Shown in pieces: positions 1-64,000 of a stretch of 64,000 nucleotides of DNA. Positions within the stretch are counted from its first letter, which is position 1; every line of letters begins with the position of its first letter. The notes below the pieces were generated by a model. The model ran no database searches. It saw nothing but the letters and a program-made list of their open reading frames with translations, and was not told where the DNA came from. Made by a program: the position numbers and the translations under genes. Source of the DNA: Octopus vulgaris (taxonomy: Eukaryota); the NCBI GenBank assembly GCA_951406725.2, contig OX597817.1, positions 74,400,001 through 74,464,000 of the forward strand, in the 5' to 3' direction.

Positions 1-121
1 GTCGGCCCGGGGCCATAGCAGAAGACACTTGCCCAAAATGCCACGCAGTGGGACTGAACCCGGAACCATGTGGTTGGTTAGCAAGCTACTTACCACACAG
101 CCACTCCTGCGCCTATATATA

Positions 122-926
122 TCTCTCTATATATAAACGGCAGTTTGTCTGTTTGTGTGTCTGTGTGTCTGTCAGGTTGTACCCTCACCCTGACCACGGC
201 TTTCAACCGACTCTGATGAAACTTGACACACACATAGCCCAATGTCATAATTCAAAACTAACGCAGCGAAAATTTTGAAAAGTTCCCCCAGTTCTGAAAA
301 AAATCGATAAATTCGACATGGGTCGAGAATCTAAGCTTTTTATATGCAACACATTTTCTACAGACTGTCTAGGGGGTGCAACTCGACCTTTTTAACTCTC
401 GGAACACGTGGGGTAAGTATCCCAAAATGTATAACAATGTACAAAAACAGCAAAAAAGCGGGCAGCAATGTGAGTGACAACAACGAAAAAGTCAAAAGTG
501 ACCAAACTGAACAAACGAATGGAAAAGGTTTTTGGTGCACACGACAAAAGCGGTTTATAATAAACCAAGAGTTTGCAAGTAGCGTCCGAGGACCCTTAGG
601 GTACGTCAAAAATTTAAGGTAAAACGTTTGGGGTGGTAGTTATAAAGAAAGTTTAAACAAAAAAAGTATTCGAATAACTTGCGGCTGCAGCAGCTATTAG
701 CAGAAGTAGTGGTGTTGGGGGTGAAGTCTCGAATGTAATTTCTTCCTGGTAGGAATTGGTTGGGTTGAATTATCGATAGCTGTTTGATAGTTATTTGGGA
801 GTGAAGAGAAGACATTGCAACCTACACATGCGCCTTCGTTCCCAAGAGGGAAAGGACTACATTGGGATTAGTCGTTGCCTACTAGGGGCTCTTACATACC
901 CGGGCTACGCCGGGCTATGCTGCTAG
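122..926 (+). mobile_element. Non-autonomous Helitron
   Basis: 5' TC, 3' hairpin cccgg-gctacg-ccggg followed shortly by CTAG, inserted between A and T. Confidence 0.75.
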
Positions 927-943
927 TATACATATATATATAA

Positions 944-1007
<64 letters not shown>

Positions 1008-1117
1008 ATATATATGTATGTATATACATGTGTATACACACACACACGCACACACCTACTCACATACACACACACCTACTTACACACACACACACACCTA
1101 CTCACACACACACTCGC

Positions 1118-1166
<49 letters not shown>

Positions 1167-1496
1167 CATGTATGTGTATTTATGTGTGTTTATGTATGTA
1201 TGTATGTATGTATGTATGTATGTATGTATGTATGTATGTTCATGTTTATGTATATATGTATGTGGGTGTAAACACTCAGACACGAAGTTCGTCAATACAG
1301 AATAAAAGAATGATTGATCATTGTAAAAGCTAAAAAAGGTTTCTTTTTCTGGTAAAAATAAGAAAATATTTTGTTAAATCAAGTGTTGAATTATGTGTCA
1401 ATCAAATGTATGGAGAGGAAAAGAGAAAAGAAAAATATTTTATGGAAAGAAAGAAACAAAGAAACAAAGAAACAAAGAAAGAAAGAAACAAAGAAA

Positions 1497-1528
<32 letters not shown>

Positions 1529-1904
1529 CAAAGAAACAAAGAAACAAAGAAACAAAGAAAGATGAAAGAGAATTGACGCAAGATAAAAATTATTCATTTT
1601 TAGTTAATGGAAACCTAGTATGAATTAAAATGAAAGTGTCGAAAACAAAGCTCTTTGTGCATGTGTATGTATGCGTATGTGTGTTCATGTGCGTGTGCCT
1701 ACGTGTGTGTATGCGTGTAAGTGTATATGTGTGTGTATGTACGGACTTATATTTATGTGAGTATGTAAGGAGTTGAAAAGTTACTAATTATATAAATAAT
1801 TTTTAAAAACAAAGCAGATTAACCTAAGCTTAGTGAAAGGAAGAGTTTGTGTAAGCGTTTTTCCCTGTTCTCAGTTTTGTTTATTAACTTCATTTTAAGA
1901 AACG

Positions 1905-3320
1905 GTAGTCCCATGCAAAAATGAAAGAAAACATTAGTGATTCAAAGCTAGAGCAGCTGATTCTAAAGAATTAATTTATCACAACGAAATAAACTTTTAG
2001 CATATGGATTTTAAATTCACACAAACACTAAAATCTGACACAAGAGATCGTGTGGAAGCCTGTAGAAAACCTTATCTATGGGAATTTTCCCAAAAGAAAG
2101 GACTGCATAGATCCATCACTTGTAAAAAAAAATGGAATTTAAACATCCGATGAACAGGAATAATCACATATAAGAATATATAACATGTCTGAAAAATCAT
2201 CAAATTCAAATTGTATAAAATAAAACATTAGAAAACAGCAAAATCCATTGTCTACAGAAAGCTTTCTCTATAACCATTAAAGGTTATAGAGAAGGTTAAC
2301 AAAGGTGAGGTCGTTACAATTATGGACAAGACCCATTACAGGAAATCTCTTAAAACAACTAAAGGAACAACATTTCTACAAAATAAATTCGAATCTAATG
2401 CAAATAGACAATGAACAAAACTGATAAATTAATGGACACATTGAAAAACAATTTAACGGCAAATGAATTGGTTCACTTAACTAATTTTGAGGTAAAACAA
2501 AGCAACAATTTATGGACTACCGAAAATTCATAAATCTGAGGAAATCCATAGCAGCTTAAAGGACCTCCATACATTATAGATAAAAATTCCTAAATTGTCT
2601 GACTTAAAATTAGGCCCAGTTCTTGTATGACCAAAATCAAACCAATGATTAAAGCAATATGCTGGACATCAGATTAAAACTACTAGGGAAACTGATTCCT
2701 AACTTCATCCGAGAGAACAGAGATTTCTTGGACCACGTTCCAGAAACTATGAAAATAGAGACGATACTGGTTAGTTTCCTTCTGACCAGCTTCTGCACAA
2801 ATATCCCCTATGGATTAGGATTGGAAGTTGTGGGATTCTAGATAGACAAATACCTGAGAATAATTCAGGAGAGGTTTTTAAAAACAATTCATACTTGAAA
2901 GATTACAATTGGTGTTAGAAAAATACTTCTTTTTTGGTAAAAGGATGGAATGGGTCTGAAAGTTGCACCCATGTTTGCAACACTGTTCATGAGATTCCCA
3001 GAAGAAAAAATCTATGCTTGATATGCAATTACTTTTGATAAGCTTTTCTAATCCTACTGAAAAGGAAACTGAAAAAGATTCCTGGATGACTGTTATGACT
3101 GTTATACATCAATAAAATTCGGGAAGTGGTCCAATTTCGAATGAATGAAAGGAAACATCTATTTCTGGGCATTTTGATAATTAAAGAAAATGAGACTTTT
3201 ACATCCGTTCTGTACTGCAACTACTCGGTCACACACCAAAACTTAGACTTTATATATTGCTAATCATTTCATTTTAAGAGAAATAGTCCACTTAATATAA
3301 CAAGACAGACGTATATGTAC
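1905..3320 (+). mobile_element. Decayed Penelope-like element, RT region
   Basis: Broken frames give NKGEVVTIMDK, YGLPKIHKS, FCTNIPYGLG, GMGLKVAPMFATL, typical of PLE reverse transcriptases. Confidence 0.7.
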
Positions 3321-4218
3321 AACGGTTACAAATTCAAGTAGATATTTCAAGTATGTACTCACATCCCATGTGCTATGTAGTTACTGGTTTCAAATTCTGG
3401 CACAAAATTTCAGTGCAGGAAGCTCGTCGATTACATCGACCCCAGTGATCAACTAGTACTTATTTTATCGACCCCGAAAGAATGAAATACAAAGTTAGCA
3501 TCGGTGGAATTTGAACTCAGAACGTTAAGACGAACGAAACGCTGCAAAGTATTTTGCCCGGTGTGCTAACAATTCTGACAGCACACCGCCTTCATGTGCA
3601 ATGTAATTATTATTTAGTTATCTAACCAACAAGGTTAGAGAAGAGACATTTTCTGTTGGTTTGTAGAAAATATATTCAAAATAGTATATATTTGGATATA
3701 TCTATAAATGATATATTATAATATTATTAATACATTTTCACACCTTTCACCACATAAGTATGTATGTGTACGTGTGCATGTGCATCCCTTATGTGTATAT
3801 TTATATGTATGTGTGTATGTGTAGATGTATGTCATTTTATGCTTTTTCTTGTGCTTCACTCGAATAACAAGATATGAAGTTGTGGACGTCACTATCTTTC
3901 AGTTTTCTACTTTTCTTTAAAAGCATTTGAAACAACGACTGACCAATACGTTACGTTTCTAACAATACCATAGTAAAGAAAGGACTAAGCAAATAATAGA
4001 AAAAAGTAACCTTTTTGTTCTCTTGTCTTTTCGCGTCTGAGTATGTTTTCATACAAGGATTTTCTATCAAGAACAAGTTGATTCTACGTATACACATAAA
4101 TACACACACGCGTATATGTGAGTGTGTGTCTATGTATGTAAGTATATATATATATATGTGCGTGTGTGCGCGCGCGCGTATATGTGTGTGTGTGCGTGCG
4201 TACGTGTGTGTATGTATG

Positions 4219-4280
<62 letters not shown>

Positions 4281-4372
4281 AATATATATATACATGTGTA
4301 CGTATACATTTATGTGTGTGCCCGCGCGCGCATGTATGTATTTAGATAGATAGACTGACAGGCTAACATGCA

Positions 4373-4407
<35 letters not shown>

Positions 4408-4691
4408 GTGCGCACTGCATTTCATTTCTGGAAAATTAAAGAAAATAAAGCGGCACCTTCATTTCGTTTCAGTTCCAGTTTCATTCTTTATATCATCAAT
4501 TTAAACAGTACCTTCCCATGCGCACAAACATTTATTTCGCTTTTCTACGATTACTTCCATTGGAATATAAAGCTTTCTGTTGAACTTTTTATTGAAGTTT
4601 GAACCCTGCCAATGTTTGTTTGATTGCTTTCTATTTTTTTATTAACAGTTAAAATGTTTTATGATGTTTGATATATTTTTCATTGAGACCC

Positions 4692-4890
4692 TTACTCTTT
4701 TACACTTTTACTCTTTGTTTCAGTCATTTGACTGTGGCCATGCCGGAGCACCGCATTTAGTCGAGCAAATCGACACCCAGAACTTATTCTTTGTAAGCCT
4801 AGTACTTATTCTATCGGTCTCTTTTGCCGAACCGCTAAGTTACGGGAACGTAAACACACCAGCATCGGTTGTCAAGCGATGTTGCGGGGA

Positions 4891-4936
<46 letters not shown>

Positions 4937-5098
4937 TTTATATACATACATATATACGACGGGCTTCTTCCAGTTTCCGTCTACCAAATCCACTCACAAA
5001 GCTTTAGTCGGTAGTAGAAGACACTTGCCCAAGATGCCACGCAGTGGGACTGAACCCAGAACCATGTGGTTAGTAAGCAAGCTACTTACTACATAGCC
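4692..5098 (-). mobile_element. tRNA-derived SINE family A (CORE-like), with internal microsatellite
   Basis: Reverse complement of the copy at 6512. Confidence 0.85.
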
Positions 5099-5898
5099 GT
5101 GATTTTTTTTGTGTGTGGGGGATGTTTCTTGTCTCATTTACTATTTATGAATTCATTTATCCATTCATCAATCTATTTAACCATTCATCTGCATATTCAT
5201 CAGTTGCGAAGTTTGTGACTTGCAATTGAAAATATGTCTTTTGGACTGCATGAAGAAGTATCTGAACAACATCCGCGAACATTTAACAGAAGAATTTATT
5301 ATTTCACATAAGTACAAACTGCGTTGGCCTTTTACAGTTAATAACAATAATTACATGCGGAAAGAGAGAGATACTGCTCTGAGGTTACAGCAAGCTATAA
5401 GTACGGAAACATGTAGCTTGTCCAACATATTTGAAAACAATAAAGCAAGCTATCTTCGTGATGACAGAGGTTCATGGTCATCTATCAGCTCATTCTGTCT
5501 TAGCCGTCTGCCTGGATCGTCTGGCTGCAAAAATGCGAGCCGAACGGTTTGAGATGTTTGGTGTAACAAGAATGGATACACGTGTCGCTCAGCTGCCTCA
5601 ACATTCTACAATTAATTCCCACCAAAAGCGGCCTTTTATAGGGTACAAAAAGAAGATTCTAGAAGATTAAATTATATGACAGATTCACGCTGATTAATTG
5701 GCCGATCATGTAAAGCTATTGTGATTCGGTCGTGATGCGGACCGCGTAACTAGAGATTCCGCTTTAGGTCACCGCTACATGCTTATGTGTGTGTAGTTGT
5801 ATTACTCTCCCCAAACCCATTCCTCTCTCTGTCATCCTCTCTCTCTCCCTCTGTTTCTCTGTATTTGTGTGTATATACAAATACTCACATACATACAG

Positions 5899-5954
<56 letters not shown>

Positions 5955-6511
5955 ATGTGAGTGTGCATATATATATATACATATATATATATTTACACAT
6001 ACATACCTCTGTGTGTGTGAGAGAGAGAAATAGAATGCAAGATAGACATATAGATACATACACACATACAAACATACCTACATAGATACGTACGAATGCA
6101 CATTTATATCTATCTATCTACATATCCTTTCATATTATGCTATTATATTACATTATATCATATTACGTTACATCATATTATAGCATATTATATTATATTG
6201 CATTTAAATCCGGCGTTCATGATTTTATCAGTTAAAACTCTATGCCCGTCATCCTTTGTGATCTACTGCAAAGCGTGCGAACATTACACCCTTCATATCA
6301 TCATCAGTTTATTCCGATATTGAAGCCAAGTTCTTGAAAACTTAATGGACCACTATTGTTTCAAACTAAATTCAGCGACTAATATGGAAACATGAAAAAT
6401 TCGTTACTACAATATTAAAATTAAACACAATAGCGTTTTTAAGTTTGAAAAGAAAAATTCTTTTACTGATTTAAAACTAGGAGTTATTACAACACATCAT
6501 AATACAGTAAA

Positions 6512-6676
6512 CAGGAGTGGCTGTGTGGCATGTAGCTTGCTTACCAACCACATGATTCCGGGTTCAGTCCCACTGTGCGGCACCTTGGGCAAGTGTCTTC
6601 TTCTATAGCCTCGGACCGACCAAAGCTTTGTGAGTGGATTTGGTAGACGGAAACTGAAGGAAGCCCGTCGTATATA

Positions 6677-6719
<43 letters not shown>

Positions 6720-6945
6720 GTGTGTGTGTATGTTTGTGTGTCTGTGTTTGTCCCTCAACATCGCTTGACAACCGATGCTGGTGTGTTTACGTCCCCGTAA
6801 CTTAGCGCTTCGGCAAAAAAGACCGATAGAATAAGTACTAGGCTTACAAAGAATAAGTCCTAGGGGCGATTTGCTTGACTAAAGGCGGTGGTCCAGCATG
6901 GCCACAGTCAAATGACTGAAACAAGTAAAAGAGTAAAATAAAAGT
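6512..6945 (+). mobile_element. tRNA-derived SINE family A; other copies at ~1-113(-), 29960-30370, 30371-30532, 41556-41750, 47760-47893(-), 52794-53190, 57250-57645
   Basis: A/B-box-like head tggctgtgtgg...ggttcagtccc, CORE-like ccttgggcaagtg, internal (TA)/(TG) tract, stem-loop and taaaagag tail. Confidence 0.88.
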
Positions 6946-7268
6946 AGATAGACATTCATATAAATTCAATTCTTTGAGAAATTTTTAAACTTTAAATAAG
7001 TAAATCGTATGTAAAATCAATATTAACAGATATCTTCACACATGAAAAGACCATGCCATCGAACAATACAAGAATAAATTAACTTATATACATATAAATT
7101 GACAACGAGGTTTATTCTAGTAGATATCGTCGGCGGCGGCGGCATGCGCACGTGTTCGAGTTTGGTTCATCTGGTGCCTACGTAATGCTCAAACCTGACA
7201 TGGCTCAGAAGGCCATATCGGGGATGAAACAGTCTCAAGCATTGATCGCATAGCAGGGTGGGAGGCAG

Positions 7269-7749
7269 AATTTTTTCCTACGAGAGTTCCCGACCCCAGT
7301 AATGAGCTCATTTGCATACAACCAATCAGAGCTCACGTTGATCTTGTCAAGTTAGCAAACACACTCTACCAAGTAAACTCAAGACGAAGAACGGTGTTAT
7401 AAGTCGACCAATTGCCAAATTATGACTGATTTTAGGAGACAAGTAATTAGATAGGTTTGCATCTGTATCTATTATCGGATTTTGTTAGGGTTCCATATGA
7501 CAAAAATGTGGATGAGAAAAATGTGGGTAGAGGGTGATATGCTAGCAACCCTCTCCTCTTACTGTTTTACAAAGTAAGAACACAAGCATTATTAAAAGTG
7601 AGAAGTAGAATGGTCATTACCCAAGTGACCTTATCTAATCGCCTATCACTGGTTATGCGCTCATAAATTAGCTTGATAGTTGAGCTCTGATTGGCTGTAT
7701 GCAAATGAGTTCATAACTGGGGTCCGAAACTCTCGTGGGGAAAAAAATT
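7269..7749. mobile_element. MITE-like element with ~65-bp terminal inverted repeats
   Basis: ttttttcctacgagagtt...atttgcatacaaccaatcagagctca is mirrored by tgagctctgattggctgtatgcaaat...aactctcgtggggaaaaaaa. Confidence 0.7.
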
Positions 7750-7965
7750 TCGCGTGCGGGAGGTGGTCTTGGCTGAAGTTGCTGAACATTGTGTTGCCTT
7801 TTTACTTCTTCAGTCTTCCTCCTTTCTTCAAAAGCAACAGCCGAAATGAACTACTCTCCGCAGGATGGACAATAGGCGGCTTTGGTTTCCCAAGTGTCAG
7901 GGCTGACGCCGATTTGAAGGAGGGAAGACTTCAGTTGGACTTTGAATCTGCGAGCAAAGACTTCA

Positions 7966-8847
7966 CGGATCTTTTCCTTTTGAACGGCATATGTCAACAC
8001 AATTTCTAGTTAACTAAACACTTTTAAACTTCGTATACTGGTAGAATATGTTTATAAAACATCATTTTTTTCCTTGGCTTTATTGAGAAAATTCTATATG
8101 TTGTAACATATTTCGTCTGAAAATCCGAGCATTTCGGCAATTTTAACCAATCAAATACGTCCATTTGGAGTTAAAACATACCGTGCTGTATGAATATGTC
8201 CTCGTTTAAGAAACAGATTGGGTTTATTAACATTTGCGAAGAAAAAAAGATACCCTTCCCCTAACCCTAACCCTAACCCTAACCCCACCTCTAACCCTAA
8301 CCCTAACTCTAACTAAACCTAACCCTAAAATAGATTGAAATGCAATAGATCGATACTGGGTTATAATTATGGGTGACATTTTCATTTGATACCGCTAGAA
8401 AAAAATCCCATTTTCCGTAGCGGTGTCGTATGAAATTGTCACCCATAATTATGACCCCAGTATCGATCTATTGCATTTCAATCTATTTTAGGATTAGGGT
8501 TAGGGTTAGGGGTGGGGTTAGGGTTATGGTTAGGGTTAGGGTTAGGGTTAGGGTGGGGGAGGGTATCTTTTTTTCTTCGCAAATGTAAATAAACCCAATC
8601 TGTTTCTTAAACGAGGACATATTCATACAGCACGGTATGTTTTGACTCTAAATGGACGTATTTGATTGGTTAAAAGTGCCGAAATGCTCGATTTTAAAGT
8701 GGAAATATGTTACAACATATAGAATTTTCTCAATAAAGCCAAGAAAAATGATGTTTTATAAACACATTCTACCAGTATACGAAGTTTAAAAGTGTTTAGT
8801 TAACTAGAAATTGTGTTGACATCTGCCGTTCAAAAGGAAAAGATCCG
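7966..8847. mobile_element. Foldback element with (CCCTAA)n/(TTAGGG)n in its arms and a 6-bp TSD
   Basis: ~440-bp arms are reverse complements about a centre near 8408; termini CGGATCTTTTCC...GGAAAAGATCCG; ACTTCA on both flanks. Confidence 0.85.
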
Positions 8848-10092
8848 ACTTCACTTGGTCTTAGGAGAGAAGACTTCAGTTGGTAGATATACATATATGC
8901 GTATATGCGTACGCACATACATGCATATATACATTACATGGATATATACATATATACATAAATACCTTGCGATATTTTTCTGGTACTTTAGTTTCTGAGT
9001 TGAAATCCTGCGGAGATCAACGTTATCTTTCATCCCCCTGGGGTCGCTAAAACAAAGTGCCAGGCAAGCACACGCGGTCGATGTAATAGACTGATAGCCC
9101 TTCCCCAAAAAACTGCATTGTCTTCGTGGCATTAAAAAAAATACTTTTTATGTGTTTACCAGGATTTAAAAATCTCATTAAATCATACACTATACGCCAC
9201 TTGATATATTATCTGAAAGATTACAAAAAAATTTATCAAGCACCTAACTTGCAACCATTGTACAGCTATCAAGGCAGATAATTAATCATTACTCTTTGTC
9301 AATCCACAATGCCACATACTCTATTACACAGAGCAAAGATATGACTGATTCAAAGATAAAAGAATTGGGGAAGTGAAACACATGTAAGTTAAGGAGGAAG
9401 ATGAGAAAAATAGATAAATGAATTGATGAAATAAATACAGAGGAATTACATACAAGTAATGAAGGAGATATGAGAGAAAAATTATGAGTGCAAAGTTCAT
9501 TTTTAAAAAAAGGCCCGATAAGAATGGTAGATTTTTATTTTAATAAAATTATTAATTGATATATATCTTTGTCTATTTGTGGGTTTACCTATTTTCCATT
9601 TTCCTTTCTCTCCATTTACTTTTTCATCTTAACATCTGATTCGATAGCCAGCAGAAGACGTCTTGACTAATTATTTCTAAAAGTCGATACTTTTCTGTGA
9701 TATCTCCTGCAACTTCTTAACACAATATTTTTACTTATTAATTATTTTGGCAAATCAGTTAGTGAATTTTAATGATCAGAAGCATCCATCGTCAAGTGAT
9801 CAATCAGTGTTATTAATATACATACGTATGTATAAAAGAAAAAAGTAAATTTCCTTCCCAAATCATAAAGTCTCATAGGGCCGGTTTCCCGGTTTCCTTG
9901 GCATATATATTCACCACCTGGATAGGGCGCCGGGTCCATCGCAGAATTACTCATTTTTTACTAGCTGAGTGGGCTGGAGCAATGTGAAATGAAGTGTTTT
10001 GCTCAAGAACACAACACCTCGCCCGGCCGGTTCAGGAATCGAAACCACAATCTTACGATCGTAAGTCCAACACCCTAACACTAAGTTACGGG

Positions 10093-10129
<37 letters not shown>

Positions 10130-10159
10130 TTAATCGAGCTGCCCATGAAAAGGAAAAGA

Positions 10160-10400
10160 TCCCTAGAAAGAACCAAATAAGCATATTTAAGGAATATAAC
10201 CTGGAAACTGTCGTCAGTACCAAATTAACTTACCAGATATTACCTTTGACCTGACTATAGGGAACAAGCATCCCTTCAGACAACTAAACAATATTGCAAA
10301 AAATTTAGCCAATGAAATAGCTGAGTAAATATCTTAACTATCCTCTGATAGTATGATTTTCCACCAGGCTATCCTCTATTACAATCTAAAAACTACGAAG
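10160..10400 (+). mobile_element. Penelope-like remnant (RT C-terminal region)
   Basis: Fragments IFKEYNLETVV, DITFDLT, LSSDSMIFHQAILYYN resemble PLE proteins. Confidence 0.5.
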
Positions 10401-11689
10401 AAGCAACTTTAATAAGAAAGTAATTTATAAGATTACTTATCTAAGATATGCATTTCGAACGACCTATGTCACTTACTAAAAATTATGCACCCACTTTTGC
10501 ATTATTTTTGGTACAACATACGAGGTTGTGACTATTGTGACTATTTCGCACTTACTTTACTTGGAAATCAATCTTTACTTTCAATTTCCTCCGTGTCGTG
10601 TTTTCATTTGACTATCCTTTCACATTCTTCTGACCCTAGCTGTAGGGTTATATCCTAGTTTCGTTCCACATATAATTCCATTCACATCACAAAAAATATA
10701 AACTGACCCCGGTATTTGACTGGTTCTCTTTTTTTTATTGGCCTTGAAAGAATGAAAGTTAAGACTTACATAAACAGAATTTGGACTAGAAAAATGTTAC
10801 AGAGTTTTAAAGTTTGGTATTTTTTTTAACTCAATCAGAAATCAGGTCTTGTGCGTAATTGCTGTGATAAAATGAGAGTAAATATCAGAAGACGAGGTTT
10901 TAAAGAAAATGAAAGCAATACGTTAGAGATAATACAAATATAGAGAGATAGGGGGAGAGTGTATGTGTTTGTGTGTATGAGAGAGTGTGTAGGAGAGAAA
11001 GAGAGTGGTGACTAACAGAGAGAGATAGGCTGATGATGATAGATAGAGAATGGGAGAGATATTAATCTAAAAGTTTAATTATATCTCATAGAAAATTCTA
11101 TTTTTCATTATAATTTAGGGACGGCCTTTTCTTTGGAACTCAGATCTCGAAAATCAAATTCGTTTTTCTCGAGGACCACTTTTTCTTAGCCTTTCGGAGC
11201 TGAACACACATACATAACTACATAAACTCGTATTTATATAATAGAATATCTTATAATAATTCTGCTTGTCATTCCGTTACTTAGCCCGTCGGTAACGCTT
11301 TCACGTGATTAGAAAAGAAGCGGAAGAAAGAAAAGAGGGAGACATAAAAGACGGAGAGAGAAGAGAGTGACGGAAGAGTGAAGGAGAGTGAAGCGTCCAT
11401 GCAGAGGGAACGTAATCGTATTGCTTTCACGTGATTAGTTGAAGGGAAAGGAAGTACAAGAGGGAGAAAGAAAAAGAACAGAGAAAATAGGATAAGGCGA
11501 ACAGTGAGGCAGAAAACGGGAGAAATAAAAAGGAGAGGGTGTGAGAGAAAAGAGGAGAGAAGCGTCCATGACGTGAGGAGGGAAATGTAATATTTATTAC
11601 GTGATTTAAAAGTTTGTTGAAGGTAATGATATAGAGAGAGGCATAGGAATGATATTCTGGTGGTGAGGTTAAAAGCAGAGAGGAGGCAG

Positions 11690-11815
11690 AGGTGGTGGTG
11701 GTGGTGGTGGTGGTGGTGGTGGTGGTGGTGGTGGTGGCGGCGGCGGCGGCGGCGGGGCGGTGGTGGTGGCGGTGGTGGTGGTGGCGGTGGTGGTGGTGGT
11801 GGTGGTGGTGGTGGT

Positions 11816-11847
<32 letters not shown>

Positions 11848-11882
11848 TGGTGGTGGCGGTGGCGGTGGCGGTGGCGGTGGTA
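11690..11882 (+). repeat. (GGT/GGC)n trinucleotide microsatellite
   Basis: Seen directly. Confidence 0.95.
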
Positions 11883-12159
11883 GATGATCGTGCATTCAAA
11901 TATTTAGAAATAGATGTAACTAGTACGATGTGACATCCAGAAATGAAAGAAGAAACCAAAGCTCTTCCAGATCTTGTGCCAAAATTAGGAAGTATTATTA
12001 TTCACTATTCTAGGTTCAATTAATTAAATACTAATTATGTTAATTCTTTCTACTGTAGGCATGAGGCCTAAAATGTTGTGGGGAAGGGGGCATACGATTA
12101 CATCGACACCACCAGTGTTCAACTGGTACTTATTTCAACGAGCTTCTATAGGAGGAAGT

Positions 12160-12435
12160 GGTGACACATGGCCTAGTGGTTAGAGCAGCGGACTCGCGGT
12201 CGAGGGATCGCGGGTTCGAATCTCAGACCGGTCGATGTGTGTGTTTATGAACGAAACACCTAAGCTCCACGCGGCTCCAGCAGAAGGTAATGGCGAACTT
12301 CTGCTGACTCTTTCGCCACAACTTTCTCTCACTCTTTCCTCCTGCATCTTGCAGCTCGCCTGTGACGGACCGGCGTCCCGTCCAGGTGGGGAATCTATTT
12401 GCCAAGGAAACCGGGAAACCGAGAAGGAACAAACA
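12160..12435 (+). mobile_element. tRNA-derived SINE family C; other copies at ~40467-40748 and 58533-58830
   Basis: Head atggcctagtggttagagcagcggactcgcggtc...ggttcgaatc and body shared by three copies. Confidence 0.8.
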
Positions 12436-13229
12436 ACTACAGGAGGAAAAGTAATGTCGACCTCGGTGGAATTTGAATTCAGAATGCAGAGCCGGAAAGA
12501 ATATCACTAATTAGTCTATCATACTAACGATTCTGCCAGCTCGCTGCCTTGCTAATTATGTTAATAATGGTTTCAAATTTTGGCACAAGGCTATCGAGTT
12601 CGAGAGGAGTGGCTAAGTCGATTACATCGACGTCGGTGCTCAGCTGGTATTTATTTTATCGCCCCTGAAAAGATGAAAGGCACAGTTGACCTCGGCGGTA
12701 CTTGAACTCAGAACATAACGACGGACGAAATGCCCCTAAGCATTTTGCCTGCCTCGTGTGTTAACGATACTGCCAGCTCGCCGTTTTAATTATGTTAATA
12801 TTGAACAACAATCGACGATATGTTTCGCGATGTTCCACTATAGAAATTGAATATTTAAAGAATCATTACATTCTGGAGAGATAGGGAGATGTTTGACTGC
12901 CAGAGAAAGAAAGGTAGAGAGCGAAAGAAGGGAGACTGTTCATAATGCGTTTTTTTTTTCTTTTTTCTTTTTTGTCTTTTTGTTTAGTTTGTTTTCTGTA
13001 GTTACTTTTTTTTGGCTGTTAATGTTTACATTATAATTAATCGTCTATTATTATCTCTGAACTTTCGCATTTCATGTGAACTTACAGAAATGACACTTGC
13101 GTAATATCAATGTTCAATAACTGTCATATATTTGTTTGTATGTGTATGTAAGTGAAAATATGTACAAATATGGGCACATATATGTATGTAAGTGAAAATA
13201 TGTACAAATATGGGCACATATACACACAT

Positions 13230-13287
<58 letters not shown>

Positions 13288-13361
13288 CATACATACATAC
13301 ATACATACATACATACATACATACATACATACATACATACATACATACATACATACATACA

Positions 13362-13392
<31 letters not shown>

Positions 13393-13557
13393 GGATGTAG
13401 TTTTATACATACGTGGCATATATCAAAACAGGAGAATAGAAATTTTTTTCGTATTATTTAATCACCATTACACATGTTTCATTTGCTAATAGGAGTTACA
13501 AAATGTATACATGCAGGATAAACATGAGAGGTATCTCCGATTAGAAACTCTTCAGAG

Positions 13558-13637
<80 letters not shown>

Positions 13638-13944
13638 GTGTGTGTGTACATATATATATGTGTATGTATGCATTTATGTATGTATGACAGTTTGACTCAG
13701 GTCCATATGATTTGAAATTTCGAGGACGCTTAGGATAGATGGACGTATCCTGCGCGCCCACGAAACTTTCTGCCATGCTGAACCGAGTCAAACTTTTATT
13801 AAAAATATATGTTACTTTCTTCCGTTTATCCACTCATTCGTGTGTGTATACATACATACATACATACATACATACATACATACATACATACATACATACA
13901 TACATACATACATACATACATACATACATACATACATACATACA

Positions 13945-16902
13945 TGTGTATTGGTGATGAGTATTTACAGCAGTGTGGCGAACCCACATTCTGGCAGATT
14001 AACGCAATGTCTATATGCTCTGGCTATCAGTGTACAGCAGTAAATGAATGACATTCAAATAGTGAACAAACCCGAAACCGAAAGTACCATCACGGATTTT
14101 GAAGACAGAGATAAAGAAAACTGGTTTACAGAAGACCATCAGTCATGTGCAAACAAGCAAATCACTACACTTCCCACCAACAGAAAGTAAAGAAGGAGAT
14201 AGAAATGATGTTTGAAGATAGCAAAAAGAGGACACTCACTTGCAAACTAATTACCCTCAAGCAGGAGCTAAAAGTTGTCAGTGAGAAACTCTGGCATCAG
14301 AAGAAAATAACCGAGCGAAAAACAATAAACAAAAAATTTAAACGGAACCAGGTAGCAATATACAGACATGAGAGGAACAGTGAACATCACAGAAGCTCCT
14401 GCACGAGAAGACATAGACTCCATCTAGAGGAAAAGAGTGAAGAGAAAGAGTTTAACCAAGATGCTCTGTGGCTGGAAGAAATCCGAAGAAGTTATTGCTC
14501 TTGCGTTACACCCAAGACATAAAGTATTGATGATGATACTCTTGCAACTGTGATCCAGAAACTCCAGGATGGAAAAGCGCCGGAAAGATACTTGATTGTT
14601 GGATATTGGTACAAGAAGCTAACCTTCTATCGATCATATCTTATCAATTTGCACTAGCAAGCTCTCAGTGGGTACAGTAGCTTAACACACTGGTTAGCTC
14701 TGGCAGTGACAAAATTGATCCCCAGATGCAGAACCACCCACATAGCAAAAAACTACTGGCCAATTGTATACCAAAACTTAATGTATAAGATATATACAGC
14801 ATGCTTAAACCTCTTCCTCCAGGACCATTGTGAAACCAATAACATCATCACAGCAGAACAAGAAAGAAGGGAGTCTGGGGATGTGCCGAGCAATTGTTAA
14901 TCAACAAAACTGTGATGTCAGAGGTGCGAGAGCATAGGAGGAACCTAGTTTCAGTGTGGCTAGACTACAAGAAAGCCTTTGACTCTGTTCCCCATTCATG
15001 GATGCTAGAAGCCCTTCAACTTGCTAAAGTTCCAGTGAGCAGAGTCAAAGCCACAGCTGACCTGAGTGACTTCATCATGGGCCACCATCTTGAAATTAAA
15101 CACAGAGAATGATTGTATTATCACTGATAGAATACAGTATCGCAAAGACATATTCCAAGGGGACAGCCCACCTGTGATGTTGTTTATACTTTCTGTAAAT
15201 TCCTTGTTATTCATGTCAAGGAAGTCTGAAGGATAGCTCACTGGTTCACAACAGAAATGCTAATATTACACACTGTTTCTTTGTGGATGATTTGAAACTT
15301 TATGCAAAGAATAGGCATGAGATGAAAAAGAGCCTTGACCTAGTTACAACATTCTCAAAGGATGCAGGGTTGGAGTTTGGTCAGGATAAATGTTGTTAAG
15401 GGAATTTGGTCAGGGTAAATGTTACTGTGCAAAGGAAGAAAACTGTAAACCAGACTAGCAGTATTTCCATCAATAACTTAACTGTTTCCCCTACATCTGA
15501 CGAGGAGTGTTACAGGTATCTAGGGATGGATGAAAACATATCTTACAATGGCGCCTACAACAAAAAACGTGTCATTAAAGAATATTACAACCGAATAAAT
15601 AACATTTGGACCTCAGAACTCTCTGCATTCAATAAAACAGTGGTCCACAATGAGTCTGCAGTGCCAGTGCTCGTACCAACATTTGGGCTGCTTGACTGGA
15701 CGCTTGATGACATCCGAGCCATTGCTGCGAACACACGAAAAATACTAACAAGCACACATAACTTCCACATAAACAATAATGTAAAGCGCCTCCACCTAAA
15801 ACGAAAACAAGGCGGCAGAGGCTTAACATCGATCCAAAATGCCTTTGAATGTCGTATCATATCCCTTCGGCAACATCGTTTAACCACCAAGTGTCGAAGT
15901 GCATCCCTTAACCATCCTAACACTTGGAAGGCAGCTCCTTGAGCAACATTCCTTGTCTGATAAGCTTAAATGCATGCACAAAGACGTTTCACGACTCTAC
16001 CGCAACATATCATCAGATGAAAGGATGAGCCTATATGAGCAGAAGACTAAGCATGGATATGTTAGTAGAAAGCTCCGAGATGATAGTAACATCGATCATC
16101 AAAGCAGTCTATATTGGACCAATAGCTGGATTACAACCTCCCACTTTGAAGGGTAAGCGTTTTGCAATCCAGGAACAGGAAATATCAACGAAATACCTGA
16201 CGCACAAAAGGGTTAGAGATGCAGGAATAGCAGTAAAATGTGACAACTGATGCAGACTTTGTGGAGTTAACACCGTAGATATCACCCACATCATAAGCAG
16301 TTATCTGAAAATGTCATCACGGTATTATCTACCGATAAGACATGATGTAGCTAGGATACTGTATTATGAAATCCGTCGGAAGGATAACCCCGAGGACTAA
16401 GAAGTAAGAACCCACAGTATGGTAGAAGCCATAGACACTCATAATAAAAAGGAGTACTAGTGGAATGTCCCAGTGAAAACCTCAATAAAATGTAAGCACA
16501 ACAGACCTGATATAATGATTTGGGATAGTGAAGAGAAACTGTGTACAGTTGTAGAAATTAGCTGACCAGGAGATGTTAACATAAAGCTGAAGGTCAGTGA
16601 AAAATACCTACGCTGAACTATTGAGAAATCTTCAGTCACTCTATCCAGATTACAAGTTCAGGTTTATACCTGTAATTATTAGGTCACTGGGATATGTAAC
16701 ACACAGCCTAAATATCAGTCTTGAGAAATTAGGCTTCTCAAAATCAGAAAGGAGAAAGCTAATTTGAAGACTTTAGATCCATCACTGGAACTGTAAAAGT
16801 CTGTAAAACTTTCCAGAAGTTTATCATTTAGAAAAATATGAGCATGTCTAGATATGCAACTATATGCATGAGAATGCATAAAACAAAACATATAAATCTG
16901 CA
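13945..16902 (+). mobile_element. Decayed Dong/R4-like non-LTR retrotransposon (RT, CCHC finger, restriction-like endonuclease)
   Basis: WLDYKKAFDSVPHSW, IFQGDS, FVDDLKLY, CRLCG..HII, RHD, CKHNRPDI motifs with many stops and frameshifts; (TACA)n on both sides. Confidence 0.88.
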
Positions 16903-16983
16903 CATATACATACATACATACATACATACATACATACATACATACATACATACATACATACATACATGCATACATACATACAT

Positions 16984-19118
16984 GAAGTTAGAGAAACCCG
17001 AGAATATTACGAAAGATTTAGAAAAATATGGTAATCGGAACTCTCCTTTTACAGTAAAACAATATCACAATGCATTTGCAGTACCAGTGCCCACATTGGG
17101 GTACTTCTCTGGTCCGTAGAGGAAATCCATTACATAAATGTTAAAACCCGCAAGATATACACTTCAACTGATAATTTCCACAGACAGAGGCTTGAGAGTG
17201 GTGCAAACCGCCTTCGAATGTCGTATAGTCTCTTTCAGACAGCACTTACTAAACAACAACAGCAAACACAATAACATTAACTTGGTGCTGATAAGTGATG
17301 CGAATAATAACCCATGGCAGCGAGCTCCGCAGGAAGCACTCTCTTCCTCATGACCTCCCATACAACTCCAAAACAACTGGACCATCGTATCTCAAAGACC
17401 TGCATGTAAAATGCACAGTATACCAAAAACATTATGCATAGGTATGTTTCCCGAAGACTTGAAGAAAGCAGTAATATCGACGTGAAGTGCAGTCTCTTTT
17501 GGACTCGTTTGCAATCCAAGAACAAGAGAAATACCAAATAAACAAATGAAACAGTAAGTCCCTTGGAGCTCCAACATGCAACCGAAAACGTAGATTATGT
17601 CATATTTCTGAAGATGGCATCATACATGGGATAAGCAGCTGCCCCAAAATGTCAAGGTACTACCTCCCTACGGACACAATGTTATCGCAAAAACAGTATA
17701 CGAGGTCTGATCAATAAGTATCCGGGCTGTTGCTATAGTAACGAAGCTAAAGAACGCAGAGTGAATCTGCTTGGCACAGATTGACCTCAAATTCTGCTGT
17801 GCATGCGCACTAAGTTTTAACGTCCTAGCTCACTTCCGCTGTTTACAGCTGTGATTGGAAGGAAGGTGTGTAGCGTGTGATCGTCGCATTGACCATGACC
17901 GTGACAGAAATTGTATGGAGAGGAGTGTATGAGGAATGTACGAGTGGTTCAGACGTTTTCCAAGATGGCCGAAAAATGTCGATATTGACGAACGTTCTGG
18001 GGTCCCGCAATCAGCAGAACTGAGAAAAACATCACAGATGTGCGTGCAGCTGTAAGGGGAAATCGTCGAATCGCCATCCGTGAGTTATCAGAGGATGTGC
18101 AGATTAGTTACGGTTCAGTTCAGTCCATCATAGCTGAAGATTTGGGTAAGGGACGCATGTCTACCAAGTTTGTGCCAAAACTGCTTTCAGCTGACCAAAA
18201 ATACACTTGGGTTTCAGTGGAACAAAATTACCTTAATTGTGTTGAAAACGATGAAAACTTTTTGAATACTTTGCGTAGGCCTCTGAGCAGGTATCGCCAA
18301 GCTTTTGGCAACATTTGATGCAGATTCTCTGCTCAGCTTTCTCTGTCATGGCCAATGCGACGATCACACGCTACACACCTTCCTTCTAAGCACTGCTGTA
18401 AACAGTAGAAGTAAGCTAGAACGCTAAAACTTAGTGCGCATGCACAGCAGAGTTCGAGGTCAATCTGTGCCAAGCGGCTTTATTCTCTGTGCTTTAGCTT
18501 CGTTACTATAACAACAGTCCGGATACTTATTGATCAGACCACGTACAATGCAATTCAGAAAAAAGACTGTCCTGGAATAAATATAGAGAATAACCCTCTT
18601 ATTGAATACATACACAAATATCAACACAAGGAATACTGGTGGAACATTCCCATCAAAACATGTCAAATGTAAACATAACAGTCCGGATATTGTTGTTTGA
18701 AACAGACAAGAAAAAGTATGTACCGTCACAGCGGTCAACTGCCCTGCTGATGTGAATATCTCTGAAAATGGAAGAGAAAGAGGATAACTATGGATAACGT
18801 CTTCGAAACTTCCAGCTTCTATATCCAAATTGTAAATTCACATTTATACCAATAATAATTGGTGCACTTGGTTTCGTGAATAAATGTCAAAAGGACAATC
18901 TGGATAAGCTAGCGTTTTCAGAAAATGAAATCAACCGACTAACTTGCACTCTACAAATATAACCTGTAAATGAAACAGTAAAAATTTGAAAGACTTTTCT
19001 CAAATTCAAAATGTGACATTGTTTTTATCTACATTCCAGCGATGGAGCTTTGTATCTTTATCAGAAACCAGCTCCTACCTCAAAGGAAGAATTTGAATAA
19101 TTAAAATCAGAAAAGATC
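16984..19118 (+). mobile_element. Second, more decayed Dong/R4-like 3' fragment, interrupted by a mariner derivative
   Basis: HNAFAVPV, RGLRVVQTAFECRIVS, CKHNSPDIVV fragments parallel the element upstream; ends in (CATA)n. Confidence 0.75.
17701..18543. mobile_element. Mariner derivative made of two inverted left ends, TA TSD
   Basis: TA|CGAGGTCTGATCAATAAGTATCCGG ... CCGGATACTTATTGATCAGACCACG|TA; HTH-region peptide RRIAIRELSEDVQISYGSVQSII...KFVPKLL. Confidence 0.85.
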
Positions 19119-19206
19119 ATACATACATACATACATACATACATACATACATACATACATACATACATACATACATACATACATACATACATACATACAT
19201 ACATAC

Positions 19207-19512
19207 AAATACCTACGCTGAACTATTGAGAAATCTTCAGTCACTCTATCCAGATTACAAGTTCAGGTTTATACCTGTAATTATTGGGTTCCAGGGATAT
19301 GTAACACACTGCCTAAATACCAGTCTTGAAAAATTAGGCTTCTGAAAATCAGAAAGGAGAAAACTAATTCGAAGACTACAGATCCAATCCATCACTGGAA
19401 CTGTAAAAGTCTGTGAAACTTTCCAGAAGTTTATCAATTAAATATATGTGAGTACGTCTAGATATGCAACTATATGCATCAGAATACATTAAACAATGCA
19501 TACAAATCTGCA
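19207..19512 (+). mobile_element. 5'-truncated 3' end of the same Dong/R4-like family as 13945-16902
   Basis: Closely matches 16602-16902; flanked by (CATA)n. Confidence 0.85.
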
Positions 19513-19604
19513 CACATACATACATACATACATACATACATACATACATACATACATACATACATACATTCATACATACATACATACATACATACATACA
19601 TACA

Positions 19605-20280
19605 TTATTATGGCTGCCCCTTCGTTATCGAGTATGGCCATTGCACGAAGATTAACTGTTACTGGTACTGTGATCGAATGTGACTTTTTAGCCCAGCCAA
19701 AGATCTACAATGTCTTGTGCAGAATTGGCAACTAAAACCTTTACCGGTAATAGCCGGCTGTAGTTGTAAATGGGCTTCATGTACCTTTGCATGTCGTTTA
19801 AGTCCTCCTGCCGAATTACACTCTCTTCCACGTGCCTGACAGATATGATTAGTATGGTGTGTAACATCACCACCAGTGGCCAGGTTGTCACTCATCTGTT
19901 TCGCTTTATGACTACGAACATGACTTTTGAGTCCAGCTTTACTGAGGCAGGGTCTTGCACAGACACTGCATGTCAGCATCATAGGAAGACCCTTCCCATC
20001 AGGAAGTGTAACATCGATGCCCTTCCTGACATCCCTCCTTACTTTCTCATGTGCAACTCGAGATTTCTCAAAAGTGGCTGTCCCCTCGTGCACAATCCTT
20101 CTCCACCTGCTACGATCAATAGCTATGCCTTCCCATGTGTCTGGAGAGATGCAAGCATCTCTTAAGGAAGCCTTCAGCAAATCCTTATACCTCATTTTTG
20201 GTTTATGTGTAGGTCGTTCTCCTTTAGCTAACTCTCCATAAAAGAGTTGTTTTGGCATCCTTGAATCATTCATCCTGACC
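19605..20280 (-). mobile_element. RTE-clade LINE 3' end with three C2H2-type fingers
   Basis: RMNDSRMPKQLFYGEL..G.RP..KPKMRYKD and WE..AIDRSRWR (RTE C-terminus), then CxxC..HxxxH motifs; short taa tail. Confidence 0.85.
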
Positions 20281-23200
20281 ATACATACATACATACATGC
20301 ATGCATGCGTACGTACGTACATACATACATACATACATACATACATACATACATACATACATACATACATACATACATACATACATACATGCGCTCGCAT
20401 GAGCGTATATACATGGAAAGATGAGAAACGCCAAAGACATTCTTGAGTTATAGATTTATGCGTTGCCTTTCTTCACACCACCACTTCTTCCTTCTGTACT
20501 TATAGTGAAATTCACTCCGTTGCAAATATTCGTGGCAGCTCTCCCACAGAAGAATCGCTTATTTCTTTTCTCCTGTTATCAACAGAGGCCCTTGAAGGGG
20601 ATCATGACCGTTCCCCTTCTTCCTTTAACTAAGCCATTATTTTTTTTTTTTAATAGCAAATTATTAAACAATCAGAGCCAAAGAATGGATAAACAAAAGA
20701 CGTAATGAGATTAGTGGCAAACCAAAAATAAATCAGTAAAGGGCATGAAATGAACAGCCCTGAACTGAAGACCATGGACCGCTCTGATAACTTAAGAGTA
20801 GATAGGTTCTGTTATCTGGATGACACATATTTAAAAGAGTGTTAAAGAGTTACCCTCTATTATTCTCTGTATTATCTTTTGTCGTTGTTATTGTTGTTTA
20901 TTATGAACAAAAGCAGTTTTGTTACTTTGGGAATCTCAAATGCTTTTGGAATATTAGAGTAAAATACACAAAAATATTAAAACGTGTTTTCTTTTAAATT
21001 TTGGAACAAGTCCAGTAAGTTTTAAGAGGATTATATTGACTCCAGTACTTCACAAGTACTTATTTTATCGATTCAGAAAGGAGAGGCCAATACCTGTGAG
21101 ACTTGGACTCACAACGGCAAAAACCAGAAGACATGCCTTTTTTTTTTTTTTCTTGGCTTCGTTTTCCCCGGCGCTGTAACTATTTTATCAACTAGCTGAC
21201 TTATTAGAGCAGAAATATGTTGATTTCAAATTTTGGTACAAGACCAGTAATTTGGGGAAAGAGAGGAAGTCGATTACATCGACTACAGTCCTCAACTGGT
21301 ACTTATTTTATCGACCTCCGAAAGAATAAAAGGCAAAGTCGACCACGGTAGAATTTGAACTCAGAACGTAAATACGAACTAATGCCGTTAAGCACTTTGC
21401 TCGGTGTGCTAACGATTCTGCCAGCTCGCTGTCTATAGCACTGGTTTCGAATTTTGGCACAAGGCCAGCAAGTTCGAGGAAGTGGTTAAGTCGATTACAT
21501 CAACTCCAGTGCTCAACAAGTGCTTATTTTACCGACCCCCGAAGGATAGAAGGCAGAGTCGACATCGGCGGAATTTGAACTCAAAACATAAAGACGGACG
21601 AAATTCCGCTAAGCATTTTGCCCGGCGTGCTTATGATTCTGCCAGCTGGCCACCTTAAAGTAGAGATATAATTTGATTTAAAACGAAAAATGTTAAATTA
21701 TTGAATTATGGGAAGCAACAAATAACAGACAAAAGCAGAAAATAACCTTTAAGCTTTGCCTGCATGTACTATCAGTAGCAAAAAAAGAATTAATAATAAA
21801 TTAACATTGCTGTTCGATCTGCTTTAAATTGCAGCTAAAGGCAATTATAATAATGGATCATTGATAATGCAGTTCTAGATACTATATGCTGTGGGATGGT
21901 GACAGCTGGATGCTTTTGATAAGGATTGGCCAGAGGTTAAGCAAAAACTACAACAATAACAAGGTTAGTGGTTAAGTATAAGTTGTTAAATGGTATCAAC
22001 TGGTTGTCTTAGATCGCTATCTCGGTATTTCTTGTGTTGCCCCTATGCATTCATTGTATTCCAAGTTAGTTCAATTCTTGATATTAACCAACCACACCAT
22101 TCTTCATTTTCTTCTTGTTTTCTAGTGCTGTCCTTATAAATTCACTGTAATTTATTTCTATCCAATTCTTGACATTAAAGTGACGAGCTGACAGGATCGT
22201 TAGCACGCCGGGCAAAATGCCTACGTCCTGGGGTCAAAATCCGCTGAGGTCGAGTATGAACTTCGTATTTTCTGAGTCAATAAAATAAGTACCAGTTGAG
22301 CACTGGGTTCGATTTAATCGATTTATCTCCTCCCCTGAAATTGCTGGTCTTCTGCCAAAATTTGAAACAAATATTTTATTTTCTGTTTTTGAAGGTATCT
22401 AATAGAGTCTTCTAAGTTTATGCCATTTTAAGAACTTTCTTTTTTCTATTTGTAAATCAGTAGAGGCAGGGCAGCATTATGACCCTTTTCAGGGATCCCT
22501 GAGACAGGTAGGATGACGAGAGAACGGGAAGAAATCATTCTCAGACCAGAGACATGGTACAAATGTTTCAGATAAGGTTGAATCTGCCAAAAGACCCCAA
22601 GGACCAGGTATTGATGTTAAACTAAGTAATTGTTTAAGTCCACACAGTAACGGTTCTTCTGACGAGCTTACCCAATGTTTCCGTCTACCAAATTAAATGT
22701 TTCCTCTATAGAGGTGGTCGTCATATCATCATTAGCAATACATGCCCAATAGAAGGAAGATAGGTTGGTAGGTTGTGTACTAAAGTGAGAAAGACCGCGC
22801 TAATAATGGTTTCAAATTTTGGCTCAAATAAGGGGACAGTCGATTACATCAACTCAAGTATATGATTGATACGTTATTTTATCGACCCTGAAAGGATGAA
22901 AAGAAAAATCAATCCCGGCAGAATTTGAACTCAAAACGTAGAAAGCCCGAAGAAATACCACCAAGCACATTGTCCGATGCTCTAACGATTACACTAGCTT
23001 GCTGCCTAATAATGTACGTTTCATCAGCCTTTTGGGATCGATAGAATAAGTATCATTGAGCACTGGGGTCAATGTAATCGACTTAGCCCTTCCCCTAAAT
23101 CAGTTGGCCTTGTGCCAATATTTGAAACCAATAATAATGTACGTTTCTATGTTGTTATTATTTCGAAAATTCGAACACTTGCACTTAAATATGAGCAATG

Positions 23201-23554
23201 AACTAATTGAACTGAAAAAACATACGCTATTGTGCAAGTGATAACTTTAAAAGTTTTCAGTGCGTTAAGTGGAAATACTTCAGTTATCTGTTTGATAAGT
23301 GTTCATAGTTATTATAGACAAAACAAGTAGAAAAAGTGAGAATACTTCCATGGAATTGAGTGACAGAGTTCTGTGCGGCACCTAAGATAGTTAAATATTC
23401 AAAATTCTATAACTTTTGGCAAAGCTTCATGAACCTTTGGCAAAACAATTTGGCGAAAATTACTTTCTTCCAAGTATTCTAATTCATTGGTTACATACCA
23501 GCCGATACATACATACATACATACATACATACATACATACATACATACATACAT

Positions 23555-23647
<93 letters not shown>

Positions 23648-23701
23648 GCGTGTAAACTTAACTAAGGTTATTTTGCTAGATTACTAAAGTTATTGGGTGA
23701 A

Positions 23702-24125
23702 AACGGTGAGCTGGCAGAAACGTTAGCACGCCGGGCAAAATGCTTAGCAGTATTTCGTCTGCCTTTACGTTCTGAGTTCAGATTCCGCCGAGGTCGACTT
23801 TGCCTTTCATCCTTTCGGGGTTGATTAAATAAATACCAGTTACGCACTGGGGTCGATATAATCGACTTAATCCGTTTGTCTGTCCTTGTTTGTCCTCTCT
23901 GTGTTTAGCCCCTTGTGGGTAGTAAAGAAAAAGGTATTTCGTCTGCCGTTACGTTCTGAGTTCAAATTCCGCCGAGGTCGACTTTGCCTTTCATCTTTTC
24001 GGGGTCGATAAATTAAGTACCATTTAGGCACTGGGTCGATGTAATCGACTTAATCCGTTTGTCTGTCCTTGTTTGTCCTCTCTGTGTTTAGCCCCTTGTG
24101 AGCAGTAAAGAAATAAGAAATAAGA
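23702..24125 (+). mobile_element. tRNA-derived SINE family B (Nin/Deu-like domain) with partial tandem duplication; other copies at ~3385-3592, 12565-12785, 21220-21657, 22178-22370, 42104-42320, 51015-51225, 62840-63020
   Basis: Head gagctggcagaaacgttagc...gagttcaaattcc; central gcctttcatcctttcggggt(c/t)gat..taagtacca domain; body repeated from 23933. Confidence 0.85.
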
Positions 24126-24789
24126 AAAGAATGTGATGGGGAGATTTGGAAACTTGATATGGCTATAAAAACTACTATACGGGGACACGCGAATGAATTT
24201 TATTTGGTGTACGAGTGTGAGAGTAGTGGATTGATAGAACGGTGGACAAAATGCTTGCAGTATTTCTTTCGGTTCTTTCCTTCCTGATTTCAAGTTTCGC
24301 CTCGGTCAACTTTATCTTTCAACCTTTCAGAAACGATAAAATAAAGTATCAGTCAAGTACTGGAGTGGATAGAACCGATTGAACTCCTCTCCTTAAAATT
24401 GTTGGCCTTGTACCTTAATCAGGAACCATCACATGTACAAGTGTGAGAGCTGTGGGCTTCAGAATTGGTAGAGCGCTGGACAAAATGTTGCGGTATTTAG
24501 TTACGATTCTGTACTTTTGAGTTCGAATCACTGTTTGTTCTTACAACGATCGATAAGATAAACACCAATCAAATACCTGTGCAAGTACATGGCTTATCAA
24601 TCGACAGTTTTAGCTTTCTCCACCAAAATGTTTAAGTGGATATTGTACCTAACTTTACAAAGTATCACACATATGCGTGTGCATGAACGAGTTTATAGAT
24701 TTCTAATCATCAGTTAAATTAATAAATGAATACGTGTATTGTATACAAACCAAGAGGAAATCTGAGTTTTATCTCTTAAACTGTGACAC

Positions 24790-25108
24790 AACATCATGAC
24801 GTAATGTAAGGAAGGACATTTAGAAGTGGGGGTAAAAAAAAATTAGCAGTCGACAATTTATTTACATTTGCTCATTCTAATGTAGGTCTGGGCGGAGATT
24901 GTCTCCAGGCAAAACATAGGCATCGCACAAAACAAAAATTCTTATTATAGTAGTACTTAAACAATAATAAGTAACAGTATTTGTAGACACAATACTATTA
25001 TAAATATCATTATTATTATTATTATTTCTTTTATTTTCTAACCACCCGATCGCACCAGGACGCAAAAGAAAGTGTAAACAAAGTAAGAAGACAGAACAAG
25101 AAGTCAAC
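24790..25108 (+). promoter_or_regulatory. Putative AGMO proximal promoter / 5' UTR
   Basis: Directly upstream of the ATG; CRE-like TGACGTAA at 24797 and GC box GGGCGG at 24890. Positional inference only. Confidence 0.3.
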
Positions 25109-25234
25109 ATGGAGAGTTTACAGTCGGCTTGGTTCAGTCCAACTGGGAGTAAATTGAGGCGTATGTTTTATTTGGTGACTCCCAACGAAACTTCTTTTCA
25201 GTATCCTGAAGACGTCCCGGAATATGAAAAAGAG
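25109..25234 (+). CDS. AGMO: Alkylglycerol monooxygenase, coding exon 1 (MESLQSAWFSPTGSKLRRMFYLVTPNETSFQYPEDVPEYEKE)
   Basis: ATG at 25109; peptide resembles the recalled AGMO N-terminus (FRMLFYTMKPSETSFQTLEEVPDYVKK); donor GAG|gtaact at 25235; 126 nt, phase 0. Confidence 0.92.
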
Positions 25235-25243
25235 GTAACTAAT

Positions 25244-25290
<47 letters not shown>

Positions 25291-25454
25291 GTGGGGTCAA
25301 CCACGTCCTCCGCTTCATTTTTTGTTATTCACTCATTATCATTTAATTGTATATATTTTAATTGTTTGTTTATTCATATGTTTCGTCTCATTCGATACCC
25401 TGACCCCAACGTTTGTTTTGTCCCCTCTTTTTCTCAACCTTATGGTGAATAAAG

Positions 25455-25528
<74 letters not shown>

Positions 25529-26128
25529 GTTCATTTGTTCCTTCTTGTTCTCTATCCTGTCTTGATCCATCTCGGATCATGTATTATTCCACTGCTTAAA
25601 TGCTGTGGCCAACATAAACAGTAACCACATCAAAAACACGTTTATGTTCCCATTATTTATACGTAATTATTTTCAACATGGCTCTTTGTTCAGTAAGTCC
25701 GAAGTTCAGGTTACGAAAACAAATTTAAAAAATTTCAAAGACGATTCAATAATGTTTTTTTAAGACAAAAAAAAAAGGGTGAGGAAAATGGCTTCAGATT
25801 CATTCCCACTGTATGTTACATTGAGCAAGGCCGTGAGAGTGAATGTTGGAGACAGAAACTGTGTGGAAGCTGATCACATACATACATACATACAATTTAA
25901 TAAGTTTGGTTCAGGGACCATGAATGATATCTAAAGTTTCTTAGGCTCATCAAACGAAACCAACTCGTCAGGTGTGTGCGTGTATGTGTATGTGTGTGTG
26001 TATTTCTTAGATGCACATCGCTTGCTTAAAAACCGGTGCTGGTTTGTTTGCGCTCCCGTAATTTAGTGGTCTAGCAACAGAAAGCGATACAATAAGTACC
26101 AGACTTCAAACAAAAAGGAAAGAAAGAG

Positions 26129-26187
<59 letters not shown>

Positions 26188-27067
26188 ACATGTACTTAAG
26201 TCAATAGGGTGCACCAGCATGATCGCAGTCTGACTGAAGCAAGTAAAAAAAATAAGAGATAAAGAATTCCTACATTCACACACACACACACACGCACATA
26301 CACAAATACACACAGAGTGTAAGTGGATACTTTTTGAATTTTGTACGGATAAGTTGAAAGCACCTCTTCTTTCCGTTAACATATATTTCTTGATTATTGC
26401 TCACAAATCTGAGTTACTTCCAGTGGATCTTCGGTTCTTTGGATTAAACCTAAATTAAAATGCTGCAAGTTACATTAGATTTAATTAGGAATTTTTCATT
26501 AAACAAGAATTGCCAAAAATATAAGTTCAAAACCAATAAATTGTTATTAATCTCCTAAAGAAACCTAGTTATCTAAATAGTCCCGCCCAAATAATATCTT
26601 AAAACGTTTTTAAATAACTATCAGATTTATCATTTTTATGTTAATCCATAAATCTGTTAAGGGTTTGATAATTATAAAAGACACAAATGCATACGTAAAT
26701 GTAATTCTCAGCTGTTTAGAATTGGTGTCAAAAACTAAGGACAACCGCATTTTTAAAAACTTTTTTTGGTTTCTGTTTTATTCTCTCTCTCATTCTTTTG
26801 AAAATGAAAATAACAGCAACATGCATACATAGTATCATCGTCGTCGTCGTTGCCATCGTCATTGACATTATTGTTTTAATGCCCAATTGTCCATGCTTGC
26901 ATGGGGGTCACTTGGAATTTATTAGGCCAGATTTTCTGTGGCTAGATAAGTTCTTCACAAACGATTGGAAACGTTTATTTATGCATGATAGCGAAACTCA
27001 TTTACATCTATCACATGATGTTGAGACAAGGAGTCACACACACACACAAATACACAAATATATGCAA

Positions 27068-27116
<49 letters not shown>

Positions 27117-27149
27117 TGTGTGTGTGCTTGTGTGTGTATACTTACTTAA

Positions 27150-29027
27150 GGATATGAAGACAAGGAAAGCCCCCAGCCCATCTGAGATGATTAAAATATC
27201 TGGCAGAGTAGTTACCCATGTAGTTCATCAGATTGTCCACAAAGGAGTCATACCCAACAATTGATGCAGCTGCATTATAGTCAACAGCTACAAAGCAAAG
27301 GAGACACTTTAGGAATAATTACAGAGACATCAGATTGCAGGACCAGGAGATGAGAGTCATAGCAAGAGTCATAGCTCAATTAATTAGGAAGTGAGTTGGG
27401 GCAGATGAGATGCAGTTCAGATTTGTGCTAGACAGGAGCATGACCGATGCTATATTCCTAGTTAGGCAACTGCAGGAAAAATATGTAGCCAAAAATAAAC
27501 CCCTGTACCTGGCTTTTGTCAACACAGAGAAAGCCTTTGACAGAGTCCCCTGCTCCTTTATCTGATGATCAATGTGGAAGCTAAGGATAAATGAGTGGTT
27601 GGTGAGAGCTGTACAAGCTATGTACAGGGATGTTGTCATTAAGGTGAAGGTTAGCAATGAGTATAGCAAGGAATTCAGGGTACAAGTAGGGATTCACCAA
27701 GGATCGGTCCTCAGCCCCTTCTTGCTCATCATAGTCCTCCAGGCAATAACAGAGCTCCTAGGAGCTCCTTTAAGCTGATGACCTTGTTCTTAGAGTCAAA
27801 TCACCACCAGGACTAGAAAAAAAATTTCAGGTGGGGAAGCAAAGTCTCAAATCAAAGTGTCTTAGAATTAATCTAGCAAAAACCAAAGTCTTAGTAAGTA
27901 GGAGAGCAGACAAATCACAAATCCCTTCAGGTAGATGGCCCTGCTCAATCTGTAGTAGGTAGAAACTCCATAACATGTACCTGGTGTAAGCTATGGACAC
28001 ATAAAAGGTGCAGCAATATCAGAGGAATGTTAACAAGGAAAATAGATTTTGTGTGTGGAAGGTGCACAGTTACAATTAACTCTGAAAATGTACAGAAAAT
28101 AGACTTAATCAAATGCCAGCAGGGAAAACTAAAAGTAGTTGACAGCTTCCATTTCCTATGTGACCAAGTTAGTAGCAGAGGTAGATGCTCCAAAGAGCAT
28201 AGCTGCTAGAATAACAATAGGCTGGGCAAAGTTCAGAGAGCTCCTACCGCAGTTGGTAACAAAGGGTCTATCCCAACAGCTATGCTACATGGGAGTGAAA
28301 CATGGGACATACATAGGATTGTAAGAAATAAAGCTAATAGGCTTCGCTGGATGTATAATGTCAGTGTGCGTGAATGACAGAGTGTAAGCATCTTGAGAGA
28401 AAAGTTGGGCATAAAAGGCATCAGATGTGGTGTACAAGAGAGGCAACTGTGCTGGTATGGTTATGTGATGCGTATAGTCGAGAAGTGCTGAACTCTAATG
28501 GTGGAGGGAACCTATGGAAGAGGTAGACCAAGGAAGATATGGGACAAGGTGGTGAAGCATGATCTTTGAATACTAGGCCACACAGAAGTAATGACAAGTA
28601 ATTGAGACCATTGGCTATATGCAATGTTTGAGAAGACCCATCAAACCAAGTGAGAATGTAGTCATGGCCAATGCCAGTGTCGCAAAACTGGCTCATAAAA
28701 AGCACTCTTCAAATGTTGGGCGATATGCCATGCTTGTGAAGATCTGTTGAACTGAGTGAAATTGTAGTCATGGCCTAGCTAATCCAGTATCATGTAACTG
28801 ACACCCATGCTGGTGGCATGTAAAAAACACCATTTGACTATTGGGCCTCGCGGAGACAATGACAAATGACCAGAACCTTTGGTGGTATACTGTGCTTCAG
28901 AGGACCTGTCAAGCCGAGTGAAATCATAGTCATGGCTGATGCCAGTGTTACGTTTTCAGTTAAACCATTCAACTCATGCCAGCATGGAAAAGTACGTTAA
29001 ATGATGATGATGATGATGATGATGATA
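27150..29027 (+). mobile_element. Decayed RTE-clade LINE (RT with PHD-like insert, 3' UTR, (GAT)n tail)
   Basis: TDAIFLVRQLQEKY, EKAFDRVP, GIHQGSVLSPFL, ADDLVL, GRPRKIW motifs. Confidence 0.85.
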
Positions 29028-29154
29028 CTTACATAGATATATAAATACATACACACACACAAAAAGAAAGCAACAACAACAATTATTGTGGGTATGTTTA
29101 TGTAAGTGTAAACAAGAGGAAGAAAAGGGAGTACTCAGTATCAAATTATCATTA

Positions 29155-29213
<59 letters not shown>

Positions 29214-30529
29214 GGGTTCAAACCCAGGCAGCAACAAAAAATTTCACCCACCACACTTTTCCATCCATTATCACTACCTCAAGGTCCTGGATACATCCCA
29301 GGAGGCCAATGTCTGCAATCAAATTGTTGATGTAAGTGTGCTATTTTACTCTTCTAATATCACCATGAAGTGGGTTCCACAAGACTGATTTGGATGTCTC
29401 CAGTACTGGGTGGTGCATGCAGTGACCAGATAGTCACAGCCACCTTTGCCTGATCTTCTCACTAACTTTTGCCAGGTCTCCATAAAGGCATTTATTTGTC
29501 ATATGTTGCTGTCATTTCACATTTAGGCTCATTCATATCACCTTTGTGTAGTATCCATTTAGCCTGTTTGATAATTCCTTTATCAGTGTCCATATTGAAA
29601 ATACAGTTAAAAAGATTTTAACTTTTGAAAATAGTTAAAAATATTGAAAATAGAGTTGAGATATAGAGTTAAAAAGGCAGCTAGAACTTCACATATCCTC
29701 ACCAAATTCTTCTTTCTCCCCTCGCCGTCTCTCTCCCCTCTCTCCCCCTCTCTCTCCCCTCCATTTCTCTCTTCCTCTCTCTCTGTCTCTTGAGCTATGT
29801 TCCAGTATTCAGAAATATGCTATAGTGTTTTCTATTCCCAAGAAAGATAACTCTTCCAACTCTATCAACTCATACTAACACAGACTTATCCATTATCTCA
29901 AAGGTGATGGACGCGACCATCGGCAGCAGCTTAAATCTCATTCTCTTCTCAATAATATCAGTGCAGCATGGTTGTGATAAGAAGCTCGCTTCCAAACAAC
30001 ATGGTTCTGGGTTCAGTCTCACTAGGTAGTATCTTGGGCAAATGTCTTCTACTATAGCCTCAGGCTGTCCAAAGTCTTGTGAGTGGATTTGGTAGGCAGA
30101 AACTGAAAGAAGCCTGTCGTATATAGATTTGTGTGTATGTGTGTGGGTGTCTTTGTGCCTGTGTTTGTCCCCTACCATCACTTGACAACCAGTGTTGGTT
30201 TGTTTACATTCCTGAACTTAGCAGTTCAGCAAAGAGAGACCAACAGAATAAGTACCAGGCTTAACAAAACAATAAGTACGGGAGTCAATTCATTCAACAA
30301 AAAATTCTTCTGGGCAGTGCCCCGGCATGGCCACAGTCTATTGACTGATACAAATAAAAGATAAAAGATAGACGCAGGAGTGGCTATGTGGTAAGAAGCT
30401 TGCTTCCCAACCACATGGTTCTGGGTTTAGTCCCACTGTGTGACACCTTGGGCAAATGTCTTCTACTATAGCCACAGGCCAACCAAAGACTTGTGAGTGG
30501 ATTTGGTAGATGGAAACTAAAAGAAACCC

Positions 30530-30570
<41 letters not shown>

Positions 30571-30665
30571 ACCTTCAACTTCTGTTCTTTCAATATGTGA
30601 TCTCTTGAGCACCACCAGCTCAAATATTTTCTCCTCTGTCTTCCCTCCTTGGGTCTTTCCTTCTC

Positions 30666-30733
30666 CTTGTTTCCGATGAAGAGCTCCGCTTGAAACGTTA
30701 AACCCTCTTCCCTTCTTTCCTGAGCGTCAATAA
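30666..30733 (+). ncRNA. Degenerate hammerhead-like motif in a PLE-type repeat
   Basis: CCGATGA-a-gagc/gctt stem-GAAACG...CGTC; core has U4C and stem I pairs poorly. Confidence 0.35.
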
Positions 30734-30810
30734 TACTTTAATTGTTCCACGTCCTGCGTTGCTGTGTTTTTTTCTCTTTTTTTCTGTGTTTTCTTGTTTG
30801 GATTAACTTT

Positions 30811-30907
<97 letters not shown>

Positions 30908-30937
30908 GAGTTAGATACATACATACATACATATATA

Positions 30938-31525
30938 TAGGGGTTGGACAAAATAATGGAAACACCTAGCATCATAGCATCATAGTTTTGAAATATCTAT
31001 AAAACCATCAGAAGTTTGTTAATTTTTGTTTTTTATTATTAGTGTTGCTTAATATGTTTTGCTAAAATTGCTGGAGTTTTTTTTTCAGATATCATCAGAA
31101 AAAGGTAATTAAAATTCATTAAAATGACAGATCTATCAGATTTTCAAAAAGGTCAAATTGATGGTGCTCATATAGCAGGCACTAGCATAACGAAAACAGC
31201 CAAAATGTTTGATGTATCAAGAAGTACTGTCTCAAAAGTAATGACAGCCTTTGAGAAAGAGGGGAAAACCTCATCATCAAAACAAAACTCCGGAAGAAAA
31301 CCAAAACTTTCAGATAGGGACTGTTGGACCCTTAAGCAAATTGTTAGAAAGGATCACAAAAGTACAGCTCCTAAAATTACTGCAGAGCTTAATGACCACC
31401 TCAAGAACACAGTTTCTACAAAAACTATTTGCCAGGAACTGCACAAAGTTGAATTTCATGGGAGGGCTGTAATCAGAAAGCAATACTTTCAAGAACGAAC
31501 ATTGCAAAGTGTTTAGAGTGGAGAA
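30938..31525 (+). mobile_element. Truncated Tc1-like transposon (left TIR and N-terminal HTH domains)
   Basis: TIR-like taggggttggacaaaataatggaaacacc after TA; ORF 31124-31516 with DLSDFQKGQI, SRSTVSKV, SGRKPKLS; no DDE domain. Confidence 0.85.
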
Positions 31526-31676
31526 TATAAATAAAACATAAAAAACAGACAGAGTTGGAATTCCTTTGAATAATATATATATATGATTGATTGATTGATT
31601 GATTGATTCCAGTTTCAGCTTATGAGCTGTGGCCATGCTGGGGCACCGCCATTTGGTGTTGCTACTTGGTTTCACT

Positions 31677-34633
31677 TCATGGAGGCTTTCTAGCAACTGC
31701 TATTTGGTGCATGAGAGAGTTCGATGCAGCTGCCCTCATCTGCCCCTCCTGCCGTGAAGTTGGTTCATCTGGGACACCTGACAGGAAGAGATCCAGCTCC
31801 ATTTTAAAGACATCTGTATCCACCCCATGCAGGTCTCTCAGGTTCATCGGGAGGATATTGAAGAGCTGTGGGCCTCGGAAGCCCAGGCTATCACAGAATC
31901 TTGTCCTACATCTTGATGGCAAGTTTGGAGTCCTAGGCACCACGCAGTGGCGCCCAGTTCTGGCGTTTGCGTAACTCTCGATGCCAAAGTTCAGGACACT
32001 TCCCTCCAGGATCTTCCAGATGTATATTATGGCATATCTTTCCCGCCTACGCTCCAGGGAATATAATTTTAATCTCTTGAGTCTTTCCCAGTAGCTTACA
32101 TTCTGCATAGAGGCTATCTTCTTCGTGTAGCTTCGTTGGATCACCTCAAGTTCTGTGATCAACTTGACACTGGATGGTGACCATAGCTGAGAGCAATAGT
32201 CAAAGTGACTTAGGACAAGTGTCTTCCAGAGGACCATCATGGTTTCTTGTTCTCTTGTTCTAAAGGTTCTAAGAATCCAGCCAGCCAGCCGTCTGCATTT
32301 CATTGTCAGTTTAGCAACATGTACATGAAAGGTCGCGTCATCACTCATGTGAATACCCAGGTCACGCACTGATTGTGCCTCTGGGATTGCAATCCCTCCG
32401 GGTCCAGTGTATTCCTTGGGTATTGCATTCAGTTTTGCATGCTGATAGTATAAAGCTTGAAACTTTTCAGCATTGAACTGCATGCTATTCTTTTCAGCCC
32501 ACTTGTATATTTCGTCCAGCTCATATTGCAGGTGCCTAGTGTCTTCAGGGTTCTGTATTGCCTGTGAAACTTTTGTATCATCTGCATAACTTGTGATCGT
32601 GGCTCTCCGCGTGGCTGAGGGCATGTCTGAGAGGGCCATTATGAACAGTAGTGGTCCCAAAACAGTGCCCTGTGGAACACCGCTCACTATTTGCGTGCTA
32701 ATGGAAGTGGCCCCATTGGCTACTACCACCTGACTTCTATTCTTCAGAAAGTCGTGAAGCCATTCTCCTAGTTTTCCAACTATGCCAAGATCACGCAGTT
32801 TGTGACATATCATTCCATGATCGACTTTATCGAAGGCCTTTGCGAAGTCGAGATATATGACTTCCACATTTGAGTGGTTGAGCAGTTGTTTCAGCACCCA
32901 GTCATAGTGCTGCAGGAGCTGAGTTAAGCAGCTTCTTCCTGGTCGGAAACCATGTTGGGTGTCAGGCAGTAAGTCATTTTCTTCAAGGAAGGTGATTAGT
33001 TTCCTTCTGACTATTCGTTCCATGACCTTGCTGATGTGTGAGGTCAGAGAGATAGGTCTGTAGTTCTTGGCCTCCGCTCTGCTACCTCCTTTATGAATAG
33101 GGCATATTTTACCTTCCTTCAGTTTTCTTGGAAGTTTGCCAGCTGCAAGGAAGCTCTGAAAGAGGAACTGCAGTGGTCTTGCTAAGACTCTCTTACATAC
33201 TTTTAGGAGGATTGCCGGGAATCCATCGGGGCCAATAGCTGAGTCTATTTTCATTTCATCTATAGCCTTTATTACATCGTCTTCCTTTATATCAATGTAA
33301 TTTAACGTCGCCGCCTCTGATTCTATATCTGCAGTGGTAAAAAAGTCAGTTGGATTGCTGATTTGGAAATGCCCAAGGGGTGGAGTGAAAACAATCTTGA
33401 ATTGTTCATTCAGTATTTCACTTACCCTCATTGGTTTTCCTGTGAGTGTGCCATCCTTTTCAAGGAGTGGCCCTATCCTACAGTGCACCGTAGCTGTTTC
33501 TTTGGCATACCTGTAGAAAGCTCTGGGGTTAGTTTTTATGTTGTCTATAGCCCAGGCTTCTTTGTCTGCTCTTTCCTTCTCATGGGAGAGTTGCAGACAA
33601 TTTTCAATTTCCAACAGTTTTATTTTCAGGCGGGACTTTTCACTGCTTTCAATTTGTTTGTTTAGGCGATTTGAGATTTTTGTGCGCCGTCTCATTAAAA
33701 TTTTTCTCTCTCTGGGGATTTTGTTCTTGTGTACAGTGGCCTTTCTCTCTGGGACACATTTGTAGCATATGGCTTGCATTACGGACATGAATTGTTGAAG
33801 TATCATGTCGATGTCCGGCGAGGAGAGACATTCAGGCCAGTTTTGTTTGAGGATCTCTTTCTCAATTTGTTTCCAGTTTGCCTTATTGAAGTTCAAGCTG
33901 GAAAGATTCTGAGGGTTTCTTGTAGGCTGCATGTCCGTGCTCTCTTTTGGCCCGTACATGGTCAGCTCTACCATGTTGTGATCCGAGAGTAGTGTCGGTG
34001 TCACTTTCACATTATGGATGAGATCCATATTATTTGTGAAGCAGAGATCCAGTGTGTTACCCGCTCTGGTTGGTTGGAGTATTACTTGCTCCATGTACAG
34101 GGTGTTGGTGAGGTTCAGGAGGGACCTCGCCTGTCCTCGTTCACATCTTGTCATTCCTGGGAGAGAAAGGCCCTCGGGCCATCTGACATTCGGTAGATTG
34201 AAGTCTCCCATGAGAAGTACACTTATGTGTTGTTCTAATGTGGTTAGAACTTCTATTTTTAAAAGGCAGTCCTCAAACTTGCCCATATGACTTGGGGCAT
34301 CTGGAGGGCGATATGTAGCACACACAACTACATCAAGTTGCCTTATGTGTACAATTAGTGTGTCACACACCGAGTTTGAGTATGACAAAAGGACCTGGGG
34401 TGTGAGGTCCCCACGGATGTACATAGCAACTCCTCCATGACTTCTTTCTTTCCTGTCGGTCCGTAGTACAACATACTGTGGTATGTGTAATTCCGCATCT
34501 GCTATGTCCGGTTTCAGATGCGTTTCTGTGAGTGCTATGCATAAGGCTTGATTGCATGCGACAAAGTCTCTCAGGAACGGGACTTTTGTCCTGTTACCTG
34601 TGTTAGTAGTCCTCTGATGTTCAGTAGGAGCAT
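31677..34633 (-). CDS. LINE ORF2, APE endonuclease plus reverse transcriptase; one -1 frameshift near 34600
   Basis: 915-aa open frame (GDFNLP, SDHN, YLDFAKAFDKV, GVPQGTVLGP, YADD, SLERRRERY) stays open upstream through IALTETHL; MLLLNIRGL lies in the adjacent frame. Confidence 0.92.
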
Positions 34634-35510
34634 CGAGGTGAGGTGTATGCTGTTGCCGGTGGTGTCCACCCTGGGTCCATCTGCTGTGGCGGTCTTGTGA
34701 ACCGTGGGCAGTTCCATCTGCGAGCCTGAGCCTGATGGAGCCAGGTTAGCTGCTCTACAATCTTTTGTGCCATGCACAAAAAAGATTCCTGCTCAGCAGC
34801 TGCCCTTTCAACAACACGTTGGTGGTTTGTGGTACGCACCACATCTGCGTACCTCCGTTTTGGGGCCGGTGATGCGTGGTCCATCCCATTTCCTTTCGGT
34901 GGTTGGTTTCTGTGGCAGGGTCCCGGATGTGCAAAGCGGCAGCCTGCACCTTCCTCTCCATGCCGGCAGGCACCTTTCAGGTAGAACCTACATACCCGTG
35001 TGCGCTGCTTGTTTCCATCCTTTTTGGCATATGGACAGTTAGGTTTGCCTCTATCCCTGGCTGCCTTGCCCCTTGGCTTTGTCTGAGTTTTAGCTTCAGT
35101 TTTCCTCTTTTTTTGGCCTCTTCATCTCCATGTCCATGGCTTTTGGTGCCGGTAGGAGCATCCGTACCTGGGTTCACCTCCCGGGCAGGCCTCTCGCTGG
35201 AGTTTTCTTCCTGGGCGTCCACCAGGTGGGGGTGACCCTCCTCATCTGCGCCCGCGTCTCCATCCTTGCCATCTTTACTTTGTTCGTGTTTTTCGCTGTT
35301 AAAAATGGCATCCAGTGTGTTTATGTGCGATCTGACAAGTGCGTATGAGCGTACGAACTCTTGCCTCTTCCGCTCTATTTGTGCTGACGTCCTTTTGAAT
35401 CCTTTGTTTCTTAGTGCTGCCGCAATTATGTTACTTGGACTTTCTCCGTCAGCGCATTGCCATCCTCGCAGGAACCACGCCAGTTCATCACGTTTCCAAG
35501 CTCTGGACAT
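34621..35510 (-). CDS. LINE ORF1, Myb/SANT-like N-terminus plus CCCH finger; one -1 frameshift at the A7 run (35108-35114)
   Basis: Frame 35510-34977 gives WKRDELAWFL...IAAALRNKGFKRTSAQIERK; the -1 frame after the A run gives CRFYLKGACRHGEEGAGCRFAH and runs into ORF 34884-34621. Confidence 0.7.
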
Positions 35511-36474
35511 TCTTGATATATTATCTATCTATCTAATTATGTTAAGTTATATTAATCCAATAGTAGGCGGGTAATAGAGAAAGAGAGCGTCTATGTACTT
35601 AAGGAGAGATTGGGAGCCAAGAGAAGAGAGCAAGAGAGAAGAGGAAGAGGAGAGATATTTTGTCTATCTATCTATCTATCTAATTATATTAAGTTATATT
35701 AATCCAATAGTGCAATAGGGGGGTAGGGGGGTAATAGAGAAAGAGAGCGTCCATGCACTTAAGGAGAGATTGGGAGCCAAGAGAAGAGAGCAAGAGAGAA
35801 GAGGAAGAGGAGATACTGAGTGCTGAAGGAAGATAGAGAAAGCCTCTATGCCCTCAGAGAGAGATTGAGAGCTGAGAGAGGAGAGCTGAGACAGACAGAG
35901 AAGCGCAAGGGAGAGAACCGAAGAGACAGACAGAGAGATTTGAAGAGACAGACAGAATTCTAAACGAAGCTATTGGGCCAAGGAGGGGCGCAAGGGAGAG
36001 AACTGTAGAGACAGACAGAGAAGCGCAAGGGAGGGAACTAAAGAGACAGACAGAGAAGGGCAAGGGAGAGAACTGAAGAGACAGATAGAATTCTAAACGA
36101 AGCTATTGGGACATACACATGTATACACACACACACACATACACACATGTACACACGTGTGCACATGCACATATATAGACAAGAGTAACAAGTGAGTATA
36201 TAAAGAAACAATAATAATAATGAAACATATATAAACATATATTACAAAACATATATAAACATATATTACAAAAGTAATAATAGTAAGAAATTATAAGACA
36301 ATAATAATAATAAAAATAAAAATAAAACAGCTGAAAGAAAACAGGCCAGGAGGTTTTACAGAGTTTATATATATATATGTAGTATATACATACACACATG
36401 TATATATAAAATACACACACATATATACACACACATATATTTAATAAGTGATAATAATAATAGATAATAAAATA

Positions 36475-36532
<58 letters not shown>

Positions 36533-36690
36533 ATTAAATAATAATAATAAAACAGCTGAAAGAAAACAAGCCAAGAGATTTTACAGAGTTTGTACATATA
36601 CATATAATATATACACACACATACATATACAATACATATACACACACATATATATCTAAGCAGAGGAAAAGAGATATATATATATATATA

Positions 36691-37603
36691 CTAGCAGTAT
36701 CGCCCGGCGTTGCTCGGGTTTGTAAGGGAAATAACTATATAAGCATTTTTAGTGAGTTATAGCAAAATAATAGCAAAAAATGCATTAAAAATGGAATAAA
36801 AAATGATGGTAATTTTTTTTTTAAATCGTTGACTCATCGTAGACATTTTTAGAGAGTTACTTCCCTTATATAATAGCGAAAAATGCATTAAAATTGAATA
36901 AAAAATTATGGTAATTTTTTTTTAATCGTTGACTCATCATAGACGCGCGCTAATACCCAGAAGGGCTCGATATGAATCACGACTATAAGATACCCGGTTT
37001 TGGTTACACTGCACCGCAAAATATGGGAGTAGTTAGGAATCTAAATCGTAGGAGACAGACACACAACCTTACTTTTATATATAAAGATTTGTGCAACAAC
37101 TAAAACATTCGGTTGTGCAAATTGTTTGCACAGGAAACCTGCCCTGTGTGGCGGTAATTGCCGTTTTTGTCAATCTATTTCAGCTTTTTTAGCGATTTCT
37201 GTTTTGGCGACTTCAAGCCATGAAGTCGTTGTTCTAAAAGAACGCTGGTCTCCTTGACAACGCATTACGACGTTGATTTCCTTACACTCCCTTCCCCACA
37301 GCTTCACGAGGGAGGGAAGAAGGGAGAGAAGCAACACAGGTGCAGATGTGAGCGTGGACGCCAACTCCGCCGCCATCGACACACGAAAAAATATGCATTA
37401 AAATGGAATAAAAAATGATGTTAAATTATTTTTAAAATCGTAGACTCATCGTAGACGCGCGCTAATACCCAGACGGGCTCGATATGAATCCCGACTATAA
37501 GATACCCGAATTTGGTTAAACTGCACCGCAAAATGTGGGAGTAGTTAGGAATCTAAATCGAAGGGGACAGACACTCACACAACTACAGTTTTATAAATAT
37601 AGA
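36691..37603 (-). mobile_element. Compound non-autonomous Helitron with two 5' ends
   Basis: CTAG and hairpin cccggcgttgctcggg at 36691-36718; 5'-TC ends at ~37087 and 37603. Confidence 0.75.
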
Positions 37604-37607
37604 TATA

Positions 37608-38113
37608 TCTATATATATAAAACTCTAGTTGTGTGAGTGTCTGTCCCCTTCGATTTAGATTCCTAACTCCTCCCACATTTTGCGGTGCAGTTTAACCAAA
37701 TTCGGGTATCTTATAGTCGTGATTCATATCGAGCCCGTCTGACTATTAGCGCGCGTCAACGATGAGTCTACGATTTTAAAAATAATTTAACATCATTTTT
37801 TATTCCATTTTAATGCATAAAATGCATCGTATGTCGATGGCGGCGGGAGTTGGCGTCCACGCTCACAGCTGCACCTGTTTGCTTCTCCCCTTCCCTCCCT
37901 CGTGAAGCTGTGGGGAAGGGAGTGTAAAGAAATCAACGTCGTAATGCGTTGTGAAGGAAACCAGCGTTCTTTTAGAACAACGACTTCATGGCTTGAAGAC
38001 ACCAAAACAAAAATGGCTAAGAAAGCCCGAATTTATAAGGGAAGTAACTCTCTAAAAATGCTTATATAGTTATTTCCCTTACAAACCCGAGCAACGCCGG
38101 GCGATACTGCTAG
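37608..38113 (+). mobile_element. Non-autonomous Helitron, same family, head-to-head with the previous copy
   Basis: TC start, cccgagcaacgccggg hairpin, CTAG end followed by T. Confidence 0.8.
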
Positions 38114-39030
38114 TATAGAATAAAATTAATATATGCAGCTATAAGTGATTTAACTCTTATTTCTAGCAATATATGTACTTGTACCACATGCAGTCACAGT
38201 TTGTGACGACTATATGTATACACACACACACATACACACACACTCACACACATGTAACAGACATACAGACAGATAGATAGACAGATCATCATCATCTTCA
38301 TTATTTAACGTCCATTTTCCATACTGGTATGGGTTGAACCGTTTGAAGGAAGCTGGCAAGCCAGAAGACTGTATGGAATTCTACTGTTAGTTTTGGCATG
38401 GTTTCACTGGCTGGATGCCCTTCCTAATACCAACCACTTTACAGAGTGTACTGAGTGCCTTCTACATGGCACCTGCACCAGTGAGGTTACCAACTTAATT
38501 TTCAAGGCAAATAACCCTCAATTGAGGCACAAAGCCACCTCCCTCAGAACCACTTTCCCACAACAGAGAGTAGGGGTAGTGTTGAGTGTAGTGGCATTGT
38601 ACCAGGTGGTACACGACTGAGGAACAGAAACAGGTGTCTTGCTATCAAGGTGATACATGGCTAATACAGTAGAAGAGAGACAGACAAACAGACAGAGAGA
38701 ATGATGGAGAGACAGAGAGACAGAGAGAGAGAAATAAGATGATGTTGATGTGCCAGGGCATACCCTTGAGGTATGAGGTGATGAATGTAAGTGGAGTTTA
38801 TGGAGCACTGGACAGGGTGAATGAGCAGGAAGTTCATGAGAGTGCAAAGGTGAAGAGGGAAGGATAAGGGAATGCAGTGAGTGGTTAACACAGATATATA
38901 AGAAAGTCACAGGATAACAATGAAGCAATTGGCAAAAGGGAGGACAGAAGTGAGAGATGACAAAGCAGTGTTGGACTGCAAGATCAGAGTGGAGGAGCAA
39001 TATAGATATAATTATAGGTATACATTTATA

Positions 39031-39905
39031 CGAGGTGGTATCAAAAAGTTCCTGGATTAGTTCTCTAGCATATCAACAGATGGCAGCATATGGTTGTGTG
39101 CACAATGAGAGCTACAGTGACCTTCAGGAGGTCTGTTTACTTTGCAAGTTGTGGAATTTGTGCTTTTGTGATCCCATGCATGCTGTAGCCTGTGATTTTT
39201 ATTATGGACAGGAAGTAGGAACAAAGAACCAATGTAAAATTTTGAATTAAACTTGGGAAGTCTGCAACAGAGACATTGAGCATCCTTCAACAAGCTTACA
39301 GCAATGAGGCAATGGGTTGTACGCAATGCTTCGAGTGGCACGGGCGCTTGGAAAGGCACAACAGAGCTACAACTCAATCAAGAGCATACACGTCATTTTT
39401 TTTTTTTGATATCCACAGTATTGTGCATCGAGAATTCATCCTCCAGGGCCAGACTATCACTCAAGAGTTCTACTGCAATGTTTTGAAGCATTAGAGGGAA
39501 GACATTTCAGGAAAGTGACCAGATCTGTGGAGTGTGAAGAATAGAATTCTTCACCAAGCTCCTCACTTGTGTGTTTCTCATCAAAAGCAACAAGGTATTG
39601 CTTCTGTACCTGCCCTGTTCACCAAATTTAGCACCTGTAGACTTCCATTTCTTCTTCAAGATGAAAATGCAGCTCAGAAGTCATCATTTTAACAATGTTG
39701 TCAAGATCCAGAGTGCATCATAGAAGGTCCTCGATTCACTTACAGGAAACAACTTCCAGGCCAGATTCAAAAAATGGCAGGAATGCTGGGACCGGTGTAT
39801 TTCTGTGCAAGGTGACTATTTCAAAGGAAATGATGTTAAAACTTAGGTAAATAAGTTATTTTTTATTAAACATAACTAGGATGGAAACCTTTTGATACCA
39901 CCTTG
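39031..39905 (+). mobile_element. Internally deleted mariner, TA TSD
   Basis: TIRs CGAGGTGGTATCAAAA / TTTTGATACCACCTTG; FFDIHSIVHREF and SPNLAPVDF (YSPDLAP-like) fragments. Confidence 0.85.
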
Positions 39906-41810
39906 TATAAGTCAGAAAAAACAAATCATATATTAGGTAATATGGGGGTATATTATTCATACAATATCATAAATTTGGTTTCATAACAGCCAGTTCATGT
40001 TACTGAATGGTATCATGCTGAAGAACCTTCCTTAAGTATGGAAAGGTAAATTAACAATCATCTTTGGACATGACAGATTGGAAAAGTATAGCTTGGACTG
40101 ATTACTACTAGAAGCCTGAAACCACTACATGTTCGCACATGTGTAGATTTCTCCTGAAACAGTAGATTAAAAAATATCAAGCTCTCACCAGAAAACTCTA
40201 TATGCTAGATAAAAACAGCTAAATATCTGGAAAATATTTTTTCCTTGGCTTAACACACTTTTTTTCTAAATAAATGTGTTTGTGGAGAGAAAAATATTGA
40301 AAAACATCAATACATGTCCAAGTTACAAAGAAACTAGGAAGACACCAGGTGGTCGTGGGATATGCAAGAAACACCAGCTAAACCTCCATTAAATCGTTCA
40401 CATGTATGTCTAAAAATTATTTTGAAAATATAAACAGAAATAAATTTCATATTTGAACTGTCCATGTGGAGGCACATGGCCTAGTGGTTAGAGCAGTGGA
40501 CTCATGGTCGAGGGATCGTGGGTTTGAATCTCACGCTGGGCAATGTTTGTGCTTATGAGCGAAACACCTAAGCTCCACGCACCTCCGGCAGAAGGTAATG
40601 GCAAAACTTCTGCTGACTCTTTCGCCACAACTTTCTCTCACTCTTTCCACCTGCATCTTGCAGCTCACCTGCGATGGACCTAAATGCCAAGAAACCGGGA
40701 AACCAGCCCTTATGAGCCAGGCATGGCTCGAGAAGGAACAAACAACAAAAAAAAAAAATTGTCCATACTCTAAAACTATAATTAAAAAAAAATTTTTTAA
40801 TCAAAAGTTTTAGGATTTATGGCAGATGTGGAGTTAATGAAAATATTAAAAAGGATTTCACTATTGTTTTTAAATTACATTTCATTTTCTATTGGAAAGT
40901 AAATGAAAGGGGGATTGTTGTAATGATGATTGCCAATATCCGAAATTTTTTTTTTAATTTCAAAGTTGGCCAAAATTGGTACTGAGTGAGGAGGTTGAAA
41001 AATTCATAAATTTTCATTTTTTTTTTTTGTCAGAAAAGATGTCTCCACTTGTTTTTAAGTGTGTAGTGCAAGCAAAAATTTGACAAAATAGGTCCAGAAG
41101 GGTAATGGGGAGGGGGAATTCATAAATTTTCAAAACTTTTTTTCATAAAAAGCTTTCCCCTATCATTTCAAAAGTATGGTGGTAAAAAATATGAAAAATC
41201 CCCATCAAAACGGAAAAAAAAACCCAACTTATGAGGGTGTACTATTCCAAAAGTCTGCCAAGGTATTCTGCTGTGAAAATTACCCAGCAATGACGAGATA
41301 CTCAGCAGGTGTGTGTGTGCACGCGCACACGGGCATGTGTGTGTGGTGTGTGTGTGTAAAAGCACCCATTACACTCCTGGAGTAGTTGGTGTTAAGAAGG
41401 GCATCCAGTTGTAGAAACTATACCAAATCAGACTGGAACCTGGTGCAGCTCTCCGGCTCATCAGCTCCAATCAAACTGTCTAATCCATGCTAGCATGGAG
41501 AGCAGATCTTAAATGATGATGATGATATATATTCAGGTTTTGAATTTCTCTTTATGCGGGCATGGCTGTGTGGTTAGGGAGCTTGCTTCCTAGCTATATG
41601 GTTTCGGGTTCAGTCCCACTGCGTGGCACTTTGGGTAGGTGTCTTTCACTATAGCCCCGAGCTGACCGGAGCTTTGTGATTGAATTCGGTAGGTGGAAGT
41701 TACTGCCGTGTGTGTATATGTGCGTGTAGGTGCTTGTGCCTCTCCGAAAGAGAGAGAGGGGATTTCTTTAATTGTTCATAATAAATTTTGTCTATAAATT
41801 ATTTCAACAG

Positions 41811-41938
41811 GCATCACCAGTTTTCATGACCTTTGTCCTGGTGGAAGCATTTGTTAGCTTGCTCTTTGGTCATGGAAAAGTACGAATTTCTGATGGTCTC
41901 ACTTCAATCAGTGCTGGAATATTATCAAGAATTCCATT
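41811..41938 (+). CDS. AGMO: AGMO exon 2 (ASPVFMTFVLVEAFVSLLFGHGKVRISDGLTSISAGILSRIP)
   Basis: Acceptor tttcaacag| and donor TT|gtaagt; DGLTSISAGILSRIP matches AGMO DALTSISAGVLSRLP; 128 nt, phase-compatible with exons 1 and 3. Not in the ORF track; found by hand translation. Confidence 0.93.
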
Positions 41939-43090
41939 GTAAGTTTTCACTCATAGAACTTGATTTCTGCCATAATGCTTCCTTCAAAAATTGCTTGCTT
42001 CCTGAAACTCACCAACACTACTTCTGATGTGCTTATGCACCATTTTCTGGTTCTTTTACTGTTCGCTTTCCTGTCTTATGCTGTGTAGTATGTATGTACC
42101 TTTAAGGCAGTGAGCTGGCAGAAACATTAGCTCACCAGGCAAAATGCTTAGTAGTTATTTCAACTGTCTTTATGTTCTGAGTTCAAATTCTGCCAAGGTC
42201 AACTTTGTCTTTCATCCTTTCGGGGTCGATAAATTAAGTACCAGTTGCATACTGGGGTCGATCTAATCGATTGGTTCTCTACCCAAAAATTTCGGGCTTT
42301 GTGCCTAGAGTAGAAAAGATTATGTATGTGCCTTTAACTATCATTGCTGTCTTTCTTTACTTGACTTATTACCATTCTCTGTCCCCTCTTTTACCCTTTT
42401 CCAATAGGTTGTAATGCACCTGAGCACTGTATACAATAAGTTCATTATTATTATATGTGCAAGAAACATAAATATGGGAAACAAGGAAAGTATAGTTGAT
42501 TCAATTAATCCCAATACTTGGCTACTGTTTACTTTATTAACACCAGAAAACAGAAAAGTAGTTTTTGCCCGTCAGAATTTTAACTCAGAACTTAAAGGGA
42601 AGTAACTCCATACTACTCAATACTGCAACTTATTTTATTTAAGCTCATAAATGATTTTGCTATCCACTCTCTTCAGTGAGTAATCTGTTAATTGATATGT
42701 TTTTCTTCCCTTTCTTTCCAGTCTTCTAATTCATTAATTTTAGCCTAGATACCACTAGTTAAGAGTTTCCATAATACTTTTTTTCACAAATTGCAGAAAT
42801 TTCTTGCCCCTCATTAAGTGTTTTGCTAAAATGGTAATCCTTTCAGAATTACAGGAATCCATAGTGCTAGCATTCAACTAAGGGGATAGTTGTAATGATG
42901 ATTGCCAATATCCAAATTATTTTTTTTTTAATTTCAAATTGGCCAAAATTTTTACTGGTTAAGGAGGGTTGAAAAATTCATAAATTTTCTTTTTTCTTTT
43001 TTTTTTTTCAGTAAAGATGTTTCCACTGTGTAGTGCAAACAAATTTCTGACATAATAAGTCCAGAAGGGTAGTGGGAAGTGGGGATTCAT

Positions 43091-43138
<48 letters not shown>

Positions 43139-43163
43139 AAACACTTGTATGTATAAATTTAAG

Positions 43164-43206
<43 letters not shown>

Positions 43207-43289
43207 GGTCCCGGGTTGATTCGGGGTTAACCACAGTAAATAAGGTACTCAATACATAGCAGAGTAAAATTAATTTATTATATAGAAGG

Positions 43290-43340
43290 AGCTTCTACAG
43301 GACTAGAACTGTTTCATTCAAGAGAAATCTTCAGGAAGCT
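43290..43340 (-). ncRNA. Type I hammerhead ribozyme (antisense copy)
   Basis: Reverse complement of 47394-47444. Confidence 0.75.
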
Positions 43341-43705
43341 AGTTAACAAGAATTGTATTGGCATTTATACATTTAGGCAGGTTTAAAGGGGTGGTGGTGG
43401 GGGACTTTTTGGGGGTAGGCATAGCGCAAAAAAATCATACTTGGGGGAGTGGTCAAGGAGTCAGTGGTAAATTAGATAGAAGAATAAATAAAAGAATAAA
43501 AAAAATAAAAAAAGGGAGAATAAAAAAATATATAGAGGAATAGAGTTTTAGGTAAATAAGGAAAATCTCACTTATACCTATACACATATGTATACATATA
43601 TACACACACACACACACATATACATACTCACATACATACACACACACCCATATATATATATATACACACACACATACATATACATACATATATCTACACA
43701 CACAT

Positions 43706-43750
<45 letters not shown>

Positions 43751-44653
43751 CACATATACATGCACATACATATACACACACACATGTATATATGCACACA
43801 CACACACGACCACACATACACATATACACAAAAAATATATACATACACACACATACACATACACACATACACACACATATATATCCACATACACACATGC
43901 ACACACAACACACAAGTCCCTATATACTCATATGTACTTATACACATATATGTACATATACATATATATATACACATACATATGTGTACCTATTCATACC
44001 TACACATACACACATATACACATACAAATACAAACCCATTCCCTAATTTTAATTTTATTATCTTCATTTATTACTTTTGTTATCTTTGACCGCTGGTCAC
44101 AAACATCTTGGCTACGACAACCAGTCCCTTTTATCTTTCTACTTGAGCACAAGCACTCACTCACGCACGCACACTCGTTAGCATGCACACTCACTCATTC
44201 GTACACTCATACACATACACGCACGCACGCGTTATATTCATACATAGATACATCTACATACATACACGTATATACACATACGTACGTGTACCTACAGATT
44301 CATGTCTACAATCTTAGAAGACTAGTCTATACATATACACCAATAAATATATATACACACATACATATACACCTACATACAAATACATACATACATCATA
44401 ACTCTACGTACCTACATATACCTAAACACACGAGCGTACACGTATATGTACTTATACACATACACATACCCACGCATATATACATACATACACATACATA
44501 CACGCACATATACACAAATATATATGTATATATATATATATACATATACACATATATACACATATATATATATATATACATATATATACACATATATACA
44601 TATACACGTATACACACATATATACATACATATACATACACACACATACACAT

Positions 44654-44827
<174 letters not shown>

Positions 44828-44960
44828 GTATGTGTATGTGTGTGTGTGTGTATATGTATATATGTGTATGTGTGTGCGTGTGTATATATATATATATATG
44901 TTTATTTTTATATATATATATATATGTGTATATATATATATATGTGTGTATGTATATGTA

Positions 44961-45012
<52 letters not shown>

Positions 45013-45435
45013 TGTACGCAAGTATGTCGATGTATATGTAGGTATGTAGAGTTATGTGTATGTGCATGTATGTGTGTGTATATACAGATTGTAGATGGGT
45101 ATATATATGTGTGTGTATATATGCATATGTATATGTATATATATGTGTGTGTGTATATATAGATATATGTATATATATATATATGTATATGTGGGTAGGT
45201 AGAGTTATACGTATGTGCATGTGTATATGTATATGTATATGTATATGTATGTGTATGTGTATGTATGTACATATATATGTGTGTGTGTGTGTGTATGTGT
45301 GTATATGTATGTATATATGTATATATATATATATGTGTGTATGTGTAGGTGTGGGTATATATATATGTGTGTGTGTGTATGTATGTGTGTGTGTGTATAT
45401 ATATGTGTGTGTGTATGTGTGTGTATATATGTATA

Positions 45436-45466
<31 letters not shown>

Positions 45467-45483
45467 GTGTATATATATATGTA

Positions 45484-45532
<49 letters not shown>

Positions 45533-45659
45533 GAATATGTGTGTGTATGTGTACATATGTGTATGTGTGTATAGATATATGTGTGTATGTATGTGTATGC
45601 GTGTATGTATGTATATATATATTTATATGTATGTATGTGTATATATATGTGTATATGTG

Positions 45660-45708
<49 letters not shown>

Positions 45709-45777
45709 AGGTGTGTGTATATATGTATATGTAAGTGTGTGAGTGTGTATGGGTATGTATGTATTATTGCACACATG

Positions 45778-45828
<51 letters not shown>

Positions 45829-46002
45829 ATGTATGTATGTGTATATATATGTGTGTATGTATGTGTGTATGTATATGTATGTGTGTGTGTATATATGTAT
45901 GTGTGTGTGTATGTGTGTATATGTATATGTATGTGTATGTGTGTGTATGTATATATATGTGTATGTGTATGTGTGTGTATGTATATGTGTATATATGTGT
46001 GT

Positions 46003-46051
<49 letters not shown>

Positions 46052-46725
46052 TGTATGTATATGTATGTATATATGTGTGTATGCGTGTATATGTATATAT
46101 GTGTATATATATGTATATATATATATATATGTGTATATATGTGTATATGTATATATATATATATACATATATATTTGTGTATATGTGCGTGTATGTTTGT
46201 GTATGTATGTATATATGCGTGGGTATGTGTATGTGTATAAGTACATATACGTGTACGCTCGTGTGTTTAGGTATATGTAGGTACGTAGAGTTATGATGTA
46301 TGTATGTATTTGTATGTAGGTGTATATGTATGTGTGTATATATATTTATTGGTGTATATGTATAGACTAGTCTTCTAAGATTGTAGACATGAATCTGTAG
46401 GTACGCGTATGTATGTGTATATACGTGTATGTATGTAGATGTATGTATGTATGAATATAACGCGTGCGTGCGTGTATGTGTATGAGTGTACGAATGAGTG
46501 AGTGTGTGTGCTAACGAGTGTGCATGCGTGAGTGAGTGCTTGTGCTCAAGTAGAAAGATAAAAGGGACTGGTTGTCGTAGCCAAGATGTTTGTGACCAGC
46601 GGTCAAAGATAACAAAAGTAATAAATGAAGATAATAAAATTAAAATTAGGGAATGGGTTTGTATTTGTATGTGTATATGTGTGTATGTGTAGGTATGAAT
46701 AGGTACACATATGTATGTGTATATA

Positions 46726-46762
<37 letters not shown>

Positions 46763-46978
46763 GTACATATATGTGTATAAGTACATATGAGTATATAGGG
46801 ACTTGTGTGTTGTGTGTGCATGTGTGTATGTGGATATATGTGTGTGTTTATGTGTGTATGTGTATGTGTGTGTATGTATATATTTTTTGTGTATATGTGT
46901 ATGTGTGGTCGTGTGTGTGTGTGCATATATACATGTGTGTGTGTATATGTATGTGCATGTATATGTGTATGTATATAT

Positions 46979-47018
<40 letters not shown>

Positions 47019-47053
47019 GTGTATGTGTGTGTAGATATATGTATGTATATGTA

Positions 47054-47096
<43 letters not shown>

Positions 47097-47393
47097 GTGT
47101 GTGTGTATGTATGTGAGTATGCATATGTGTGTGTGTGTGTGTATATATGTATACATATGTGTATAGGTATAAGTGAGATTTTCCTTATTTACCTAAAACT
47201 CTATTCCTCTATATATTTTTTTATTCTCCCTTTTTTTATTCTTTTATTTATTCTTCTATCTAATTTACCACTGACTCCTTGACCACTCCCCCAAGTATGA
47301 TTTTTTTGCGCTATGCCTACCCCAAAAAGTCCCCCACCACCACCCCTTTAAACCTGCCTAAATGTATAAATGCCAATACAATTCTTGTTAACT

Positions 47394-47444
47394 AGCTTCC
47401 TGAAGATTTCTCTTGAATGAAACAGTTCTAGTCCTGTAGAAGCT
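47394..47444 (+). ncRNA. Type I hammerhead ribozyme
   Basis: Stem I agcttc/gaagct; core CTGAAGA; stem II ttc/gaa; GAAA; stem III acag/ctgt; cleavage triplet GTA at 47436-47438. Confidence 0.78.
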
Positions 47445-47455
47445 CCTTCTATATA

Positions 47456-47542
<87 letters not shown>

Positions 47543-48099
47543 TATATCATCAGTGGATCATATATCCAAAAAAGAAGTCTGTCTATAAAGCTAAGCATTT
47601 TAAGGATTATGGATGCAAAACCATTAGTCACTCTATGGTTGGGCATGTATTTAACTGGTGCAGCCTTCTAGTGTGCCAGCCCTGGTCAAACTATCCAACC
47701 CATGCCAGCATGGACAACAGACGTTAAATGATGATGATGATGACATATATATATATATACAAAGGACTTCATTCAGCTTATGTCTTCCAAATCCACTCAT
47801 AATCAGCCCAAGGCCATAGCTGAAGATATTCACCTAAGGTGCCACACAGTGGGATTGAACCTAAACTCTGAACCATGTGGCTGGGAAGCAAACTTATAAT
47901 GAATAGAAAAACATATGTAAAATAACAATCATAAGAATGGACAATTATGTATATGACATGACAATCCTTTAACCATAATGAAGTATAATTGGCAAATTAA
48001 TTTCAAATAGGGAAAAAGACAATAAGATTTTAATTCATTTACTTAATATTATAGTTTCATAACAATGTTCAAGTTTTTTTTTATTATCATTAATTACAG

Positions 48100-48251
48100 G
48101 ATCTTTTTGAGGTCAGGATTCCTGAATATGTACCAGTGGATATACAATAATTACCACATTGTAAAACTGGAATGGAACTCACCATATACTTGGATACTTA
48201 CTCTTTTAGTCGTTGACTTTTCCTACTACTGGTTCCATCGACTTGCACATG
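48100..48251 (+). CDS. AGMO: AGMO exon 3 (LIFLRSGFLNMYQWIYNNYHIVKLEWNSPYTWILTLLVVDFSYYWFHRLAH)
   Basis: Acceptor ttacag|G, donor G|gtaaag; first His box DFxYYWFHRxAH; 152 nt. Confidence 0.95.
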
Positions 48252-48485
48252 GTAAAGTATGATGCTTTCAGATTTTTAATGCCTTTGATACCAGCATGCC
48301 TGACTCAGCACTCTGCTTTTTTAAAGTGATCATTTCATGAATGTTTTTTCAGACTGTGAACACAGGCCCATATTACCAAATGTGTCCTGCTCTTTTAAAA
48401 AGGGAGATTTGGTTGCTATTTCTAACAGATTTAACAAATATGAAGCTACACCATTATTGATTTGTCTATCAGATACTTTATATAA

Positions 48486-48519
<34 letters not shown>

Positions 48520-49164
48520 ATGATGTATGCATGTATACTAATATGATGGACTCTCCTATCAAAGATAACATATGAGAAGAAAGAAAAATAAATCCAACCA
48601 AATAGATTATCAGCAACACACTCACACTACTATCACTACCATTCACCAATGTTTACAATTCATTCATGTCACTCAGTGACTCCTCATGTGCATCCTCAGG
48701 TCACCAAAAGCAATGCAGATATGAACATGAACATATATATATATATATATACATATGATGAAGTGGTGAGAAAGGATCTACAAATGTTGGGACTCACAGA
48801 GCGGTTGACAGGAAACCAAAAGTCCTGGTGGTTAGCTGTGCTTGAAAAGACACATCAAGCTATGTGAAAGCAGCATGGTTGTCCTTGCATACAGGCTCAT
48901 CCCCTGCAACCTTCTCCATCTGAGCACCCCTAATCTTGCGGGCTCATAGGTGCTGGTACCAGATAAAAAGAACCCATACTGGTGTTGCATAAAAGCATCC
49001 AGTACACTCTGTAAAGTGGTTAGCATTAGGAAGGGCATCCAGCCATAGAAACCATGCCAAAAGAGACAGGGAGCCTGAATAGCACTCCAGCTGGTCAGCT
49101 GCTGTCAAGCCATCCAACCCATGCTAGCATGGAAAGCAGATATTAAATGATGATGATGATGAGC

Positions 49165-49460
49165 TTATTGTATACAATGCTCAGATGCATTACAACTCAT
49201 CAGAAAAAGTAGTGAAAAGTGCATGAACACCATGTAGAACAATGCACAGGACGGGAACAGTGAATGAATCATTTGAAAAAGAATTTAGGAAACATCATGT
49301 GTACTGTTGGTGAATTTCAAAAAGCATGGAGGTTTTGAAGGATGTCATGTCTCAACAGCTGACAACTGATGCAGGCAGTTTATTCTATGCTTCAGCAGTT
49401 CTGAGCATGAAAAAATGTTTCCAAAAGTCATAGGTGCTGCGTTGTTTTTTGATTTTATAT
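49165..49460 (-). mobile_element. CR1-like LINE 3' fragment; related tails at ~42400-42455, 58085-58225, 60800-60965
   Basis: FFMLRTAEA*NKLPASVVSC..SFK peptide and recurrent tgcacctgagcactgtatacaat-(att)n tail. Confidence 0.6.
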
Positions 49461-50252
49461 GAATGTTAGATATATGGAGCTCAAAAGGGTGTCTAAGTTG
49501 TTGTTGGAAAGAAGGTGGGTATTGTATACAATCATCATCACCATCCTTGTCTTGACTTTGTACGGTTGTTATAAAGGAAGATCACCATCATTGAAGTAAT
49601 GTCCTTTGTTTCCCAATCCTCTGTAAAAAAAACCACCTAGCTTGGAGAAAGCATTACGTTGCTTGGAAATAGGTGAGAATTGGGAAAACGAAGGGCATTT
49701 AATCATAGAAAATCTTTCGCAATGAATTCTGTCTGATCCACACAAGCTCCATCACCACCATCATCACCAACCAGATGCCATCATCATCATCACATCAACA
49801 TCACCACCACCACCACCACCACCATCATCATCATCATATATTGTTATCATCATCATCTTCATTAAATTCACCGTTGTTATTATCATCATCACCATCATTA
49901 TCATCATCATAACTACAAACACAACTACCACTATCACAAACACTTCTACCACTACCACCACCACTACCACAAACACCAGCTGTTGCACCATCACCACTAC
50001 TACCACCACCACCACCACCATCACCATCATCAGCATCATCATCTTCGTTGTTATTATCATGATCATTATCATCAACCTCTCCACCACCACCACCACTGTC
50101 GTCGTCGTCATCATCATCATCATATTTATGTCCACTTTTCCATACAGACACGGCTTTGACGGCTCAATTTTAATACTATATGGTGACCCTAATTTGTTGT
50201 AATCATTCTTTCGTTGTTTCCTAACCCCCTTGTTTGTCTTTTATTTTTCCAG

Positions 50253-50356
50253 AGACTAGTATCCTATGGTCTGCTCACCAAGTACATCACAGTTCTGAAG
50301 ACTATAACTTCTCAACAGCAACAAGACAATCAATCCTTCAAGTCTACAGTGGTTGG
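50253..50356 (+). CDS. AGMO: AGMO exon 4 (ETSILWSAHQVHHSSEDYNFSTATRQSILQVYSGW)
   Basis: Acceptor ttttccag|AG, donor TGG|gtaggt; His box HQVHHSSEDYN; the Glu of HRxAHE is split G|AG across the exon 3/4 junction; 104 nt. Confidence 0.95.
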
Positions 50357-51511
50357 GTAGGTACCAGGGCTGATGTACAACTAAATTCAGTATTTAAATC
50401 TTCAGCATTATAGTCATCATCATCATCATTATCATCATCATCATCTCATCACCACCACCACTGCCTCCACTATGATTACCACTGACCAGCTTTGTCATCA
50501 TCATCACTACTACTGCCACCATCCACCACCATCCACCATCCACCATCACCGCCACTGCTGCCACTACCCTTATCATCATCAGCAGCAGCAGCATCAACAA
50601 CAACAGCACCACCAGTATACCCACTAGTACCACCACCACCAGTATTATAATCACCCCCACTACAACCACCACTTCTTTCTGTACCATCACCACTATCACT
50701 AACATCACCACCATCACTAACTTCACCACCATTACCACCATCATCATTGTTTCCTTCAATGTGATTATAGTCAGTTTTGTTCCCCACCCCATAAGCACCT
50801 TTCCTTCCTCAACCCTACACTTTTTTCTGCAGACATAGTATTTCAAATGTTAATTGCTACCAGAAGTTTTTTCTTTGAGACAAAAACAAAATGCCTTTAT
50901 TCCATTAATATTTTTTTCTATAATCCCTGCATATTTATTAGTTCAATTCCAACATCATTTTATTTGTCTTCCCCTAAATAGCAAACATGAAAGGGGGGTT
51001 GAAGAGTCTATTTGCCAAGCTGGCAGAAACATCAGCGCGCCGAGCGAAATGCTTAGCAGTATTTCGTCTGCCGCTACATTCTGAGTTCAAATTCTGCCAA
51101 GGTCCACTTTGCCTTTCATCCTTTTGGGGTCAATTAAATGAGTACCAGTTACGCACTGGTGTCGATGTAATCGACTTATTCCCTTTGTATGTCTTTGTTT
51201 AGCCCCTTGTGGGCAATAAAGAAACATATTTGCCAACAACCCTGAGTGCTGTTGCCTGGCTTAGTGATTAGTTAGTTTGCCTTATAATAAAGCTGTTGTA
51301 GTTTTGGTCCCGCTAAGCCTCGCCTTGAGCAAGTCATTTCTACCATAGACCTGAGTTGAGTAATGCCTTGTGGGTAGAATCTGGTAGATGGAGACAGTTC
51401 AAAAGCCTGTTGTTTATCTATCTATCAGCTTATCAATCAATCTATCTCACCGTCTGTCTGTCTATCTATCCATCTATCTAGCTAGCTAGCAAGCTAACTA
51501 CCTATATTTTC

Positions 51512-51739
<228 letters not shown>

Positions 51740-51756
51740 TATATATATATATGATA

Positions 51757-54169
<2,413 letters not shown>

Positions 54170-54191
54170 CATATAATATAAATAATATATA

Positions 54192-54233
<42 letters not shown>

Positions 54234-54519
54234 CAACAATTGAGGGTAAAATTAATTAATTATTAATCAATTTCACCAAGTATTCAGTATGTAAAGGGAC
54301 CATTTAAGGCGAATTCAAATTATTACATTATATAAAAGGGCTTAGTAAAATAAATTACTTTGCCACATACTGAACTCATTAGAAATAGCAGCTAAAAAAA
54401 TTTTTTTAAAACTATTTCTAATACTTAAAGAAAAATCTCTCTCATATAGTGTTTGCTCAAGTCAACTCACGAAAGTATGGGGGTAAAAACATTAAAAAAT
54501 CACAAATGCAAAGGTTATT

Positions 54520-54571
54520 TGAGAACGTACGTTTCTAGATTAGTCAAATCGACATTTCTTTCGTCAGCTCA
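54520..54571 (-). ncRNA. Type I hammerhead ribozyme (antisense copy)
   Basis: Reverse complement of 55162-55213. Confidence 0.7.
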
Positions 54572-55161
54572 GAATTCCTTGATTCGGATTTGGGAACACT
54601 GAAAGTGGGAGCATACCCTTTTGGCTTCTTCTCACTTCTGAAGATCTGCTCGAACTATCAGTGCTAGCAAATTCAAAATATGCAAGCGAAGAATTTCTGC
54701 TCTCCCCTTTCCACCAGCGTGGGTTAAAATTGGTAAACACTATGTTTTATCGGTAAAAACCGAAGCATTAAATAGAGAGAAATAAATTATAATTTCAACA
54801 GTATGTGGCAAAGTAATTTATTTTACTAAGCCCTTTTATATAATGTAATAATTTGAATTCGCCTTAAATGGTCCCTTTACATACTGAATACTTGGTGAAA
54901 TTGATTAATAATTAATTAATTTTACCCTCAATTGTTGAAATTATAATTTATTTCTCTCTATTTAATGCTTCGGTTTTTACCGATAAAACATAGTGTTTAC
55001 CAATTTTAACCCACACTGGTGGAAAGGGGAGAACAGAAATTCTTCGCTTGCATATTTTGAATTTGCTAGCATTGATAGTTCGAGCAGATCTTCAGAAGTG
55101 AGAAGAAGCCAAAAGGGTATGCTCCCACTTTCAGTGTTCCCAAATCCGAATCAAGGAGTTC

Positions 55162-55213
55162 TGAGCTGACGAAAGAAATGTCGATTTGACTAATCTAGAA
55201 ACGTACGTTCTCA
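55162..55213 (+). ncRNA. Minimal type I hammerhead ribozyme with palindromic stem III
   Basis: Stem I tgag/ctca; core CTGACGA; stem II aga/tct plus gtc/gac; GAAA; ACGTACGT palindrome; cleavage triplet GTT at 55207-55209. Confidence 0.72.
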
Positions 55214-55406
55214 AATAACCTTTGCATTTGTGATTTTTTAATGTTTTTACCCCCATACTTTCGTGAGTTGACTTGAGCAAACACTATATGAGAGAGATTT
55301 TCTTTAAGTATTAGAAATAGTTTAAAAAAAATTTTTTCAGCTGTTATTTCTAATGAGTTCAGTATGTGGCAAAGTAATTTATTTTACTAAGCCCTTTTAT
55401 ATAATG

Positions 55407-55476
<70 letters not shown>

Positions 55477-56266
55477 TATACAGGTACAACACATCACCAA
55501 CTGTAAATAACATGAAATATGCAAACAAGCAAGTTACGAGAAAAGAAACTAAAAGCAGGACAAGTAACACAAAGAACGACCTTCATCAGTTGTCAGCTGT
55601 CTATCTACTCCTCATTTTAAGCATTCAACGACAATATGAGTCTTCAAAGACAGTTGCTCCCATAACTTCCAAAATAAATTTTGGATTTTATGGAGGGCCA
55701 AAGTTGGGAACAAAAACAGGACAGTGGAGACATGCAAGGTAACCAAATGAAAACAAACATGGAGGGTCGTTAGACCAGAACGAGGGGAAAGATAGTGAAC
55801 ATTGGAAGAAATATACATATACTCACATCCATATAACGATGATCATTTCACAATCTTTATCACAAGAAGACAATTAATTTTTGTGTATAACAAATAATAA
55901 ATTATTTTATTTGTCTGTATTAATGTGTATAACATAATGTATAAATTCATTTATGAATTAATAGAGGTACAAAAAAAGCTTCTTTCATTCTTCAACACAA
56001 TACATATGTACAAATGCTGAGAATCAACTATCAAAATATTGATATATGGAAGACAATAAGTAATAAAATTAATAAAACATTATACTATAGGAGGGCGGAG
56101 GTAGATTTAGTAAGATATTAAAAAGGAAACAGTGGATTACGGTAGTGGAAGAGAAAATTATATATAGTATGATATAGAAGGAAAATAATAATTTATTATT
56201 TTACTTGTTCATAATTATAATCATTCTTGTAGAATACTGGAAATGATAATGATGGTGATGATGATG

Positions 56267-56307
<41 letters not shown>

Positions 56308-56734
56308 TGCGTGCGTGTGTGTGTGTGTGCGTGCGTGTGTGTGTGCGTGCGTGTGCACATGTGTATGGAAGACAGAACACTAAAAAGGGGAGTGTTGTTA
56401 GATGGGATGCTCTTACTGCTTTCACCCACTGCCTATCTCCAGCCTCTATCTCACTACCCTCACTCTACATCCTCTCCACATGAGATGCTTTCATCCTCTG
56501 CTACACTTTTATTGTACCCACCCTCTCATTCCATCTCTCTATTTTATTGTTCTCACAACATTCACATCTTAGTCCTTCCCCAATCTCCATGATGCCTGTT
56601 ACATAATATATGGTTGTTATGTAACAGACATATTATTTGTGTATATTTGTCTTAAATGTTATGGCAATGTAACACATAAGTATTAGTTTCATCTTAGATA
56701 CTATTATCAATGTTTTACTGTTTTTCTCATACAG

Positions 56735-56830
56735 GCATTCTATACTCCGATGGCATTATTTGTTCCAATATCTATATATATGGTACATGAGCAATTAAAT
56801 CTGCTTTACCAGTTTTGGATTCACACAGAA
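56735..56830 (+). CDS. AGMO: AGMO exon 5 (AFYTPMALFVPISIYMVHEQLNLLYQFWIHTE)
   Basis: Acceptor catacag|, donor GAA|gtaagt; NLLYQFWIHTE motif; 96 nt. Confidence 0.95.
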
Positions 56831-57197
56831 GTAAGTCATTCATTACAATTATAAAAATTTCCTCTTTGAGGCAAGAAACATTCTACCAGCTTCTTAACCC
56901 TTTCATTGATAAATATTCAATTATTGTCAGAAATTTGTATTTTACTACACAGTATTCATTCATTCATTCATTTTTCCATGCTAGTATGGATTAGATGAGA
57001 GGGGATTTTACAGCTGAATGCTCTTCCTGTTTCAGATTTTCTACAGCTGGATATCCTTCCTGTCAAACCAGCCCTCACCTGTTTCCAAGTAAAATTAAAT
57101 GTCCCCTTGGCCAGATATATTTCACAGAAGACTAAAAAAATAACGCTACTTGTATGATGGTGGCACTCACATTTATCACACAGTATCAAGACAAGGA

Positions 57198-57236
<39 letters not shown>

Positions 57237-58844
57237 CATGTATGTATGCAGGTGCAGGCATGGCTGTCTGGTAAGAAGCTTGCTTCTCAACCACATGGTT
57301 ATGAATTCAGTGTGGCACCTTGGGCAAGTGTCTTCTACTATAGCCTTAGGACAACTAAAGCCTTGTGAGTGGATTTGGCAGACAGAAACTGAAAGAAGCC
57401 CATCGTGTGTATGTGTGTGTGTGTGTGCGTGTGTCTTTGTATCGCTGTTTGTCCCCCGCCACTACTTGACAACCAGTGTGTTGGTGTGTTTGTGCCCTTG
57501 TAACTTAGTGGTTTGGGCAAAAGACATCACCAGAATAAGTACCAGGCTTTAAAAAAAAGTACTTGGGTCAATTCATTCAACTAAAAATTCTTCAAGGCCA
57601 TACCCCAGTATGGCTGCAGTCTGACTGAAACAAGTAAAAGAAAAAATAAAATAAAATATATACATATATATACCCCCATTGTACCCCCACTCCATACTGA
57701 TATTTCCAATCATCTACACAACCACTCTTATTCAGCACCCACATTAACCTTTACCTCCCCTTCTTACTCCTACTCACACTCCTCTAAAAGCATCCACACG
57801 CTCTCTTAGTCCATCTCATTCTCTCTTATGCTCACCTTCTTGCTTCTTGAGAGTTTTCTCGCGCACTCCATCATTACCTTCCTCTTATCACCTTCAGCCA
57901 TATATCTCCTCTTTAGCAAGATGTCTGAGCATGTCAATCTATCATACTTTAGCCTTTCAATACTTTGCATAAAGCCAGCCACCTCCACCTTCCCCTCCCA
58001 AATACTTCCCCCTTAGTAGCGGGAACTTTTTCCTCTATATTTTTCTCTGTTCTTTTCTTTCTGGAAAATTACATGACAATACACTTGATTTTCTCCCCTC
58101 CATACACACACAAGCATGTTCACTTTCCAGACATTTCTACATTACTGCATGTACTTTATATGCACTTTCTGACAAGTTGTGGTGCACCTGAGCACTGTAT
58201 ACAATAATTTCATTATTATATTATTATAATATCACTAGTGCCAGTGGTACAGAAGATGTGCCTGGTACATTCTGTAATGTGGTTGGTGTTAGGAATAGTA
58301 TCCAGCCATAGAAACCATGCCAAAACATGAGATTGGAGCTTGATACAGCTCAGTAGCTCACCTGTTCTCTGTCAAACCATTCAACCCATGTCAGTATGGA
58401 AAGCACATGTTAAATGATGATAATGATGATATATGTGTGTGTGTAATTGTATATATAAGGTTGTAATGAATGTTCTGTCTGTTCATTGAAACAATAAAAA
58501 AAAACAATATCTGATTTATTTAACCATTTTTGTGGAGGCGCAATGGCCCAGTGGTTAGGGCAGCGGACTCGCGGTCGGAGGATCGTGGTTTCGATTCCCA
58601 GACCAAGCCTTGTGAGTGTTTATTGAGCGAAAACACCTAAAGCTCCACGAGGCTCCGGCAGGGGTGGGGGCGACCCCTGTTGTACTCTTTCGCCACAACT
58701 TTCTCTCACTCTTTCTTCCTGTTCCTTGAGTAACACTGGCGTCCTGTCCAGCTGAAGGGAACATATACACCATAGACACCAGGAAACCAGGCCCATGAGC
58801 CTGGCTAGGCTTGAAAAGGGCGCATAAATAAAAAAAAAATGTAA

Positions 58845-59085
58845 CCGTCAATATTATCACCATTCTTCTCTTTGACCTCTTTCCATCTGTCAATGAACTA
58901 TTCAATGTCACATTCATAAGATTCCTTAGTTTTAAAGTGAACAAGGAAATTCACTCATTTTTGACTTCTGCTCTTGAAGTAAATCCTAATCTATTCAAAT
59001 AATTTTATAAACTTCTAAAGCGATGGTAAACTGTAGGTGTGAGGTCTGGAGAATATGGTGGGCAATGCATAATTTCTCAGGCATA
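58845..59085 (-). mobile_element. Mariner transposase C-terminal remnant
   Basis: PPYSPDLTPTVYHRFRSL and RWKEVKEKNGD on the minus strand. Confidence 0.7.
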
Positions 59086-59339
59086 TCTTTTGCGTGTGTG
59101 TGTGTCTGATGGGCCACTGCACTGTTTCTATTTATTAAATCCTATTCACAAGGTATTGGTCAACTTGATGTCGTAGCAAAAGACACTTGTCCAAAGTGCT
59201 ACATAGCAGGGTCCACCAGAGCCACATGGTTGCAAAGCAAACCACTTAACCACATAACTATGCCTGTGTTGAGATACCTTATAAAATTTACCACACACAA
59301 AATGTGATGATTTGATAGTACCCCATGAAGATTTAATTA

Positions 59340-59862
59340 CCATAAATCCTCAAGTATAATCCACATTTTTTTCCCAAAATTTAAAGGTCAAAATCCCTAA
59401 TGTGTACTATATATGAGGTTAAAAATGAAAAATATTTTCTAAGCAATGTCCGAGTCTCTATTTGCTGTCTGGCAATGTTTATTCAGACGTATTTTGTGAT
59501 ATCGGGCGTGAAAAATACCTTAAGCTAAGTCTGAAAGCAATGAAGTCATAAAAAAATCATCCATAACTTGCAGTAAGCAACATTTATTAAAATAAAAGTA
59601 TTCAGAACACAGAATAACATGTAACAAAAACAATTTGCAAACATATTTACATTCCCATATAACAGTTAAGAGCATCACCATTATTGTATTACGCATGCAC
59701 GGAAGTGTTTGTTCGACTAAGTGCTGCTGGCTTAATTACACACAACTCAAGTTAGAGAAGGGGTGCACATTATACTCAAGGTTTAGGTTTTTCAGAGGTA
59801 CAGCCCCCTAAAAATCCCCTGCATATTATACTCAAGGGCGGACTATACTCGAGGATTTACGG
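59340..59862. mobile_element. Tc1/pogo-type MITE, TA TSD
   Basis: TA|CCATAAATCCTCAAGTATA ... TATACTCGAGGATTTACGG|TA. Confidence 0.75.
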
Positions 59863-60238
59863 TATACCTTTCACTATGTATATCATGTTACATACTATGT
59901 GCCAAGCTAACAAGGGAGCCTTTAGGTGGTTGTTCAAACTACTGGATGTAGCAGCCAAATCCCCTTAAATCTGACTACCTTCTATGGAAATAGCACAATG
60001 GATAATGTATTCCTGGGTTCCTTGTACATAGGAAAAAGATGGGTCGGTCACTGCTGGAATGCCTTTATTCATAAGTTTCCTGGTGAAAAACAGCAGCAGC
60101 AGTATATATTATGTGTATGTAAATATACTAAATCTTGCTTTGGAGAATATTCCAGCAAGTTTGGCCAAAAGCAGTGCTTCTGGGATTTTCTTCATGTTAC
60201 GCAAATAATTAATCAATTTATATCATTCCTTATTTCAG

Positions 60239-60371
60239 TATATTCGATCTCTTGGACCACTTGAACATATTCTAAACACACCAAGTCACCACAGAGTTCA
60301 CCATGGAAGAAATCCTTATTGTATTGACAAAAATTATGGTGGAAGCCTTATAATTTGGGACAAATTATTTG
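60239..60371 (+). CDS. AGMO: AGMO exon 6 ([45 protein letters not shown]); gene continues beyond the window
   Basis: Acceptor tatttcag|, donor G|gtaaat; [11 protein letters not shown] His box and CIDKNYxGxLIIWD motif; 133 nt; no further exon found before 64000. Confidence 0.95.
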
Positions 60372-61235
60372 GTAAATTCTCAGAATATTTTCATTTTTTT
60401 ATTTACTTTTATTTTTATTTCTTATTTTTTCTTCTAAATATTTCTGTTGATCATCTTTGAACTCTCAAAATTTTGGAAAGAAAATTGGTAGTGGAATCTT
60501 TTACAAATGAGTAAGTAATCCGACAATTGTATGGTGAACACTTGTGCCAGATGTGTCTGACCTTTTGGTTTTCAAACTGACTATCTTAGGGCCAAATATT
60601 TTACCTGTTTTATGTTCAAACTAGCCAGATTTGATCTCTCACACCTACCCTACAATGTCATTCTAAAAGTAAACTATCACATCATTGTGATTGTACAAGA
60701 GAATGCATGATTAATTCCAAACGATGTCAGGAAACAGGCATCACAATTGACAGAGCAATCTGAATGTGAAAAGGTTAATATTGAATACACTCAACACTAC
60801 ACCTGATTTTCTCCCCTCCATACACATGCAAGCATGTATCTGACTCATACACTGTTCACTTTCCAGACATTTGTACATTACTGCATATGCTTTATATGCA
60901 CTTTTGACAAGTTGTAGTGCACCTGAGCACTGTATACAATAATTTCATTATTATTATTATATTAGCCTCTAAATGCATTCTGAACCAAATTTAATGCCTA
61001 GATTCATTGCAAGCAACTTTATTTGAAGCTAACTACAAGACAACTTATTGTTTTCACTCTTTCAGCCAGTAGAATACCTTTAAGTAAGCATAGAATGCTA
61101 ACAAAACAATTATACAGTGCTCATTCTCCTTGTAATTTTCCATAGTGCATATTTACAGCTAGATACACTGAGCCTGCTAGAACCAAATGCCTTTGGCATT
61201 AGGACACTGGACCACTGTTGACTGATTACAAACTA

Positions 61236-61466
61236 TTAACCCTTCCAGAGAAAGATTTGTTTCTTATCCTGGCTCAAATATTCTACCTCTTTTATATTCA
61301 CATCAGCCAAGTTCAACCTTTCACACCTACCCTACTCTGTCATTCTAGAAATAAATAATCACAACATCAAAATCTCAAAACTATGAGATAATGCATGTTT
61401 AATTCAAAATATTGTGGGTAAATAAGCATTACATTTGATAGAATAATCTTGATGCTAAAGGGTTAA
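61236..61466. mobile_element. piggyBac-like MITE; related copies at ~60560-60780 and 63109-63344
   Basis: TTAA|CCCTT...AAGGG|TTAA ends; shared body cacacctaccctac...ttctaaaaataaa. Confidence 0.65.
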
Positions 61467-64000
61467 ACGCCACTGAAAACTACAGTGAGAAACATCAATG
61501 AACATACTAGATGTCAATATAACCAAGTGAATAATACTGTGTAACAAACTTTTTATTTTTTATTTATTTATTTATTTATTTATTTATTTTTGTCTTTGGT
61601 CAGTAAGTGTTATTTGCTTCTATCTAGAAATAGAAGGAAATGGCTACTATTCCCTTCAAACTTTGCTTTTGTTACCTGGACATTGATGTTTTGAAACTGA
61701 CCTATTTTCCATTACATTTCAGACTGATTCAGTACCGAGCTGCTGAAGCAGAAATATCATTATAGCAAATATTCTGCTCAATACCACAGATTTGCTTGTC
61801 AATTGCTTGACTTTAACCACTTAAGCATGTCCCTTAGTGGCTGACAATATGTGTATCTCTGATCATGAGCAGGAGTAGTGTGGGAGCATCAAAGCCATGT
61901 GTTGAGAGGGATTCTTTGATGTTTCAATAAATATAACAAAAGCAAGTTTGAAGAAAATATTAACCATTTCTCATACTTTCTAAGGGTAAGGAAATAGGAA
62001 ATAACAGTTGCTACCCAAGGACAAAAATTGTTTCACACAGTGTAATATATTATTATCTCCTTGTGGAATCAAAAGTTTCTCATTAATATCAACTACAACT
62101 AAGACAAGAAACTTAACTCTTTTTTCTTCCTTATACATTACTGGGAATAAACTGACAAGAGTGAAATATTTTAATGATAGCATGCTAAATTAATGACCAG
62201 TTTACATGATTTATTACATTTCCAAATCTGAAAGAAAATAATCATTTTCTGCAAAGGAAATTCTATTAGTAACACAACTCTGAGTGGCAGTTGTCTTTGA
62301 TCTCATGAGAAAACAAAAATATTATTATTGATGGCAGTGGAGACAGCATATGACCAATTTCTTGTTGAGGATATTTTCAGCTTCTGAAACTCTGGAGTCA
62401 TTTATTCATACAAGTTCAATTGCCATAGCATTCTGTCTTCAAAGTCCCAGTATTTATAGCATATTTTACTGAGATGTTTAGAGGCCTTTCAAGTTGAAGA
62501 GAGATACCAGTTCTAAAGTCTGTTGAGTTCTACTTTGAAACCTTCTCTTAGTGAGTGATGAGGAATGACTTGGCTATTGGTAGGATTTGAACTCAGCTCA
62601 TAAAGAGCCAGAACATTTACCACAAGGCATTTTGTTTGATCACTAACAGTTCTGCCAATCCACTGTTCTTGACTTGTACTTTATCAACTCCAAAAGTATA
62701 TGAGGCAAAGTTGTTCTCAACAAGTTTTGAACTCAGAGGACAGGGAACCAGAACAAATAATAGCACAAAGCATTGTACCCATTTCTCTTATAACTCAGTC
62801 TCTCTGTCCCTATCAGATATTATTATGAGCAAATCTATTGAGGTAGTGAGCTGGCAGAATTGCTAGCATGCTGGACAAAATGCTGGATAGCATTTTGATC
62901 ATTTTTATGTCAACTTTGCCTTTCATCTTTTCGGGCTCAATAAAACAGGCACCATTTGAGTTAATGTAATCAACTATCTCCTTTCCTTAAAATTTCAGAC
63001 CTTGTGTTTATAGTAGAAAGTTTATGACTAAATGTATTTATATGATTGATTCATTTTTGTGTCAGTAAACATCTTTAGTCTTGCTATGAAATTAAAGAAA
63101 GCCAGTAATTAACTCTTTAGCATTCAAACTGGCCAAATCCAACCAAAATAATCTACTTGTTTTATCTTCAAACTGGCTAGATCCAGCCTCTCACACTTTT
63201 ACACTTCCCCTACAATATTATCCTAAAAATAAACAATCATATCGTTGAAATCTCAAAGCTGCAAAGTAATGCATGACTAATTTGTATCAGTGTGAATAAT
63301 TCAGTATAACATTTGATAAAGTAATCTAAATGCTAATAAGTTAAAGCACAAGGCCAATTTTAGTGATTGAGGTGGGGCAGGATATTGTGAACTGAATGAA
63401 TTTCAACAAAATCATTGGTATTTAAGAGGATAAAATGCATGATTATTACTGGTTGGGATTTGAACTAAGAACCAAGGAGATTGAAACTAGGAAGCTGTCA
63501 TTGTACATTTTTCAGAAAGACTAATTTTATTTTACTAGACCAAACCTTACTGGAGAGGAGCAATAGTCCACTGAATTTATTACTGTCTAAAACCAGGTTT
63601 TAATTTATCAATGCCAAGACAAAGATAAACTCGGTGGGATTTGAGGGACAAAACAACATATGTTGTTTTATACAATACTTTTGATGTGTCAGCTACTTCT
63701 ATTGTTCTCTTCTCAATTATATATAAGTATGGTTTTGTTTTCTTTTTCTTTTTTCATTTGCATACACCCACACATTTTTAGGGGAGAGGGGTGAAGCTAA
63801 TAGAACTGATTCCAGAATATGACTGGTAGATAATTTAATCATCTCCAAAAGAATGAAAGAAATTGAAATTTGAATTCAGAATGTAAAGGGACGTAACTCA
63901 ATACAACAAGATATTTTGTCAATCATTCTACCATTTCAGCCCTCCATCATGCTAAAAAATATTAGTTTCTGGCTTTGGCATAAATCAGAAATTTGAAGAA

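Follow-up and report, generated by a model that had tools for sequence, protein, structure and literature searches.

Non-LTR retrozymes and their circular RNAs have been described in metazoans (Cervera and de la Pena 2020, PMC7229834), and a recent preprint traces retrozymes to Penelope-like elements (PLEs; Li, Clavereau and Pollet 2026, 10.64898/2026.07.22.740005). The vertebrate survey in that preprint reports units of 51-972 nt, its invertebrates are three insects and a coral, and it leaves the mechanism by which retrozymes integrate unresolved. For PLEs, copies that are inverted and 5'-truncated, and a tail carried at one end, are on record (PMC8557442, PMC3846280). Two internal RT starts, cutting and extension of both strands and a predicted dimer have also been described (PMC11167929). 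In the same study the ribozyme is dispensable in vitro, uncut linear RNA is sufficient, and the in vitro start site is equal on both strands and non-homologous to the target. The minimal hammerheads of PLEs are expected to act as dimers and with low activity, and circular templates have been proposed for PLEs (Cervera and de la Pena 2014, PMC4209133).

The element that we describe here lies in a 64,000-nt stretch of the Octopus vulgaris genome (the window; contig OX597817.1, 74,400,001 to 74,464,000). The locus holds a young member of a dispersed 561-nt repeat family that is non-coding and carries a predicted hammerhead ribozyme. The family is a non-autonomous element of the non-LTR retrozyme kind, likely mobilised by PLEs, and this class is already known. 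With metazoan non-LTR retrozymes (PMC7229834; 10.64898/2026.07.22.740005) it shares non-coding, AT-rich head-to-tail repeats with one type I hammerhead per unit, thousands of copies ranging from dimers to long multimers, and the presence of PLEs in the same genome. The retrozyme-type repeat proposed in a preliminary description of this DNA is borne out by non-coding, head-to-tail units that each carry a hammerhead and form a dispersed family. Units are longer here, 545-565 nt against about 170-400 nt in the invertebrate retrozymes described. Its dispersed, (TA)n-targeted and often inverted insertions with two fixed ends have no counterpart in the accessible text of the retrozyme papers. In further contrast to retrozymes, the 561-nt family is known from sequence, and no homologous pLTR of an autonomous PLE was found among the loci examined.

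The likeness to EN+ PLEs (PMC8557442, PMC3846280, PMC11167929) lies in the anatomy of the insertions. Both insert into microsatellites or AT-rich DNA and show 5' truncation, partial tandems and, on the 5' side, an inverted truncated copy. In both, only one end bears a tail, and the hammerhead precedes two internal sites at which the RT starts. The insertions of our family, tandem or head-to-head, truncated at the 5' end and tailed at one end, have the anatomy of a non-autonomous PLE derivative. EN+ PLEs code for protein, whereas the 561-nt family has no ORF; its tail is about 100 nt rather than 30-40 nt, and its hammerhead lies 200-300 nt before the starts. Chlamys MRC1 (PMC8557442) is likewise a non-autonomous PLE derivative with multicopy head-to-tail insertions. 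Non-autonomous PLEs of Chlamys resemble an autonomous partner at the 3' end, whereas no partner was found here among the loci examined, and their PLE clade reportedly lacks canonical hammerheads, unlike the 561-nt family.

Literature searches on octopus hammerheads, cephalopod Penelope and retrozymes (with Repbase, Dfam, subscription papers and preprint supplements lying outside them) returned no description of the family, and the main text of a 2026 octopus repeat annotation (PMC13282606) does not contain the word "ribozyme". The family is relevant to how retrozymes integrate in animals and to what causes inverted PLE copies with a tail at one end.

Anatomy of the element and its predicted hammerhead

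Two back-to-back arms, each longer than one unit of the ~561-nt repeat, lie in (TA)n at 54226-55410. Unit position 1 is the first base 3' of the predicted hammerhead cut. The features are:

54171-54229, no strand: left target microsatellite, (TA)n-rich (TRF)
54226-54800 (start approximate), minus strand: left arm, 1.02 units long, from unit position 285 (inner end) to site B (outer, 3' end)
54226-54321, minus strand: "tail", site A to site B, ~96 nt; at the left end of the element only
54245-54277, minus strand: predicted hairpin B, unit 246-278; ends 15-19 nt before site B
54339-54364, minus strand: predicted hairpin A of the left arm, unit 159-184 (cross-family alignment and fold)
54520-54571, minus strand: type I hammerhead of the left arm, exact-motif match; predicted cut between 54524 and 54523
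54799-54800, no strand: head-to-head junction of the arms, 2-nt overlap (CA), from the sequence
54799-55410, plus strand: right arm, 1.09 units, 612 nt, from unit position 151 (inner end) to site A at unit position 201 (outer, 3' end)
54850-54945, plus strand: internal copy of the tail segment, including hairpin B at 54894-54926
55162-55213, plus strand: type I hammerhead of the right arm; predicted cut after 55209
55368-55393, plus strand: predicted hairpin A of the right arm; 10-22 nt before the site-A ends of the family, with 2 compensatory pairs between families
55411-55473, no strand: right target microsatellite, (TA)n (TRF)

The outer end of the left arm falls at unit position 293-297, where its terminal TATA blends into the flank. 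Coordinates and terminal repeats, measured anew, agree with the preliminary description, which had two inverted arms with periods of 562 and 561 and unequal overlaps: 11 nt in the left arm counted from 54228 (11-13 nt), and in the right arm an exact terminal repeat of 51 nt (49 nt counting from 54801). Its (TA)n flanks correspond to the two TRF arrays, and its claim that there is no ORF also holds, the longest stop-to-stop open frames within the element being 50-62 aa. By its sequence, the element is without coding capacity and without LTR anatomy. The arms mismatch at 7 of 560 aligned positions, one of them in an A/T run; hence, the locus is no perfect fold-back read artefact.

The hammerhead core CTGACGA...GAAACGTACGTT occurs once per arm, at 55166-55209 (+) and 54567-54524 (-). 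Stem I of both hammerheads has 4 bp (TGAG/CTCA), and in the right arm the CTGACGA and GAAA core is joined to a 2-bp stem III with a palindromic GTAC loop. The CUGANGA / GAAA / UH core and stems I-III of a type I hammerhead are thus all present, with a non-canonical base pair in stem II. The minimal hammerheads of PLEs (PMC4209133) also combine a 4-bp stem I, a long stem II and a tiny stem III with a palindromic loop. Unlike these, which have a conserved G-C at the base of stem II, the family of this copy (family 1) has A-A, U-U, A-U or G-U there, and U or A at the cleavage position. In a second family (family 2) the stem II base is G-C or other.

The ribozyme is predicted from its core motif, conservation and covariation, and these agree with the type I hammerhead in each arm and the palindromic stem III loop of the preliminary description. 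The covariance-model check that it had proposed turned out differently: an Rfam search gave no hammerhead match here, either at the gathering score or at E<=10. Unit 511-17, the hammerhead plus the 17 nt that follow it, contains none of the 38 sites that are polymorphic in the top-hit set (p about 0.006). Conservation and covariation would favour a function. The activity may nevertheless be low. In this copy the base of stem II is an A-A mismatch and the cleavage position is a U, both of which reduce hammerhead activity, and the minimum-energy structure of the isolated hammerhead is not the active form (fold z +0.82). The fold and the stem II base suggest that the monomer activity of the predicted ribozyme would be weak.

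In a structure alignment of 5 family-1 and 7 family-2 sequences (A2), six named helices are 96.6% paired, compared with 36-47% in slid controls. All cells of stem I are paired, and 3 of its 4 pairs are compensatory. RNAalifold independently recovers stem I, stem II and the tail helices, and closes the core in a non-active pairing. Hairpin A has 2 compensatory pairs between the families and is weak by itself (fold z -0.81). For hairpin B the fold z is -3.35 (identical right-arm copy) and 97.6% of cells are paired across the two families; no compensatory change was found in it across these two families, so that it is conserved without covariation. The unit as a whole folds well (z -4.7). Most of the compensatory changes distinguish family 1 from family 2, and they hence represent few independent events.

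Outer and inner ends of the arms

Arms were mapped in the 30 best DNA matches (28 after two duplicates were removed), in 46 loci chosen by the hammerhead pattern, mainly in order along contig 1, and in 20 stretches chosen by the tail motif. Their outer ends fall at two sites ~100 nt apart. Site A lies at unit 194-206 (once 173, once 191), ~200 nt past the predicted cut, and site B at unit 292-298 (once 280), ~297 nt past it. Ends reported at unit 303-318 are alignment overruns into the TA flank and were counted as B, and the tally omits L244 (a duplicate of L243) as well as L092 and L251, whose ends are hidden.

Among 61 two-armed insertions, 56 have one end at A and one at B, one has B at both (L167), none has A at both, and four are unclassifiable (L018, L101, L209, L245). 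A is therefore paired with B in 56 of the 57 classifiable copies (p 8e-16 versus independent choice). The 29 single-arm insertions end 13 times at A, 15 times at B and once elsewhere. For family 2, whose query demanded a B arm, the partner arm ends at the A-equivalent in 22 of the 24 two-armed loci listed (excluding the duplicate L127; L124 probably arose by segmental duplication). Outer ends enter (TA)n, a microsatellite and AT-rich target, in nearly all mapped arms. At 56/57 the rule of a tail at one end is nearly strict, whereas the accessible text of the PLE papers has "often" or "optionally"; literature searches on PLE tails and inverted copies and on Neptune and microsatellite targets returned no counted A-with-B rule.

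The inner ends behave differently from these fixed ends, being evenly distributed over the unit (126 ends, chi-square p 0.86). Only 3 of the 126 lie within about 3 nt of the predicted cut, versus 160 crossings of it. The pile-up at the cut expected for cut linear monomers is absent across the 126 inner ends, and also in 12 family-1 loci chosen by the tail motif alone. Fixed outer and evenly scattered inner ends point to two fixed starts with random stops and not to free permutation. Hence, the circularly permuted registers of the preliminary description give way to the two sites A and B in the mapped copies. Its template of more than unit length with an intact ribozyme junction fares better: so few inner ends near the cut, against so many crossings, indicate that the RT reads across the intact junction.

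The ends also bear on whether the element is a DNA satellite or MITE-like inverted repeat moved by DNA mechanisms, or an assembly fold-back. We regard this as very improbable. Short copies of the family do resemble palindromic MITEs, a 12-unit array is flanked by N stretches, and no read or contig spans the locus. Against this, 3' ends that are fixed while 5' ends are ragged, arms that are unequal in length and different in sequence, and a covarying ribozyme all indicate reverse transcription.

How did the inversion arise? From its inner end at unit 285 the left arm passes the junction and reaches 297; the right arm starts at 151, likewise passes the junction and ends at 201. This copy is one of 22 among the 57 classifiable two-armed copies in which neither arm spans the whole of the other. 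Because neither arm of this copy fits in the other, there was no switch onto the first cDNA, and two primings are needed. The preliminary description had attributed the inversion to a strand switch, which the arms do not support. That the RT primed only once and then switched strands or snapped back onto the cDNA just made is improbable for the family, since a copy of the first cDNA would have no reason to end at the other site 56 out of 57 times. For this copy it is excluded unless the switch was onto a second RNA, that is, a second priming. On the other side, 6 of 61 two-armed copies have palindromic junctions with inner ends that coincide within 3 nt. Self-priming has been put forward for such junctions (PMC3846280), and snap-back could explain these six.

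Both arms stem from a single source. Variants at unit 301 and 454 are exclusive to the two arms of this copy among 28 loci, and the distance between units of one insertion is 0.3%, versus 7.3% between insertions; such private shared variants and low within-insertion distance indicate a common source. The nearest other copy is 0.8% away. We had considered a 147-nt perfect match between the arms as a sign of mixed templates and dropped it, as differences are few and the match may, by our estimate, be due to chance.

As a whole, the data are quite probably best explained by a twin-primed copy in (TA)n with two fixed ends, inserted in the manner of a PLE. A borrowed Penelope-like RT/endonuclease likely inserted the element by priming from each end of the cut DNA. 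Both strands of (TA)n would be cut by a PLE protein that is probably a dimer. Site A would then be primed by one DNA end and site B by the other, with a conserved hairpin 10-20 nt upstream (5') of each site. Both cDNAs would then extend 5'-ward, halt at random and join via overlaps of 0-5 nt. If only one cDNA were extended, a single arm ending at A or B would result. We infer that the predicted hairpins A and B would position an RT dimer. Sites A and B are TATA-like and could reflect pairing with the target, unlike the PLE start of PMC11167929.

Circular or linear template

The template is the part of our explanation of which we are least sure, and this copy alone does not decide between circle and line. 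That a ribozyme-cut and ligated circle is the step by which the units of the lineage are re-amplified and made homogeneous has, in our judgement, just under an even chance. That uncut read-through multimers served as template is a serious possibility held with some reserve; the remainder we assign to template jumping.

A consistently linear account would keep PLE twin priming and have the template always be an uncut linear read-through of tandem copies. Identical arrays would then come from DNA-level expansion or conversion, and the hammerhead would merely trim RNA. We consider this account plausible, if somewhat doubtful. A 708-nt linear RNA running from unit 151 across the junction to 297 suffices for this copy, the predicted ribozyme looks weak, the dominant in vitro PLE substrate is uncut RNA (PMC11167929), and 8 of 9 frog retrozyme dimers are uncleaved (10.64898/2026.07.22.740005). 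Moreover, some arrays (L252, L096, L095) are mosaic. L252 (G000:C1:213671800-213675300), a 5-hammerhead array of the subfamily of this copy, alternates between haplotypes from unit to unit; its 4 full units are mosaic at 20 variable columns with a partial period-2 pattern, which suggests template switching or unequal exchange. In L096 a unit in one arm and a unit in the other have two private variants in common; private variants shared by subsets of units occur in both L096 and L095. Units disagree in L095, L005 and L006, and the arms of L005 differ from each other. L252, L096, L095 and L005 speak against a simple monomer circle.

Other observations are difficult to reconcile with a purely linear template. 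First, no daughter can be longer than a linear source, and a lineage that is linear throughout could only become shorter; arrays of 3-12 units nevertheless recur. We count this towards the circle. Second, both arms of an insertion can be multimeric. Third, units within arrays are alike: 11 full units of L092 are identical, as are 8 of 9 in L093, and in the set without L252, 1,017 minor-allele sites are concordant across all units of an insertion, versus 4 shared partitions and 24 disagreements at polymorphic sites. DNA conversion can also homogenise tandems. Fourth, the predicted ribozyme is conserved though it marks no insertion end, which we also count towards the circle. L092 (G000:C1:71595000-71604999) is a 12-hammerhead array between two 100-nt N stretches, and calls for caution about the assembly. 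Contigs assembled from 4 of 24 sequencing runs, presumed to be RNA, cover the repeat and also a neighbouring one; contigs of this kind carry no information on ends, strand, level or circles and favour neither template.

The most specific form of the circular reading has a PLE RT dimer sit on two hairpin-marked starts of one circular hammerhead RNA, prime each start from a different end of a (TA)n break and copy round the circle. We think this rather unlikely. If true, the insertions would directly record how an animal circular RNA is reverse transcribed by the rolling-circle route, and the PLE tail and the inverted pLTR would be explained by one step. With thousands of young, short and easily scored insertions, two-ended priming and the choice between circle and line are directly testable. 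What the family adds is a near-strict two-site rule, a long tail with hairpins that may mark the start sites, and a large natural data set on which circle and line can be compared.

Family size, sister families and the search for a driver

Whole-genome motif searches were run on the 2.8-Gb, 227-contig assembly, with the reversed motif as control for the looser hammerhead pattern. The exact 52-nt hammerhead of this copy has 126 matches (control 0), longer-stem variants have 602 (control 10), the tail motif has 6,505 (control 0), and the looser pattern has 2,104 exact matches versus 1 for its control; these totals count motif matches rather than insertions. Given 2,104 matches against 1, the hammerhead is not due to chance. 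A similarity search with the unit gave 1,911 first-look candidates, of which 40 were scored. Head-to-tail repetition with a type I hammerhead in every unit was confirmed in the arrays of the family, where units span 545-565 nt and arrays reach 12 hammerheads.

Family 2 is ~70% identical to family 1 from hammerhead through tail; its hammerhead is distinct, with another stem I sequence and a GCGC loop, and sister-family stem I differs by compensatory changes. Sister non-coding families with a type I hammerhead, a long stem II and the same A/B tail occur at L139, L149, L169/L170 and L181-L200, with GCGC or GTAC loops and covarying stem I; L200 appears to be tandem with a ~590-nt unit. Identical family-2 hammerheads 8.7 kb apart at L181 proved to be a duplication, not a pair flanking an ORF. 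Lone hammerhead-like motifs unrelated to both families were seen at L153, L163, L164, L172, L178 and several of L101-L120; some have a complementary stem I and are possibly further families. L121-L150 and L237-L244 are very short, tail-only head-to-head copies, MITE-like palindromes in (TA)n that obey the A+B rule. Because short copies are MITE-like and the ribozyme is missed by Rfam, such families are probably mislabelled in repeat libraries.

A GIY-YIG search of the genome gave 6,136 candidates, of which 150 were scored, and intact RT + GIY-YIG ORFs that terminate in (TA)n are present. A young PLE family (L081-L086, L091) has many intact 781-aa RT + GIY-YIG frames and (TA)n targets. Its RT score is slightly below the Pfam cut-off, and an overlapping upstream frame of up to 479 aa has no convincing Pfam match. 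It has a partial tandem structure and, in the loci seen, a single fixed 3' end that lies ~70 nt past a degenerate hammerhead-like motif. The window itself holds a decayed PLE RT fragment at 2500-3310 (+), which is interrupted by stops and frameshifts and has 31-43% identity to the 781-aa protein.

Neither hammerhead nor tail was found as an own end in 43 GIY-YIG stretches (some overlapping) of the 6,136 candidates. In the 781-aa family and other GIY-YIG loci, blastn found no similarity to the unit, and a profile of hammerhead plus tail had no match of their own. Tail matches in L068, L089 and L196, considered as PLE ends, are separate TA-flanked insertions; a tail match also occurs in L229. 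Among L101-L200, chosen by hammerhead or tail, no PLE ORF is attached. No autonomous PLE with the hammerhead or tail of the 561-nt family was thus found among the loci examined, and we infer the driver from the anatomy. The "probably by a PLE RT" of the preliminary description stands as regards the insertions, with a tail at one end and two fixed 3' sites.

Could the units be ordinary pLTRs, the 5'-truncated ends of an autonomous PLE with an overlooked ORF? The anatomy does match PLE ends, and the scored loci are 150 of 6,136 GIY-YIG candidates. The units, however, stand head-to-tail up to 12 times without an intervening ORF, and every examined arm of more than one unit runs on into another unit. 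Instead of an RT + GIY-YIG ORF between pLTRs, as in an autonomous EN+ PLE, units abut directly. The preliminary description would have read fixed ends attached to a PLE ORF as an ordinary pLTR; the 3' ends are indeed fixed, and no ORF is attached in the loci examined. We consider an ordinary pLTR quite improbable and prefer a non-autonomous family, which may have a related autonomous parent.

Several other repeats lie in the window. Beside the right flank, at 55480-55800, is a different high-copy repeat with a CTGATGA word on the minus strand, which is deeply covered in all four runs (presumed RNA), as assembled contigs. At 53740-54100 lies a degenerate direct repeat, its copies spaced by 183-184 nt, whose contig depth indicates a high copy number. 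Two-copy tandem repeats are found at 21224-21647 (221 nt), 23750-24113 (184 nt) and 52048-52582 (276 nt), and short, telomere-like (CCCTAA)n and (TTAGGG)n arrays lie in opposite orientation at 8259-8328 and 8488-8554.
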